42,147 bases of DNA from a virus, in the IMG/VR virus record IMGVR_UViG_3300045988_041214, positions 1-42,147 of that record; one strand, given 5' to 3'. Both the position numbers and the translations under genes were made by a program. Under the pieces are notes generated by a model. The model did no database searches. It saw only the letters and a program-made list of their open reading frames with translations, and was not told the DNA's origin. The number at the start of each line of letters is the position of its first letter. The stretch's first letter is position 1. Shown one piece after another: positions 1 through 42,147 of the stretch.

Positions 1-28
1 ACCGGCAAGTGTCTGAGGCTTTTCGCCT

Positions 29-53
29 GTGGGTTCGAGTCCCGCTGGAGGCA
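29..53 (+). other. tRNA 3'-end-like segment (T-arm plus acceptor 3' strand), probable att core
   Basis: GTGGG-TTCGAGT-CCCGC T-arm, 7-nt acceptor strand TGGAGGC and discriminator A, followed by a hairpin terminator. No matching 5' half lies upstream in the phage copy. Confidence 0.6.
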
Positions 54-60
54 CTTTTGG

Positions 61-86
61 AAACCGCCAGAGATGGCGGTTTTCCT
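61..86 (+). terminator. Rho-independent terminator after the tRNA-like segment (second copy at 42109..42134)
   Basis: AAACCGCCA-gaga-TGGCGGTTT stem-loop followed by a T-rich run. Confidence 0.6.
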
Positions 87-115
87 TTATTCTCCAACGA
101 TTTTCAGACTTTCCT

Positions 116-142
116 AATTCACTCCAATTCACTCCAAATCAC
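116..142. repeat. 10-bp tandem repeat AATTCACTCC x2.7
   Basis: AATTCACTCC at 116-125 and 126-135, then partial AAATCAC. Lies between the att core and the arm-type site pair. Confidence 0.8.
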
Positions 143-160
143 GTCATTTCTCTATAAAAC

Positions 161-178
161 GTGGGCAAAATGTGGGCA
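161..178 (+). promoter_or_regulatory. Candidate integrase arm-type sites, GTGGGCA-AAAT-GTGGGCA (P' side)
   Basis: The 18-nt string GTGGGCAAAATGTGGGCA is repeated exactly at 41999..42016 on the other side of the core. Confidence 0.5.
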
Positions 179-183
179 CGGAA

Positions 184-690
184 TCACCAGACCATCGGCA
201 GGTTGAGGCATTGGCGCGCCCACCGTTCCACCGCCAGATTCTCCTCGTCGTCGCCAAGCAGCAATAAGTATCCGGCGTTCTTTCCGAGGGTGGCGGGCTG
301 TAGGCACTTGATGAGTCCTTGGTCGCGGAGGAATTTCCATGCTTGGACGATTCGGACCTTGGCGGTGCCTTCACGTGCTTTCATCGCGGCCTCCACCTCC
401 TCTTCCGACTTGCCGATGACTTGCTCGGGGGAGAGTGCCATCATTCCGTGGTCTTCGGCAAGCGTCTTCCAGCCCTTCGTGTAGTAGCGGCATGGATAGC
501 CCTTGGATTTAGCGTCACGGATTGGCTCTTGGTGTTCTCTGTCCCAGTCGTAGCTTGAGAGCGCCATGTCGATGAGCATGAGTTCCGCCATCGTGTGCAC
601 CGTGATCTTGCCGCCTCGCGGCTTGAGCAGTTTTCCTGCGCGGCTGAGCTCGTAGACTGCTCCAGCGTTGCGGTATCCCATCTTTTCCAT
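184..690 (-). CDS. Hypothetical protein (168 aa), possible winged-helix C-terminus
   Basis: Start chosen at MEKMGYR, preceded by GGAGAGGAAAG. The longer 215-aa ORF start lies in an AT-rich promoter region. Function not recognised. Confidence 0.55.
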   Translation of the reverse strand: MEKMGYRNAGAVYELSRAGKLLKPRGGKITVHTMAELMLIDMALSSYDWDREHQEPIRDAKSKGYPCRYYTKGWKTLAEDHGMMALSPEQVIGKSEEEVEAAMKAREGTAKVRIVQAWKFLRDQGLIKCLQPATLGKNAGYLLLLGDDEENLAVERWARQCLNLPMVW

Positions 691-883
691 CGCTTTCCTC
701 TCCACGCCTAGAGGTAAAATCTTACGTGGAGACGCTAGTCCGTTTCCTGCCCTTGGCGTGAGGTTTGAAGAGCACGCCAAGGGCTTTTCCTTATGTGAAA
801 TACTATACCACATGAGGTGTAGTAAACACACCCACAGAGATATATTCTTTTAAAACTCATAGGGATGTTTAAATATCCTATAT

Positions 884-898
884 ACATGTACTACATGT
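884..898. promoter_or_regulatory. Perfect palindrome ACATGTA-C-TACATGT in an AT-rich divergent promoter region
   Basis: 7-1-7 inverted repeat between the divergent genes 184..690 (-) and 1009..1794 (+). The region 700-1000 is much more AT-rich than the rest of the window. Confidence 0.4.
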
Positions 899-1008
899 GT
901 TTATATATTTCTTTTACAAGAGCGCCAATGCACCGAAGAAAGGAAGAATCGGCACGTTCCAATTCCCCCATCTGTGCTAGCTTGAAGCAGAGAGAAGGAA
1001 GGGGAAAA

Positions 1009-1794
1009 ATGAAGAAACTGATTTACCTCGTGCTATCCGTGCTGTGCGCAATCTCCGGTATCTACGGCATATACGACACCATCACCACGCCGAAGTACGA
1101 TCTGGCCACAAGCATCATAGCGATTCTGCTCCTCGCATTCCTCGCATGGCTTTTCATGCATCTCTTCCTCAAGCCTGAGCCACGCCATAAGCATCAAGCG
1201 ACGAATGCGCCTGAATCATCGCCGGAAGCCACCTCAGACGCTCCAGCAGTGGAAACGGCACCAATCACCTACGTCAATGCGAATAGTGGCGTGGAGGACG
1301 ATTACGTGGCTGTGGATATTGAGACCACCGGCCTAGGTCGTGACGCTCGAATCATCGAATTGGGAGCCGTGAGAATCAGGCACGGACGCAAGGTCGCGTC
1401 ATACAGCCAGCTCGTCAATCCCCAGATTCCGATACCGGCCAAGGTCACGCAGATCACCGGCATCACCGATCGGGACGTCAAAGGCAAACCCACCATCGAC
1501 AAAGCGCTACCCAAGTTCTACGCTTTCTGCGGGCATGATACGTGGATAGGGCACAATATTCGCCGCTTCGACCTGCCGGTCATCGCCCGCGAAGCCGAAA
1601 GAGCGGGTGTCGGCATGCCGGACGTCAGCTTCTATGACACCTTGGAAATCTCTCAGACACTTTTGCCGCAGCTTGACCGCCATAGGCTGCTCGACCTCAT
1701 CCGCTATTTCGGCATCGCCAAGACGGAGCGTCATAGGGCCGCCGACGATGCCGCACAGACGGCACAGGTATTCGAGCGCCTGAAGCAGATATAA
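1009..1794 (+). CDS. Membrane-anchored DnaQ/DEDDh-family 3'-5' exonuclease (PolIII epsilon-like domain)
   Basis: RBS GGAAGGGG before the ATG. The N-terminus has two hydrophobic helices (LIYLVLSVLCAISGIYGIY and IIAILLLAFLAWLFMHLFL). Exo motifs seen: VAVDIETTGL, WIGHNIRRFDLPV, HRAADDA. Confidence 0.8.
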   Translation: MKKLIYLVLSVLCAISGIYGIYDTITTPKYDLATSIIAILLLAFLAWLFMHLFLKPEPRHKHQATNAPESSPEATSDAPAVETAPITYVNANSGVEDDYVAVDIETTGLGRDARIIELGAVRIRHGRKVASYSQLVNPQIPIPAKVTQITGITDRDVKGKPTIDKALPKFYAFCGHDTWIGHNIRRFDLPVIAREAERAGVGMPDVSFYDTLEISQTLLPQLDRHRLLDLIRYFGIAKTERHRAADDAAQTAQVFERLKQI

Positions 1795-1821
1795 GACTTA
1801 TAAAGACTTATAAGACAACAT

Positions 1822-1849
1822 AAAAGCCCCACGAATTGTGGGGCTTAAT
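1822..1849. terminator. Bidirectional terminator between convergent genes
   Basis: AGCCCCA-cgaattg-TGGGGCT hairpin flanked by an A-run and a T-rich run. Confidence 0.6.
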
Positions 1850-1853
1850 GCTT

Positions 1854-2144
1854 TTAGAGGCTGTTCACGGCATTGTAGAATTCCTGCGCGTCCTCGGCTT
1901 TTTTGAATTTCAGTGGCAGTGAGCGCAGCGTACTGTATTTCCATGTGACCGTGCGCTTCTTCAACACCACGCCCTGCAGGTCGCTTACCTGGTATGCTTC
2001 GGTCTTCTTGTACCGGTGCAGGTACGTCGTGCAGACATCCAATTCCAGGCGATTGGCATACAGGCGTATGCCCATAAACAGCGGATCGTCAAGCCTTTCG
2101 CACTCGTAGATCGCGTCCGGTGCAGGCTGTGGTCTCTTCGCCAT
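1854..2144 (-). CDS. Hypothetical protein (96 aa), last gene of the repressor operon
   Basis: ORF in the track with coding-like composition. The resemblance to a small PH-like fold is only an impression. Confidence 0.55.
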   Translation of the reverse strand: MAKRPQPAPDAIYECERLDDPLFMGIRLYANRLELDVCTTYLHRYKKTEAYQVSDLQGVVLKKRTVTWKYSTLRSLPLKFKKAEDAQEFYNAVNSL

Positions 2145-2181
2145 GATTGCTCCCTTCTTCTTTTCTCTTTGATTCTATTGC

Positions 2182-2577
2182 TCAAATGATGCAGACTCGC
2201 TCAGACATTGCCAGTCGGAAGTCTCCGAGCACCTGCTGGGTCACCTCCAGTTCCTGGGAGATGTTCCATGAATTCCCTTCGTACATTTGTTCGAGTATGC
2301 CGTAGCGGAGTGGGTCTATCAGCGTCAAGGCGGTTTCGCGTCTTGCCCTATGTTCCTCGCGACTCTGTGCCACATGGTCGCATGACGTGTCGCCGTGCCG
2401 CCAGTGCAACAGCTCGTGAACGAGCGTGCACCGTTTCGCCGCGTAAGTGAGCCTGCGGTCAATCAAGATGACATGATTCTCGTTGTCGTAGCAGCCCCAT
2501 AGTCCGTCCGGCAGGATGGCGCTGGACACGGTGACGGGCAGGCCGATGATGGCGCGGCGCATGTCCCCGTATGTCAT
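2182..2577 (-). CDS. ImmA/IrrE-family zinc metallopeptidase
   Basis: HEXXH motif (VHELLHWRHGD) and position directly downstream of the XRE repressor. The start is uncertain; the ORF is open up to 2721. Confidence 0.7.
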   Translation of the reverse strand: MTYGDMRRAIIGLPVTVSSAILPDGLWGCYDNENHVILIDRRLTYAAKRCTLVHELLHWRHGDTSCDHVAQSREEHRARRETALTLIDPLRYGILEQMYEGNSWNISQELEVTQQVLGDFRLAMSERVCII

Positions 2578-2596
2578 GCGCCGGTCGATCGGCAGG

Positions 2597-2959
2597 TCAG
2601 GCAGGCTCGTCGTAATCCGGCCCCGCCTCTCCGTTAATGGCCTCCTGCTTGCCAGCGGCGTCATAGGCGGCAAGACCATAACCGCCTGCCTGCGCTTTCC
2701 TCTCGGCGGCTTCGACGGCATGGCGTTTGGAGTCCATCACGATGTCTCCGATGGATACGCCGGTCACTTCGCTGATGCGTTCCAGGTCACTCAGGTTGAG
2801 CGGGAGGCTGTAGTTTGCCCTCGTGTACCAGTAGACCTCGCCGAAGCCACAGGCCTTGGCGAATTCCTTGATGGTCATGCCGCTTTGCTTTTGGAGTCTG
2901 ACGCATTCGTCCATGACCTGCTTGGCGAAATGCGTGACCTCCTGTGCTTTTCTTCCCAT
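2597..2959 (-). CDS. XRE-family HTH repressor (CI-like/ImmR-like)
   Basis: HTH segment MTIKEFAKACGFGEVYWYTRAN. Divergent from the early operon across an operator-containing spacer. Confidence 0.8.
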   Translation of the reverse strand: MGRKAQEVTHFAKQVMDECVRLQKQSGMTIKEFAKACGFGEVYWYTRANYSLPLNLSDLERISEVTGVSIGDIVMDSKRHAVEAAERKAQAGGYGLAAYDAAGKQEAINGEAGPDYDEPA

Positions 2960-3012
2960 GCTTCAAATTATAGCTAATTGCGTAGTCATATGTGCATAAA
3001 TCGTGAAGACTA

Positions 3013-3046
3013 CGTAATTACGAATACAAGAAACTTCGTAATTACG
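3013..3046. promoter_or_regulatory. Two copies of the perfect 10-bp palindrome CGTAATTACG (candidate operators)
   Basis: Copies at 3013-3022 and 3037-3046, 24 bp centre to centre, in the AT-rich divergent region between the repressor and the early operon. Confidence 0.65.
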
Positions 3047-3076
3047 TATATTAAAAACGTCGAAAGGAAAAACGAG

Positions 3077-3205
3077 ATGTTGAGCACCAAGAAGACCAAG
3101 ACCCCCGACCACTACCCGTGCGGCCACATGCGCGGCCCCGGCTGGCACGACTGGCGCGCCTGCCTCACCAAGCAGGGAATCGAGGAGGATGAATGGCCGG
3201 TCTGA
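3077..3205 (+). CDS. Small Cys/His-containing protein (42 aa), first early gene
   Basis: RBS GAAAGGAAAAA before the ATG at 3077. The longer ORF start lies inside the operators. Confidence 0.5.
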   Translation: MLSTKKTKTPDHYPCGHMRGPGWHDWRACLTKQGIEEDEWPV

Positions 3206-3441
3206 CGGAAACAGCCACCAGAAACCTCAAAGCGGAACTCGCCAGACACGACAAGACACCGAAAGACCTAGCAAAAGCATGGGGCCTCGAAATCAGAGCC
3301 GTAAACAACAGGCTCAAAGGCCGCACGCCACTCTCGACGGACGAAATCGAAAAAGCGGCATCCATGCTCGACATGGAATCGGAAACCCTCGTCATGCTCC
3401 TCATCCAGCCGATCGACAGCATCAAACAATTCAAAGCCTGA
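3193..3441 (+). CDS. Cro/antirepressor-like HTH protein
   Basis: 82 aa with the HTH-like segment TPKDLAKAWGLEIRAVNNRLKG. Its position is opposite the repressor. Confidence 0.6.
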   Translation: MAGLTETATRNLKAELARHDKTPKDLAKAWGLEIRAVNNRLKGRTPLSTDEIEKAASMLDMESETLVMLLIQPIDSIKQFKA

Positions 3442-3465
3442 AATCCACAACCAAAGGAGCGTCCG

Positions 3466-3690
3466 ATGGACAGCAAGAACGACAACAAAGACCTGCGCAA
3501 AGCCTGCGTGGAAGCCGTCTTCGACGAATTCGCCGAGCATGGCGACATGATTCGCCCGCAATACGCGGGACAGTGGAATGAAATCGACGCTAGCCGATTC
3601 CTGGGCCACATCACCGGACCGATGGACATCGACGTGACCGGCCTCGTGGACGTCATCATCGACACGATCGTCAAGGAAGCACAGAAATGA
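3466..3690 (+). CDS. Hypothetical protein
   Basis: RBS AAAGGAG. Its stop overlaps the next start. Confidence 0.6.
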   Translation: MDSKNDNKDLRKACVEAVFDEFAEHGDMIRPQYAGQWNEIDASRFLGHITGPMDIDVTGLVDVIIDTIVKEAQK

Positions 3691-3917
3691 GCGGACAACT
3701 GCTTAACCCGCCAGCGCCGCCCGAACAGCGGAAGACGGTCTTCGACCCGCGGACGATCATGCTCGGCCTGACCGGCTACGCCATCCAAGTCGGCGAACAC
3801 GACGCCAGACTCGTCAGACTCCACGAGGACGGGAAGACCATCCTCACGGAAGTGGACGCCAAAACCACAGAAACATTCGCCTACCACCTTTATGACGCGA
3901 TAGGAGGAACACGATGA
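3687..3917 (+). CDS. Hypothetical protein
   Basis: ATGA overlap coupling on both sides. Confidence 0.6.
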   Translation: MSGQLLNPPAPPEQRKTVFDPRTIMLGLTGYAIQVGEHDARLVRLHEDGKTILTEVDAKTTETFAYHLYDAIGGTR

Positions 3918-4120
3918 GCCTCACCACGGATGGAAGCCTCTACTTCGGAATCCTCGATGACGGCACCACTCGCAGCGACCATTCAGCCGTCATCCAGCTC
4001 GCCATCGACACGTGCGACAGCCACGCGCGATACCTGCTCACGCAGACAGACCTGGCGAACATCCGCCGCGACTGCAACCGCATCTTGAAGGAACTATCCG
4101 AAAGGAGGATGGCGAAATGA
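3914..4120 (+). CDS. Hypothetical protein
   Basis: ATGA overlap coupling. Confidence 0.6.
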   Translation: MSLTTDGSLYFGILDDGTTRSDHSAVIQLAIDTCDSHARYLLTQTDLANIRRDCNRILKELSERRMAK

Positions 4121-4341
4121 CCGACCACGACTGCTGGCTCGAAGACCAGCGGGAGAAGACGCGGAAGCCGAACTACACGCGCCGCCGCATCCTCTTCGCC
4201 ATCGTCAGCATCGGCCTCATCTCCAGCCTGACCATCATGCTCACATGGCATGGCGGCAGCACCACCGCCGCGCTCATGGTTGAAGGCGTGTACATCGCCA
4301 CCGCATTGTGGCTGATCGTCAGATTCGCCCCACGCGATTAA
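4117..4341 (+). CDS. Small membrane protein (74 aa)
   Basis: ATGA overlap start. Two hydrophobic segments: ILFAIVSIGLISSLTIML and VYIATALWLIV. Confidence 0.55.
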   Translation: MTDHDCWLEDQREKTRKPNYTRRRILFAIVSIGLISSLTIMLTWHGGSTTAALMVEGVYIATALWLIVRFAPRD

Positions 4342-4780
4342 AGACTTCCCGCTGGCTGACAGTCCAATAAAAACAAACCAATTGGGATGTTTTCGCGGAC
4401 ATCCACGTTCACCAGTCGGCTGGCGGGGACACATATAACTGAATATCGATTATTATCCACGCGCCGACCACATCTTGCTCTCACATACACTGTCGGCGCA
4501 TTGGTTGGGCGACGGTTCGCCCGTCCACGGATTCCAATCTTCTTCTCCTCTATCAAGAAACGCAGGCATTCCGGTGTTTGCAAACCCTTTCAAGTCCGCC
4601 TGACGGCCAGTCACCGTCGGCCACGCCGCCGGCCGTGAACGCGTTTAGGTCGCGTTCCAACGGTCAAAGGGGCGTTCGGAATCCAAGGACGGCATCGGTC
4701 CGACTCCGATGCCAGCCACTCAGCCCCATCCACTCGTCAGGACGGGGCACACAACGTCAACAAGCAAAGGAAAACGCATC

Positions 4781-5092
4781 ATGAACGAAAACAAACCACA
4801 GGTGGCAACATGGGCGCTCTGCGTCGACATCGACACCGACAACCCGGAATCCGACCCCACACTCATCTGCACACTCGACATACCGCTGGACGCATTCAAA
4901 GGCGGCCTGGTCGGCGTCACCCTTGCCAGCAACATGGGCGAGGACACTGCGCTTGCCGCCCGAGTCGTATGCCAGGCCCTCGACAAGGCGCTCAAACGTC
5001 ACCTCGAACGCGGCGGCGACAACGAAACCCCGGAAATGCTCACCGGCCTCCATATCGACCCGATGGGCGACATTCGGGACGCCCGGCCATGA
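4781..5092 (+). CDS. Hypothetical protein
   Basis: RBS AAAGGAAAA before the ATG at 4781. Confidence 0.6.
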   Translation: MNENKPQVATWALCVDIDTDNPESDPTLICTLDIPLDAFKGGLVGVTLASNMGEDTALAARVVCQALDKALKRHLERGGDNETPEMLTGLHIDPMGDIRDARP

Positions 5093-5307
5093 CAGACCTG
5101 CTCACGCCATCTGAACTGGCTGTCATGCTCGGCATGAGCGTGCGTACCCTCGCCAACTGGCGGTCTAACGGCAAGGGCCCGCCATACGTGAAAATCGGCG
5201 TGGAACCGCCCGAAGGACATCAGGACAGGCGCAAAGTCAGATACGAGCTTCAAGTCGCGGAACGGTGGGCTTTGGCGCACAAGTACCAGAGGACGGTGGC
5301 GAGATGA
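5089..5307 (+). CDS. Excisionase/MerR-like HTH DNA-binding protein
   Basis: LTPSELAVMLGMSVRTLANWRSNGKGPPYVKIG is the pattern typical of Xis/AlpA-type HTH proteins. ATGA coupling. Confidence 0.6.
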   Translation: MTDLLTPSELAVMLGMSVRTLANWRSNGKGPPYVKIGVEPPEGHQDRRKVRYELQVAERWALAHKYQRTVAR

Positions 5308-5483
5308 AAAACGGCACGTTCGTTCCGGCGACACAGTGCAAAAGCAGTCCACGCGTCAAAAACGACGGGAAAGCACACGTCGACACCGGCAAACCGACCC
5401 TCACCCAGCAGGGAATCGACGTGGACAAGTTCATCCGCGACAACCACGCGCTCATCGAAAAACTCAGGAAAGGAACACGTTGA
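5304..5483 (+). CDS. Hypothetical protein
   Basis: ATGA overlap start. Confidence 0.5.
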   Translation: MKNGTFVPATQCKSSPRVKNDGKAHVDTGKPTLTQQGIDVDKFIRDNHALIEKLRKGTR

Positions 5484-6097
5484 AACACGAATACACCTTC
5501 GAAGAACTCGCCGAACTGAAGAGAATCTACAACGAGTCAGGCGAAGCAGGACTCGACATCACGGAAATGCGGGCGTTGCGAAAGGCCGGACTCCTCACGC
5601 AGGGCCTGCCGGAGAAACCGTCGAAACGAGACCTCATCCTCGCGCACTGCAAAAACCGCATCGACCAAGGCCAACCGTTCGACGGCAAGGAAACCGCCGA
5701 AGCGCTCGGCATGAGCCAGAAAACAGTCGGCAACATTCTCAGCCAGCTCCGCAAGGAAGGACTATTGCCGGCCTTCGACAAGCATTCGCCACGCAAAACC
5801 ACCACAAGCGGAAAGAAGAAAGAGACCATCATGACCGTCGCATCGAAACCAGTCGCCAACAAGGAGGAACCAATGAGCCAGGAACTCACTGCCAACAAGG
5901 AGACAGCACCGGAGAAACAGTGCGAGAACCCACGCACCATCATCTCCAACGCATTGACCGGCATTTTCGACGCCATCAGCGCTCTGCAACGAACCGCGTT
6001 CCAAACCAACGACAAGGTGGTCTACGGATTCGCCACCAAGCTGCTGAACGGCGAATTGATGGACCTCAAAGCCAACTACAGCAAGGACACAAAATGA
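5480..6097 (+). CDS. Hypothetical HTH-containing protein (TTG start)
   Basis: RBS AGGAAAGGA then a TTG overlapping the previous stop. HTH-like segment ETAEALGMSQKTVGNILSQLRKEG. Confidence 0.55.
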   Translation: MKHEYTFEELAELKRIYNESGEAGLDITEMRALRKAGLLTQGLPEKPSKRDLILAHCKNRIDQGQPFDGKETAEALGMSQKTVGNILSQLRKEGLLPAFDKHSPRKTTTSGKKKETIMTVASKPVANKEEPMSQELTANKETAPEKQCENPRTIISNALTGIFDAISALQRTAFQTNDKVVYGFATKLLNGELMDLKANYSKDTK

Positions 6098-6252
6098 GGA
6101 TCAATTTCGATAGCAAGAGTGGCGTTTTCGCCATCAAAGCCGAAAAAGAAGAGGAAAAAACCCGGCTCAAAACGTCGGCGGTCGCCATCTGCAATCTCAT
6201 TATCGATTTTTTCGACGGTGAAGTCCAAGAAATGAAGGCGGCGAAGGAATGA
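6094..6252 (+). CDS. Hypothetical protein (52 aa)
   Basis: ATGA coupling on both sides. Confidence 0.5.
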   Translation: MRINFDSKSGVFAIKAEKEEEKTRLKTSAVAICNLIIDFFDGEVQEMKAAKE

Positions 6253-7211
6253 AGCGGATACCACTCAAGGACACGGAACGCTACACGTTGGAACGGTTCC
6301 GACAGTGCAAGAAAACGGAACGTCATCTCGCATGGCTGAAGAGCCGTAAGGCTGGTGTCGGCGGTTCCGACATGAGCACGATCCTCGGCCTGAATTCCTT
6401 TAAGACACCGTATGAGCTGTGGCTTGAGAAGACCGGACGCGTGGAACCGGAGGACATCTCCGACAAGTGGGCTGTCATCCGCGGCAATGCCTTGGAGAAC
6501 GAGCTTCGCAAGCGTTTCCGCGCCAATCATCCGGAAATGCTCGTCACGGATGGCACTGACAAGCAATTCATCAGCCGCGAAAAGCCCTATCTGAGGGCTT
6601 CCCTTGACGGCATCCTGCAGAAAGAGAACGGCGATTTTGGGATCCTCGAAATCAAGACGGCGAGCAGCCGTCGAGCGGGGGACTGGCATGACAAGGAAGG
6701 CAACCTCCGAATCCCGCCATACTACTTGGCTCAGGTCGAATTCTACACGCTCGTCACTGGATGGACATGGGGCTACGTGTACGCGGCCATCGGAGACGAC
6801 GAGCCGGTGGAGATACCGTTCGAGGCCGACGTGGAGGACATGGCCGCGATCGACAAGGCCGCAGCCGACTTCTGGCATTTCGTCACCACCGGCACTCCAC
6901 CGCAATTGACTGCCGGCGACGTGCAGAAGGCGTTCCCGGAACCGACGCCGGACATCGTTGACGAAAGCGCCGACGATGACCTCTACGACCTGCTCGCAAG
7001 ATACGAGAGCGCCACCGGAATGCTTCATGACATGAAGGCCACTCAGAAGGAATTGCAGGAACAGATCATCCTGCGCATCGGCTCGCATGCGGGCGTGCGC
7101 TGCGGCAACCTCCAAGCCACCTACAAGACGACGACCCGCAAGGAGTACACCGTCAAAGCCACCACATACCGCAAATTCGCATTCAAATCCATCGAAGAAA
7201 AGGAGCAATGA
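6249..7211 (+). CDS. YqaJ/lambda-Exo-like recombination exonuclease
   Basis: N-terminal GVGGSDMSTILGLNSFKTPYELWLEKTG signature and PD-(D/E)XK-like core (LEIKT). Lies directly upstream of RecT. Confidence 0.8.
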   Translation: MKRIPLKDTERYTLERFRQCKKTERHLAWLKSRKAGVGGSDMSTILGLNSFKTPYELWLEKTGRVEPEDISDKWAVIRGNALENELRKRFRANHPEMLVTDGTDKQFISREKPYLRASLDGILQKENGDFGILEIKTASSRRAGDWHDKEGNLRIPPYYLAQVEFYTLVTGWTWGYVYAAIGDDEPVEIPFEADVEDMAAIDKAAADFWHFVTTGTPPQLTAGDVQKAFPEPTPDIVDESADDDLYDLLARYESATGMLHDMKATQKELQEQIILRIGSHAGVRCGNLQATYKTTTRKEYTVKATTYRKFAFKSIEEKEQ

Positions 7212-8050
7212 TTATGGGAGCAATCGCACAGCAGGCGCAAGGCCGTCAGATGGTCGAAATGACGCCGAAGAAGAACCTCCAGATGCTGATGAAGAAAAGC
7301 TGGCCGCGCATCGCCAGCGTCGTCGGCAACAACATCAGCCCCGACCGCCTCTACCAGATGTGCGTCAGCGCCATCAACAAGACGCCGAAACTCGCGGAAT
7401 GCTCGCCGCAAAGCGTGCTCTCCTGCTTCATGACCTGCTCCGCGCTCGGCCTCGAACCATCCAACGTGGACGGATTGGGACGCGCCTACGTGCTTCCCTT
7501 CTACAACAAAAAATCCGGCGGCATGGAAGCCACGTTCATCATGGGCTATCGCGGCATGATCGATTTGGCGCGACGCAGCGGCCAGCTCGTGGACATCAGC
7601 GCCCGAGCCGTACACCAGGGAGACGAATTCTCCTACAGCTATGGTCTCAACGAGGATCTGCACCACGTGCCATGCGCCAACCCCGGCGAACTGACCCACG
7701 TGTACATGGTCGCGCATTTCAAGGACGGCGGCCACTACTTCCTCGTCCTGAACCGTCAGGAGATCGAGCAGGCGAGGGCACGCAGCAAGAGCGGCAATTT
7801 CGGCCCATGGAAAACCGACTACGAGGCCATGGCCAAGAAGACCGCCATCCGCCGCGCGGCGCCTTATCTGCCGTTGACGGTGCAGGCGCAGACCGCCGCC
7901 GCCAGCGATGACACCACGCCCGATTACGGCGACGTGTTCCAGCCGGTGCTTGATGACGATGGCGATGATGGAGCTGATGACGTGACCGCCGAGGTCATGG
8001 AGCCGGACGTTGAAACCGGGCAGCAGACTGAAGTGAAGGAGGCCGAGTGA
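7208..8050 (+). CDS. recT: RecT-family single-strand annealing protein
   Basis: Characteristic segments PQSVLSCFMTCSALGLEP, YVLPF and FIMGYRGMIDLARRSG. Confidence 0.8.
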   Translation: MIMGAIAQQAQGRQMVEMTPKKNLQMLMKKSWPRIASVVGNNISPDRLYQMCVSAINKTPKLAECSPQSVLSCFMTCSALGLEPSNVDGLGRAYVLPFYNKKSGGMEATFIMGYRGMIDLARRSGQLVDISARAVHQGDEFSYSYGLNEDLHHVPCANPGELTHVYMVAHFKDGGHYFLVLNRQEIEQARARSKSGNFGPWKTDYEAMAKKTAIRRAAPYLPLTVQAQTAAASDDTTPDYGDVFQPVLDDDGDDGADDVTAEVMEPDVETGQQTEVKEAE

Positions 8051-8535
8051 TGGCCGGAGAGACTGTTATCACGATCATTGGCAATCTGACCGCAGATCCT
8101 GAGATGCGCACGACGCGCAATGGTTCCACGGTGGCGAATTTCAGCATCGCGGCCACGCCACGCGTATACAACAGCCAGGCCAATCAGTGGGAGGACGGTC
8201 AGGCGCTGTTCCTCCGCTGTTCGGCCTGGCGTGACCTCGCCTCGCATTGCGTCCAGACGCTCCACAAGGGCATGCGCGTCATCGCCCAGGGCAGGCTGCA
8301 GCAGCGCTCCTATCAGGCGCAGGACGGTTCCAACCGTACCGTCATCGAAATGACCGTGGACGAGATAGGACCGTCGCTCCGTTATGCGACGGCGCAGGTG
8401 CAGAAGATGCAGTCAGGCGGATACCAGGGCAACGCCAATGGTGGCGGCTATCAGCAGCCGCAGCAGACACAGCAGCAGTCGCAGGCTCCGGCAGATGACC
8501 CGTGGGGCGCTCCGGCTGGAGAGCCTGACTTCTGA
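8047..8535 (+). CDS. ssb: Single-stranded DNA-binding protein
   Basis: OB-fold N-terminus (ITIIGNLTADPEMRTT.NG), Gly/Gln-rich tail and acidic tip ending PDF. Confidence 0.9.
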   Translation: MMAGETVITIIGNLTADPEMRTTRNGSTVANFSIAATPRVYNSQANQWEDGQALFLRCSAWRDLASHCVQTLHKGMRVIAQGRLQQRSYQAQDGSNRTVIEMTVDEIGPSLRYATAQVQKMQSGGYQGNANGGGYQQPQQTQQQSQAPADDPWGAPAGEPDF

Positions 8536-8660
8536 TGCGTGAGTGGATTGAGCCGCCGGACGTGCTGCCCACATGTCCGATTCATGGGTGCGCGCTGTAT
8601 CCGGCGCGCCCCATCCCATGCCCAATATGCGAGGAAGAAGCCGAGGAAGAGGAGGAATGA
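8535..8660 (+). CDS. Small zinc-ribbon-like protein (41 aa, below the ORF-track cutoff)
   Basis: The ATG overlaps the ssb stop and the stop overlaps the next ATG. Contains CPIHGC...CPIC and an acidic tail. Confidence 0.5.
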   Translation: MREWIEPPDVLPTCPIHGCALYPARPIPCPICEEEAEEEEE

Positions 8661-9049
8661 TGATGCAGGAATTCGTCGTGGACATTCCACGGGACGAATG
8701 GTGGACGCAGAATCGGCGCGGCCACTGGTGGGTGAAATTCGCGCACACGAGCGCAGTCAAACAGCGTGCCGTGGCATTCGCCAGATTCTGGCTCCAAAAC
8801 GGCCACCACCGTCCACAACACTTCCCGGTGCACGTCACTGCCGTCATTCACCCATTGACGCACGGGCGCTTCGACCCGGAGAACGCGGCGCCCATGGTCA
8901 AGGCCATCCTTGACGCGCTCACCGATACCGGATTCTGGCCCGACGATGACTCAAAGCATCTCATCGGCCCCGACTACCGCGGCGGAGAGCCAAGCAGCCG
9001 AAAAGGCTGGTACCGAATCACAATCCGAATCGAAGAAGAGGAGCACTGA
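8657..9049 (+). CDS. rusA: RusA-like Holliday-junction resolvase
   Basis: Size, position after the recombination genes, and the D..NA...K...D.L......DD pattern (DPENAAPMVKAILDALTDTGFWPDDD). Confidence 0.6.
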   Translation: MMMQEFVVDIPRDEWWTQNRRGHWWVKFAHTSAVKQRAVAFARFWLQNGHHRPQHFPVHVTAVIHPLTHGRFDPENAAPMVKAILDALTDTGFWPDDDSKHLIGPDYRGGEPSSRKGWYRITIRIEEEEH

Positions 9050-9050
9050 C

Positions 9051-9551
9051 ATGGCCACGAACGTGAGTCAGCAAGACGAGACACTGCACAAGGTTATCGA
9101 ATGGTGTGAGCAGCGCGAGGTTGAGGGATTACGGCTTGCCAATGCTTTGCTGCAGAAGCATGACTTGGCTGCTTATGCAGTGGTCAAAGCTCAAATAGAC
9201 GCATATTACAAGACCGCCGAACACTGCCGTTCCATGCTCGGCTACAGCGGCTCCATGCCGTCCTGTCTCAACTATGAAGACATCGATGACAGCAGCCCGG
9301 ACCTTCAGCCACAGGTTGGCGACTACGGTGTGGCCGTCCTTGAGAACGCTCACGGTCAGGAAGAAATACCGTTCCACGTCGAGCGGGAGGAGCATACCGG
9401 ACTGCCGGTCGCACTCCTGAACACACGACTGTATGCGAAACCGGAAGACGACATCGACGACGGACAGTACGTGAGCCTGTTCCAGCTCTATTTGGACGGC
9501 TTTATGTTGAGTCGGACGGGCCGAAAGCGGAACAAAGACGCGGAGGCATAG
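9051..9551 (+). CDS. Hypothetical protein
   Basis: The ATG lies 1 nt after the previous stop. The upstream extension of the ORF overlaps rusA. Confidence 0.6.
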   Translation: MATNVSQQDETLHKVIEWCEQREVEGLRLANALLQKHDLAAYAVVKAQIDAYYKTAEHCRSMLGYSGSMPSCLNYEDIDDSSPDLQPQVGDYGVAVLENAHGQEEIPFHVEREEHTGLPVALLNTRLYAKPEDDIDDGQYVSLFQLYLDGFMLSRTGRKRNKDAEA

Positions 9552-9553
9552 TC

Positions 9554-9793
9554 ATGTGGTTCAAACGTAAATACAACGAATATGGGTGTCCAATGTGCGG
9601 CAGACTACCAGTAATCAAGGCATGGCAAACGGAAAAATACCACGAGAGCCGCAAAGTAAGGACAACACTCACAGTCTATCGGCTCCAATGTCCACGTGGA
9701 CATATCTCTACAAGCTGGTTCAGCCACGCCGCACTCGCAAGCAGGCAGTGGAAAGAACTCGTGGACGAGTACAAGGGGAAGGATACGAAATGA
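9554..9793 (+). CDS. Hypothetical Cys-rich protein
   Basis: CPMCG ... CPRGH motifs and ATGA coupling downstream. Confidence 0.55.
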   Translation: MWFKRKYNEYGCPMCGRLPVIKAWQTEKYHESRKVRTTLTVYRLQCPRGHISTSWFSHAALASRQWKELVDEYKGKDTK

Positions 9794-10275
9794 GCGCGTA
9801 TCAGCCTGTTCTTGACCCAGCCTGCGGCGGCCGAATGTTCTGGTTCGACAAATCGGATGATCGCGTGCTTTTCGGTGATGTGCGGGATGAAAGCTGGGAA
9901 TTGTGCGATGGGCGTAGGTTCGATGTCAAGCCTGACATGCTGATGGACTATCGCGACCTGCCGTTCCCTGATGAAACGTTCCGCATGGTCGTGCTCGACC
10001 CGCCCCACCTGCGCAATGCGGGCGATACGAGCTACATGGTGCGGAAGTACGGATGCCTCGACCAAGAGACGTGGAAAGCTGACCTCAAGACCATGTTCAG
10101 CGAGTGCTTCCGCGTCCTGAAAGAGCATGGAGTGTTGATTTTCAAATGGAATGAGACACAGATACCCGTATCGCAGATTCTCAAGCTCACAGCGCACAAG
10201 CCACTCTTCGGCAACAAGCAGCCGAACCGCACGGGAACACACTGGATTGTCTTCATGAAGGAGGACGCGAAATGA
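9790..10275 (+). CDS. Small SAM-dependent DNA methyltransferase (DPPH motif)
   Basis: LDPACGGRMFW (motif I-like) and VVLDPPH (motif IV-like). The start is at an ATGA overlap. Confidence 0.55.
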   Translation: MSAYQPVLDPACGGRMFWFDKSDDRVLFGDVRDESWELCDGRRFDVKPDMLMDYRDLPFPDETFRMVVLDPPHLRNAGDTSYMVRKYGCLDQETWKADLKTMFSECFRVLKEHGVLIFKWNETQIPVSQILKLTAHKPLFGNKQPNRTGTHWIVFMKEDAK

Positions 10276-10478
10276 ATAAACGGTACAAGGTTTGCCCACT
10301 TTTTTGGAGTGATTACGGCGATGAGCGCACCTTGATGAATATGGGTGTGTTTGAAAAGTTGCTGAACGAGGGTTGGAAGATTCTGCGGGTGGATACCATG
10401 CCACCAACGGAATTGCGTGATACCGCCGTCACAGCGACGAACGTCTACATCCTTGAGAGGGAGGCTAATGATGATTAG
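10272..10478 (+). CDS. Hypothetical protein
   Basis: ATGA coupling. Confidence 0.55.
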   Translation: MNKRYKVCPLFWSDYGDERTLMNMGVFEKLLNEGWKILRVDTMPPTELRDTAVTATNVYILEREANDD

Positions 10479-10719
10479 CCAATACGACAAGGACATGTGT
10501 TGCCTGTATATCGCTGAGGGGATGACCTACATCTGGCAACAACGAGGGAACCAAGAGCTTTCCCGAATACTTGAATCATTGGCCGATAGGAAGCTCATGA
10601 AGCGTGTCCATGGCGGGTATGCGATCACACTCAAGGGCCTGTTGGCAGTCAAGGTGTGGAGACTTCACCTGTTCCTGTTCCATCACGGTGAATACAAGTA
10701 CTTCAGGAGGAAGAAATGA
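10468..10719 (+). CDS. Hypothetical protein
   Basis: ORF in the track. The start overlaps the previous gene. Confidence 0.5.
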   Translation: MMISQYDKDMCCLYIAEGMTYIWQQRGNQELSRILESLADRKLMKRVHGGYAITLKGLLAVKVWRLHLFLFHHGEYKYFRRKK

Positions 10720-11195
10720 GCAGGGCTGAAACCACCGCCATGCTGTCCAAGCTGGTGGAGAAGAGGTTGAGGAATCAGACCGCTTTTTGGGCGAGCGAGG
10801 TCAATTTCGACCGTAACACGCCCGACGAAAGGCGCGTGGACTACGTGGGCTTCAAGCCCTGGAACATCAACGGTGAGCCGGTGCCCGCAAGCGTCGAGAA
10901 AGGCTGCTTCGAGTTCTACGAGGTCAAGTCATGCATGGCTGACTTCACTAGCGGCAACGGACTGACGTTCTACGGCGATCAGAACTATCTGGTCTGCACG
11001 AAGGAACTGTGCGACGAGATCGTATGGCAGAAGATGGTGCCGCCGCGAGTGAACGCGATCCTGACACCGGATTCGACCGGCTCGAAACTGATTCTCGACT
11101 ATGTGCAGTCCTACAACGACCTGTCATACAGGAGGCGTCCGGCAAGCGAAATCCTGTGGGCCATGGTCAAAGCAAACGGAAAGAGGACTAATTGA
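10716..11195 (+). CDS. PD-(D/E)XK nuclease-like protein (MmcB-like impression)
   Basis: RVDYVGF ... FEFYEVKSCMADF resembles a D...(D/E)xK core. Assignment is tentative. Confidence 0.4.
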   Translation: MSRAETTAMLSKLVEKRLRNQTAFWASEVNFDRNTPDERRVDYVGFKPWNINGEPVPASVEKGCFEFYEVKSCMADFTSGNGLTFYGDQNYLVCTKELCDEIVWQKMVPPRVNAILTPDSTGSKLILDYVQSYNDLSYRRRPASEILWAMVKANGKRTN

Positions 11196-11527
11196 GCATC
11201 ATGCTGGACGAGGCGCAAGCCTACGAAAATTCACGAGATTACGACTGCTGCCAGATCATCGAAGGAGCCTACACGGTAGGCGACGCGGTCTACGAAGCCT
11301 ACTGCGATGGACGTGAAGCGCTGCCCACGAATGCTGAAATCGAGGCCGTGGCGAAACGACTTCTATGGAGAAGCTGCAAGAAGTGGGATGGTGTCGAAAG
11401 TGACTGTGTGGCGAAAGGCGAGGATGACGCATGGAATTATGCCGGTGAGATTCCCGGCTTCCAGGAGGAATATATCAGACAGGCCAAGGAAATGCTCGAA
11501 ATCGCACGGAAGGCGGTAAGCGAATGA
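11192..11527 (+). CDS. Hypothetical protein (TTG start)
   Basis: RBS GGAAAGAGGA then a TTG overlapping the previous stop. Confidence 0.55.
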   Translation: MSIMLDEAQAYENSRDYDCCQIIEGAYTVGDAVYEAYCDGREALPTNAEIEAVAKRLLWRSCKKWDGVESDCVAKGEDDAWNYAGEIPGFQEEYIRQAKEMLEIARKAVSE

Positions 11528-11658
11528 GCAAGGCAATCCGATATGTCGAGTGCGCCCACTGCGGTGAGACGGTGGGCACATATTACGTCACCTGCCCTTA
11601 CTGCGGGTATCGGCTGGTGGACGCGAAGCAAGCCGTAATGATGGGTTTGTCATGGTGA
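11524..11658 (+). CDS. Small zinc-ribbon protein (44 aa, below the ORF-track cutoff)
   Basis: ATGA overlap start. Contains CAHCG...CPYCG. Confidence 0.5.
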   Translation: MSKAIRYVECAHCGETVGTYYVTCPYCGYRLVDAKQAVMMGLSW

Positions 11659-11831
11659 CGCTTGACCCGCCACCGGACTTGGTGGAGATCGCCGAAGCCT
11701 TGGATGCGATGGCGAAACCACACGTGGGAAGCGGATGGGCGAACACCAACTACACCGATCTGCCCTGCACCACGCCACGGCAGGAAGCAATCTGGATGGC
11801 ATACAACGGCATCACAAGAGGAGAGGATTAA
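11652..11831 (+). CDS. Hypothetical protein (59 aa, below the ORF-track cutoff)
   Basis: Read by hand: MVTLDPPPDLVEIAEALDAMAKPH... Its stop TAA shares one base with the next gene's ATG. It is more coding-like than the Arg/Trp-rich ORF 11662..11850. Confidence 0.45.
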   Translation: MVTLDPPPDLVEIAEALDAMAKPHVGSGWANTNYTDLPCTTPRQEAIWMAYNGITRGED

Positions 11832-12667
11832 TGAGAATCAGGACGATTAGACCTGAATTCTACAGTTCAGAGAGCGTCGGCTCCATGACGTGGAAGACGC
11901 GACTCGTGTTCATCAACCTCTGGTCTTATGTTGAGGACAATGGCGTGCAGCTCGACAATCCGCGTCTCTTCCGCGGCCAGTGCATGCCGTATGACGATTC
12001 CGTCCTCGATGGCATCGAGGACGCCTTCGCGGAATTGGAGCAGTGCGGCAGCATCATCCGCTACGAGCGCGACGGCAAGCGTCTCCTCTTCATTCCCGGC
12101 TTCGAGAAATGGCAGAACATCCAACGTCCGGGCACCTGCCACTACCTGCCACCGGACGGCTGGGACAAGCGTGGACACAAGGTCATTCCGGAGGATTCCG
12201 GACAGTTGCAGGAACATTCCTGCGAGTCTCCGGAGGATTCCGGACAGTTGCACGACTGTAGTAGTAGTAGGAGTAGTAGTAAGAGTAGAAAGAAAGAAGA
12301 AGAAAATAAATTTTCTTCTTCCAAAGAAATCACCGCCGAAGCGTTCCATGATTCCACGGACTACACCACCGCCATGTCGGCGATCAAAGCGGAATACGCG
12401 AATCTCGCCGTTACTGACGCTTGGAACGCATTCTTAAGCCGACATTATAGCGAAAACCGCACGATAGCCGACTGGACGCGCCTATGGAAAGGCTGGTGCC
12501 AACGCCGCGCCAACATGAGCGGCATACCACCGTCGAAACGCCATGTGCACACGTGGCAGTGCGAACACGTCCTGCAAGCGCTCGGACGCGACAAGGAAAC
12601 CGCCACACCAGACCAACAAGCCTGCCAACTCGCAGAACGACTCAACAAGGAGCAGAACACACAATGA
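11831..12667 (+). CDS. Putative replication organiser/initiator with internal iteron-like repeats
   Basis: N-terminus MRIRTIRPEFYSSESV...RLVFINLWSYVEDNG resembles phage replisome-organiser N-domains. Contains two 24-bp repeats and a purine-rich low-complexity linker. Confidence 0.5.
   Translation: MRIRTIRPEFYSSESVGSMTWKTRLVFINLWSYVEDNGVQLDNPRLFRGQCMPYDDSVLDGIEDAFAELEQCGSIIRYERDGKRLLFIPGFEKWQNIQRPGTCHYLPPDGWDKRGHKVIPEDSGQLQEHSCESPEDSGQLHDCSSSRSSSKSRKKEEENKFSSSKEITAEAFHDSTDYTTAMSAIKAEYANLAVTDAWNAFLSRHYSENRTIADWTRLWKGWCQRRANMSGIPPSKRHVHTWQCEHVLQALGRDKETATPDQQACQLAERLNKEQNTQ
12187..12252. repeat. Two exact 24-bp direct repeats TCCGGAGGATTCCGGACAGTTGCA
   Basis: Copies at 12187-12210 and 12229-12252, offset 42 bp. 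Each contains TCCGGA-ggat-TCCGGA. Followed by an A/G-rich stretch at 12258-12322. Confidence 0.9.
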
Positions 12668-12822
12668 TAGAACCCAAACTCATCTACCATCTCACAGACG
12701 CCGAATACCACCGACGCATGGCCAAGGCATGGCGAGAAGGCTACGCGGCCGGTTGGAAAGACCAGGAATGCGACTTCCCGCCACACACAAGCGACAATCC
12801 ATATCTGGAGGCCACCAAATGA
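12664..12822 (+). CDS. Hypothetical protein (52 aa)
   Basis: ATGA coupling. Confidence 0.5.
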   Translation: MIEPKLIYHLTDAEYHRRMAKAWREGYAAGWKDQECDFPPHTSDNPYLEATK

Positions 12823-12962
12823 AGAAAATACTCGAAGACATGATCATCAAGTGGCATCAGGCCGGTTACGCGCTTGACGAGATCGCGCCGCTCGTGCCGC
12901 AGGTGCCGAAAGCGGAAGTCGCCGCGATCATCCGCCAGCACGACAAGGAGACCAGACTTTGA
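12819..12962 (+). CDS. Hypothetical protein (47 aa)
   Basis: ATGA coupling. Confidence 0.5.
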   Translation: MKKILEDMIIKWHQAGYALDEIAPLVPQVPKAEVAAIIRQHDKETRL

Positions 12963-13711
12963 CCAACTGCCAGCACTGCCACAAGCCAATGAAACCGGCG
13001 ACGGCGAACCTGCTATGCGCATCATGCCGCACGGACTACTGGACCATGATCCGCCAACTCGGACACGTCCAACTGCCCGCATTAAGCTCCATCATGCTCA
13101 AACAAGCACACATCGGCAGCACAGGCCACACGCCAAGCCGAGGCAACGCGCCAATGCCAATCGACACCCACGCTCAAGACCTCATCGCAGACAGCGAAGC
13201 ATGGTTGGCGGAACAGGCGGGCAAAATACGCGCCGCATACGCCGCATACGACTGGCGGAAAGCATGGTATGCCATCATCAGCAACCGTCACACGACGTTG
13301 AACATGCCAACCGCAGCAGATGATTACACCAGCCTGGAACACATCAGCCGACGCAACGAGACAGCATTGACACCAGAGAGCGAGCTGATAATCCTCGGCA
13401 CCTGCCCCACCTGCCGCCACCAGCTCACCGGTACACCAGACGCCGAGTCGGTCACATGCCAACACTGCCGTACCGAATGGGCGGCACCAGCCATCAAAGC
13501 AGCACGAGACGAACGACTGTGGCAAGTGCAAATCACCGGCACGCCAAGCGACGCAGCCAAGGAACTGAAACGCTACGGCCTGACCATCAGCCGCAACCTC
13601 GTCAGCCAATGGCTCAGACGCGGCAAGTTGCACGCCACGCCGACAAACACCAAGAACCAGTACGTGTTCAACCTCGGCGAGTTGGCCGCACTACTTGACT
13701 GTCACCGTTGA
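12959..13711 (+). CDS. Hypothetical Cys-rich protein with C-terminal HTH (TTG start)
   Basis: RBS AAGGAG 8 nt before the TTG. Contains CQHC...CASC and CPTC...CQHC pairs and the HTH-like segment AAKELKRYGLTISRNLVSQWLRRG. It is the last early gene before the late promoter. Confidence 0.6.
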   Translation: MTNCQHCHKPMKPATANLLCASCRTDYWTMIRQLGHVQLPALSSIMLKQAHIGSTGHTPSRGNAPMPIDTHAQDLIADSEAWLAEQAGKIRAAYAAYDWRKAWYAIISNRHTTLNMPTAADDYTSLEHISRRNETALTPESELIILGTCPTCRHQLTGTPDAESVTCQHCRTEWAAPAIKAARDERLWQVQITGTPSDAAKELKRYGLTISRNLVSQWLRRGKLHATPTNTKNQYVFNLGELAALLDCHR

Positions 13712-13722
13712 AATGCTATACT
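13695..13722 (+). promoter_or_regulatory. Near-consensus sigma-70-type promoter (TTGACT-16 nt-TATACT)
   Basis: The hexamers read directly from the sequence. Points into the hairpin, tRNA-like gene, HNH and terminase genes. Confidence 0.6.
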
Positions 13723-13741
13723 GTCGTATGTTCGTAGAATG

Positions 13742-13772
13742 AATGGCCCAGCATAATGATAGCTGGGCCATT
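13742..13772 (+). other. 11-bp perfect hairpin in the leader of the tRNA-like gene
   Basis: AATGGCCCAGC-9 nt-GCTGGGCCATT with no trailing T-run, 10 nt before the tRNA-like 5' end. Confidence 0.7.
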
Positions 13773-13781
13773 ATCATATAA

Positions 13782-13941
13782 GCTTCGGTAGCTCAGTGGC
13801 AGAGCACAAGGGATGGCACAGATACCAATGGACGGATACCAAACCGGCCGTGGCTTCCTGCTTCTTTCAATCGAATGCCCGTGATGATAAAGACAGTGCA
13901 TCCCACACCACGCGCTGGTTCGACTCCAGCCCGAAGCACCA
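13782..13941 (+). ncRNA. tRNA-like gene with canonical acceptor, D and T arms and encoded CCA, but about 95 nt in place of the anticodon arm
   Basis: GCTTCGG pairs with CCGAAGC (7 bp). D-arm is GCTC-AGTGGCA-GAGC. T-arm is GCTGG-TTCGACT-CCAGC. Discriminator A plus CCA. Nt 13810-13904 form a helix-closed insert (GGGATG(G)CAC / GTGCATCCC). Confidence 0.6.
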
Positions 13942-13955
13942 AAGGCGGTGAATCA

Positions 13956-14264
13956 ATGCCAGGAAGAACGCGCAAGACAAGCCGCCAATTCGAAAAAGAC
14001 AAGGCCGCATTCTTCAACCAATGCAAGGCACAGCATGCAGTCTGCTGGTTGTGTGGTATGCCGATAGATTATTCAGCACCGAAGAACACAAGCGATGACA
14101 GCTTCAACCTCGACCACCTCTACCCAGTCTCGAAGCACCCCGAACTCCAATTCGACCCGGCAGGCTTCAAACCAAGCCATACCAGCTGCAACCGATTGCG
14201 CGGCAACCAAGACCCACCAGCACCAATCGGAACACTCTCAAGACAATGGATAACAACAGCATGA
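13956..14264 (+). CDS. HNH endonuclease (terminase-associated type)
   Basis: CWLCG ... NLDHLYPVSKHP ... HTSCNRLRGN. RBS AAAGGCGG before the ATG at 13956. Lies immediately upstream of terS and terL. Confidence 0.8.
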   Translation: MPGRTRKTSRQFEKDKAAFFNQCKAQHAVCWLCGMPIDYSAPKNTSDDSFNLDHLYPVSKHPELQFDPAGFKPSHTSCNRLRGNQDPPAPIGTLSRQWITTA

Positions 14265-14405
14265 GCCCTCACAGCAAGGGGTAGGGGCGGTGAAATCGTA
14301 AAACCAACGACAGAGCGCAAGACGTCCCGCGTGGTTGCTCTTCCTCTCCCCGATGGCCGAAATTGACCGGGGGTCGCGCGCGCGATTGCAGATTCGAGGT
14401 GAAGC

Positions 14406-14747
14406 ATGTCGGTGAAATTTCCGAGTCATAATGTGGCGGAGGCTTTGGAGCGTTCATTGAAGAACGCCGATGGGCTGAAGGCCGTGAATTCCGCAGTGGT
14501 CGCGGCCGCCCGCGTATTGGCTGGTCGGATTGACTTCCTGAATGCCACCGGATTCGTTGACGAGAACGGGAAGATCGACAATGTGACTCTGCCGACTTTC
14601 TTGAAATACTGCCAGTCTCTCGGATTGACTTTGGACGCTCCAGCGAAGGTCGGGCGTCCGGCTAGGCAGAAGCCCGAAGTCAGGGCTGAGGAAGCGAAGA
14701 GCGACAAGGTTATCGCGATGGATGATTTTATGAAGCGTTTCGGCTGA
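14406..14747 (+). CDS. terS: Terminase small subunit
   Basis: 113-aa protein directly upstream of terL, with a basic C-terminal region. Called by position. Confidence 0.65.
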   Translation: MSVKFPSHNVAEALERSLKNADGLKAVNSAVVAAARVLAGRIDFLNATGFVDENGKIDNVTLPTFLKYCQSLGLTLDAPAKVGRPARQKPEVRAEEAKSDKVIAMDDFMKRFG

Positions 14748-14757
14748 GGAGGTTGCG

Positions 14758-16371
14758 ATGGCGGCTGAGGATCTGGAGGTTTTCGGCGCCATCGACGATG
14801 AGAGGCATGGCGTGACCTTGCCGCGTATCTTCACGCCGTCGTTGCGCCCGTTGACCAAGGAGACGAGCAATGGTTTCGCGGTGATCGCATTCGCGGAGAT
14901 CATGCTGCACGTGCATCTCTATCCGTGGCAGCAGTGGCTACTCGTCCATGCTTTGGAATTGCTGGAGGACGGCAGCTATCGCTTCCGCAAGGTCATCGTG
15001 CTTGTGGCCCGCCAGAATGGCAAGACAACGCTTATGGGCGTGCTTGCCGCGTGGTGGCTGTTCGTGGATTCCAACAAGCATCCCGACCGAGTGCCGCCCG
15101 TGAAATTCCTCGTGGTCGGCGCCGCGCAGACATTGGACAACGCGAAAGGCCCTTACAATCAGGTCAAGGAGTGGTGCAATCCTCAGCCTTCGACCGATGA
15201 GGAAGCGGATCTGGTGATTCCGGATCTCGCTGCGATGACGCAGAAATTCGTCAACACTAACGGCGAGGAGGCGATCATCACCCGCTCGAAGGCGCGGTAT
15301 ATCGTCCGTGCCGACAAGAACATTCGAGCAAAATCAGCTGCCCGTGTCGTGTTCGACGAGCTGCGTGAGCAGCATACGGACGATGGCTGGAATGCCGTGT
15401 CGCAGACCACGAAGGCAGTCTGGTCGAGCCAATTATGGGGCATTTCCAACGCTGGCGATTATAGGTCTGTGGCGTTGCGCAAGCAGGTGGACAAGGGCCG
15501 CAAGCTTGTTGACGAGTGGACGCGTCTGAGCGCCGACGGTGGCAATCCGGCCGACGTGTTCCTGTCCGGCGAGCAGGACGGCTCTTTCGGATATTTCGAG
15601 TGGTCTGCGCCTGACAAGTGTCCGGTGGATGACGCCGACGCTATTCGCCAGGCGAATCCGTCGCTTGGCTACGGGCCGATGACCGTCATGTCGGTTCGGT
15701 CCGATATTGACGGCATGACCGAGGCGGCGTTCCGCACCGAGGTTCTGTGCCAGTGGGTCACGGCTGACATCATTCCTTTCATCAGCCCGAAAATGTGGGC
15801 CAGCGGCATCGACTCGCGTTCCACGATACCGGACGGCAATCGCGTCGTACTGTCCGTGGACACGTCGGCTGACCGTAAGACCACGTATGTGGCCGCTGCC
15901 GGCATTCGTGCGGACGGGTTGCCTCATGTTGAGCTGATCGCTCGCCGTGACGGCATGCTGTGGGTGCCGCATTATCTTGACCTGCTCCAGGAGCGTTGGC
16001 CGCACATCACGGAGATCGCCGTGCAGGGCAAGGGATGTCCGGCCGTGGACTTCATCGACCCGCTCACCGAAAAAGGGTGGACGGTGCATCTCATCGAAGG
16101 CTTCCGTCTGGGCGCGTGCTGCGGTCGTTTCCATGACCGTGTGCGTGAGGGGAAGCTGCGGCATCTTCCGCAGCCTGCCATCGAACAGCAGGTGAGTGTG
16201 GCCGTGTCCCGTAGGCTCGGCGAGGTCGAGGTGTGGGACAGGACAAAATCAGCATTGCAGATTTCCGGCTTGGTTGCCGAATCGCAGGCGCTATATGCCT
16301 TGGAGACCATGCAAGTCGAAGCGGAGACACCGAAATATGCGCCGAGCGTGACTCATTTCGCAGTCGTATGA
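14758..16371 (+). CDS. terL: Terminase large subunit
   Basis: Walker A-like VARQNGKTT, LYPWQQW entry motif, size of 537 aa and position. Confidence 0.9.
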   Translation: MAAEDLEVFGAIDDERHGVTLPRIFTPSLRPLTKETSNGFAVIAFAEIMLHVHLYPWQQWLLVHALELLEDGSYRFRKVIVLVARQNGKTTLMGVLAAWWLFVDSNKHPDRVPPVKFLVVGAAQTLDNAKGPYNQVKEWCNPQPSTDEEADLVIPDLAAMTQKFVNTNGEEAIITRSKARYIVRADKNIRAKSAARVVFDELREQHTDDGWNAVSQTTKAVWSSQLWGISNAGDYRSVALRKQVDKGRKLVDEWTRLSADGGNPADVFLSGEQDGSFGYFEWSAPDKCPVDDADAIRQANPSLGYGPMTVMSVRSDIDGMTEAAFRTEVLCQWVTADIIPFISPKMWASGIDSRSTIPDGNRVVLSVDTSADRKTTYVAAAGIRADGLPHVELIARRDGMLWVPHYLDLLQERWPHITEIAVQGKGCPAVDFIDPLTEKGWTVHLIEGFRLGACCGRFHDRVREGKLRHLPQPAIEQQVSVAVSRRLGEVEVWDRTKSALQISGLVAESQALYALETMQVEAETPKYAPSVTHFAVV

Positions 16372-16388
16372 CCCAGTGAGGAGGTTTC

Positions 16389-17672
16389 ATGGGGTTCTTT
16401 TCCAGATGGCTCAAGAAAAGCCCGGTATCCGTGGCCCAGAAGTTCTCCGAATCGCCAGTCAACATTTCGCAGGTCACGCAGCTGCCGATCGATTGGTTCG
16501 GCGCCGGAGTCTACGAGCGAGAGGCGGCGGTGCGCACCGTCATCGACCATATCGCGCGGAATATCGCCAGCATGCCGTTCAAGGTCTACACGCGCCAGCC
16601 TGACGGTGACCGTGCGGAGGACACGACAAGCCCTTTGGCGCAGTTGATGGCAAAGCCGAGCGTTCTTCCTGGCATGACACGCTACCGATTCTTCTACTCG
16701 CTGCTCTGCGATGGCCTGCTCAATGACCGTTGGCTGTGCCTGCTCGATGCCGACAAGCAGTCCGGCCGACTGTGGTTGCGGCGTATTCCGGTGCAGAATT
16801 TCACTCTTTCCGGCAACACTCTTGATGAGATCACCGGCGTGCAGATCAGTACCGGACAGCCGGAAGGAAGCCAGTATTTCAAACTGCCAGACCCGCAGAT
16901 TCTGCTGGATGTGGGCTATAGCACGTCCGGCATCGGCGGTTCTCCCGTGTCCGGCACTCTCGCCCCGCTTCTGGCGGAGGCGCGTGAGATGGCCGAATAT
17001 CGTCGTGCGATTGCCAAGAACGGCGGTCAGATTCCGGCGTACATCTCCCGTCCGAAGGAGATGCCGTGGCCCTCGCAGGAGGCGCAGGACGAATTTGTGC
17101 AGGGCATGCGCAATTACAAGTCCGGCGGGAATCTTGCCGGTGGCTGGCCGCTGCTCAACGACGGCATGGAAATCAAGACCGTGGACGCCTTCAAACCGAT
17201 CGACATGCAGGACATCGACGCGAGGGACAAGATTCGCATAGACGTGGCCAACGCATTCCACATCGCGCCAGAAAATCTAGGCTTCCGCAGCGGCACGAAT
17301 TCCAACATCGGAGCCTTCAAGGAGCAGATGTGGAACGTGGAGTTGATGCCGTACATCGTGGCTTTCGAACAGTCGCTCAATTTGCTGCTGCCAGACGCGC
17401 TCGGCCAGCCTGACGCCTACATCGAAGCGAACGTTGACGCGAAGCTGCGCGGAACGTTCTCCGAACAGTATCAGGCGCTCAGCACGGCCACTGGGCGTAG
17501 TTTCATGACCACGAACGAGGCACGGCGCATCCTCAACTATCCGAAGCTTGATGGTGGCGACGAATTGGTGACGCCACTGAACGTGGCGACCGGCGGACAG
17601 CCCAGCCCGCAGGATGGCGGCAGGACGCAGAACGCGCAACAGAACAATCCAGTGAACGGAGAAGGACAGTGA
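16389..17672 (+). CDS. Portal protein (HK97 family)
   Basis: 427 aa following terL. RBS GAGGAGG. Confidence 0.85.
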   Translation: MGFFSRWLKKSPVSVAQKFSESPVNISQVTQLPIDWFGAGVYEREAAVRTVIDHIARNIASMPFKVYTRQPDGDRAEDTTSPLAQLMAKPSVLPGMTRYRFFYSLLCDGLLNDRWLCLLDADKQSGRLWLRRIPVQNFTLSGNTLDEITGVQISTGQPEGSQYFKLPDPQILLDVGYSTSGIGGSPVSGTLAPLLAEAREMAEYRRAIAKNGGQIPAYISRPKEMPWPSQEAQDEFVQGMRNYKSGGNLAGGWPLLNDGMEIKTVDAFKPIDMQDIDARDKIRIDVANAFHIAPENLGFRSGTNSNIGAFKEQMWNVELMPYIVAFEQSLNLLLPDALGQPDAYIEANVDAKLRGTFSEQYQALSTATGRSFMTTNEARRILNYPKLDGGDELVTPLNVATGGQPSPQDGGRTQNAQQNNPVNGEGQ

Positions 17673-18439
17673 ATCTCAAACAGCTCAGATTCAACGTGAA
17701 ATCCTTGGACGATTCCGCAGGCGAAGGCGTCTTCAGCGGCTACGCCAGCACTTTCGGCAACAAGGACCTGCAGGGCGACGTGATCGCCAAGGGCGCTTTC
17801 GCGGAGACCTTGGAGAAGGACTACGCCGGCGGAGCCGGCATCCCGATCCATTGGAACCATCAGGACGGCAAGCCGACCGACATCATCGGACGCACCTTGA
17901 GTGCCGTCGAGGACGAGAAGGGCCTGCTCATCTCGGCACAGCTTGATATCGAGGATAATCCGACCGCACAGCAGGCTTACGACCTGCTCAAGGATGGCAG
18001 GGTTCATCAGATGAGCATCGGCTTCGTGCCGACGAAGACCGCTTGGATCACGGAAAAGGGCGACGGCCCGTGGGGTGGCCATTCCGAATTCCAGCAGATC
18101 AAGCTTTTCGAGATCAGCGTGGTGCCGGTGGCCGCGAACCAGCAGGCCGAGATTCTGGCCGTGAAGTCAGGTCGCGCCATCAGCTCCGCCAATGAGGAGA
18201 AGCTTCGTGCCGCATTGGCGTCGCTGAACGAGGTGTTGGAAGGCATTGATTCCGACAATTCCAGCGCTTCCGACGAAGATAAGCCGGATGATTCCAAGAC
18301 CGGCGAGAAAAAGGATGACAAGAAGCTTGCCCCTGATAAGGGTAGGGACGCGGAGGCCGAGAAGGCCGAGCGTCTGAATGTAATCAAATCCGCCCGTGAA
18401 CTGGTCACTGGCGGCAAGGACAACAAGGAGACCAAATGA
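17669..18439 (+). CDS. Prohead (maturation) protease, HK97 family
   Basis: GYASTFGNKDLQGDVIAKGAF N-terminal signature. Lies between portal and capsid. Confidence 0.85.
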   Translation: MNLKQLRFNVKSLDDSAGEGVFSGYASTFGNKDLQGDVIAKGAFAETLEKDYAGGAGIPIHWNHQDGKPTDIIGRTLSAVEDEKGLLISAQLDIEDNPTAQQAYDLLKDGRVHQMSIGFVPTKTAWITEKGDGPWGGHSEFQQIKLFEISVVPVAANQQAEILAVKSGRAISSANEEKLRAALASLNEVLEGIDSDNSSASDEDKPDDSKTGEKKDDKKLAPDKGRDAEAEKAERLNVIKSARELVTGGKDNKETK

Positions 18440-19641
18440 GTTTCAATGATCGTCTCGCCAAGACCAAGGCCGCCATCGAAGCGGTGCTGGCCAAGGGCGA
18501 GGATAATCTCGACGCTTCCGACATCGAGAAGCTGAAGGGGCTGAACGCCGAGGCGCACGAATTGCAGGATTCCATCGAAACGTTGGATGCGGTGCATAAG
18601 CGTTTCGCGGGATTGACCGACAATCTGGCGGACACCCAGAAGAGCGGAGCCGCATCCGGCGAGTCTCTTGGCGATTTCGTCGTGAAGAACATCGGCGAAC
18701 AGCTGGCGAAGATGAAGGGAGTGTCGGGAGCGTCAATCGCAGCACCGGAATGGGCTCCGCGCCGCAAGGCCAACACTGACACGCAGGTTACCGGAGGCCC
18801 GTCCGGCGTGTACGGCTCCCTGCTGACCTACGTGGACCCGAATTTCGTCCAGGCTTACCGTCGTCCGACCATCACCAACCTGTTCGGTGTCGGCGCGATG
18901 AGCGGACAGGCCATCATCTACTACGTGGAAGGCGAAAAGGAAGGCGATTTCGAAACCGTCGGCGAAGGCGAGGAATTCAGCCAGATCCATTACGCGGACG
19001 CGACAGAGCACACCGACGCTTTGTCCACAATCGCTGGATTCATTAAGGAGTCCAACGACATGATCACCGACCTTGAATTCCTGAAGTCCGACATCGATGG
19101 ACGTCTGCTCTACGATTTGAGCATCGTCGAGGAGAAGCAGCTGCTCAAGGGCGATGGCACCGGCAAGAACATCAAGGGCCTGCTGAATCGTGAAGGAATC
19201 CAGTCATACACCGCTACCGACGCTGGCAATGACGTTGCCGTCCTGCACGCGCAGTCGATGATCTCCACCACGACCGGCATGATGCCGGATGCCCTTGTCA
19301 TCAATCCGACAGACTATGAGGCCATTCGATTGAAGAAGGACAATGATGGCAATTTCATCGGCGGTGGACCGTTCTATGGCGTGAATGGTGGCGCGCTGAC
19401 CATCACTCCGCGCCTCTGGGGTCTGGACACCGTGGTGACTCCCGCTGTCGACGCCGGCACAGCCATCGTCGGCTCCTTTAAGGGCGCTGCCACCTTCTAT
19501 CGCAAGGGCGGTGTGACGGTTGAGGCCACCAATTCCAATGACACCGACTTCATCTCCGATCTGGTGACCATCCGCGCCAAGGAGCGTGTGGCTTTGGCCG
19601 TGCGCAAGCCGAAGGCTTTCGTCAAGCTGACCCTTAAGTAA
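18436..19641 (+). CDS. Major capsid protein (HK97 fold)
   Basis: 401 aa with an N-terminal coiled delta-like region, following the protease. Confidence 0.85.
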   Translation: MSFNDRLAKTKAAIEAVLAKGEDNLDASDIEKLKGLNAEAHELQDSIETLDAVHKRFAGLTDNLADTQKSGAASGESLGDFVVKNIGEQLAKMKGVSGASIAAPEWAPRRKANTDTQVTGGPSGVYGSLLTYVDPNFVQAYRRPTITNLFGVGAMSGQAIIYYVEGEKEGDFETVGEGEEFSQIHYADATEHTDALSTIAGFIKESNDMITDLEFLKSDIDGRLLYDLSIVEEKQLLKGDGTGKNIKGLLNREGIQSYTATDAGNDVAVLHAQSMISTTTGMMPDALVINPTDYEAIRLKKDNDGNFIGGGPFYGVNGGALTITPRLWGLDTVVTPAVDAGTAIVGSFKGAATFYRKGGVTVEATNSNDTDFISDLVTIRAKERVALAVRKPKAFVKLTLK

Positions 19642-19652
19642 GGAGACGTGAT

Positions 19653-19883
19653 ATGGCTCGACAGTTTCGAGTGATTCCAGCCTCGGCGGCGAAACTTGAC
19701 CCGAATGCCAACGTGGCCGATGTGGTCTTCGTCGGGGGCAACGGCAAGCCGACCGATATTGGCAGCGCTGCAGTGAAGCCTGCAACGCATGTGGCTTTGG
19801 CCGCCGGCGACACGCCAACCAAGAGCGAATTCGACGCCCTGGTCAATTCCCTGATTGCGGCTGGCCTGATGGCCGCAGAGTAA
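19653..19883 (+). CDS. Small head-associated protein (hypothetical)
   Basis: 76-aa ORF directly after the capsid gene. Confidence 0.55.
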   Translation: MARQFRVIPASAAKLDPNANVADVVFVGGNGKPTDIGSAAVKPATHVALAAGDTPTKSEFDALVNSLIAAGLMAAE

Positions 19884-19897
19884 GCGTGGAGGTCGGC

Positions 19898-20413
19898 ATG
19901 ATTGATGTGAATGTGATTCCTGACATGATTGCCGACCCTTCGGCTTTCGAGGATGATGCCGCCTTCCGGCTCAGGGCCGCGCAGGCGGCCATCCGCCGTG
20001 AGTGTGGCTGGCATGTCATGCCGAACACGGCGCTTAGCGGTGTGATTAACACTCGTGGTGGTTCGGTGATTCGTTTGCCCGCCCGTCATGTGACGAGCAT
20101 CGAATCCTTGACCGACCGTGATGGCAACAAGCTGGCTTATGCCTATGATCCTGAGACTGGTCTTGTGGAGTCCTTGTCTGGCGGCTTTCCCGCTGGCATT
20201 GCGGCCATCCGCTACGAGATTCACGCGGGATACGATGACGCGCCGGACGTGCAGTCGGTGCTTATCAGCGCCGCGAAGCGTGCCGGCATGAGTCCGCTTG
20301 GGCTTATCACCTCGCAGTCAACGAATGGCAGCAGCGCAAGCTTCGACGTGGTGTCGCTCATGCAGGCCGAGAAGGACAAGCTCAAACCCTACAAGCTGGG
20401 AGGCTTGCCATGA
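19898..20413 (+). CDS. Head-tail connector (gp6-like)
   Basis: By position. ATG at 19898 preceded by GGAGG. Confidence 0.6.
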   Translation: MIDVNVIPDMIADPSAFEDDAAFRLRAAQAAIRRECGWHVMPNTALSGVINTRGGSVIRLPARHVTSIESLTDRDGNKLAYAYDPETGLVESLSGGFPAGIAAIRYEIHAGYDDAPDVQSVLISAAKRAGMSPLGLITSQSTNGSSASFDVVSLMQAEKDKLKPYKLGGLP

Positions 20414-20805
20414 GCCTGCTTGACGATTTGAACACCACTGGTGGCGGCTGGCACATGCCCGGAGCGACAAAGTGGAAGCGGCTTCGTGCGAAAAAGGTCA
20501 TGGACCGGTATTCGGGCGAGTTGACTGGTGAAGATTGGGATCACCCGGACGTGCTGGAATTCAATGGCTCGCTGGCAAGTTCCAGCAGCATGAGGACTCC
20601 TGATGCGCTTCGTGAGGAGACTACGAGCACGGCCTACCTCACCTCGCCTGAACTGTCTTTGGATGTGATGCCTGGTGATCGTATCAAGGCCATGCCGGAT
20701 GACGGCAGGTGTTGGGAGGTGTCCGGCTATCCGTCGCGTGATGCCAATGCTTTCACTTCGTGGCAGCCGACGATTGAGATTCCACTATCCGAGTACAGGG
20801 GGTGA
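20410..20805 (+). CDS. Head closure/head-tail adaptor protein
   Basis: Position and ATGA coupling. Confidence 0.6.
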   Translation: MSLLDDLNTTGGGWHMPGATKWKRLRAKKVMDRYSGELTGEDWDHPDVLEFNGSLASSSSMRTPDALREETTSTAYLTSPELSLDVMPGDRIKAMPDDGRCWEVSGYPSRDANAFTSWQPTIEIPLSEYRG

Positions 20806-21089
20806 TGGTTTTGGGTGTGATGGTCAAATTCAACGATCGATATTTCGATGAGTTGATGAATTCGGCTGGCGTCAAGGCCATGACCCGCAGGGCGGCCGAA
20901 AAGACCTTGGAATATGCGAAGTCTCACGCTCCCGTAGACACCGGCGCATACCGTGACGGCCTCCAGATCGAGGAGGTCAAGCATGCTCACCGTACCACCT
21001 GCATGGTGGTCGGCACCGATCCGAAGACTCTGCTCGTGGAGTCGCGGACCGGCAATCTCCGCAAGGCGCTCAAGGCTGGCAAGTCATGA
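20802..21089 (+). CDS. HK97 gp10-like neck/tail-completion protein
   Basis: Contains KTLEYAKSHAPVDTGAYRDGL, the gp10-family pattern. Confidence 0.65.
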   Translation: MMVLGVMVKFNDRYFDELMNSAGVKAMTRRAAEKTLEYAKSHAPVDTGAYRDGLQIEEVKHAHRTTCMVVGTDPKTLLVESRTGNLRKALKAGKS

Positions 21090-21505
21090 CGGCAGTGCTA
21101 CCACCAGACCTCGAAACATGGCTGTGCGCTTACCTCCGTGGCAAGCTGAAGCCCTCCTTCGGCAAGATTCTCGTGCACATTCGAGAGCCGGACGATTACG
21201 ACGGCTCATTTCCGCTTGTGGTCGTGCGTGACGATGGCGGCAGCCAGTCCAATCGCGTGCTCTTCGACCGCAGCATTGGTATCACCGTGCGTTATGGCAG
21301 TCGGTCCACTCCGGGGCCTTGCCGTGATCTGGCGGCTCGAATCTACGGCCTGCTCACCGACCCGGCGATTTGCTCGCTTGATGGTTCGCCGATCGCGGCA
21401 GTCGAGGAGGACGGGTGCAATGGCCCGTATTTCGTGGCCGAGGACGCGAACATCGCCAGATGCTATCTGACTCTCGAATTCTCCGCTATTGGAAAATTCC
21501 AATAA
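21086..21505 (+). CDS. Tail terminator-like protein
   Basis: Position before the tail tube gene. Confidence 0.55.
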   Translation: MTAVLPPDLETWLCAYLRGKLKPSFGKILVHIREPDDYDGSFPLVVVRDDGGSQSNRVLFDRSIGITVRYGSRSTPGPCRDLAARIYGLLTDPAICSLDGSPIAAVEEDGCNGPYFVAEDANIARCYLTLEFSAIGKFQ

Positions 21506-21526
21506 TTCAATAATTCTTAATTTTTA

Positions 21527-21557
21527 GGCGTTGAAACGTTTGTTTCAGCGCCTTTTT
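21527..21557 (+). terminator. Hairpin plus T-run upstream of the tail tube gene
   Basis: GGCGTTGAAAC-gttt-GTTTCAGCGCC followed by TTTTT. Confidence 0.5.
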
Positions 21558-21574
21558 GTTTGAAAGGACAAAAT

Positions 21575-22228
21575 ATGGCAGCTGATTCAGCAGGCAATGA
21601 CCTGAGCGCCGCGAAGATCGTGGTGACAAGCGCATACCGTTTCGCCCCCTATGACGCGACTCAGAAGCTGACCGCCGATCTCATCGCGCCGACCGTGGCC
21701 GACGTGAAGACCGGCTTGGACAAGATTTTCACCAAGGGCGGCTTCGTCGGCCTTATCACCGAGGATGGTGCCCCGCAGGACAGCCGTGACGCCGATGATG
21801 CGATCAAATTCCACCAGCCAGGCTATTCGATCAACGGCAAGGCGTCGCTGACCGAGCAGTTCACCGTGGCCGAGGATAACGACATCACACGCAAGATGAC
21901 GATCGGCACGCCGGACTCCAGTGGCGTGTATCACGTGACCGATGTGATTCAGGATGGCAAGTGGTTCTGCTACAAGGAGACCGTTTTTAAAAACGGCACG
22001 CATCGCCGTCGTCTGGGTGTCGTGAATCTGACCGGCAACGAGCAGGGTCAGGATACTTCCGGCAAAAACACCGGTGACGCTTGGACCATCGAATGGATTC
22101 AGGACGACGCCTGCGATTCCGGCGCCTCGAAGTACCTGCAGTCCTTCGTGACGCCGAAGGCTTCGTCCGATTCTCATGCAACCGATCATCAGGCTGATGA
22201 TTCCGAGTCTCAGCCGGTCACCGACTGA
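21575..22228 (+). CDS. Major tail (tube) protein
   Basis: RBS GAAAGGA before the ATG at 21575. Lies upstream of the G/GT chaperone pair. Confidence 0.75.
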   Translation: MAADSAGNDLSAAKIVVTSAYRFAPYDATQKLTADLIAPTVADVKTGLDKIFTKGGFVGLITEDGAPQDSRDADDAIKFHQPGYSINGKASLTEQFTVAEDNDITRKMTIGTPDSSGVYHVTDVIQDGKWFCYKETVFKNGTHRRRLGVVNLTGNEQGQDTSGKNTGDAWTIEWIQDDACDSGASKYLQSFVTPKASSDSHATDHQADDSESQPVTD

Positions 22229-22343
22229 CATTGACTCTTCCCTGCACATGTTTCTTTCTTCCTTTCTTCGCATGTGCTGGGATTCTTCCTCTTCATCCAG
22301 TGAAGCAAAGGAAAAATTTTTAGTCGTTTGAAAGAAGGAAGAA

Positions 22344-22763
22344 ATGACCAAGAACGTGATGCCCTCCGCCGCCGATTTCGACGCCTGGACTCAGGAGGAC
22401 GAGGAGAAGGCGCTTGAAGCGTCGGCCAAGCGGATGAAGGTGAAGCACCTCATCAAGGACGACAGCGTATGGTTCCTCGCACCGCACGGCCACATTTACA
22501 AGCTGCCTCTGAATCTCAGCATCGATGATTTCGTGCGCCTGTCCGACCTGCAGTCCAACACGGAGCAGATCCAGACGTTGAAGGATATTCTCGCGGCTTT
22601 CGCTGGCGAGGATGCGGCCAAGGAGCTGGCGAAGGAGCCGGCAATGGTCCCATTCAACATCCTCAACGATTACGGCGAGCTGCTTGCGAAGATTCAGGGC
22701 GTGGAATTGGGAAAATCGTCGGCTTCTGCCAGCTCCTCCAAGGAGAAGACGGCAGTCGAATAA
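22344..22763 (+). CDS. Tail assembly chaperone (G-type, zero-frame product)
   Basis: 139-aa acidic protein directly upstream of the tape measure gene. Contains the slippery heptamer. Confidence 0.8.
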   Translation: MTKNVMPSAADFDAWTQEDEEKALEASAKRMKVKHLIKDDSVWFLAPHGHIYKLPLNLSIDDFVRLSDLQSNTEQIQTLKDILAAFAGEDAAKELAKEPAMVPFNILNDYGELLAKIQGVELGKSSASASSSKEKTAVE

Positions 22764-23080
22764 GGGCCGATTTCGCGGCTCGCGGGTGGAGTCTGCAGGC
22801 CGATTTGGGCGGCAGACTCCGCTACTGCGACGCGATCGCATTGTGGGAAAATCTCTCGGCTGACCCGAGCAGTTACACCGGTATGACTGCGGTGCATATG
22901 GTGCTGCCGATGGATGCGACGGCTATCATCACCGCGATTCAGGCGGGCGGCACGTCGATTCTTGGTGACCTCGCGCCGGAAAAGGTTGGGAAGAAGCATG
23001 TCGAGGTGACCGATGAGGAGCGTCGTGAGGCTTTGGCGTCGATGAGCAGCATCTTCGGCTTCAAAAAAACAAGTGAATAG
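22344..23080 (+). CDS. Tail assembly chaperone -1 frameshift fusion (GT-type): 22344..22715 joined to 22715..23080
   Basis: G GGA AAA at 22709-22715 is in the correct zero-frame register. The -1 frame is open from there to 23080. Confidence 0.7.
22709..22715 (+). promoter_or_regulatory. -1 programmed ribosomal frameshift slippery site G_GGA_AAA
   Basis: Register checked against the ORF frame (L-G-K-S). Confidence 0.7.
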
Positions 23081-23091
23081 AGGAGGCTGTC

Positions 23092-26061
23092 ATGGCTGGT
23101 GGGAGTGAGCTTGGTTCCGCGCATGTGAGCATTTTCCCGCAGATGAATGGCTTCCGCCAGTCCGTGGCGAAGGAGACCGGTAAGGCCGTCGGCGACATGA
23201 AGACGGCCTTTGGCAAGGGCTTCAATGGGGCGCAGCAGGGCAAGAAGGTCGGCAGTGCCTTCAAAAGCGGTTTCAACAGTGGTGCGGCCGAGCTGAATTC
23301 CGAAGCCCTGAAGTCCTTTAAAAAGGACGTGGCTCAAGCCTCACAGAAGAATACTGAAGCCTTGCTGAAATTCAAGTCGGCTGGCGTGCAGGTGCAGGCC
23401 GCGCAGGAGAAGCTGAACGCGGCCACACAGAAATATGGCGCGGACAGCACGCAGGCTCAGGCTGCGGCCATCAAACTCGAACAAGCTCAAATCAAACAGA
23501 AGACGGCGGCTGACAATCTCAAGGCGGCGTCCGACAACCTCAAGACGGCGCAAGGACGGCTCAAGGACCTCGAAACGCAATTGGCGGCCGAATCCGACAA
23601 GTCCAAGAATGCGTTCAGCCGTATGGCTTCCGGCTTCACCTCAACGGCCCAGCAGATCGTCGGCAAGATTCCAGGCGTGAACGCGGCGGTGCAGAAGATC
23701 AGTTCGACGGCTGGCGAGGTCACGTCCAACATCAAAAGCAAGTTTTCGGCTGCTTGGAATGCTTTGCCGGAGGGTGCGCGTAATGCGGCCGCGAAGGCCG
23801 GTAATGCGTTGCATTCGGGTTTGAGCAAGGCTTCCGGGTTCGCGTCGAAGGCGGTGTCCGGTATCGGCAAGGCGGCTAAGGGCATGGCCACCGTCGTGTC
23901 CGGCGCCGCTGCCGCCGCTGGCGGATATCTGGCGAATTTCGGCAAGCAGGCCGTGGATGCGGCCCTCAAGGCCGGTGAGGTCACTGCTAAATTCCAGCAG
24001 GTCGCCAAAAACAACAATTGGACCGAGGAAGAGCAGAAGTCCCTGCTCAGTCTGAATAAGACGCTTGGCCAGACCGGCGTCATATCCGGTGGCACCTTGA
24101 AGGCCGCTCAGGCACAGCTCGGCACTTTCGCGCTGACGGCGGATCAGGTCAAGACTTTGACGCCAGCATTGGCCGACATGATCGCCAATAACAAGGGTTA
24201 TAACGCAACCGCTCAGGATGGCGTGCAGATCGCTAACCTGCTCGGCAAGGTCATGACCGGCTCGGCTACCGCATTGAGCAAATATGGCGTGACGATGACC
24301 GACGCCCAGAAAAAGACCTTGCAGGAGGGCACGGCACAGGAGAAGGCCGCTATGGCCGCCCAAGTGTTGGAGGCGAATTTCGGCGGCATCAACAAGGCTC
24401 TTGCGGAGACTCCGCAGGGCAAGATGACGATCTTGCAGCATGAGATTGCCGGTTTGAAGACTTCGGTCGGCAATGATCTGATTGCGGCTTTCGGTGGTGT
24501 CGGTGGTGCGGTCATCAAGATGGTGCAGGCTGTCGAACCACTCATCACAGCTTTCTTCGACAAGGTGGCCGCACTGGCCGAGAAGATCGGCCCGCCACTT
24601 GAAAAAGTGTTCGGTGGTATCGCCGACAAGATCAGCAAAATCAATTTCAGCGGCTTCATGGGCCAATTGTCTGGATTGTCCGGCCCTATCGCAGCCGTGA
24701 CCGGCTTGCTGGGTGCGGCTGGTCTTGGTGGCGCGTTGAGCGGCTTGAGTGGCGTGCCGGTGATTGGCGGATTGCTGTCGAAGTTCGGTGGCGTCCTGTC
24801 TGGTCTTGGCGGGCCTATCACGCTGGTGATTGGCGCTCTGGCCGGCCTTATCGCCACGAGCCCGCAATTGCGCAGCGAATTCGGCACGATGCTCAAGAAT
24901 GTTTTCGTCAGCTTGCAGCAGGCATTCCAAATGCTTCAGCCGTCGATTCAGACGCTCATGACGGCTTTGAGTCAATTGGCGGCAGCTGTCATGCCTGTCA
25001 TCACCAATCTCGTCGGCCAGATCATTCCACTGCTAACACCAATCATTTCCACTTTGGTGGGTGCTTTGGTACCTGCCATTCAGGGCATTCTGACCGTGGT
25101 GACCACCGTCATTCAGGCGATCACTCCGGCCATCCAAGGCGTCCAGCCGGTTGTCACGGCGGTTGTCGCGGCCATTACTGCGGTGATTCAGGCGCTCATG
25201 CCGGTCATCTCGCAGATCAGCAGTCTCATCACTGACGTGGTGGCTGCGATCACTCCGGTGATTCAGGGCCTTCAGCCTTTGGTTACGACGGTGGTGCAGG
25301 CGATTACCAGCGTGATTCAGGCGCTGGTGCCGGTGATTCAGGCTCTCGCGCCATTGGTGTCCACGATTATTTCCGCGATCGTCGGCTTCATCAGCTCGAC
25401 ACTGCTGCCGACTATCCAAGCGATGCTGCCATTCATCCAAGGCATCATCAATGGCATCACGATGGTGGTCAAGGGCATCGTCAATGTCATCCAAGGCGTC
25501 ATCAATCTGGTGACCGGCCTGATTCATGGCAATTGGAGCCAGGCGTGGAATGGCTTTAGTCAAATTGTGCATGGTGTTGTGCAAGGCGTGCTCGGCTTTT
25601 TGGGTGGCATTGGCAGTGCGATTATCGGCATCTTCGCTGGTGCTGGCACGTGGCTGTGGAATGCCGGCGCGTCGATCATCAATGGTCTGCTCAATGGTCT
25701 GAGGGCGGCTTTCGGCAAAGTTAAGAGCTTTGTGAGTGGCATCGGCGATTGGATCGTCAAACATAAGGGTCCTCTCAGCTACGACAAGGTGATGCTTAAG
25801 CCTGCTGGCTTGGCGATCATGCAGGGCTTTGACAAGAGCCTTAAGGCTGGCTGGAAGGACGTGCAGCGCACTGTCAATGGCATGAATGCGCAGATCAATG
25901 GCGGTTTCGATGTGGATGCGTCGAAGTCGGGGCGCGCGAATGTCAGCAATGGCGGTGGCGGTGCCACGTATGTCACGCAGACGTTCAATTATCCCGCGAT
26001 CGCGCCCACGTCGATTTCGACGCAGCAGAAATTGCAGACTGCGGCGATGCCGCAATGGTGA
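23092..26061 (+). CDS. Tape measure protein
   Basis: 989 aa, Ala/Gly-rich, with coiled-coil and hydrophobic repeat regions. Position matches. Confidence 0.9.
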   Translation: MAGGSELGSAHVSIFPQMNGFRQSVAKETGKAVGDMKTAFGKGFNGAQQGKKVGSAFKSGFNSGAAELNSEALKSFKKDVAQASQKNTEALLKFKSAGVQVQAAQEKLNAATQKYGADSTQAQAAAIKLEQAQIKQKTAADNLKAASDNLKTAQGRLKDLETQLAAESDKSKNAFSRMASGFTSTAQQIVGKIPGVNAAVQKISSTAGEVTSNIKSKFSAAWNALPEGARNAAAKAGNALHSGLSKASGFASKAVSGIGKAAKGMATVVSGAAAAAGGYLANFGKQAVDAALKAGEVTAKFQQVAKNNNWTEEEQKSLLSLNKTLGQTGVISGGTLKAAQAQLGTFALTADQVKTLTPALADMIANNKGYNATAQDGVQIANLLGKVMTGSATALSKYGVTMTDAQKKTLQEGTAQEKAAMAAQVLEANFGGINKALAETPQGKMTILQHEIAGLKTSVGNDLIAAFGGVGGAVIKMVQAVEPLITAFFDKVAALAEKIGPPLEKVFGGIADKISKINFSGFMGQLSGLSGPIAAVTGLLGAAGLGGALSGLSGVPVIGGLLSKFGGVLSGLGGPITLVIGALAGLIATSPQLRSEFGTMLKNVFVSLQQAFQMLQPSIQTLMTALSQLAAAVMPVITNLVGQIIPLLTPIISTLVGALVPAIQGILTVVTTVIQAITPAIQGVQPVVTAVVAAITAVIQALMPVISQISSLITDVVAAITPVIQGLQPLVTTVVQAITSVIQALVPVIQALAPLVSTIISAIVGFISSTLLPTIQAMLPFIQGIINGITMVVKGIVNVIQGVINLVTGLIHGNWSQAWNGFSQIVHGVVQGVLGFLGGIGSAIIGIFAGAGTWLWNAGASIINGLLNGLRAAFGKVKSFVSGIGDWIVKHKGPLSYDKVMLKPAGLAIMQGFDKSLKAGWKDVQRTVNGMNAQINGGFDVDASKSGRANVSNGGGGATYVTQTFNYPAIAPTSISTQQKLQTAAMPQW

Positions 26062-26085
26062 CACACAAGTGAAAAAGGTGGTGCA

Positions 26086-26991
26086 ATGATTCTCACGGAT
26101 TATCTCATCAATGGTCAGCAGCTGACTGGTGAGCGTTCGAGCCTGATAGTCGGCACCACCCATTTCACAAGCATTAGCCCTCGTATTAATTCCGTGACCG
26201 TGAACGGCCGGTCCGGCGTCATGCTTCCGGCTGGGCCGGTGGCTTTCGATGCGCCGGAAATCACGCTGAAATTCATCACGGACGGGCCTGATGCGGATAC
26301 TCTGATGCACCGCTTCTACCGCTTGTGCCGTTTGGCTTCCAAGCTGACTCGCGTGGAGCGTGACACGGTATCCGGCTGGGCTCGGCGCATGACCGCCAGT
26401 GCGGTATGCACGTCATGTCAGCCGGACGGTGACGAGATTCCGTGGGATGACCACCGCGCGGCCACCGCCGTCTTCCAATTGCCGGACGTTTATTGGCAGG
26501 GGGAGCAGTGGCAGGAGCGCACCTTGGACGCGACCGGCGGCCTCCTGCTGGCCGGTAGTGTCGATAAGCCCAGTGACAAGGGGTATTGGACGCGCTGGGC
26601 TGGATTGCCGAACGCCTCGCCCTCGCAGCTTTTCGACACCATCCCCGGGGGCTGGCTGTCCAATGCACCACTCACCGCGCTGGCATTGCGTTTCGGTGCC
26701 GCAACCGCCGTCACGATCAGTGACCCGATAAGTGGCACGAATCTGCTGTGGGGTGGCAAACGCGACGCCTCACGACCTTATCTTTTCGTCGATGTGGCCA
26801 ATCGCAAGGCGTGGACGGCTGCCAACGCCGACGCATGGTCAGGCGGCACGGATGTGACGTCCGGCGTCGACTGGACCACCGAGCCACTGCAGGTGTGGCC
26901 CGCAATCGATTCCGGCGATTATCGCCTCGCAATCAAACAGACCGGCGGCACCGACAAGGTGACCTGCCGGTTTTTGCAATCCTGGGAGTGA
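26086..26991 (+). CDS. Distal tail protein (Dit-like)
   Basis: 301 aa following the tape measure gene. Confidence 0.7.
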   Translation: MILTDYLINGQQLTGERSSLIVGTTHFTSISPRINSVTVNGRSGVMLPAGPVAFDAPEITLKFITDGPDADTLMHRFYRLCRLASKLTRVERDTVSGWARRMTASAVCTSCQPDGDEIPWDDHRAATAVFQLPDVYWQGEQWQERTLDATGGLLLAGSVDKPSDKGYWTRWAGLPNASPSQLFDTIPGGWLSNAPLTALALRFGAATAVTISDPISGTNLLWGGKRDASRPYLFVDVANRKAWTAANADAWSGGTDVTSGVDWTTEPLQVWPAIDSGDYRLAIKQTGGTDKVTCRFLQSWE

Positions 26992-26994
26992 TTC

Positions 26995-29900
26995 ATGGCA
27001 AAGTCTCTGCATGCCCGTCTCGTGGCCTATCGTCCATTCGGTGAGCGTATCGGTGTGCTGGCCGAGCCGGTGAGCTTCAGCGCCAGCATGCTCCACGATG
27101 ACGATGGCGCAATCAGCATCGAATATTCCCTGCTGTCCGGTGACGCTCAGGCTTTCGACCGAGAGCTGACGGACGGCCTCGAAGTGGCAGTGGAGGTGTC
27201 GGACGGCAGCGGCTATCGTGAGCCGGACAATGCGCGTTTCGTCATCACCGGACGCTCCGGCAAGACCGATGACCGCACCAAGACCATCACTTATTCCGGT
27301 CAGTCGATTGGCTGGCTGCTGTCCAAGGCCGAAAACAACGACGCGAGCCATCTCATCGCCGATGGCGACAACAAGGGCAAAAGGCCATTTTATTCTTCCA
27401 ATCCGGGCACGATTCTCAAGACCTTGCTGGACGAAAATCGTCAGCGTGGTGGCGTGGCCACCGGCCTGACCTTGGGATTCGACACGTCCAAGGACGCGGC
27501 GGGCAGTAATTGGGCAAAAAAGTACACTCTGTACTATTCTCTTGGCACTGATTTGCAGACCATCCTGAGTGCTCTTGTCAATGGTGGCGGCTGCGACTGG
27601 CGCACGTCCGGCAGGACGCTCAAGCTGTGGAATGCGGATAGCACCGCCTTGAGCCGTGACCTGAGCAAGAGCGTCGTGCTCCAGCTTGCACGTGACATCA
27701 GCGAGGCACCCTTCGAGGAGTCCATCGCTGACCTCGCGTCCACCGTCCTTGTCGAGGGTGACAATAACCTCCTCTTCCGCATGGATAATCCGGCCGCGCC
27801 GACACCGTGGGGCAAGTGGGAATCCTATTCGTCGCAGGGCGGCGTGTCCGACAAGGACACCGCCCAGGCATTCATGCAATCCACGCTGGATGACGCGGCT
27901 CGTGTGCGTGGCCAGTACACGCGCGATCTGGTGACCGCGAATGTGGATAATCTGCCGCTCATCGACTATCATGCGGGCGATTGGATTACCGCCCCTACCG
28001 TGGCTCACGGCGAGAAGGTGCGCGTGCAGGAAATCGACCTGTCCATGCGCCAGAATGAGGGTTTAAGCGCCTCCATCGCCCTGAATGATATTAAGTATGA
28101 CGCTTCGGTGCGTCAGGCGAAGAAGATAAAGGGCATTACCGGTGGCGCGGCATTGGCTGGCAGTGAGAGCGGAACCACTGTCTCCACTGACCATGACCAT
28201 CGCGTGCCGAAAGCGCCGCTCGGCCTTGTGGTGCAAACTGATGCGTATATCGGCAGCGACGGTTTCGCCCACGGCTTGGCCACCGCCATGTGGTCCGCAG
28301 TGACCGAAGCCACGAATAACACGGCCATTGAGATCAGCAATTACGCCATCGAGTGGCGCAAGCATGTGGACGGTGCGCCGTGGCATGCCGCCGGCGCTAC
28401 CGACAAGCTCCAGCTCGGCTTCGGCAACCTGGACTGCGGCACTCAGATCGAGGTTAGGGTACGCGCCGTGCCGACATATTCCGACAAGCTGGGTGATTGG
28501 TCGGCTGTCGTGGTGGCCACCGTCGAATCCGATACGACGCCGTGCTCAGTGCCCTCCGAGCCGACAGTCTCATCCAAGCTAGGCGTGGTCACCGTCCACT
28601 GGGACGGCAGGACCTCCACCGGGGCGCGGATGGAGCCGGACTTCGACCATATCGAAGTAGGCGAAGGCGCTACCGCTGCTGGAATGCGCATCATCAGCGC
28701 CTCTCAGGCCGGCCAAGGCGATTACCTCATCACCGGTCTGACCGCAGGCTCGCAGCACTCCTATGCTTTGCGTTCCGTGGACCATGCGGGCAACCGCTCC
28801 GACTGGTCTGCGATTGCCACTGTGACCGTGGCGTCCGCCGCGTCGCCTGATGAGGTCAAGCAGATTCAAAAGGATTTGGCTGACAATCAGACGGCTTTGA
28901 AGGATAATGCGGCGAAGCTGACGCAGGCGCAGAAGGACATTGCGGCGAATCAGCAGGCGCAGGCCGCCACGTCGAAAGAGCTTGAAGCGGCCAAGGCCGA
29001 CATCAAGGCCAATCAGTCGGCGATCGGCACGGCCAACGCCACGCTGAAGGACAACACCGACAAGCTGACGCAGGCCCAGAAGGACATCCAAGCCAACAAG
29101 ACTGGTCTTGACGCGGCGTCCAAAACGCTTGCCCAGGCCAAGACCGATTTGACGCAGGCGCAGAAGGACATTGCCCAGACCAAAAGCGACCTGACCACCG
29201 CGAATGGCGAGATCAGCAAGGCCAAGGAATCGGCGGCGCAGGCGTATGCCGAAGCCCACTCGAAGAATCACACTTTTCGTGGGCCGGACGAGCCGAAGGA
29301 CAATCTGATCGTCGGCGACCTGTGGCTCAAGACGCAGAAGTATTGGACTCGCTGGCAGGGTGAGAAGAATAATTCGCCGTCCATGCTGGCCGACTTCTAC
29401 ACGTACTGGCAAGGAACACCCGACAACAGCCCCTCCGTGCTCGTGCCGCTCGCTGATCGCGTGATTGAGACGCTTGTCTGGGATGGCACCACGTGGAACC
29501 ACATGGGCTATGCCGACGTGGAGCGCAATGCCGACGAAATCGCTCAGGCGAAGTCCGACATCGCGGACAATGCCGCGAAGACCACCGACGCCAAGAAGAC
29601 CGCCGAGAATGCCGCTGCCGCCGCGAAAAACGCGCAGGGCACGGCTGACACGGCCACTGGTGCGGCGAAGACCGCGCAGGATACCGCCAATGCGGCCAAT
29701 ACCGCCGCGAAGAGCGCTACCGCGACCGCCGGTCAGGCCAAGGATGCGGCCAATGCCGCCCAGACCGCCGCCGAAAGCGCGAAGAAGACCGCAGGCAATG
29801 CGGAGACGCTGGCCAACACCGCCAACGAATCCGCGAAAGCCGCCAAATCCGACGCTTCCACCGCCAAGACGGATGCGGCCAATGCCAAGACCACCGCTGC

Positions 29901-32316
29901 CAATGCGTCGAGCGTGGCGACTCAGGCCAAGGCCACCGCCGATAGTGCGGCACAGTCCGCCACCGACGCGGCCACCGCCGCGAGGAAGGCGAATACCGCT
30001 GCCGCTGCCGCCGCTGGCGTGGCGAACGGCAAGGCCGACGTGCTTATCCAGGGCACGGCACCGGCCACGTCGATGCGCAAGGCTTCGACCTTGTGGATTG
30101 ACACCACGAACGGTGCGAACACGCCGAAGCGCTGGAATGGCAGTGCTTGGGTGGCTGTGACCGACAAGGCCGCTACCGACGCCGCGAATGCGGCTGTTAA
30201 GGCGAATGATGCGGCCAAGACCGCTCAAGCCACCGCCGACAAGGCTTCGACCGCTGCCGCCAACGCGGCTTCTCAGGCTAATCAGGCTCAGGCCGCAGCC
30301 AAGAAGGCGCAGACAACCGCCGACGGCAAGAACCTCATCTACCGTGGCCCCGACGAACCGAATCATGACGGTCTGAAGCCGGGCGACATGTGGTGGCGCA
30401 CGCAAAAGTATTGGACGAGGTGGAAAGGCGAGAAGAATAATTCGCCGTCCATGCTGGCCGACTTCTACACCTACTGGCAGGGAACGCCGAACGCTTCACC
30501 AAGCGTCTTGGTGCCGCTCGCTGACCGCGTGGTGGAAGTCCTGACATGGGACGGTACGAGATTCGAGCCATTCGACCTCGTGGCAAACAACATCCTCGCT
30601 GCTGGAACCGTGGCTGCGAAGCATCTCGCCGTAGATAGCGTGACCGCCGAGAAGGTCAAGGCCAATGCCATCACGGTGGACAAGCTCGCGGCCAACAGCG
30701 TGACCACTGAAAAGCTGGTGGCCGACGCGGTGACCGCCACGAAACTCGCCGCCAACTCGGTGCAGGCGCGGAACATCGTCGCACTGGCCATCACGTCCGA
30801 CAAGATTGCAGCCAATTCCGTGACCACGGCCAAACTCCGCGTCACTGAGGATATGACCGTGGCGCTGCTCAACGTCCACAAGATTCAAGCGAGCGACATT
30901 GCGGCTAATGCCGTGACCACTGCCGCTTTGGCTGCTGGCGCGGTAAACGCCGATAAGCTGGCCGCGAATGCGGTTACGGCGGGTAAGGTGCAGGCCGGTG
31001 CCATCGGCACCGACAAGCTCGCCGCCAATTCCGTGACCACGGGCAAGCTCAAGGTCACCAAGGATATGACCGTGGCGCTGCTGAACGTCCACAAGATTCA
31101 AGCGAGCGACATCGTGTCCGGTGCGATAACCGCCGACAAGCTGGCCGCTAACGCCGTGAACGCCGACAAGCTGGCTGCCAATTCGGTCAATGCGTCCAAG
31201 ATTGTCACTGGTGCGATCACAGCCGACAAGCTCGCAGCGAACTCCATCACTGCGGTGAAGATCGCAGCGGGCACCATCACGTCCGACAAGGTGGCGGCAG
31301 GCCAATTCAAGGGCTACGTCTTTACGGGCGCCGTCTTCCAGAGCTCCGAGGCCGCGAACACGGGCATGAAGCTCAATAGCACGGCTTTGCGGATGTGGGA
31401 TTCGAGCCATAACCAGACCGTCTATTTGGACGGTGAGGGCAAGTCGAATCTGCTGACCGGCACTTTCCAAACCCGCATCAGCGGGCACAGGGTGCGTATC
31501 AGCCCGGATTATCGGAGCAGCGTCATCGGCGGCACTGAGACTTTCGTGGGTGATGGCCTGGAATTCCCCGCTTACAACGGTTCGACGGCTTTTTACTCTC
31601 ATCCGGCCATTGCTTCTGTCATCAAGTCGAATCAGGTCGGTGCGATGGGCGGACTGGACTTGTGGAGCGGACACATCACTAAAAACGACCCTGCTGCTTT
31701 CCTTCGCCTCAATTCCAAGCCACGCGCGAAAGGCGGCACCGGCAGCGGCATCACCTCGCAGGCGTACCTCAAGGCCGACACGAACTGGGAAGAGGTCAAC
31801 AACAGCAAGAAAAGCGCCGCCAGCCTCAACCTCCAAGGCGTGGGTGGCTCCGGCGCAAGCGCGTATCTCTACGTGCGCAGTGATTCCGGCAGCTTGTGCG
31901 AGGTCGGCGTGCACTCGCAGGGCGCGAAGGCCCGCGCATACTGCACCGCCTCCGACGCTAACGGCGAAATCGGCGTGTTGTCCGACATCAGCACAGGCTG
32001 CCTCTACCTCGGCGGCTATCTCAGCGGCATCACAAACCGTCAGACATTTCAGGGTATTGCCGCGTCTAAGGTGTGGTGGCCGAATTCCGGCAGCACGATC
32101 GCGACCGGCGCATCAACGCAAATCAGCTGCCCGCTCAGCCCGACTAAATACGGCCGCTATTACGCGGTCGCGAACGCGGATTCACAATGGGCCGGCATCA
32201 TCGCGCACCCGGTAAACACGGGCGGCCAGAGCGGCTTCCAGTTGAAGCTTTACAACGCCGACCAGCCTTGCCCGGTCGAAGTGTGGGTCGAATACCTCGC
32301 CTATCTGGTCAAATGA
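26995..32316 (+). CDS. Tail-associated/receptor-binding fibre protein (1773 aa)
   Basis: Position after Dit. Ala/Lys/Thr-rich coiled coil, repeated AANSVT/AITADKLAA motifs and two W.G....S.S modules. Confidence 0.75.
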   Translation: MAKSLHARLVAYRPFGERIGVLAEPVSFSASMLHDDDGAISIEYSLLSGDAQAFDRELTDGLEVAVEVSDGSGYREPDNARFVITGRSGKTDDRTKTITYSGQSIGWLLSKAENNDASHLIADGDNKGKRPFYSSNPGTILKTLLDENRQRGGVATGLTLGFDTSKDAAGSNWAKKYTLYYSLGTDLQTILSALVNGGGCDWRTSGRTLKLWNADSTALSRDLSKSVVLQLARDISEAPFEESIADLASTVLVEGDNNLLFRMDNPAAPTPWGKWESYSSQGGVSDKDTAQAFMQSTLDDAARVRGQYTRDLVTANVDNLPLIDYHAGDWITAPTVAHGEKVRVQEIDLSMRQNEGLSASIALNDIKYDASVRQAKKIKGITGGAALAGSESGTTVSTDHDHRVPKAPLGLVVQTDAYIGSDGFAHGLATAMWSAVTEATNNTAIEISNYAIEWRKHVDGAPWHAAGATDKLQLGFGNLDCGTQIEVRVRAVPTYSDKLGDWSAVVVATVESDTTPCSVPSEPTVSSKLGVVTVHWDGRTSTGARMEPDFDHIEVGEGATAAGMRIISASQAGQGDYLITGLTAGSQHSYALRSVDHAGNRSDWSAIATVTVASAASPDEVKQIQKDLADNQTALKDNAAKLTQAQKDIAANQQAQAATSKELEAAKADIKANQSAIGTANATLKDNTDKLTQAQKDIQANKTGLDAASKTLAQAKTDLTQAQKDIAQTKSDLTTANGEISKAKESAAQAYAEAHSKNHTFRGPDEPKDNLIVGDLWLKTQKYWTRWQGEKNNSPSMLADFYTYWQGTPDNSPSVLVPLADRVIETLVWDGTTWNHMGYADVERNADEIAQAKSDIADNAAKTTDAKKTAENAAAAAKNAQGTADTATGAAKTAQDTANAANTAAKSATATAGQAKDAANAAQTAAESAKKTAGNAETLANTANESAKAAKSDASTAKTDAANAKTTAANASSVATQAKATADSAAQSATDAATAARKANTAAAAAAGVANGKADVLIQGTAPATSMRKASTLWIDTTNGANTPKRWNGSAWVAVTDKAATDAANAAVKANDAAKTAQATADKASTAAANAASQANQAQAAAKKAQTTADGKNLIYRGPDEPNHDGLKPGDMWWRTQKYWTRWKGEKNNSPSMLADFYTYWQGTPNASPSVLVPLADRVVEVLTWDGTRFEPFDLVANNILAAGTVAAKHLAVDSVTAEKVKANAITVDKLAANSVTTEKLVADAVTATKLAANSVQARNIVALAITSDKIAANSVTTAKLRVTEDMTVALLNVHKIQASDIAANAVTTAALAAGAVNADKLAANAVTAGKVQAGAIGTDKLAANSVTTGKLKVTKDMTVALLNVHKIQASDIVSGAITADKLAANAVNADKLAANSVNASKIVTGAITADKLAANSITAVKIAAGTITSDKVAAGQFKGYVFTGAVFQSSEAANTGMKLNSTALRMWDSSHNQTVYLDGEGKSNLLTGTFQTRISGHRVRISPDYRSSVIGGTETFVGDGLEFPAYNGSTAFYSHPAIASVIKSNQVGAMGGLDLWSGHITKNDPAAFLRLNSKPRAKGGTGSGITSQAYLKADTNWEEVNNSKKSAASLNLQGVGGSGASAYLYVRSDSGSLCEVGVHSQGAKARAYCTASDANGEIGVLSDISTGCLYLGGYLSGITNRQTFQGIAASKVWWPNSGSTIATGASTQISCPLSPTKYGRYYAVANADSQWAGIIAHPVNTGGQSGFQLKLYNADQPCPVEVWVEYLAYLVK

Positions 32317-32324
32317 TTGAATGA

Positions 32325-32906
32325 TTGGAGGAAATCTTGTCAGCGAGTTTTGAACGTGATGATAACGGATTGTGCATCATCCGCTGCGATCCGCCGGTGA
32401 ACGGGTCGGACAGTTTCGTGTTCGCGCCTGAGGTGATCGCATCGTGGAAGGCGTTGCTTGGATTGGCTTCGACCCGTGAAGCGATAGCGGCGATCATGCA
32501 GGGCAGGGAGGACACGAGCCGGTATGACCCGAAGACCGGAAGGGGCGTGTGGACCGGGGCGTTCGAGGCATTGGAGGCGGCTTTGGCGGATTCCGCGACC
32601 GACGTGAGCATGCTCGCTTCCGATGGGGAAGTGTTGGACGATCCGCTGACCGCCGCACGCAATGAGACGCGCGCGGGGATGCGATTGCCGGTCATGTCGA
32701 ATGAGACCGACGCGCGGATGCGTGCCGCGTTGACTGCTGATGGTTCCGGCGTGGAAGCGTCGAGTGGCATCGACGTGGCCTGCACGAAGGATGTCGAAGG
32801 ATTGGACGATTTCCTCAATGACGAGTCCAGTCAATCAAATTTGGACGAGTGCGAGGAGAGATTTTACCAATCCCTCATGCCACGACCTCAAAACAACCAA
32901 CAATAA
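32325..32906 (+). CDS. Hypothetical acidic protein
   Basis: ORF in the track. The real start is possibly the TTG at 32337, after GGAGGA. Confidence 0.55.
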   Translation: MEEILSASFERDDNGLCIIRCDPPVNGSDSFVFAPEVIASWKALLGLASTREAIAAIMQGREDTSRYDPKTGRGVWTGAFEALEAALADSATDVSMLASDGEVLDDPLTAARNETRAGMRLPVMSNETDARMRAALTADGSGVEASSGIDVACTKDVEGLDDFLNDESSQSNLDECEERFYQSLMPRPQNNQQ

Positions 32907-32917
32907 GGAGATTGATT

Positions 32918-33232
32918 ATGGCCGATGTGACCACTGAGACCACTACCGATACCGTGCCTACCGTGACGCCCGCCGAGCCGTCTGGCGTGCTTGATTTGCG
33001 TCCGCCGAAGGAGTCGGTGCGAGCGGAACTGTGCCGATTGGGATTGGAGTTTTCCAGCGCTGACGGCACCGCCGAATCGTGGCGCGACTACCAGCGTGGC
33101 GTGCTTGCGACGTTCGACGATTCCGGCGCGTCCGTCACGTTGACGGACGTGAAGACGAATCTCGGACGCACCTTGACACTCGACGAGCTTAAAGCCGTGA
33201 CTCGTATCGACACGATGACCGCCGCCGACTAA
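32918..33232 (+). CDS. Hypothetical protein
   Basis: RBS AAGGAG before the ATG at 32918. Confidence 0.6.
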   Translation: MADVTTETTTDTVPTVTPAEPSGVLDLRPPKESVRAELCRLGLEFSSADGTAESWRDYQRGVLATFDDSGASVTLTDVKTNLGRTLTLDELKAVTRIDTMTAAD

Positions 33233-33303
33233 TCCAGCATTCCAATTTTTTCAACCCCTGCAATCCACACGGATTGCGGGGGTTTCGTATTTAAGGAGAC
33301 ATT

Positions 33304-33477
33304 TTGACTCAGATTCCAGCCGACGCGAATCAGGTCATCGACCAGCTCGCACAACAGATCGGCGCACTCAACAAGCAAATCGCAATCCTTAACAGCCAAC
33401 TCGCGGCGGCCATGAAATTGATTCCGCAGGATGTGCTCGACGCAGCCAAGGGGGTGGATGATGACATTGAGGATTAA
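33304..33477 (+). CDS. Small coiled-coil protein (57 aa, TTG start, below the ORF-track cutoff)
   Basis: RBS AAGGAGA 5 nt before the TTG. Heptad-like sequence VIDQLAQQIGALNKQIAILNSQLAAA. Confidence 0.45.
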   Translation: MTQIPADANQVIDQLAQQIGALNKQIAILNSQLAAAMKLIPQDVLDAAKGVDDDIED

Positions 33478-33991
33478 CTGGTTCCCGGACCCGAACATCA
33501 CCGGCACCGCGCCCATTGGAGTGGCCAATGTGAAGGTTGACTACCCACTCGTTAACGGCCGCAAATGGATGCGTGCGATCCGCACAGGCACGGGAGACGT
33601 CCACGCTGAGTATGCCCTGTCCGACTCGCAGCTTCCACCGGCCGGCTCGTACCATGTACACACCAATGTCTACGCGCAGGAGGCCGAAGCCCGTTTCATT
33701 GTCTTCGTCAGGGTTAACGGCTCATATCAACAACTGCTCAACATGCCGGTCAGCAAAGACTATACCGTCATGGTGGACCAGACCATCACCATTCCGGCCG
33801 GCTGCTCTCAGCTGATCTTCCGCATCGCTCTTAACGGCCAAGCGGTCGGTGCGATAAGCATGATGAGCGATATCCTCATCGAACGCGCCGACACTTACGC
33901 CGCCTCCGTTGGGGGGGGCTTCCGGGCTTCTTCTCGGGGGACACGATGCCACGCGATTAAGACGGTCCGTCGGGCGGGTGATGTCCGATGA
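33458..33991 (+). CDS. Tail-associated beta-sandwich-like paralogue 1; C-terminus out of frame after a G8 tract
   Basis: Starts like actinophage minor-tail modules (INWFPDPN). After GGGGGGGG (33911-33918) the conserved ending LPGFFSGDTMPRD* lies in the -1 frame and would stop at 33960. Confidence 0.6.
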   Translation: MMTLRINWFPDPNITGTAPIGVANVKVDYPLVNGRKWMRAIRTGTGDVHAEYALSDSQLPPAGSYHVHTNVYAQEAEARFIVFVRVNGSYQQLLNMPVSKDYTVMVDQTITIPAGCSQLIFRIALNGQAVGAISMMSDILIERADTYAASVGGGFRASSRGTRCHAIKTVRRAGDVR

Positions 33992-34356
33992 TGGTGACGA
34001 ACCTATGCACGAGCCCATCCTCGACAATCACCCTGCAAGCAGACAAGTGGGTGCATCTCACGACCGTTCCGAGCGTGAAATGGATGTCATATTGGGTCAG
34101 TTTCGATGTGAACGTCACAGGCGGCACTGTCTCGATTATCGGAACACAGGGCGAATTCAGCGCACGCCAACGTGTCAGCTACATGACGTACATCAACAAT
34201 TCCAGTCCGCTATCAGCGAATTATTCCGTCAAGTCAGGCAGTCCGACCGTCACCGTGACAAATATACTCATCTGCACGTGGGCCGAGTATCAGGCGAACA
34301 AGGCCCTGCTCGACGGCATCGAATATTTCGACGGGGATACGATGCCGCGCGCCTGA
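33988..34356 (+). CDS. Tail-associated beta-sandwich-like paralogue 2
   Basis: Ends in YFDGDTMPRA*. Confidence 0.6.
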   Translation: MMVTNLCTSPSSTITLQADKWVHLTTVPSVKWMSYWVSFDVNVTGGTVSIIGTQGEFSARQRVSYMTYINNSSPLSANYSVKSGSPTVTVTNILICTWAEYQANKALLDGIEYFDGDTMPRA

Positions 34357-34378
34357 CCCTCGCATTGGGGGTGGTGGC

Positions 34379-34774
34379 ATGACTTCCATCGTTAATCACT
34401 GCGTCATGCCGAAAGACGGTGTGAGCGTCAAGACGACGAACACGACACCATCGGACATCACGTTCACGGGGTTGACGGCGGGCGTGAAATACCATGTGAG
34501 CGTCGTCTGTTGCATGCTGTCCACGAGTGGCGACAATCCGCGCTTGCGTCTCACCACCAATGGCAGCGATAGTGGGCTGGTCACTTCGAATGGTCGCGTG
34601 GATTACGTCTTCACCGCCGCCGACACCACCACTCACGGCATTCTCGTCGGTCTGAACAATTGCACGGTCAATCTGAGCAAGGGCTTGTGCGTGCCTCAAG
34701 ACCAGTGGCAGCAGCTCGTCTCGTTGGGATTGCCGGGCAATTATTTCGATGGCGACACCATGCCAAAAGATTAA
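34379..34774 (+). CDS. Tail-associated beta-sandwich-like paralogue 3
   Basis: Ends in LPGNYFDGDTMPKD*. Confidence 0.6.
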   Translation: MTSIVNHCVMPKDGVSVKTTNTTPSDITFTGLTAGVKYHVSVVCCMLSTSGDNPRLRLTTNGSDSGLVTSNGRVDYVFTAADTTTHGILVGLNNCTVNLSKGLCVPQDQWQQLVSLGLPGNYFDGDTMPKD

Positions 34775-34795
34775 ACGATTTCAAGGAGATGTGAT

Positions 34796-35185
34796 GTGTT
34801 TCAAACGTTTTTAGCGGGGTTTGGTGGTGTCGGCGGCGCGTGCGCGGTAATCACACTGTGCTTGAAAATCTGGCCGGGGGCGCTCGAATCGCTCGCGACC
34901 GGATTGTATGCGCACGTTAACCCCGAGCGATTGCCTTACAATTCGGTGCTTTCCCAGCATTTCGCCAAGACGAGGCAGCTGGGCGAGCGGACGGAGCGCT
35001 TTGACGAGCGCATGGACGAACTCTGCCGCGACACGATCAAAAACACGATCATCAGCCTGATTTACGGCGACAAGGACACCGACCACAGCGAGGCCGTCAG
35101 CTACGAGCTGTCGAAGCTTGAGAAATTGGACGCGCAATGCTGGATAGTCGCTGCCGCCGAAAAATACTTGGAGGACCGGCAATGA
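34796..35185 (+). CDS. Membrane protein (N-terminal TM helix), hypothetical
   Basis: GTG start. Hydrophobic N-terminus FLAGFGGVGGACAVITLCL. Confidence 0.55.
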   Translation: MFQTFLAGFGGVGGACAVITLCLKIWPGALESLATGLYAHVNPERLPYNSVLSQHFAKTRQLGERTERFDERMDELCRDTIKNTIISLIYGDKDTDHSEAVSYELSKLEKLDAQCWIVAAAEKYLEDRQ

Positions 35186-35271
35186 CACGACTGCTCATCG
35201 CGGGCGGAGCCTACCTGATTCTCCTCACGCTCATTCTGGTTTTCAACCACAACGCCCACAAAAAGCGTTGA
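35182..35271 (+). CDS. 29-aa single-TM peptide
   Basis: ATGA overlap. MTRLLIAGGAYLILLTLILVFNHNAHKKR. Confidence 0.45.
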   Translation: MTRLLIAGGAYLILLTLILVFNHNAHKKR

Positions 35272-35290
35272 TATCGATTTTCACAACCGC

Positions 35291-35320
35291 AAGGCCATCT
35301 CTTCGGAGGTGGCCTTTTTA
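35291..35320 (+). terminator. Rho-independent terminator
   Basis: AAGGCCATCTC-ttcg-GAGGTGGCCTT followed by TTTA. Confidence 0.6.
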
Positions 35321-35353
35321 TTGCCCCCTATTGGGGGTGGGAAGGAGGCCGTC

Positions 35354-35473
35354 ATGGACGAAGTGACCATGACGCCGGAAATGACACCGCAGGGCGACAG
35401 TCTGCCGCCCATTGACATCCCGGTCGTGTCCGAAACGGATGCGGCCAAGGCTGTCGAAGGATTGGAGGACTGA
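35354..35473 (+). CDS. 39-aa acidic protein upstream of the endolysin
   Basis: Strong RBS GGAAGGAGG. The stop is 1 nt before the endolysin ATG. Confidence 0.5.
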   Translation: MDEVTMTPEMTPQGDSLPPIDIPVVSETDAAKAVEGLED

Positions 35474-35474
35474 C

Positions 35475-36269
35475 ATGGCAAGCGTCAGCGCTCTCATCAA
35501 TCGTATGCGTTACTGGTGCGCAGTCGCCAATCTCGGCTACAGCCAGTCCGACCGCTGGAACTTCAACCCATCGGGGGGTAATTGCGATTGTTCCAGCCTG
35601 GTAATCCACTGCCTGCGCGAGGCGGGCTTCGACACCGGTTCGGCCACCTACACCGGCAACTTGTCCGGTGAGCTGACCAAGCGCGGATGGACGCGACTCC
35701 CAGCGAATGGTAATCCGCAGCCGGGCGACATCCTGCTCAACGACGTGCACCACGTGGCCGTCTACCTTGGCGGCGGCAAGCTCGCGCAGGCGTCCATCTC
35801 CGAGCGTGGCACGGCCTACGGCAAGGCCGGGGACCAGACCGGCCGCGAAACCAACATCAGGGGCTACTACAGCTACCCGTGGAACTGCTACCTCCGCTAC
35901 GGCGGCGGCAACACCTCTTCGGCATCCACCGGCGCCCTAGCCGTGGACGGCAACGTCGGCCCCGCCACGGTACGCCGCTGGCAGCAGGTGATGGGCACCG
36001 CGGTGGATGGCATCATCAGCGGCCAGCAGGTGCCTGACGGCAGGACTTACGCGCGTCCCGCCATCGATTCGAGCGTGGTCCGCTACGGCGCTGGCGGCAG
36101 TGATCTGATCCGTGCCGTGCAACGTCGCCTGGGCTGCGGCACTGATGGTCTGCTTGGCCCCGCCACCATTCGCGCCATCCAAGCGCACTACGGCCTGGCT
36201 CAGGACGCGAGCTTCGGCCCCGCGACCGCACGCGCCTTGCAGACGGCACTCAATCAAAACCGATTCTAA
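35475..36269 (+). CDS. Endolysin: Cys/His peptidase (NlpC/P60- or CHAP-like) plus peptidoglycan-binding repeats
   Basis: GGNCDCSSLV and DVHHVAVY catalytic-like motifs. Three repeats of the G.ATxRAxQ type (GPATVRRWQQ, GPATIRAIQA, GPATARALQT). Confidence 0.8.
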   Translation: MASVSALINRMRYWCAVANLGYSQSDRWNFNPSGGNCDCSSLVIHCLREAGFDTGSATYTGNLSGELTKRGWTRLPANGNPQPGDILLNDVHHVAVYLGGGKLAQASISERGTAYGKAGDQTGRETNIRGYYSYPWNCYLRYGGGNTSSASTGALAVDGNVGPATVRRWQQVMGTAVDGIISGQQVPDGRTYARPAIDSSVVRYGAGGSDLIRAVQRRLGCGTDGLLGPATIRAIQAHYGLAQDASFGPATARALQTALNQNRF

Positions 36270-36280
36270 GGGGGTTTAAT

Positions 36281-36559
36281 ATGGCTCAACATGCAGCGCC
36301 GACGACTTTGGAGACCACAGTCAACAATCTCACCAACGAGCGTGAGGACGGTCAGGACAACCAGCCGCCGGACGCATACACTCCGGTCTTTTCTAAGCAG
36401 GTGCGCACCGTCGTGTACGTGCTCGGGCTGATCGCTTCATGCGTTGGCCTTGGTTTCATGACCTTTGGTGATGCGGCTGTCGGCGGCTACATTTCGACCG
36501 TGGCCGGCTTCATCGCCAGCGGTCTTGGCGTCGCCTACAATCCGCTGCGCCGTGATTGA
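36281..36559 (+). CDS. Holin-like membrane protein
   Basis: 92 aa with two hydrophobic helices, immediately after the endolysin. Confidence 0.65.
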   Translation: MAQHAAPTTLETTVNNLTNEREDGQDNQPPDAYTPVFSKQVRTVVYVLGLIASCVGLGFMTFGDAAVGGYISTVAGFIASGLGVAYNPLRRD

Positions 36560-36665
36560 TTTTCTAGCGTGAGACTCAAACTCGCGCCGGAAACTCAACC
36601 TCGCGTGGAAGAAAATTCACGCACTGTGGTGCTTGTGGAAATTCTTGCACCCTGTTTTTAAATCT

Positions 36666-36700
36666 GCCCCTTCTCCATTTGGAGGAGGGGCTTTATTTTT
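36666..36700 (+). terminator. Rho-independent terminator after the lysis cassette
   Basis: GCCCCTTCTCC-attt-GGAGGAGGGGC followed by TTTATTTTT. Confidence 0.65.
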
Positions 36701-36712
36701 AGGACTTTCAAA

Positions 36713-37551
36713 ATGGGCATCAGACAGCAGACGATTGACGATTACGGCGCGTTCGTGGACAAATTCAAACCGAAGAAGACCACGGATGACTGCTATACCC
36801 CCCCGCAGTGTATGAGACGATAAAGGACTGGGCATGCCGTGAGTTTGGCATCGACCCCAGCAAGGTGGTGCGACCGTTCTATCCGGGCGGCGATTACGAG
36901 CGGTTCGACTATTCGGGCGGTGCGGTGGTTGTGGATAATCCGCCGTTCAGCATCCTGTCGAAGATCTGCACGTTCTATCGGACGGAGCAAATTCCGTTCT
37001 TCCTGTTCGCGCCGTATCTCACGATCTTCTCCAGCACGTCGCGCAATGGGGCGCACATGATCGTCACGAATTCGACCATCGAATATGCTAACGGCGCGCA
37101 GGTCAACACCAGCTTCGTGACGAGTTTCGGTGATGACCTGATCCGCACCGCGCCGGACTTGGCCAACGCGATCGACGAGACCGTGAAGCGCGTCAGGAAA
37201 GAGCAACGCAGGCATCCGCCGAAATACTCGTATCCGCGTGAACTGCTTACCGTGAGCAGGCTCGGGAAGATTAGCAAGCAGGTCGAGTTCCGCGTCAAGG
37301 CTTCAGACGTTGCGTTCACGAGGGCTCTCGACTCGCAGAAGGCCGTGAAGAAGGCCATCTACGGCGGCGGCTATCTCCTGAGCGAAGCTAAGGCCGCGGA
37401 ACTGAAGGCCGCGGAACTGAAGGCCGCGGAACTGAAGGCCGCGGAACTGAAGGCCGCGGAACTGAAGGCCGCGGAACTGAAGGCCGCAGAAGATGTGACG
37501 GTATGGCCGCTCAGCGATTCCGAGAAGCGGATCATCGAAAACCTCGCATGA
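36713..37551 (+). pseudogene. DNA methyltransferase (DNPPF motif) split by a frameshift at a C7 tract
   Basis: Frame A reads MGIRQQ...TTDDCYTPPQCMRR* and stops at 36823. Frame B is open from 36790 and reads (PPA)VYETIKDW...VVVDNPPFSIL... to 37551. One extra C in CCCCCCC (36798-36804) fuses them. Confidence 0.7.
37390..37488 (+). repeat. Perfect 15-bp tandem repeat AAGGCCGCGGAACTG x6 plus a partial copy (encodes (AAELK)n)
   Basis: Counted directly. In frame within the methyltransferase 3' end. Confidence 0.95.
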
Positions 37552-37606
37552 AAAAAATCGCGCAGTTTAAATCCTGTTGGAATATTTTGCGCCCACATGT
37601 AACGTC

Positions 37607-37648
37607 GCCCCTCTCTCAGCTATGGCTGGGGGAGGGGCTTTTTGTGTT
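37607..37648 (+). terminator. Terminator hairpin, family GCCCCTCTCTCAGC/GCTGGGGGAGGGGC
   Basis: 14-nt arms (two G-U pairs), 4-nt loop and a T-run. Confidence 0.65.
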
Positions 37649-37669
37649 TCGCACGGTAGAATCATCATC

Positions 37670-37831
37670 ATGACCAAGAAAGAGCATGATGATTTTTGGA
37701 CGAAGTGGAAGCGCGAGCTCACGAAGGATGTGAAGGCCGACAGGATGCACGGTGGCACGGCTGATTTCAGCCGAATGCATGGCGCAACATTGGACACTCA
37801 AAAACTGTATGACATGCTACCGCGAGTCTGA
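37670..37831 (+). CDS. Hypothetical 53-aa protein (moron between twin terminators)
   Basis: ATG at 37670 with no convincing RBS. Confidence 0.35.
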   Translation: MTKKEHDDFWTKWKRELTKDVKADRMHGGTADFSRMHGATLDTQKLYDMLPRV

Positions 37832-37836
37832 ATATT

Positions 37837-37876
37837 GCCCCTCTCTCAGCGCACGCTGGGGGAGGGGCGTTTTTGT
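37837..37876 (+). terminator. Terminator hairpin, second member of the same family
   Basis: Arms identical to 37607..37638, with a different 4-nt loop, followed by a T-run. Confidence 0.65.
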
Positions 37877-37892
37877 TATTTATGAACTCTAC

Positions 37893-37936
37893 GTGGAAGT
37901 TCTGCTGAGGCTAGCGGTTATTAGCAGAACTTCCAC
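37893..37936. repeat. 14-bp perfect inverted repeat GTGGAAGTTCTGCT / AGCAGAACTTCCAC (16-nt spacer)
   Basis: Read directly. Ends 11 nt before the RBS of the mini-ORF. Confidence 0.85.
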
Positions 37937-37960
37937 ATAGCAAAACGAAAGGAGGAGCCT

Positions 37961-38020
37961 ATGGGTAATGCAACAATGCTGATTCTCGCTATCGTTGTGC
38001 TTGTTCTCGTGTCGAAATAG
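37961..38020 (+). CDS. 19-aa hydrophobic peptide MGNATMLILAIVVLVLVSK
   Basis: Strong RBS AAAGGAGGA 4 nt upstream, and a hairpin terminator downstream. Confidence 0.45.
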   Translation: MGNATMLILAIVVLVLVSK

Positions 38021-38038
38021 AACAAATATAACAATAGT

Positions 38039-38072
38039 GCGGGTGAAGGACATGAATGCGTCGTTCACCCGC
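38039..38072. terminator. Hairpin between convergent transcription units
   Basis: GCGGGTGAA...TTCACCCGC (9 bp). T-rich on the minus-strand side. Confidence 0.5.
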
Positions 38073-38130
38073 GAATAAGCATTTTCATTGAGGAATTGTA
38101 TTTATGTGTTTTTGAAGAGGGTTAATGGTG

Positions 38131-38310
38131 TCAGATGGTGAATTCCTCGCCGTACTTGGCGTAGTGCCTGTCGAGGTATGCGTCGAAGAATTCCTGGTCG
38201 GTGCAGGGCGCCATCTCGGCGTGCAACTCCTCGCGAATCTCATCGTCCATGAGGTTGACTGCGGTGGTGAAGTCGATTTCCTTGTCGTTTTGGTCGATGA
38301 CGGTGGTCAT
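38131..38310 (-). CDS. 59-aa acidic protein (below the ORF-track cutoff)
   Basis: Hand translation: MTTVIDQNDKEIDFTTAVNLMDDEIREELHAEMAPCTDQEFFDAYLDRHYAKYGEEFTI. The RBS GAAAGGA is supplied by repeat copy 1. Confidence 0.6.
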   Translation of the reverse strand: MTTVIDQNDKEIDFTTAVNLMDDEIREELHAEMAPCTDQEFFDAYLDRHYAKYGEEFTI

Positions 38311-38313
38311 TTG

Positions 38314-38385
38314 GTTTGTCCTTTCTGTTTTGCTGACATGATTTATATTACTCCGATTGGAGTAATATGCAAGTCGGGCGTGTCG
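38314..38385. repeat. 72-bp perfect direct repeat, copy 1 (78 bp with one mismatch if the ATG is included)
   Basis: Identical to 40709..40780, offset 2395 bp. On the minus strand it reads TTGCAT-16 nt-TAATAT, a 5'UTR and the RBS. Contains the palindrome ATATTACTCC-gatt-GGAGTAATAT (38345-38368). Confidence 0.95.
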
Positions 38386-38388
38386 AAA

Positions 38389-38637
38389 TCAATCGGACAG
38401 GCCGGCCCAGAAATCATCCAGCGACAAGCCCAAGGCGTCAGCCATCCGCTTCGCCATCTCAAATCTCATGATGCGCGGATTCCTTGCCGACTTTGGACGC
38501 GGCAACTGATCCCACGCCTCCCACGACCACACTCTGCCGACAGCGCTGCACCCTATCGCATGGCACAGCTCCTGCTGCGACAATCCGGCATCCTCACGCA
38601 TCGCCTTGAGCCCCATCTCAATCCTCCTTGTCTCCAC
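38389..38637 (-). CDS. XRE-family HTH protein (82 aa)
   Basis: LSQQELCHAIGCSAVGRVWSWE HTH segment. The start overlaps the recombinase 3' end by 20 nt. The stop lies 3 nt from repeat copy 1. Confidence 0.65.
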   Translation of the reverse strand: METRRIEMGLKAMREDAGLSQQELCHAIGCSAVGRVWSWEAWDQLPRPKSARNPRIMRFEMAKRMADALGLSLDDFWAGLSD

Positions 38638-39487
38638 TTAGGAAATCCTGCAATCCGTCGCCAGCTTTGCCATTCAGCCCGCGACGGGACATGTCGTAAT
38701 AGTCGAGCATCTGCGGACTGCTCCACCCCGCTGCGGCCATGATGTCCCTGTCCGGCACACCAGCGTCACGGGAGAGCGTGCAGAACGTGCGTCGCAATGA
38801 ATGCGGCGAAATATCCGGCACGCCCACGCGCAATGCCACGGACGATACGATGCCCACGGCGGTCTGCTGCCGCAGACGCACGCCGGAATCCTCACGGAAC
38901 ACTGCACCACGCCTACGTTCGCCAACGAGTCGTGCGAGAGCCTCGGACGCCTCGGAGGGAATGGCCACACGCTGAGACCAGTCGCCCTTGCGGTCAAACC
39001 GCACCCACGGACGCCCGTCATCCAGATGACAGTCTTCAACATCCAGTCCAAGCGCCTCACCGATCCTCGCGCCGGTCAACAGCAGCAGACTGCACAGGGC
39101 ATCCGTCCTCGCATCCATACCGCGTGCTTCGGCCAGAAAAAGCCTTGCCTGCTCGCGGGTGAGATACGAGCCGTCCGAATGACCGTACATTTTCGGCCTA
39201 CGCACATGCTCGCCCGGATTGCAGTCGATATACCCCTCCTCGAAGAGGTAGCGGTAGAGGCAGCAAACGACGCTCAGATTCCTGTACGCCGTGCTTTTCG
39301 CCGCTGGCCGCATGCCGCCGTCATAGGCGGCGAACACCTCGATATGGGTGCGCTTCGCCCGCAGCGCGTTGACGCCGTTGTCGGAACACCAGCGGAGCCA
39401 TCGTGATACGACGCTCCGATACACGGCCCTCGTGCTCGGAGACACCCCGGCGAGGAATCCGGCGATCATGTCGCTCACCGTTTCCAT
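38618..39487 (-). CDS. Tyrosine recombinase, short Xer/Cre-like type (289 aa)
   Basis: Catalytic pattern TGARIGEAL ... HSLRRTF ... AGWSS ... LDYYD. Has an N-terminal SAM-like core-binding domain and no arm-binding extension. Confidence 0.85.
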   Translation of the reverse strand: METVSDMIAGFLAGVSPSTRAVYRSVVSRWLRWCSDNGVNALRAKRTHIEVFAAYDGGMRPAAKSTAYRNLSVVCCLYRYLFEEGYIDCNPGEHVRRPKMYGHSDGSYLTREQARLFLAEARGMDARTDALCSLLLLTGARIGEALGLDVEDCHLDDGRPWVRFDRKGDWSQRVAIPSEASEALARLVGERRRGAVFREDSGVRLRQQTAVGIVSSVALRVGVPDISPHSLRRTFCTLSRDAGVPDRDIMAAAGWSSPQMLDYYDMSRRGLNGKAGDGLQDFLSGDKED

Positions 39488-40383
39488 ATGCGCACCGTCT
39501 CCTTACAGACAAGCGGCTTGTCGGCCGGGCCTTTGACGAAGGGTGGTATCCACTGGCGTCGGCGGAGCGAATGATTCGGACCATACGCCTGATTACGCCA
39601 AAAACCGCGCACGATGAAACGATGCGTATATTCACGTCGCACACGTTCGTCATCATCGGCGCTTTCACCTGGACGATGCAGGTTCTCCCGCAGCACCAGC
39701 ATCTTGACCTTGCGGATTTCCGGCTCGAAGCGCGACGGCGACGGGTATCTCATGCTGGGTTCGGCGGGCTTGGTGTCGCAGATGCGCGGCTCGCCGCTCA
39801 ACGCCCAGACGGCATACAGCAGGCCGCAGATGCGCGGCTCGCCGCTCAACGCCCAGACGGCATACAGCAGGCCGCAGACCCACTGGAAGCTCCCATCGCC
39901 CTCGCGGACGACGGAAGGAGCGAGCCCGACGACGGGGAGGCCGAATAAATCGGCGTGCATCTCCCTGATGCCGACTGGATTGTCGGTGAACACCGATATT
40001 TTGATGCTCTCGTGCCCCACGTCCTGCCATAGGATCGCGGCTATGCGTGTCTCTCCGAATCCGTCATCATCGAGATGGAATGAGATGTGCCGCACGTCGC
40101 CATCGAAGAAGACCATTCCGCATTGCGTCGGCGGATCTGGTTTCGGGAAATCTCCGGCCTGCACGGTATCCTCGGCCAGACGCGTCATGTCTCGGCTGAC
40201 CCACCACAATTGCGCGGTCCTGATCTGATCGGTCATGCTCCAGGCGTTGGCCATCATGGCCTCGTATTGGGTTTGCGAGCCGAGTTCCCCAAGCCTGTAT
40301 TGGGCGTAATCGGCGAGCTTGTCGCGGATGAGCGGCAGGTGGGATGGGATGATGCGAAGTCGCTTGTTCTTGCTGCGTGTCAT
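39475..40383 (-). CDS. Hypothetical 302-aa protein with an internal 16-aa exact duplication
   Basis: Overlaps the recombinase start by 13 nt. Basic C-terminus RFIVRGFWRNQAYGPNHSLRRRQWIPPFVKGP. No family recognised. Confidence 0.65.
   Translation of the reverse strand: MTRSKNKRLRIIPSHLPLIRDKLADYAQYRLGELGSQTQYEAMMANAWSMTDQIRTAQLWWVSRDMTRLAEDTVQAGDFPKPDPPTQCGMVFFDGDVRHISFHLDDDGFGETRIAAILWQDVGHESIKISVFTDNPVGIREMHADLFGLPVVGLAPSVVREGDGSFQWVCGLLYAVWALSGEPRICGLLYAVWALSGEPRICDTKPAEPSMRYPSPSRFEPEIRKVKMLVLRENLHRPGESADDDERVRREYTHRFIVRGFWRNQAYGPNHSLRRRQWIPPFVKGPADKPLVCKETVRIWKR
39778..39873. repeat. Perfect 48-bp tandem duplication (2 copies plus 5 nt)
   Basis: The unit GCAGATGCGCGGCTCGCCGCTCAACGCCCAGACGGCATACAGCAGGCC occurs at 39778-39825 and 39826-39873. 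It encodes CGLLYAVWALSGEPRI twice on the minus strand. Confidence 0.95.
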
Positions 40384-40384
40384 G

Positions 40385-40705
40385 TCAGGCCTCGACCAGC
40401 TCGTAGCGGTCTCCGGCCTTCTCGTCGAAGTCGCCGAGCTTCAGACCGTATTCGGCGAGCTTCGCGTTTGCCGCGGCCTCCCATTCGTCCTCGTCGGCGC
40501 CGTACACGTCCTCGATTTTGTCGGCGTCGGTGTCGAGGTCGCCGTATTCCGGGTCGATCTGCCATTCGAGGTCGTATCCCATCCAAATACCCTTGCCGGT
40601 GTTGGCGTCGGCCAGGAGGAGCACGTCGCAGGCGTCGCTCTGTTCGATGACGATGGGCTTGATGTCGATGGTCTTGTTGGTGTTGACGTTGGTTGCGGTG
40701 AACAT
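40385..40705 (-). CDS. 106-aa highly acidic protein
   Basis: Start at MFTATN, directly after the RBS in repeat copy 2. The stop is 1 nt before the next ATG. The longer 265-aa ORF runs through the repeat and the hairpin. Confidence 0.6.
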   Translation of the reverse strand: MFTATNVNTNKTIDIKPIVIEQSDACDVLLLADANTGKGIWMGYDLEWQIDPEYGDLDTDADKIEDVYGADEDEWEAAANAKLAEYGLKLGDFDEKAGDRYELVEA

Positions 40706-40708
40706 TTT

Positions 40709-40780
40709 GTTTGTCCTTTCTGTTTTGCTGACATGATTTATATTACTCCGATTGGAGTAATATGCAAGTCGGGCGTGTCG
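40709..40780. repeat. 72-bp perfect direct repeat, copy 2
   Basis: Identical to 38314..38385. Palindrome at 40740-40763. Confidence 0.95.
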
Positions 40781-40824
40781 CACGGTAGACTTGCAAATGT
40801 CCTTTTTGCTGACACAAACGGACA

Positions 40825-40859
40825 AGAGGCGGAGCCGGACAATGCAAGGCTCCGCCTCT
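40825..40859. terminator. 12-bp perfect hairpin between the cassette promoter and int
   Basis: AGAGGCGGAGCC-11 nt-GGCTCCGCCTCT. Confidence 0.5.
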
Positions 40860-40894
40860 CTTATAATTGGCCATGTCAGCAAAGGAGACCACGC

Positions 40895-42064
40895 ATGGCC
40901 TACACCATCCGCCAATACACGACGAAATCCGGCAAACGCTACGAGGTGCGCTACCGCAAGCCCGACGGGTCGTCCACCGGAAGGCGTGGCTTCAAACGCA
41001 AGATGGACGCCGATGCGTGGGGAGCGGCCAATGTGACCACCGCGAAAAGCGTCGGAGCCTACATCGACCCACAGGCCGGACGCAGGCTCGTCGAAGACTT
41101 CTGGGCACCTTGGCTGGCCGCGAAGAAGACCAAGGCGAAGCCAAGCTACATCAAGTCGCTGGAAGACGCTTGGCGCGTGCATGTGGAGCCGCAGTGGGGC
41201 ATGAGGGAGATGCAGTCAATCACGCGCGACGAAGTGCAGCGGTGGGTCACCGATCTGGCAGGACGACGCAGTGCGTCGGTGACGATTCGCGCCGAGAATC
41301 TGCTTCGCAGCCTCATGGAAAGAGCGAAGGAAGACAAGTGCATCCATGACAATCCATGCGACGGCATCGAGCTGCCGCGCAAGCAGGTGCGGAAGCACGT
41401 CTATCTCTCGGCCGACGAATTGTCTCGTGTGGCGATGCAGTGCGGGTGGCGTGAGCCGATCGTGCTGACCTTGGGCCTGTGCGGCATGCGGTGGGGCGAG
41501 CTCGTGGCGCTCCGTGTCGAGGATGTTGACCTGCAACGATGCAGGCTCCATATCTGGCGCAGCATCACCAGACTGTCCAGCGAGATGGTGGAGACGGATC
41601 CGAAAACACATGAGGGGCGCGTCGTCATGTTCCCGCAGATTCTCAGACCATTGCTTGCCGGACAATGCAACGGACGTGCCCCGTCGGATTTTCTTTTCAC
41701 GTCTCCAGGCAAGCCGTTGGACGAGCCGATGGGCAATGGTTGGAATCCGACTCGGAGCGATGGCTGGTTCGCCGTCGCGTTGCGCAGGGCCGGCGTCGAG
41801 CGCGGGCATATGACTATTCATGATCTGCGGCATACGGCGGCGTCACTTATGGTGCAGTCTGGCGCGAACGTCAAGACCGTGCAAAGGCAGCTCGGCCACA
41901 AGTCGGCCGCGATGACGTTGGACGTGTACGCCGACCTGTTCGATGAGGATCTGGACGACCTGTCGGAGCGCATGGGTGGTTTGCTTTTTTCGCAGAATGT
42001 GGGCAAAATGTGGGCAAACGCGACGCAAGGTGTCGATGGAACCGTTGAACCGGCAAGTGTCTGA
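40895..42064 (+). CDS. int: Tyrosine integrase (389 aa) with N-terminal arm-binding-type domain
   Basis: RBS AAAGGAGA. N-terminus YTTKSGKRYEVRYRKPDGS (AP2-like arm binder). C-terminus HDLRHTAAS...GHKSAAMTLDVYADL. The last 16 nt lie in the terminal repeat. Confidence 0.9.
   Translation: MAYTIRQYTTKSGKRYEVRYRKPDGSSTGRRGFKRKMDADAWGAANVTTAKSVGAYIDPQAGRRLVEDFWAPWLAAKKTKAKPSYIKSLEDAWRVHVEPQWGMREMQSITRDEVQRWVTDLAGRRSASVTIRAENLLRSLMERAKEDKCIHDNPCDGIELPRKQVRKHVYLSADELSRVAMQCGWREPIVLTLGLCGMRWGELVALRVEDVDLQRCRLHIWRSITRLSSEMVETDPKTHEGRVVMFPQILRPLLAGQCNGRAPSDFLFTSPGKPLDEPMGNGWNPTRSDGWFAVALRRAGVERGHMTIHDLRHTAASLMVQSGANVKTVQRQLGHKSAAMTLDVYADLFDEDLDDLSERMGGLLFSQNVGKMWANATQGVDGTVEPASV
41999..42016 (+). promoter_or_regulatory. 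Candidate integrase arm-type sites (P side, inside the int 3' end)
   Basis: Exact copy of 161..178, in the same orientation. Confidence 0.5.
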
Positions 42065-42147
42065 GGCTTTTCGCCTGTGGGTTCGAGTCCCGCTGGAGGC
42101 ACTTTTGGAAACCGCCAGAGATGGCGGTTTTCCTTTATTCTCCAACG
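42049..42147. repeat. Terminal direct repeat, copy 2 (identical to 1..99)
   Basis: Same comparison. The first 16 nt are the last codons plus stop of the integrase gene. Confidence 0.95.
42077..42101 (+). other. tRNA 3'-end-like segment, second copy
   Basis: Identical to 29..53. Lies 13 nt downstream of the integrase stop. Confidence 0.6.

Follow-up and report, generated by a model that had tools for sequence, protein, structure and literature searches.

A tRNA-like RNA gene with a junction domain at the anticodon-arm position in temperate phages of gut Bifidobacterium

The natural RNAs that mimic tRNA and do not decode form a short list made up of tmRNA, Y-RNA-like RNAs and viral tRNA-like structures. 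YrlA RNAs are the bacterial Y-RNA-like RNAs; they are tRNA mimics, and some of them are encoded by phages. MALAT1 mascRNA and the tRNA-miRNA units of gammaherpesviruses are tRNA-like processing modules at which RNase P and RNase Z set transcript ends. The design of tRNA scaffolds for use in bacteria gives processing by RNase P and 3' enzymes and resistance to nucleases; Ponchon and Dardel reportedly engineered such scaffolds in 2007 by replacing the anticodon arm, and the products are said to have been stable and processed in bacteria. In plant mitochondria, tRNA-like t-elements set the ends of mRNAs (PMC1920247), and RNase E is able to generate a mature CCA terminus with a single cleavage (PMC5291269). 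Versions of tmRNA (SsrA) are also encoded by phages, among them that of mycobacteriophage DS6A, which is reduced to the tRNA-like part and has been proposed to act as an inhibitor through titration of SmpB (PMC4131195).

The locus described here lies in a viral sequence of 42,147 nucleotides (IMG/VR record IMGVR_UViG_3300045988_041214), referred to below as the window. On the plus strand, positions 13782-13941 form a 160-nt tRNA-like RNA gene. Its RNA has an acceptor stem of 7 bp, D and T arms of canonical form, the elbow nucleotides and a terminal ACCA, and the position of the anticodon arm is taken by a 9-bp bulged helix topped by a three-way junction with two hairpins (Table 1). A preliminary description of the window had proposed the acceptor, D and T arms, the discriminator and the encoded CCA, and all of them were recovered where it had placed them. 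The gene is carried by temperate phages of gut Bifidobacterium, and its homologs are 144-162 nt in length.

Table 1. Features of the tRNA-like RNA gene and its surroundings in the window.
Feature	Position	Strand	Remarks
Sigma-70-type promoter TTGACT-16-TATACT, TG extended -10	13695..13722	+	Nearly invariant in 105 distinct homologous loci
Leader hairpin AATGGCCCAGC / GCTGGGCCATT	13742..13772	+	11-bp stem, 9-nt loop
Whole tRNA-like RNA	13782..13941	+	Covariance model match 177.5 bits, E 3e-47; 108 distinct homologs
Acceptor stem, 5' strand GCUUCGG	13782..13788	+	Partner 13931-13937; pair 3:70 is U:A, not G:U
D arm GCUC-AGUGGCA-GAGC	13791..13805	+	A14 and G18-G19 equivalents; 99.3% paired
P1 helix, 5' strand GGGAU(G)GCAC	13810..13819	+	Anticodon-stem position; includes loop-like AUGGCAC
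J1 junction strand (AGAUACCAAU)	13820..13829	+	AGAUACC / AAAUACC kept in both subtypes (alignments)
Hairpin H1 GGACGG / CCGGCC	13830..13849	+	Conserved non-canonical third pair; loop variable, 6-10 nt
Hairpin H2 (GU)GGCUUC ... GAAUGCC(CGU)	13850..13882	+	Loop variable, dispensable
J3 junction strand (GAUGAUAAAGACA)	13883..13895	+	A-rich; length variable (alignments)
P1 helix, 3' strand GUGCAUCCC	13896..13904	+	Pairing across homologs
Variable-region equivalent (ACACCACGC)	13905..13913	+	6-9 nt in homologs (alignments)
T arm GCUGG-UUCGACU-CCAGC	13914..13930	+	99.6% paired; compensatory changes in two pairs
Acceptor 3' strand CCGAAGC, discriminator A, encoded CCA	13931..13941	+	Discriminator and CCA at 13938-13941
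Shine-Dalgarno AAGGCGGUG, then HNH ATG at 13956	13942..13958	+	Begins 1 nt past CCA
HNH endonuclease gene, 102 aa	13956..14264	+	First ORF of packaging operon; matches phrog_338

Like the element, tmRNA has an acceptor stem, a T arm and a CCA end, and in place of its anticodon arm a long helix connects to additional structure. However, tmRNA carries G3:U70 where the element has U3:A70, lacks the D stem that the element possesses in its canonical 4-bp form, and contains pseudoknots and a tag reading frame, neither of which is conserved here. The tmRNA search of ARAGORN found none, and short frames after CCAUGG were different or absent among variants in alignments read by eye. Identity as a tmRNA, or as its tRNA-like domain only, was rejected on the U3:A70 pair, the D stem and the unconserved tag frame. 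YrlA RNAs share with the element an elbow mimicry module of D arm and T arm joined at the anticodon-stem position to another functional helix, but they end in a Ro-binding stem and have a loop-closed acceptor, whereas the element ends at an open acceptor stem with CCA. A Y-RNA-like identity was set aside on these termini and because Rfam returned no tRNA-mimic family, either at the gathering score or with E allowed up to 10; the element showed no Ro-binding consensus. As here, the tRNA-like fold of t-elements directly adjoins an mRNA (PMC1920247), but t-elements, mascRNA and tRNA-miRNA units are eukaryotic or organellar and usually minimal mimics, a conserved junction domain of 95 nt in place of the anticodon arm is found in none of them, and cleavage of the element is only predicted.

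Canonical phage tRNAs and tRNAs with group I introns have the same acceptor stem, D and T arms, discriminator and CCA, with insertion at the anticodon-arm position, but the element has no anticodon arm before or after removal of the insert. A group I or group II intron was rejected, since the insert measures 75-95 nt against about 200 nt or longer and no Rfam intron model matched, in agreement with the preliminary description, which had judged it too short for a group I intron. That description had also held this to be a real tRNA-like gene and not a normal tRNA with a simple insertion, and this view is upheld. Engineered tRNA scaffolds, which are artificial, have an intact acceptor/D/T body with cargo attached through a helix at the anticodon-stem position, as does the element, which is natural, conserved and located in an operon leader. 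Apart from the element, the combination of a full tRNA top half and a conserved junction domain in the anticodon position is known chiefly from these engineered scaffolds, and our literature searches returned no description of this RNA. The element appears to represent a new form of tRNA-like RNA, natural and non-decoding, with the anticodon arm replaced by a junction domain. It would add a well-populated, structurally supported gut-phage family to the natural non-decoding tRNA mimics.

A covariance model search of the window gave a single match, to the element, and in 80 syntenic loci the model recovered 59 full-length copies. Among about 227 loci from IMG/VR, human-gut metagenomes and one Bifidobacterium ruminantium genome there are 108 distinct versions, all flanked on the 5' side by the same consensus promoter and hairpin and on the 3' side by the Shine-Dalgarno sequence of the HNH-terminase operon. 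The lengths of 107 distinct sequences span every residue class modulo 3, and because indels fall in every phase the element is a noncoding RNA gene. The insert core was seen solely within the tRNA frame (120 metagenome matches). In the relatives BigBern1 and Bbif-1 the upstream gene is present and the tRNA-like RNA is absent. The upstream Zn-ribbon/HTH protein had no informative match in PDB or NCBIfam. A metagenome pattern search returned 34 matches unrelated to the element, among them a sediment sequence family that has AGAUACC in common only as a hairpin loop, and a loose sequence pattern for distant versions gave mostly chance matches.

The minimum-free-energy fold recovered the cloverleaf, with a long helix where the anticodon arm would be, at an unexceptional energy (z = -1.34). 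Across the 108 distinct homologs 90.9% of cells were paired, compared with 37.7% or less with slid partners. Covariation in homologous phages had been proposed as a check, and the architecture proved to be conserved, with compensatory changes at 7 pairs, which belong to P1, to H1 or to the T stem. Neither the acceptor stem nor the D stem varies across the 108 homologs, and their support is that conservation only. From these comparisons we regard the fold as real.

In the acceptor stem, 95.8% of cells are paired and six pairs are nearly invariant (108 distinct homologs), with U:A at pair 3:70 in 106 of 108 sequences and G:U in none. In type 2, every one of the 28 sequences has a mismatch at pair 7:66. 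The D loop contains GG in 106/107 sequences, and one position of the T stem occurs as three pair types (UA 61, CG 28, GC 18). The T loop reads UUCGACU in 77/107, and in type 2 it is non-canonical, with C at position 55 in 26/28. The elbow nucleotides U8, A14, G18-G19 and U54-U55-C56 are all present in the window element; G18-G19 and U54-U55-C56 are found together in the window and in type 1, and type 2 mostly has C55. The terminal ACCA occurs in 89/107 distinct sequences, irrespective of the HNH type downstream.

The D stem is followed by a 4-nt linker, compared with 1 nt expected before an anticodon stem, and then by the 9-bp bulged helix P1 that leads into the three-way junction. This closing helix, GGGAT(G)GCAC / GTGCATCCC (13810-13819 / 13896-13904), had been read correctly before; its pairing is kept in homologs, and four of its pairs have changed in a compensatory way (28 sequences with A:U in place of G:C, 17 with G:C in place of A:U). 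The third pair of H1 is A.G, A.A, A:U or U:A across homologs, and the H1 loop varies in both sequence and length. The loop of H2 is deleted in one locus (L196), while the H2 base, AUGG / CC(G/A)U, is retained in type 2. A conserved run, GAAUGCCCGUGAU (13873-13885), comprises the 3' strand of H2 and the first three nucleotides of J3 (GAU). In type 1 this run, J1 and the stems of H1 and H2 are invariant or nearly so, and P1, J1, H1 and the H2 base are common to type 1 and the divergent type 2. The variable parts of the RNA are the hairpin loops. About 60 nt of the insert core are strongly conserved across both subtypes, and alignments show the core to be better kept than the anticodon stem and the variable region, the parts that would belong to the exons. 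This pattern indicates that the insert is under selection. A direct repeat, GATACCAA, that had been noted in the insert is indeed present in two copies, but it is not conserved, and its second copy is the variable loop of H1.

The promoter had been called the best in the window. It is near-consensus, but its hexamers are a joint-best match there, and it is the sole one among these with TG. The 11-bp leader hairpin was likewise found as described; it is terminator-like in most homologs, in which the stem is followed by a tail of UUUUUCAUAU or UUAUUCAUAU, and its stem changes in sequence between loci with pairing retained. The same promoter and hairpin occur in 80/80 syntenic loci, and no link was found between the type of leader hairpin and the RNA/T-stem type or cassette downstream. 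The adjacency to the HNH and terminase genes holds as well (Table 1), TerS starting at 14406 and TerL at 14758, and no terminator was found between the RNA and HNH in the window sequence. The element is thus predicted to be co-transcribed with these genes as the leader of an HNH-TerS-TerL late/packaging operon, which is consistent with the earlier suggestions of a processing-associated RNA and of a tRNA-like decoy or other non-decoding RNA. A probable cos sequence, GGGGTAGGGGCGGTGA, is located past the HNH gene, at about 14279-14294. It corresponds to the terminal sequence of phage BigBern1, in which no further gene separates HNH from the genome end. Because the BigBern1-like terminal sequence falls after HNH, the reading of the element as the cos site was rejected. 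The suggestion of a packaging-associated RNA is weak, given the position of this probable cos and the behavior of the hairpin loops, which show no co-variation of the phi29 pRNA kind: in alignments read by eye, the H1 and H2 loop types assort independently, and loop-loop pairing of that kind was rejected.

In syntenic loci the boundaries of the RNA coincide with those of a cassette. The slot contains the tRNA-like RNA, its divergent subtype (type 2), an unrelated structured RNA that is likewise closed by a long terminal helix (type 3), or nothing. The element is a discrete, exchangeable cassette. Some sister prophages have deletions or an unrelated RNA in the slot, and therefore the RNA is not essential for every phage of the group.

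With no anticodon loop, and with a long arm about three times as long as an anticodon arm, we infer that the element cannot decode. The reading that we tentatively prefer, at somewhat less than even confidence, is that of a phage-encoded, tRNA-derived, non-decoding RNA whose tRNA body would lead RNase P and 3'-end enzymes to release a scaffolded effector and to create the 5' end of a late mRNA. The structural prerequisites for processing by tRNA enzymes are present, namely the acceptor/T minihelix, the elbow and RCCA. Host tRNA-maturation enzymes would take the element as a pre-tRNA, RNase P would cut at G13782, and the 3' end would be formed at or near the CCA by an endonuclease (RNase E-type or RNase Z-type) or by trimming. 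The product would be a stable tRNA-shaped RNA in which the conserved junction domain, the putative effector, is carried by the tRNA body as by a natural 'tRNA scaffold' and probably binds protein. The same cut would yield an HNH-terminase mRNA starting at its own ribosome-binding site. In type 2, C55 and the 7:66 mismatch weaken the case for selection for full tRNA-enzyme compatibility. Since the Shine-Dalgarno sequence lies 1 nt from the encoded CCA, exonucleolytic 3' maturation would destroy the ribosome-binding site of HNH, so that RNA release and mRNA use may be alternatives and not coupled. A fuller form of this proposal, which we consider possible but doubtful, has the phage use the tRNA body so that host RNase P and CCA-end enzymes excise and stabilize a small three-way-junction effector from the late transcript, the tRNA-shaped RNA then acting in trans on a host protein. 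It might for example be a decoy or inhibitor of tRNA-directed defence or of translation and tRNA metabolism, and the alternative RNA cassettes of the slot would be different weapons of one kind.

The element might instead be a purely cis-acting leader of the late operon, its fold being a processing or stability signal of the t-element kind or an RNA that modifies elongating RNA polymerase. In the former case, RNase P would trim the leader so that the HNH-terminase mRNA starts with a 5' end protected by base pairing; in neither case would the released RNA act in trans. The RNA lies behind the promoter with its terminator-like hairpin and ahead of the Shine-Dalgarno sequence, and no terminator follows it. 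This position is consistent with a leader, for which t-elements provide a precedent (PMC1920247). The presence in the same slot of the type 3 RNA with its long terminal helix suggests a shared, structure-level leader function. However, an acceptor/T minihelix would suffice for RNase P, which leaves the conserved core of about 60 nt unexplained, and the cassette is lost in some phages. The RNA also lies downstream of the terminator-like hairpin and so cannot help the polymerase to pass it. We give this explanation a limited chance of being correct.

A narrower form of the preferred reading, with a named target class, is a decoy that serves anti-defence or host takeover: an anticodon-less tRNA mimic would titrate or misdirect a host factor that recognizes the acceptor end or the elbow, such as a toxin that modifies or cleaves tRNA 3' ends or another tRNA-binding protein, and the junction domain would add affinity or specificity. 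The element is present, absent, swapped or mosaic among close phages, and counter-defence loci typically show such accessory behavior; the strongest promoter-like site of the window stands in front of it, and the reduced tmRNA of DS6A offers a precedent (PMC4131195). On the other hand, a stoichiometric decoy must compete with the entire tRNA pool, and a terminator ahead of the RNA, if there is one, would confine its synthesis to the late stage of infection, a late moment for counter-defence. An RNA that has no anticodon loop would not serve as bait for anticodon nucleases. We consider such a decoy unlikely.

The preliminary description had found no standard anticodon arm and had listed an intron-containing tRNA of an unusual type among the possible roles. 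Its first point is borne out by scans with ARAGORN and Rfam models, which it had suggested and which recovered no standard tRNA, tmRNA or intron. By default ARAGORN called no tRNA in the window or in homologous loci. Rfam 15 gave no family at the gathering threshold over the whole window or at E up to 10 over 13600-14050, and none at E up to 1 in homologous loci, tRNA, tmRNA and intron models included. A decoding tRNA was rejected: the acceptor, D and T elements are present, but there is no 5-bp anticodon stem with a 7-nt loop. The second point would require a functional tRNA with an Ala-like loop (AU-RGC-AC) and a novel intron of 74-82 nt removed by a bacterial or phage activity. The AUGGCAC of P1 resembles a tRNA-Ala anticodon loop, and a subtype with the 3' segment CCCCUC would form a perfect 5-bp stem (GAGGG / CCCUC) with the 7-nt loop AUAGCAC. 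The intron mode of ARAGORN can model tRNA-Ala(GGC) in the window with an 82-nt intron at 38/39, but the would-be anticodon stem has only 3 pairs, and across 107 variants the calls spread over at least eight isotypes (Cys, His, Thr, Phe, Gly, Ile, Arg and Ala), with no call in 51/107, including all 28 type 2 sequences. Being mutually inconsistent, these calls were rejected as evidence for an intron-bearing tRNA. Moreover, the G3:U70 alanine identity pair is absent, conservation is higher in the 'intron' core than in the anticodon stem and variable region of the 'exon', no group I or II model matched an insert too short for either, and no insert-free allele occurs among about 227 loci. To our knowledge, bacteria have no tRNA splicing endonuclease. 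A bulge-helix-bulge intron was rejected on junctions and isotypes that are inconsistent across homologs; a 3-nt bulge beside a 4-bp GCAC / GUGC helix occurs in one subtype only, and a second bulge was not found. The intron-bearing tRNA is thus very improbable.

We likewise see hardly any prospect for a tRNA pseudogene in decay, or for a site that acts at the level of DNA (cos/pac or a recombination hotspot), in either case devoid of RNA function, for although the region is mosaic and deletion-prone and several metagenomic contigs break nearby, compensatory changes preserve helices in P1, H1 and the T stem, the single-stranded elbow nucleotides are conserved, the whole architecture is retained in 108 variants, and the likely cos GGGGTAGGGGCGGTGA lies downstream of HNH.

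Several known motifs were compared with the element by eye. A hammerhead core was rejected on the lengths and order of the junction strands, and a kink-turn or box C-D motif via GUGAUGA was rejected since the partner strand has no GA and GAUGA is not conserved in type 1. A 5S-like motif or an 11-nt tetraloop-receptor is not conserved. Antisense targets of the conserved single-stranded runs were sought within the prophage, and none were found beyond chance.

The RNA heads the packaging/late operon of common Bifidobacterium prophages, in a slot that also hosts at least one other structured RNA, and these loci may offer a tractable system for structured RNAs in late-gene expression or host manipulation by temperate phages of a key human commensal. 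The RNA also presents an annotation problem, as it is currently missed by gene callers, and in places an N-terminally extended HNH ORF swallows the RNA gene.

We have identified a conserved, structured, non-coding and non-decoding tRNA-derived RNA that serves as an exchangeable module heading a packaging/late operon (features in the table below). The acceptor stem, D arm, T arm, discriminator and encoded CCA reported in the preliminary description were each read at their positions, as was its helix-closed insert, which is bounded by P1, a bulged helix at the anticodon-stem position. P1 is joined to the D arm by a 4-nt linker, encloses 76 nt and is followed 3' by a 'variable region' of 9 nt in the window. 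When the window sequence was read, the interval from D arm to T arm contained no 5-bp stem capped by a 7-nt loop, and the cloverleaf including P1 is exactly the minimum-free-energy fold, with an energy ordinary for its base composition (z = -1.34). ARAGORN in default mode returned no tRNA or tmRNA in the entire window, and Rfam 15 gave no match at gathering scores in the window and nothing relevant at E values up to 10 in 13600-14050. These searches, which the preliminary description had called for, returned no standard tRNA, tmRNA or intron family, in agreement with its view that P1 stands where an anticodon arm is missing.

Features of the tRNA-like RNA, its operon and the alternative type 3 cassette
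Feature	Position	Strand	Basis or remark
Replication-initiator-like gene	11735-12667	+	gene order
250-aa protein, Zn-ribbon and HTH-like features	12959-13711	+	matches phrog_908
Promoter TTGACT-16-TATACT, TG extended -10	13695-13722	+	hexamer match
Leader hairpin, 11 bp	13742-13772	+	downstream of promoter
Acceptor stem, 7 bp, GCUUCGG / CCGAAGC	13782-13788 / 13931-13937	+	sequence reading of 13500-14200
U8-A9, then D arm GCUC-AGUGGCA-GAGC	13791-13805	+	A14 and G18-G19 equivalents
P1, 9 bp, one bulged G, GGGAU(G)GCAC / GUGCAUCCC	13810-13819 / 13896-13904	+	sequence reading
T arm GCUGG-UUCGACU-CCAGC	13914-13930	+	sequence reading
Discriminator A and encoded CCA	13938-13941	+	sequence reading
HNH endonuclease, directly after the RNA	ATG 13956	+	phrog_338
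TerS	14406-14747	+	
TerL	14758-16371	+	
Type 3 cassette (relatives L218, L226, L229, L235, L242, L243, L262)	L228:3331-3498		same slot as window 13782-13941

The homolog set comprises 108 distinct sequences of 144-162 nt from approximately 227 loci. When a covariance model was trained on 69 of these, the window gave a single hit (177.5 bits, E 3e-47). Pattern scans located the element in at least 73 IMG/VR contigs, with more added by a further scan. Bifidobacterium ruminantium DSM 6489 carries it, as does a gut metagenome-assembled genome with the label Collinsella; a further match is MT836208, a human-faecal phage record that lacks annotation. Of 120 metagenome matches, 86, mostly from human gut, contain the element, and the insert core was not found among them without its tRNA frame. 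The exact upstream protein occurs in one NCBI isolate assembly and many sequencing runs. When 80 syntenic loci were fetched via this protein and not via the RNA, the covariance model found full-length copies in 59, at constant position and strand, so that the region, which might have proved unconserved among homologous phages, is conserved.

The structure was scored for the acceptor, D, P1 and T helices and for H1 and H2, the hairpins of the enclosed three-way junction, on the 108-sequence alignment. Paired cells amounted to 90.9%, versus 24.8-37.7% when the 3' partners were slid by 1-3 columns, and seven pairs changed on both sides; the proposed covariation analysis thus favored the structure. 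In the T stem, three kinds of pair occur at one position (U:A 61, C:G 28, G:C 18) and two at its neighbor (C:G 88, U:A 18), and P1 carries double changes from G:C to A:U in 28 sequences and from A:U to G:C in 17, besides two further pairs. The acceptor and D stems are essentially invariant and therefore rest on conservation only. The H1 stem (GGACGG / CCGGCC) conserves a non-canonical third pair, which occurs as A.G, A.A, A:U or U:A. Near-invariant segments are junction strand J1 (AGAUACC), both H1 stems, CCAUGGC, GAAUGCCCGUGAU and AGUGC; the H1 loop (6-10 nt), H2 loop, junction strand J3, linker and 'variable region' vary, and the H2 loop is wholly deleted in one locus (L196). Since homologs differ by indels of 1, 2, 4 and 5 nt and their lengths cover every class modulo 3, a coding function is ruled out, and ORFs overlapping the element were rejected as coding on the same evidence. 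In some gene calls the HNH ORF is extended upstream across the RNA and yields 173 aa in place of 102 aa (L388 and L389 genes at 2285-2806; window ORF 13875-14264); public records therefore probably annotate this region, wrongly, as coding.

An intron-containing tRNA of unusual type had been suggested for this locus. With introns allowed, ARAGORN does read the window element as tRNA-Ala(GGC) with an 82-nt intron at 38/39, and a clean GAGGG / CCCUC stem with loop AUAGCAC is possible in the subtype with 3' segment CCCCUC, but not in others. The 'anticodon stem' called in the window has three G:C pairs only, the alanine identity pair G3:U70 is absent, and calls across 107 variants range over Cys, His, Thr, Phe, Gly, Ile, Arg and Ala, with none in 51, including all 28 type 2 sequences (a subtype treated below). 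No intron model matched the element and the insert is far below group I or group II size, as the preliminary description had noted for group I. Conservation is higher in the insert core than in the putative anticodon stem and variable region, and no insert-free allele was seen among the approximately 227 loci. The intron reading is therefore not supported. AU(R)GCAC is possibly a remnant of an ancestral tRNA that P1 now locks into a helix. A tmRNA, or a tmRNA reduced to its tRNA-like domain, was rejected because the element differs in having U3:A70 and a D stem and no conserved tag frame. A Y-RNA-like identity was rejected on topology and because no such Rfam family was returned. The element thus fails to show the defining features of tRNA, intron-tRNA, tmRNA or YrlA, and belongs to the broad known kind of tRNA-like / tRNA-mimic RNAs. 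No description of it was found in the searchable literature and it has no Rfam family. We consider it highly probable that these sequences form a genuine family of tRNA-like, non-decoding RNAs.

The promoter, leader hairpin and position ahead of the HNH and terminase genes were located as originally claimed. The promoter had been called the best in the window; it tops the hexamer matches and is the sole one with TG, but shares the top place. Putative portal and head genes, assigned by position alone, follow TerL. The HNH Shine-Dalgarno, AAGGCGGUG, begins 1 nt past the CCA, and the window shows no terminator separating the RNA from HNH. The leader hairpin has a GAAA-type loop in most homologs and resembles an intrinsic terminator, because UUUUUCAUAU or UUAUUCAUAU directly follows it in most loci. 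This terminator-like hairpin separates the late genes from a promoter that looks constitutive, a layout that may recall lambda PR'-tR', and the upstream phrog_908 protein would be a candidate regulator.

A cos site within the element is unlikely, as the terminal sequence of phage BigBern1, GGGGGGTAGGGGGTTACCGCCCCCT, resembles window 14279-14294, downstream of HNH. BigBern1 has the upstream gene, a promoter-like site, a hairpin and an HNH gene, the latter being last before the genome end. In the HNH-TerS intergenic region (14265-14405), GGGGTAGGGGCGGTGA, especially 14279-14294, resembles this terminus (end of L263), and the region is a probable cos region by sequence likeness; if so, the right end of the virion genome would carry the tRNA-like RNA and HNH.

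The promoter and hairpin are common to 80/80 syntenic loci; what follows, in the slot before the HNH Shine-Dalgarno, varies. Type 1, that of the window, occupies 47 loci, type 2 occupies 12, and type 3, an unrelated RNA roughly 150 nt long, occupies 15; four hold deletion derivatives, one a fourth, different sequence (L213), and one (L204), unclassified by scripts, resembles type 3 by eye. Type 2 is a divergent homolog of type 1 that keeps the acceptor, D arm, P1 (GGAAU / AUUCC, GCG / CGC), J1 (AAAUACC), H1 (GGUCGG / CCAACC), H2 base (AUGG / CCAU) and GAUGA, with a different H2, a 7:66 mismatch and T loop UCCGACU in 26/28 sequences. Type 3 is closed by an 11-bp helix (UGUCCGGCAUG / CAUGCCGGACA), has no Rfam match, and shows compensatory change in 7/45 predicted pairs, from 8 sequences only. 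The cassette edges are the 5' end of the tRNA-like RNA and its CCA, and cassette, hairpin, T-stem and HNH types assort independently. Among the natural deletion derivatives, L219 and L230 fuse J1 '...AGATACCA' to 'AGGCGGTG' by deletion between two ACCA motifs, and L214 and L215 have lost the H1-to-T-stem stretch between CGGTC repeats; either the RNA is dispensable or those prophages are defective. That the RNA behaves as a cassette and is occasionally lost favors an accessory role, possibly one directed at the host. No antisense target beyond chance was found in the prophage.

The element retains the acceptor/T minihelix, D/T elbow and RCCA, the determinants read by RNase P, the CCA-adding enzyme and 3'-end enzymes, and for this reason host enzymes should process it as a pre-tRNA. 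The products of processing would be a nuclease-resistant RNA of L shape, presenting the conserved three-way junction on its long leg by the same design as engineered tRNA scaffolds, and an HNH-terminase mRNA starting at its own Shine-Dalgarno. One-step endonucleolytic CCA-end formation by RNase E is documented (PMC5291269), and tRNA-like t-elements define mRNA ends (PMC1920247). Since the junction domain is strongly conserved, it too, and not the tRNA body alone, is likely to be functional. The full processing-plus-scaffold mechanism is offered tentatively, as a plausible scheme a little short of probable.

A conserved sequence family from sediment and other metagenomes (CUUCAGAUACCUGAAG hairpin, GGCCGGAAUACUCCCUUCCAUGGC; L273, L274, L284, L292, L310, L313, L316, L331, L345, L379, L383) matched the search pattern by chance. 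None of five scanned members (L273, L274, L284, L313, L316) matched Rfam at gathering score, and the family appears unrelated to the tRNA-like RNA. Window 1-83 holds the 3' part of a host tRNA gene, with a long variable arm, T arm GTGGG-TTCGAGT-CCCGC, acceptor TGGAGGC and discriminator A without encoded CCA, followed by a terminator hairpin at 61-83; the element's covariance model picks it up weakly (E 0.11). This beginning fits a prophage, and 1-83 is probably the attachment side. Near this left end, ORF 865-1794 encodes a DEDD (DnaQ-like) 3'-5' exonuclease domain.

Follow-up and report, generated by a model that had tools for sequence, protein, structure and literature searches.

A 2.4-kb segment of a Bifidobacterium prophage carries a tyrosine recombinase gene between two identical direct repeats. 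This raises a simple question: are the repeats substrates of the recombinase, or do they have another role? A sequence-only reading had put forward excision of a 2395-bp circle and had given duplicated operator-promoters, bound by an HTH protein, as the alternative. We examined the locus in the window, the entire 42,147-nt stretch of viral DNA that was analysed (IMG/VR record IMGVR_UViG_3300045988_041214), and in related loci. We consider it probable that the 38.1-40.8 kb segment is an acr-aca type anti-CRISPR locus, with the repeats as duplicated promoter-operators under HTH control and the recombinase as a passenger.

Gene organisation at the locus

The gene order on the minus strand was as previously described: genes for a 106-aa protein, a 302-aa protein, a 289-aa recombinase and an HTH protein are followed by repeat copy 1 and a 59-aa gene. 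The 106-aa protein (positions 40385..40705) is acidic (25% D+E) and encoded in the promoter-proximal position, position 1. The 302-aa protein (39475..40383; phrog_15934) is the partner of the recombinase, a tyrosine recombinase with no arm-binding domain (38618..39487; PF00589, E 4e-23). The XRE-type HTH protein (38389..38616; HTH_3, E 2e-6) is a putative Aca-like repressor acting at both repeat copies, and the stop codon of its gene is 3 nt from copy 1. A length of 82 aa had been assigned to this protein, from a GTG start at 38637; this start is the less likely one. The ATG at 38616, giving 75 aa, is likelier because it has an AAGGAGG ribosome binding site, lies 1 nt after the recombinase stop codon and agrees with homologue calls. 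Downstream of the 59-aa gene (38131..38310) is a highly structured 3' region (37860..38130, minus strand; fold z-score -6.8). The canonical 389-aa phage integrase gene (40895..42064, plus strand) is divergent from repeat copy 2 and marks the prophage end. In related contigs, the integrase adjoins host L-serine dehydratase genes.

Identification of acrIC5

The 59-aa protein had been described as acidic and unrelated, and its identity was missed. It matches the type I-C anti-CRISPR AcrIC5 in Pfam (PF22147, E 9e-23) and, over its full length, in the PDB (7YHR, E 1e-13). Hence, by its sequence, the gene is acrIC5, a member of an experimentally validated anti-CRISPR family. The exact window protein is indexed in 289 blocks of a public assembly collection. 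An 80%-identical homologue holds position 1 of the same cassette in six loci (L023, L071, L072, L075, L180 and L193), with a RacrIC1-like repeat 11 nt downstream. These six loci run on with a homologue of the 302-aa gene, the recombinase and HTH genes, a second copy of the repeat unit and an acidic gene. A cloning primer in PMC10651486 encodes MSTIIDQD, the N-terminus of this 80%-identical type. The 80%-identical AcrIC5 of B. pseudocatenulatum inhibits type I-C CRISPR in P. aeruginosa; its locus is transcribed from its own promoter, and the start of the wild-type promoter was mapped by 5' RACE (PMC10651486).

The B. pseudocatenulatum AF18-2AC acrIC5-racrIC1 locus (Camara-Wilpert et al. 2023, PMC10651486) has an AcrIC5 of the same family (80% identity) and the same promoter unit. 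The two differ in layout. Whereas the AF18-2AC type occupies position 1, acrIC5 in the window is in position 5, after the second promoter, and the 106-aa gene is in position 1. The window also differs in having no Racr; searches for RacrIC1 downstream of its acrIC5 (at most 3 mismatches, or at most 9 substitutions) found none. The architecture had been called undescribed, which is right in part. Earlier papers describe the acrIC5 gene family and the closely related B. pseudocatenulatum locus (PMC7913775, PMC10651486); PMC10651486 makes no mention of the regulator, a second promoter or the embedded recombinase pair.

The 106-aa protein has no match in Pfam, PHROG, NCBIfam or PADLOC, and its AlphaFold2 model (pLDDT 93.6) has no fold match in the PDB. 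Relatives have at position 1 either AcrIC5 together with Racr, an acidic protein of 67 aa, or a protein of 169 aa. The 106-aa protein is a candidate for a new anti-CRISPR or anti-defence protein.

The repeats contain promoter-like signals and a palindrome

The two perfect 72-nt repeats (38314..38385 and 40709..40780) start 2395 bp apart. Similarity reaches 104 nt (38282-38385 and 40677-40780) at 88% identity. Each copy contains, as had been noted, the palindrome ATATTACTCC-gatt-GGAGTAATAT (38345-38368 and 40740-40763), which spans 24 bp with 10-bp arms and a 4-bp centre. These are the only two sites in 42 kb, where shuffled sequences lead one to expect 0.00-0.01. Read on the minus strand, each copy has TTGCAT, 16 nt, TAATAT, a leader, GAAAGGA and ATG, again as proposed. 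The -35 and -10 elements are at 40762-40767 and 40740-40745 in copy 2, and at 38367-38372 and 38345-38350 in copy 1, which is upstream of acrIC5. The palindrome covers the spacer and the -10 box. A generic sigma-70 scan called no promoter here because just 3 of the 6 bases in the -35 hexamer match. In about 50 related loci, homologous units stand at the head of the same operons. Most likely, the 72-nt repeats are two copies of one promoter-operator-leader unit, which we named P.

The palindrome co-varies with the HTH protein

Changes at the inner bases of the palindrome accompany changes in the HTH sequence, and about 50 loci fall into three clear classes and a divergent fourth. Operators of the TCC..GGA class (the window, L188, L208 and L215) accompany HTH proteins at least 91% identical to that of the window. 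The CAC..GTG class (about 35 loci) is found with HTH proteins of 65-70% identity and the CGC..GCG class (9 loci) with those of 53-55%. A fourth operator, symmetrical only in part, pairs with a fourth HTH class (L158, L159 and L174). HTH class and operator class agreed in every locus examined. Conversely, recombinase identity stays at 84-94% throughout operator classes 1 and 2, and loci of the third and fourth classes have no recombinase. In these sequence comparisons, the specificity of the palindrome follows the HTH protein, not the recombinase.

The repeats also occur independently of the recombinase. In L158, L159 and L174, perfect 65-nt twin repeats, 610 bp apart, enclose only an 88-aa acidic gene and the HTH gene. 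A single copy of P is present, again with no recombinase, in L188, L150 and the third-class loci; L152, L190 and L191 also have no recombinase. The agreement of operator and HTH classes, and the recombinase-free twin repeats, support well the alternative of the earlier reading, in which an HTH protein would bind duplicated operator-promoters.

We propose that P copy 2 drives transcription of the 106-aa, 302-aa, recombinase and HTH genes, and that P copy 1 drives acrIC5. No terminator separates the HTH gene from P copy 1, so acrIC5 probably also receives read-through from copy 2. The 24-bp palindrome would be the operator of a dimeric 75-aa HTH protein encoded between both copies. We infer from the matched classes that this protein binds the palindrome and represses P. 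With its operator at both copies, it would therefore auto-repress its own operon and, once an initial burst is over, repress acrIC5 in the manner of Aca proteins. The label "Aca" is a functional analogy only; a sequence search with the HTH protein found nothing at E <= 1 among all solved structures. The predicted regulatory design is thus one small repressor placed between two copies of its own operator-promoter. The naturally matched repressor-operator classes, at least four, make up an orthogonal set that can be tested directly.

Exchange of genes next to the repeats

The two P copies resemble each other more within a locus (1.3 differences in 61 nt) than between loci (about 3.0; permutation p < 1e-4). 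This concerted pattern is also seen without a recombinase (L158 versus L159). Compared with its closest relative, L208, the window has a putative conversion patch (72 versus 58 identical nt). Gene conversion would keep both copies alike, and the copies may double as homology for exchange of the adjoining downstream genes.

The genes directly after P are swappable, small and 21-28% acidic. Position 1 is occupied by the 106-aa, AcrIC5 or 67-aa protein, and position 5 by AcrIC5 or proteins of 98, 136, 189 or 85 aa. The less acidic 169-aa protein (17% D+E) can also fill position 1. Since they are swappable, small and very acidic, the genes after P are candidates for new anti-CRISPRs. They provide an anti-defence shortlist for an abundant gut genus, Bifidobacterium: the 106-aa, 98/136/189-aa, 67-aa, 85-aa and 169-aa families, and a second CRISPR-repeat-like RNA element. 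The shortlist is relevant to CRISPR-based editing of bifidobacteria and to phage-host dynamics in the infant gut.

Could the repeats be primarily linkers, conserved boundaries at which RecA-type homologous recombination shuffles anti-defence genes from one co-infecting phage to another, and play a secondary part or none in regulation? The homogenised copies and the conversion patch would fit such a role, as would the different genes that follow P in otherwise similar loci and the occurrence of AcrIC5 in either position. Break-points also fall inside P: in L188, the shared sequence stops after the left 16 nt (CGACACGCCCGACTTG) and another operator follows, and type-B loci keep only the right-hand leader, before the 106-aa gene. 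However, shuffling leaves unexplained the symmetric, compensatory changes in the palindrome, their match to the HTH class and the exact placement of the palindrome over the -10 box and spacer. Hence, we think it unlikely that linkage is the primary role. A linker role is compatible with the promoter-operator reading, and is likely to be an added consequence of it rather than a replacement.

The recombinase and its 302-aa partner

The catalytic residues of the recombinase (R-K-H-R-W-Y, with H-x-x-R; aligned to the XerD structure 1A0P) are intact. Therefore, some recombination substrate must exist. This weighs against the promoter-operator reading, as do the weak -35 hexamer, the missing match of the HTH protein among solved structures and the departure from the usual acr-aca order. 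The enzyme scores below both Xer equivalog models (XerD, 81.2 bits against a cut-off of 329.6; XerC, 68.1 against 335). Its 302-aa partner is a member of a 286-aa family with a private, in-frame 48-bp tandem duplication (39777-39872). A word index holds 224 homologues, those named all being from Bifidobacteriaceae, and a profile search found 6721 cluster representatives. The partner has no match in Pfam or NCBIfam, nor a PDB fold match, and phrog_15934 carries no functional annotation.

In the Bifidobacterium loci and in Corynebacterium phage phi16, the gene for the partner is always directly upstream of, and overlaps, the recombinase gene. The pair is widespread across Bifidobacteriaceae, where anti-defence operons retain it at their 3' end. 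Of 74 viral loci with the recombinase, about 60 have the pair but no such repeats, and the same is true of phi16 and of Bifidobacterium phage BigBern1. In phi16, the pair is located between integrase and lysis genes and its neighbouring genes are unannotated. Most likely, the two genes are a conserved passenger module of the operon, and the repeat is not its target.

The pair might itself be a counter-defence or cassette-mobilising device, expressed early and acting elsewhere. We hold this to be improbable. Were it so, the pair might rearrange host DNA, for example CRISPR arrays or defence loci, or might capture and exchange anti-defence genes between phages; the hypervariable middle of the 286-aa protein would then set target specificity.

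Excision between the repeats is unlikely

Use of the palindromes as lox- or dif-like core sites, with release of a 2395-bp circle and a single promoter left for acrIC5, is very unlikely. The complete catalytic set of the recombinase, the direct repeats with a symmetric 10-4-10 element in 72 identical nt and the concerted evolution of the copies would each suit excision. Comparative evidence contradicts it. As described above, the palindrome tracks the HTH protein, twin repeats persist without a recombinase and most recombinase pairs have no repeat. The window and 10 of 16 distinct repeat-pair types have identical partner copies. The copies differ in the other 6 types, and 5 of these have their differences at the palindrome centre or inner arms, where a tyrosine recombinase would need identity.

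Comparison of relatives for presence or absence of the cassette exactly at the repeat had been suggested as a check. A cassette-minus allele of this kind was missing from the 80 integrase loci, the 16 metagenome loci and the 10 listed places with the exact AcrIC5, all 10 of which keep the full cassette. No relative has the integrase, P and an acr gene yet no HTH gene; relatives without the cassette still hold the HTH gene.

In one metagenomic contig, L179 (1646 bp, coverage about 1.4), the order is permuted, the recombinase being followed by HTH, P, the 169-aa gene and the 302-aa homologue, as expected for a circle or a tandem junction. This order counts against the promoter-operator reading. 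As support for excision it is ambiguous, as tandem cassettes or an assembler mis-joining across the identical repeat could also explain it. A general caution follows from this locus: direct repeats that flank a recombinase gene need not be substrates of that recombinase.

The least likely reading, to which we give hardly any credence, is that the repeat-to-repeat segment is a small autonomous element, plasmid-like or satellite-like, in which the 302-aa protein would serve in replication or DNA binding, the recombinase would be a resolvase or integrase, the HTH protein a regulator and the 106-aa protein anti-defence cargo. The size of the 302-aa family, its members next to a DNA primase in Streptomyces phage Yara and next to WhiB-like and FtsK/TraB-like genes in Pseudoscardovia, the movement of the pair between two phage contexts at about 90% recombinase identity and a contig that is exactly one repeat-to-repeat unit (L207) would be in keeping with this, but the 302-aa protein resembles no known replication initiator, the pair is always prophage-embedded (the ambiguous L179 aside) with no free circular contig, the ends of L207 break inside the repeat palindrome as is typical of de Bruijn assemblers, and the HTH gene and P remain where the pair is missing.

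Comparison with known systems

The usual order in acr-aca operons is promoter, acr, aca. Stanley and Birkholz, both in 2019, reportedly described anti-CRISPR promoters controlled by Aca1 and Aca2 in phages of Pseudomonas and Pectobacterium. The locus in the window likewise has a gene of a validated acr family, a small HTH gene and a regulator-matched inverted repeat in the predicted acr promoter. As in acr-aca operons, a strong promoter would drive small acidic anti-CRISPR genes, the HTH gene lies within the same operon, interchangeable acr genes are found beside a conserved regulator and the inverted repeat over the core promoter is the predicted site of auto-repression. Conversely, no relation of the HTH protein to solved Aca structures could be detected, and the regulator occurs in at least four operator-specificity classes. 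The layout also departs from acr-aca operons: the operator-promoter is duplicated, with one regulator between two promoters that it would control, the second promoter follows the aca-like gene, and the first acidic gene and the regulator are separated by a 1.8-kb recombinase pair that would be transcribed with them.

Cre/lox and Xer/dif share with the locus an arm-less tyrosine recombinase of ~290 aa, complete in its catalytic residues, and symmetric sites in direct repeat on both sides. Unlike in those systems, relatives show no association between sites and enzyme, the enzyme falls well short of the XerC and XerD cut-offs (81 versus 330 bits), and the site has 10-bp arms and a 4-bp centre, which differs between partner copies in several loci.

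Integrons also place a tyrosine recombinase beside interchangeable small genes, with a repeated element before each. Here, however, the repeat is a putative promoter before each gene and not an attC-type recombination site, and type-B loci have variable genes beside the pair without any repeat. An integron was rejected; the integron-integrase model TIGR02249 gave 27.5 bits against a cut-off of 265.

The Rin shufflon of bifidobacterial prophages (Mavrich et al. 2018, PMC6109161) similarly involves a second, arm-less tyrosine recombinase besides the canonical integrase. This candidate was rejected as well; the window has no copy of the rix site TTCCCTAACCC, even when 1 mismatch is tolerated. Unlike Rin, the recombinase of the locus lies between the lysis genes and the integrase, and not beside tail or receptor-binding genes. 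In some related phages (L211 and L214), a separate recombinase lies near the tail genes in addition to the recombinase of the type described here.

Probable twin copies of a promoter unit in the acrIC5 locus

The sequence-only reading described two fully identical direct repeats of 72 nt, at positions 38314-38385 and 40709-40780 (2395 bp from start to start), and these are present. We refer to the repeated unit as P, and to the two occurrences as copy 1 and copy 2. On the minus strand, both copies have the promoter-like arrangement CGACACGCCCGAC-TTGCAT-16 nt-TAATAT-leader-GAAAGGA-ATG. Each also contains the palindrome ATATTACTCC-gatt-GGAGTAATAT, which is restricted to the two copies in the 42 kb scanned; the chance expectation is none. 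A generic σ70 scan of the window did not call the P promoter because the −35 hexamer is weak. The palindrome covers the −10 box and the spacer. A repressor at this position would block RNA polymerase. A role for the palindrome as a terminator was ruled out; the stem is AT-rich and there is no T-run.

The order of genes on the minus strand is as first read: 106 aa, 302 aa, a 289-aa tyrosine recombinase, an HTH protein, copy 1 and 59 aa. A canonical 389-aa integrase gene diverges from copy 2. The descriptions of three genes were revised. The HTH gene is where it was placed; its start, previously set to give 82 aa, is most likely ATG 38616 (75 aa), which is preceded by AAGGAGG and lies 1 nt past the recombinase stop. 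The 302-aa ORF is real, and is a member of a 286-aa family with a private, in-frame tandem duplication of 48 bp. Finally, the 59-aa product, previously called an unrelated acidic protein, is the type I-C anti-CRISPR AcrIC5 (PF22147, E 9e-23; structure 7YHR, E 1e-13, full length). Taken as a whole, the two repeats are probably copies of a single Aca-type unit, comprising operator, promoter and leader, in the acrIC5 locus. Bifidobacterium is the host.

AcrIC5 orthologues have already been noted in Actinobacteria (Leon et al., 2021; PMC7913775). The prophage AcrIC5 homologue of B. pseudocatenulatum AF18-2AC has been validated, as has RacrIC1, an RNA anti-CRISPR 11 nt downstream, and the start of transcription from the locus's own promoter was mapped (Camara-Wilpert et al., 2023; PMC10651486). 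The latter paper makes no mention of a recombinase, an HTH gene or a second promoter.

The similarity of the repeats reaches 104 nt at 88%. This extension into the coding regions is due to an N-terminal motif, roughly M-x-T-x-I-D-x-N-x-K-x-I, which recurs in promoter-proximal proteins that are not otherwise related: AcrIC5, the 106-aa protein, and the 98/136/189-aa and 85-aa families. In the window the motif is encoded at 38266-38310 and 40661-40705. Pseudomonas AcrIC5 natively carries the same motif. BLASTP gave no alignment between the 106-aa and 59-aa proteins, and their likeness is confined to the first 10-15 residues.

The 10-mer TGTCAGCAAA occurs four times in the window (0.1 expected), always within the anti-CRISPR locus: 38329-38338 (-), 40724-40733 (-), 40805-40814 (-) and 40874-40883 (+). 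Three occurrences, one in each P leader and one in the leader of the integrase gene, are just 5' of an RBS and start codon; the 10-mer may be a 5'-leader element common to these genes. The remaining occurrence stands alone 25 nt upstream of copy 2, and might be left over from a leader. Three related loci (L158, L159 and L174) likewise have a third, partial copy.

Two genomic contexts of the recombinase

Approximately 200 related loci were gathered by five routes: the recombinase (74 viral contigs), the integrase (80 loci), promoter DNA patterns, exact-protein look-ups and a 302-aa profile. Against GenBank phages, a DNA search at near identity gave no match, and the distant mode gave weak Bifidobacterium phage matches alone. 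The left half of P had no matches in a genome-representative scan; scanning genomes again, now using the 302-aa profile, found 11 loci, all Bifidobacteriaceae. Palindrome matches in eight viral contigs (L001-L008) were judged to be chance AT-rich matches from their environmental sample identifiers. The exact AcrIC5 of the window is indexed in 289 blocks of a public assembly collection; in all 10 of the places shown, on contigs of up to 1.7 Mb, the complete cassette adjoins the integrase, which speaks against recombination at the palindrome.

The loci fall into two types. Type A, the architecture of the window, has the order integrase, divergent P, gene X, 286/291 aa, recombinase, HTH, P, gene Y and lysis genes; 30 loci with both copies of P were recovered. 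Type B is the majority among recombinase-bearing viral loci. Here, two other HTH genes come first, then a stretch of 2-4 kb with small acidic genes, and last the 286-aa gene and the recombinase, which abut a metallophosphatase gene of convergent orientation; both the 75-aa HTH gene and the repeat are lacking. Comparison of the two types therefore identifies the 286-aa/recombinase pair as the invariant core, with the repeats outside it.

The palindrome co-varies with the HTH protein

In all loci where both are readable, each class of inner palindrome bases goes with its own class of HTH sequence. Class 1 (TATTAC-TCC-AATC-GGA-GTAATA) comprises the window, L188, L208 and L215. The HTH proteins contain CHAIGCSAVGRVWSWE and are at least 91% identical; the recombinase is present except in L188. 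Class 2 (TATTAC-(C/T)AC-TGTN-GT(G/A)-GTAATA; HTH with CRAIGSSTVGRVWAWE) has ~35 loci, and all but L150, L152, L190 and L191 have the recombinase. The nine loci of class 3 (TATTAC-CGC-ACTT-GCG-GTAATA; HTH with RAKVGINSVSYFWALE) never have a recombinase. Nor do those of class 4, where a partially symmetric sequence (TATTAT-CCC-GCCT-GAG-ATAATA) accompanies a fourth HTH class (L158, L159 and L174). The changes in classes 1-3 are symmetric and compensatory, as would be expected for the target of a dimeric DNA-binding protein. The recombinase, missing from classes 3 and 4, is 84-94% identical across classes 1 and 2. From these sequence comparisons, the palindrome is predicted to be an operator belonging to the HTH protein. 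The match of operator and HTH classes argues that the repeats are probably duplicated operator-promoters under HTH control, which had been offered as the alternative to a recombinase substrate.

Excision between the repeats is improbable

The reading first preferred was that the palindromes are recombinase sites, and that the 2395-bp cassette between the repeats is excised as a circle. We consider this very unlikely: the palindrome tracks the HTH class, twin repeats occur without a recombinase, and the allele predicted by excision was not found. Tyrosine recombinases require identical crossover regions. The two copies differ in 6 of 16 distinct repeat-pair types, and in five of those six the changes are at the palindrome centre or inner arms (e.g. 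TGTA compared with TGTT or TGTG). One contig speaks for excision. L179, a low-coverage metagenome contig of 1646 bp, is permuted, with the order recombinase, HTH, P, 169 aa, 36 aa and 302-aa homologue. In L207, the 169-aa gene takes position 1 of a linear cassette, and the ends of this contig break inside the palindrome. Hence, L179 could represent a tandemly duplicated or a circular cassette, or else a join made across the repeat in assembly, and is too weak a support for the excision model.

In L158, L159 and L174, a perfect pair of 65-nt direct repeats with homology to P is spaced at 610 bp; all that lies between the two is the HTH gene and a gene for an acidic protein of 88 aa. L159 differs from L158 by one base, and the change is the same in both L159 copies. 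Thus, the copies are homogenised even without a recombinase. More generally, copies within a locus differ by 1.3 positions per 61 nt, compared with ~3.0 between loci (permutation p < 1e-4). The copies are identical over 72 nt in the window and 58 nt in L208, its closest relative; the difference is a short patch. On these sequence patterns, we read the likeness of the copies as gene conversion between repeats, which is favoured because homogenisation is also seen where the recombinase is missing.

Excision would predict an allele in which the integrase, P and acr gene are found without the HTH gene; none was present among the relatives compared. Locus L188 has the operator class of the window and an identical upstream flank. 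Its order is P, 169 aa, a CRISPR-repeat-like element, a terminator, HTH and a diverged promoter, P'; L150, L152, L190 and L191 are arranged similarly. The window and L188-type loci differ by two separate replacements flanking a conserved HTH gene, not by presence or absence of a repeat-to-repeat unit. The P' promoter follows the HTH gene (~6440-6485 (-) in L188; ~4820-4868 (-) in L150) and keeps the left part of P. In L188 only the left 16 nt, CGACACGCCCGACTTG, are common to both, and a different palindrome then follows (GATACCA-A-TGGTATC in L188; ATACCA-T-TGGTAT in L150). Such a switch implies that a second regulator exists and that a recombination break-point falls within the promoter.

The recombinase and its 286-aa partner

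The recombinase has SAM-like N-terminal and catalytic domains, and alignment to XerD shows R-K-H-R-W-Y to be intact. Its scores are far below the family cut-offs for XerC, XerD and integron integrases. A role as a Rin shufflon or trans-acting invertase was rejected: the rix site is absent from the window, and no matched inverted pair of crossover sites stands out around the tail-end genes. The sequence CAGGGTTA, too, is present just once in the window. The protein is ~30% identical to arm-less integrases of Arthrobacter, Gordonia and Mycobacterium phages, which raised the idea of integration-dependent immunity. This was also set aside, as the adjacent gene does not encode a repressor and the phage has an integrase of its own.

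The 302-aa protein matched a single family, phrog_15934 (function not assigned), and had no match to PDB sequence profiles. Its AlphaFold2 model (pLDDT 71) matched no PDB fold, and only weakly matched BFVD entries, all uncharacterised proteins. The 286-aa family has 6721 cluster representatives at E <= 1e-3, with conserved N- and C-terminal parts (a C-terminal segment of ~90 aa being very conserved) and a hypervariable middle. No Pfam domain was detected in ten remote members. The duplication in the window, at 39777-39872, is perfect and adds 16 aa inside a conserved AVWALSxEPRIC motif. It is found in 0 of 28 aligned homologues; full-length homologues, as listed, are mostly 284-291 aa. Recent slippage during replication, a lesion that inactivates the gene, or an error of assembly could each account for the duplication.

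In Bifidobacteriaceae the two genes are conserved together, overlapping by 13 nt (identities of 35-47% and 41-60%), and AcrIC5, 189-aa-family or 106-aa homologues lie upstream of them. Bifidobacterium phage BigBern1 carries the pair, and in Corynebacterium phage phi16 it corresponds to ORF29-ORF28, between the integrase and lysis genes. Without the recombinase, family members adjoin DNA primase in Streptomyces phage Yara, and WhiB-like and FtsK/TraB-like genes in Pseudoscardovia. These contexts suggest a role in DNA transactions. No conserved non-coding sequence flanks the pair in both type A and type B, so the site of the recombinase pair is not adjacent.

Anti-CRISPR character and candidate cargo

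The genes directly after each copy of P are interchangeable among otherwise similar phages. Position 1, which in the window follows copy 2, is occupied by the 106-aa gene, AcrIC5 with an RNA anti-CRISPR (Racr), a 67-aa gene, or a 169-aa gene with a 36-aa ORF. Position 5, which in the window follows copy 1, holds AcrIC5 or proteins of 98, 136, 189 or 85 aa. These proteins contain 21-28% Asp+Glu and have a pI near 4, the exception being the 169-aa protein (17%). In this respect, the locus resembles those of anti-CRISPRs. Neither the 106-aa nor the 302-aa protein belongs to a family in Pfam, NCBIfam or PADLOC. The 106-aa model is confident (pLDDT 93.6), and a PDB fold search with it gave no match; a matchless predicted fold is common among anti-CRISPRs, but would be proof of nothing.

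In L023, L071, L072, L075, L180 and L193, a RacrIC1-like unit, GTCGCGCCCCTTGCGGGGCGCGTGGATCGAAAC, lies 11 nt past AcrIC5, with the 302-aa homologue immediately downstream of the unit. RacrIC1 and other Racr units are absent from the window. Since the unit is found within cassettes, the published acr-racr locus appears to be a type A cassette. A second solitary CRISPR-repeat-like unit, CTTCGACTCAATCCGAAGCGCGTGGATCGAAAT (CTTCG(A/G)CTCAATCCGAAGCGCGTGGAT(C/T)GAAAT), follows the 166/169-aa gene in loci without the cassette (L188, ~6860-6905 (-); L150, ~5220-5262 (-)). It has a type I-C 3' handle, and its stem is unlike that of RacrIC1. By its sequence, this unit is a candidate new RNA anti-CRISPR.

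The architecture had been called undescribed. This holds in part: AcrIC5 and the closely related B. pseudocatenulatum locus are published, but for the twin promoters that bracket their own regulator, the repressor-operator family with its several classes, the candidate new anti-defence genes and the placing of a conserved recombinase pair inside the operon, we found no earlier account.

Other features of the window

An Rfam search returned nothing relevant. The 3' region of acrIC5, at 37860-38135 (-), is unusually structured (z = -6.8). It is overlapped by a 19-aa hydrophobic ORF, MGNATMLILAIVVLVLVSK, at 37961-38020 (+), with a strong AGGAGG site; a hairpin with 18-nt arms (37889-37940) precedes the ORF. 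This arrangement resembles type I toxin-antitoxin systems.

Three tandem genes (186, 122 and 131 aa) at 33431-34774, just before the holin/lysin region, are all in the same orientation, with no inversion sites seen. Their products have nothing in common but a C-terminal (Y/F)F(D/S)GDTMP(R/K) motif, and each gene has a 23-nt direct repeat at its 3' end. One possibility is a set of alternative modules for the tail tip or for receptor binding. A 15-nt tandem repeat (6-7 copies, 37375-37509) gives a 247-aa protein (ORF 36808-37551) an (AAELK)n stretch close to its C-terminus; the sole Pfam match of this protein is a weak, sub-threshold 'Decapeptide repeat'. Two GC-rich terminator hairpins, at 37607-37643 and 37837-37873, are 86% alike and flank a small ORF, 230 bp apart; related loci carry a similar recurring terminator.
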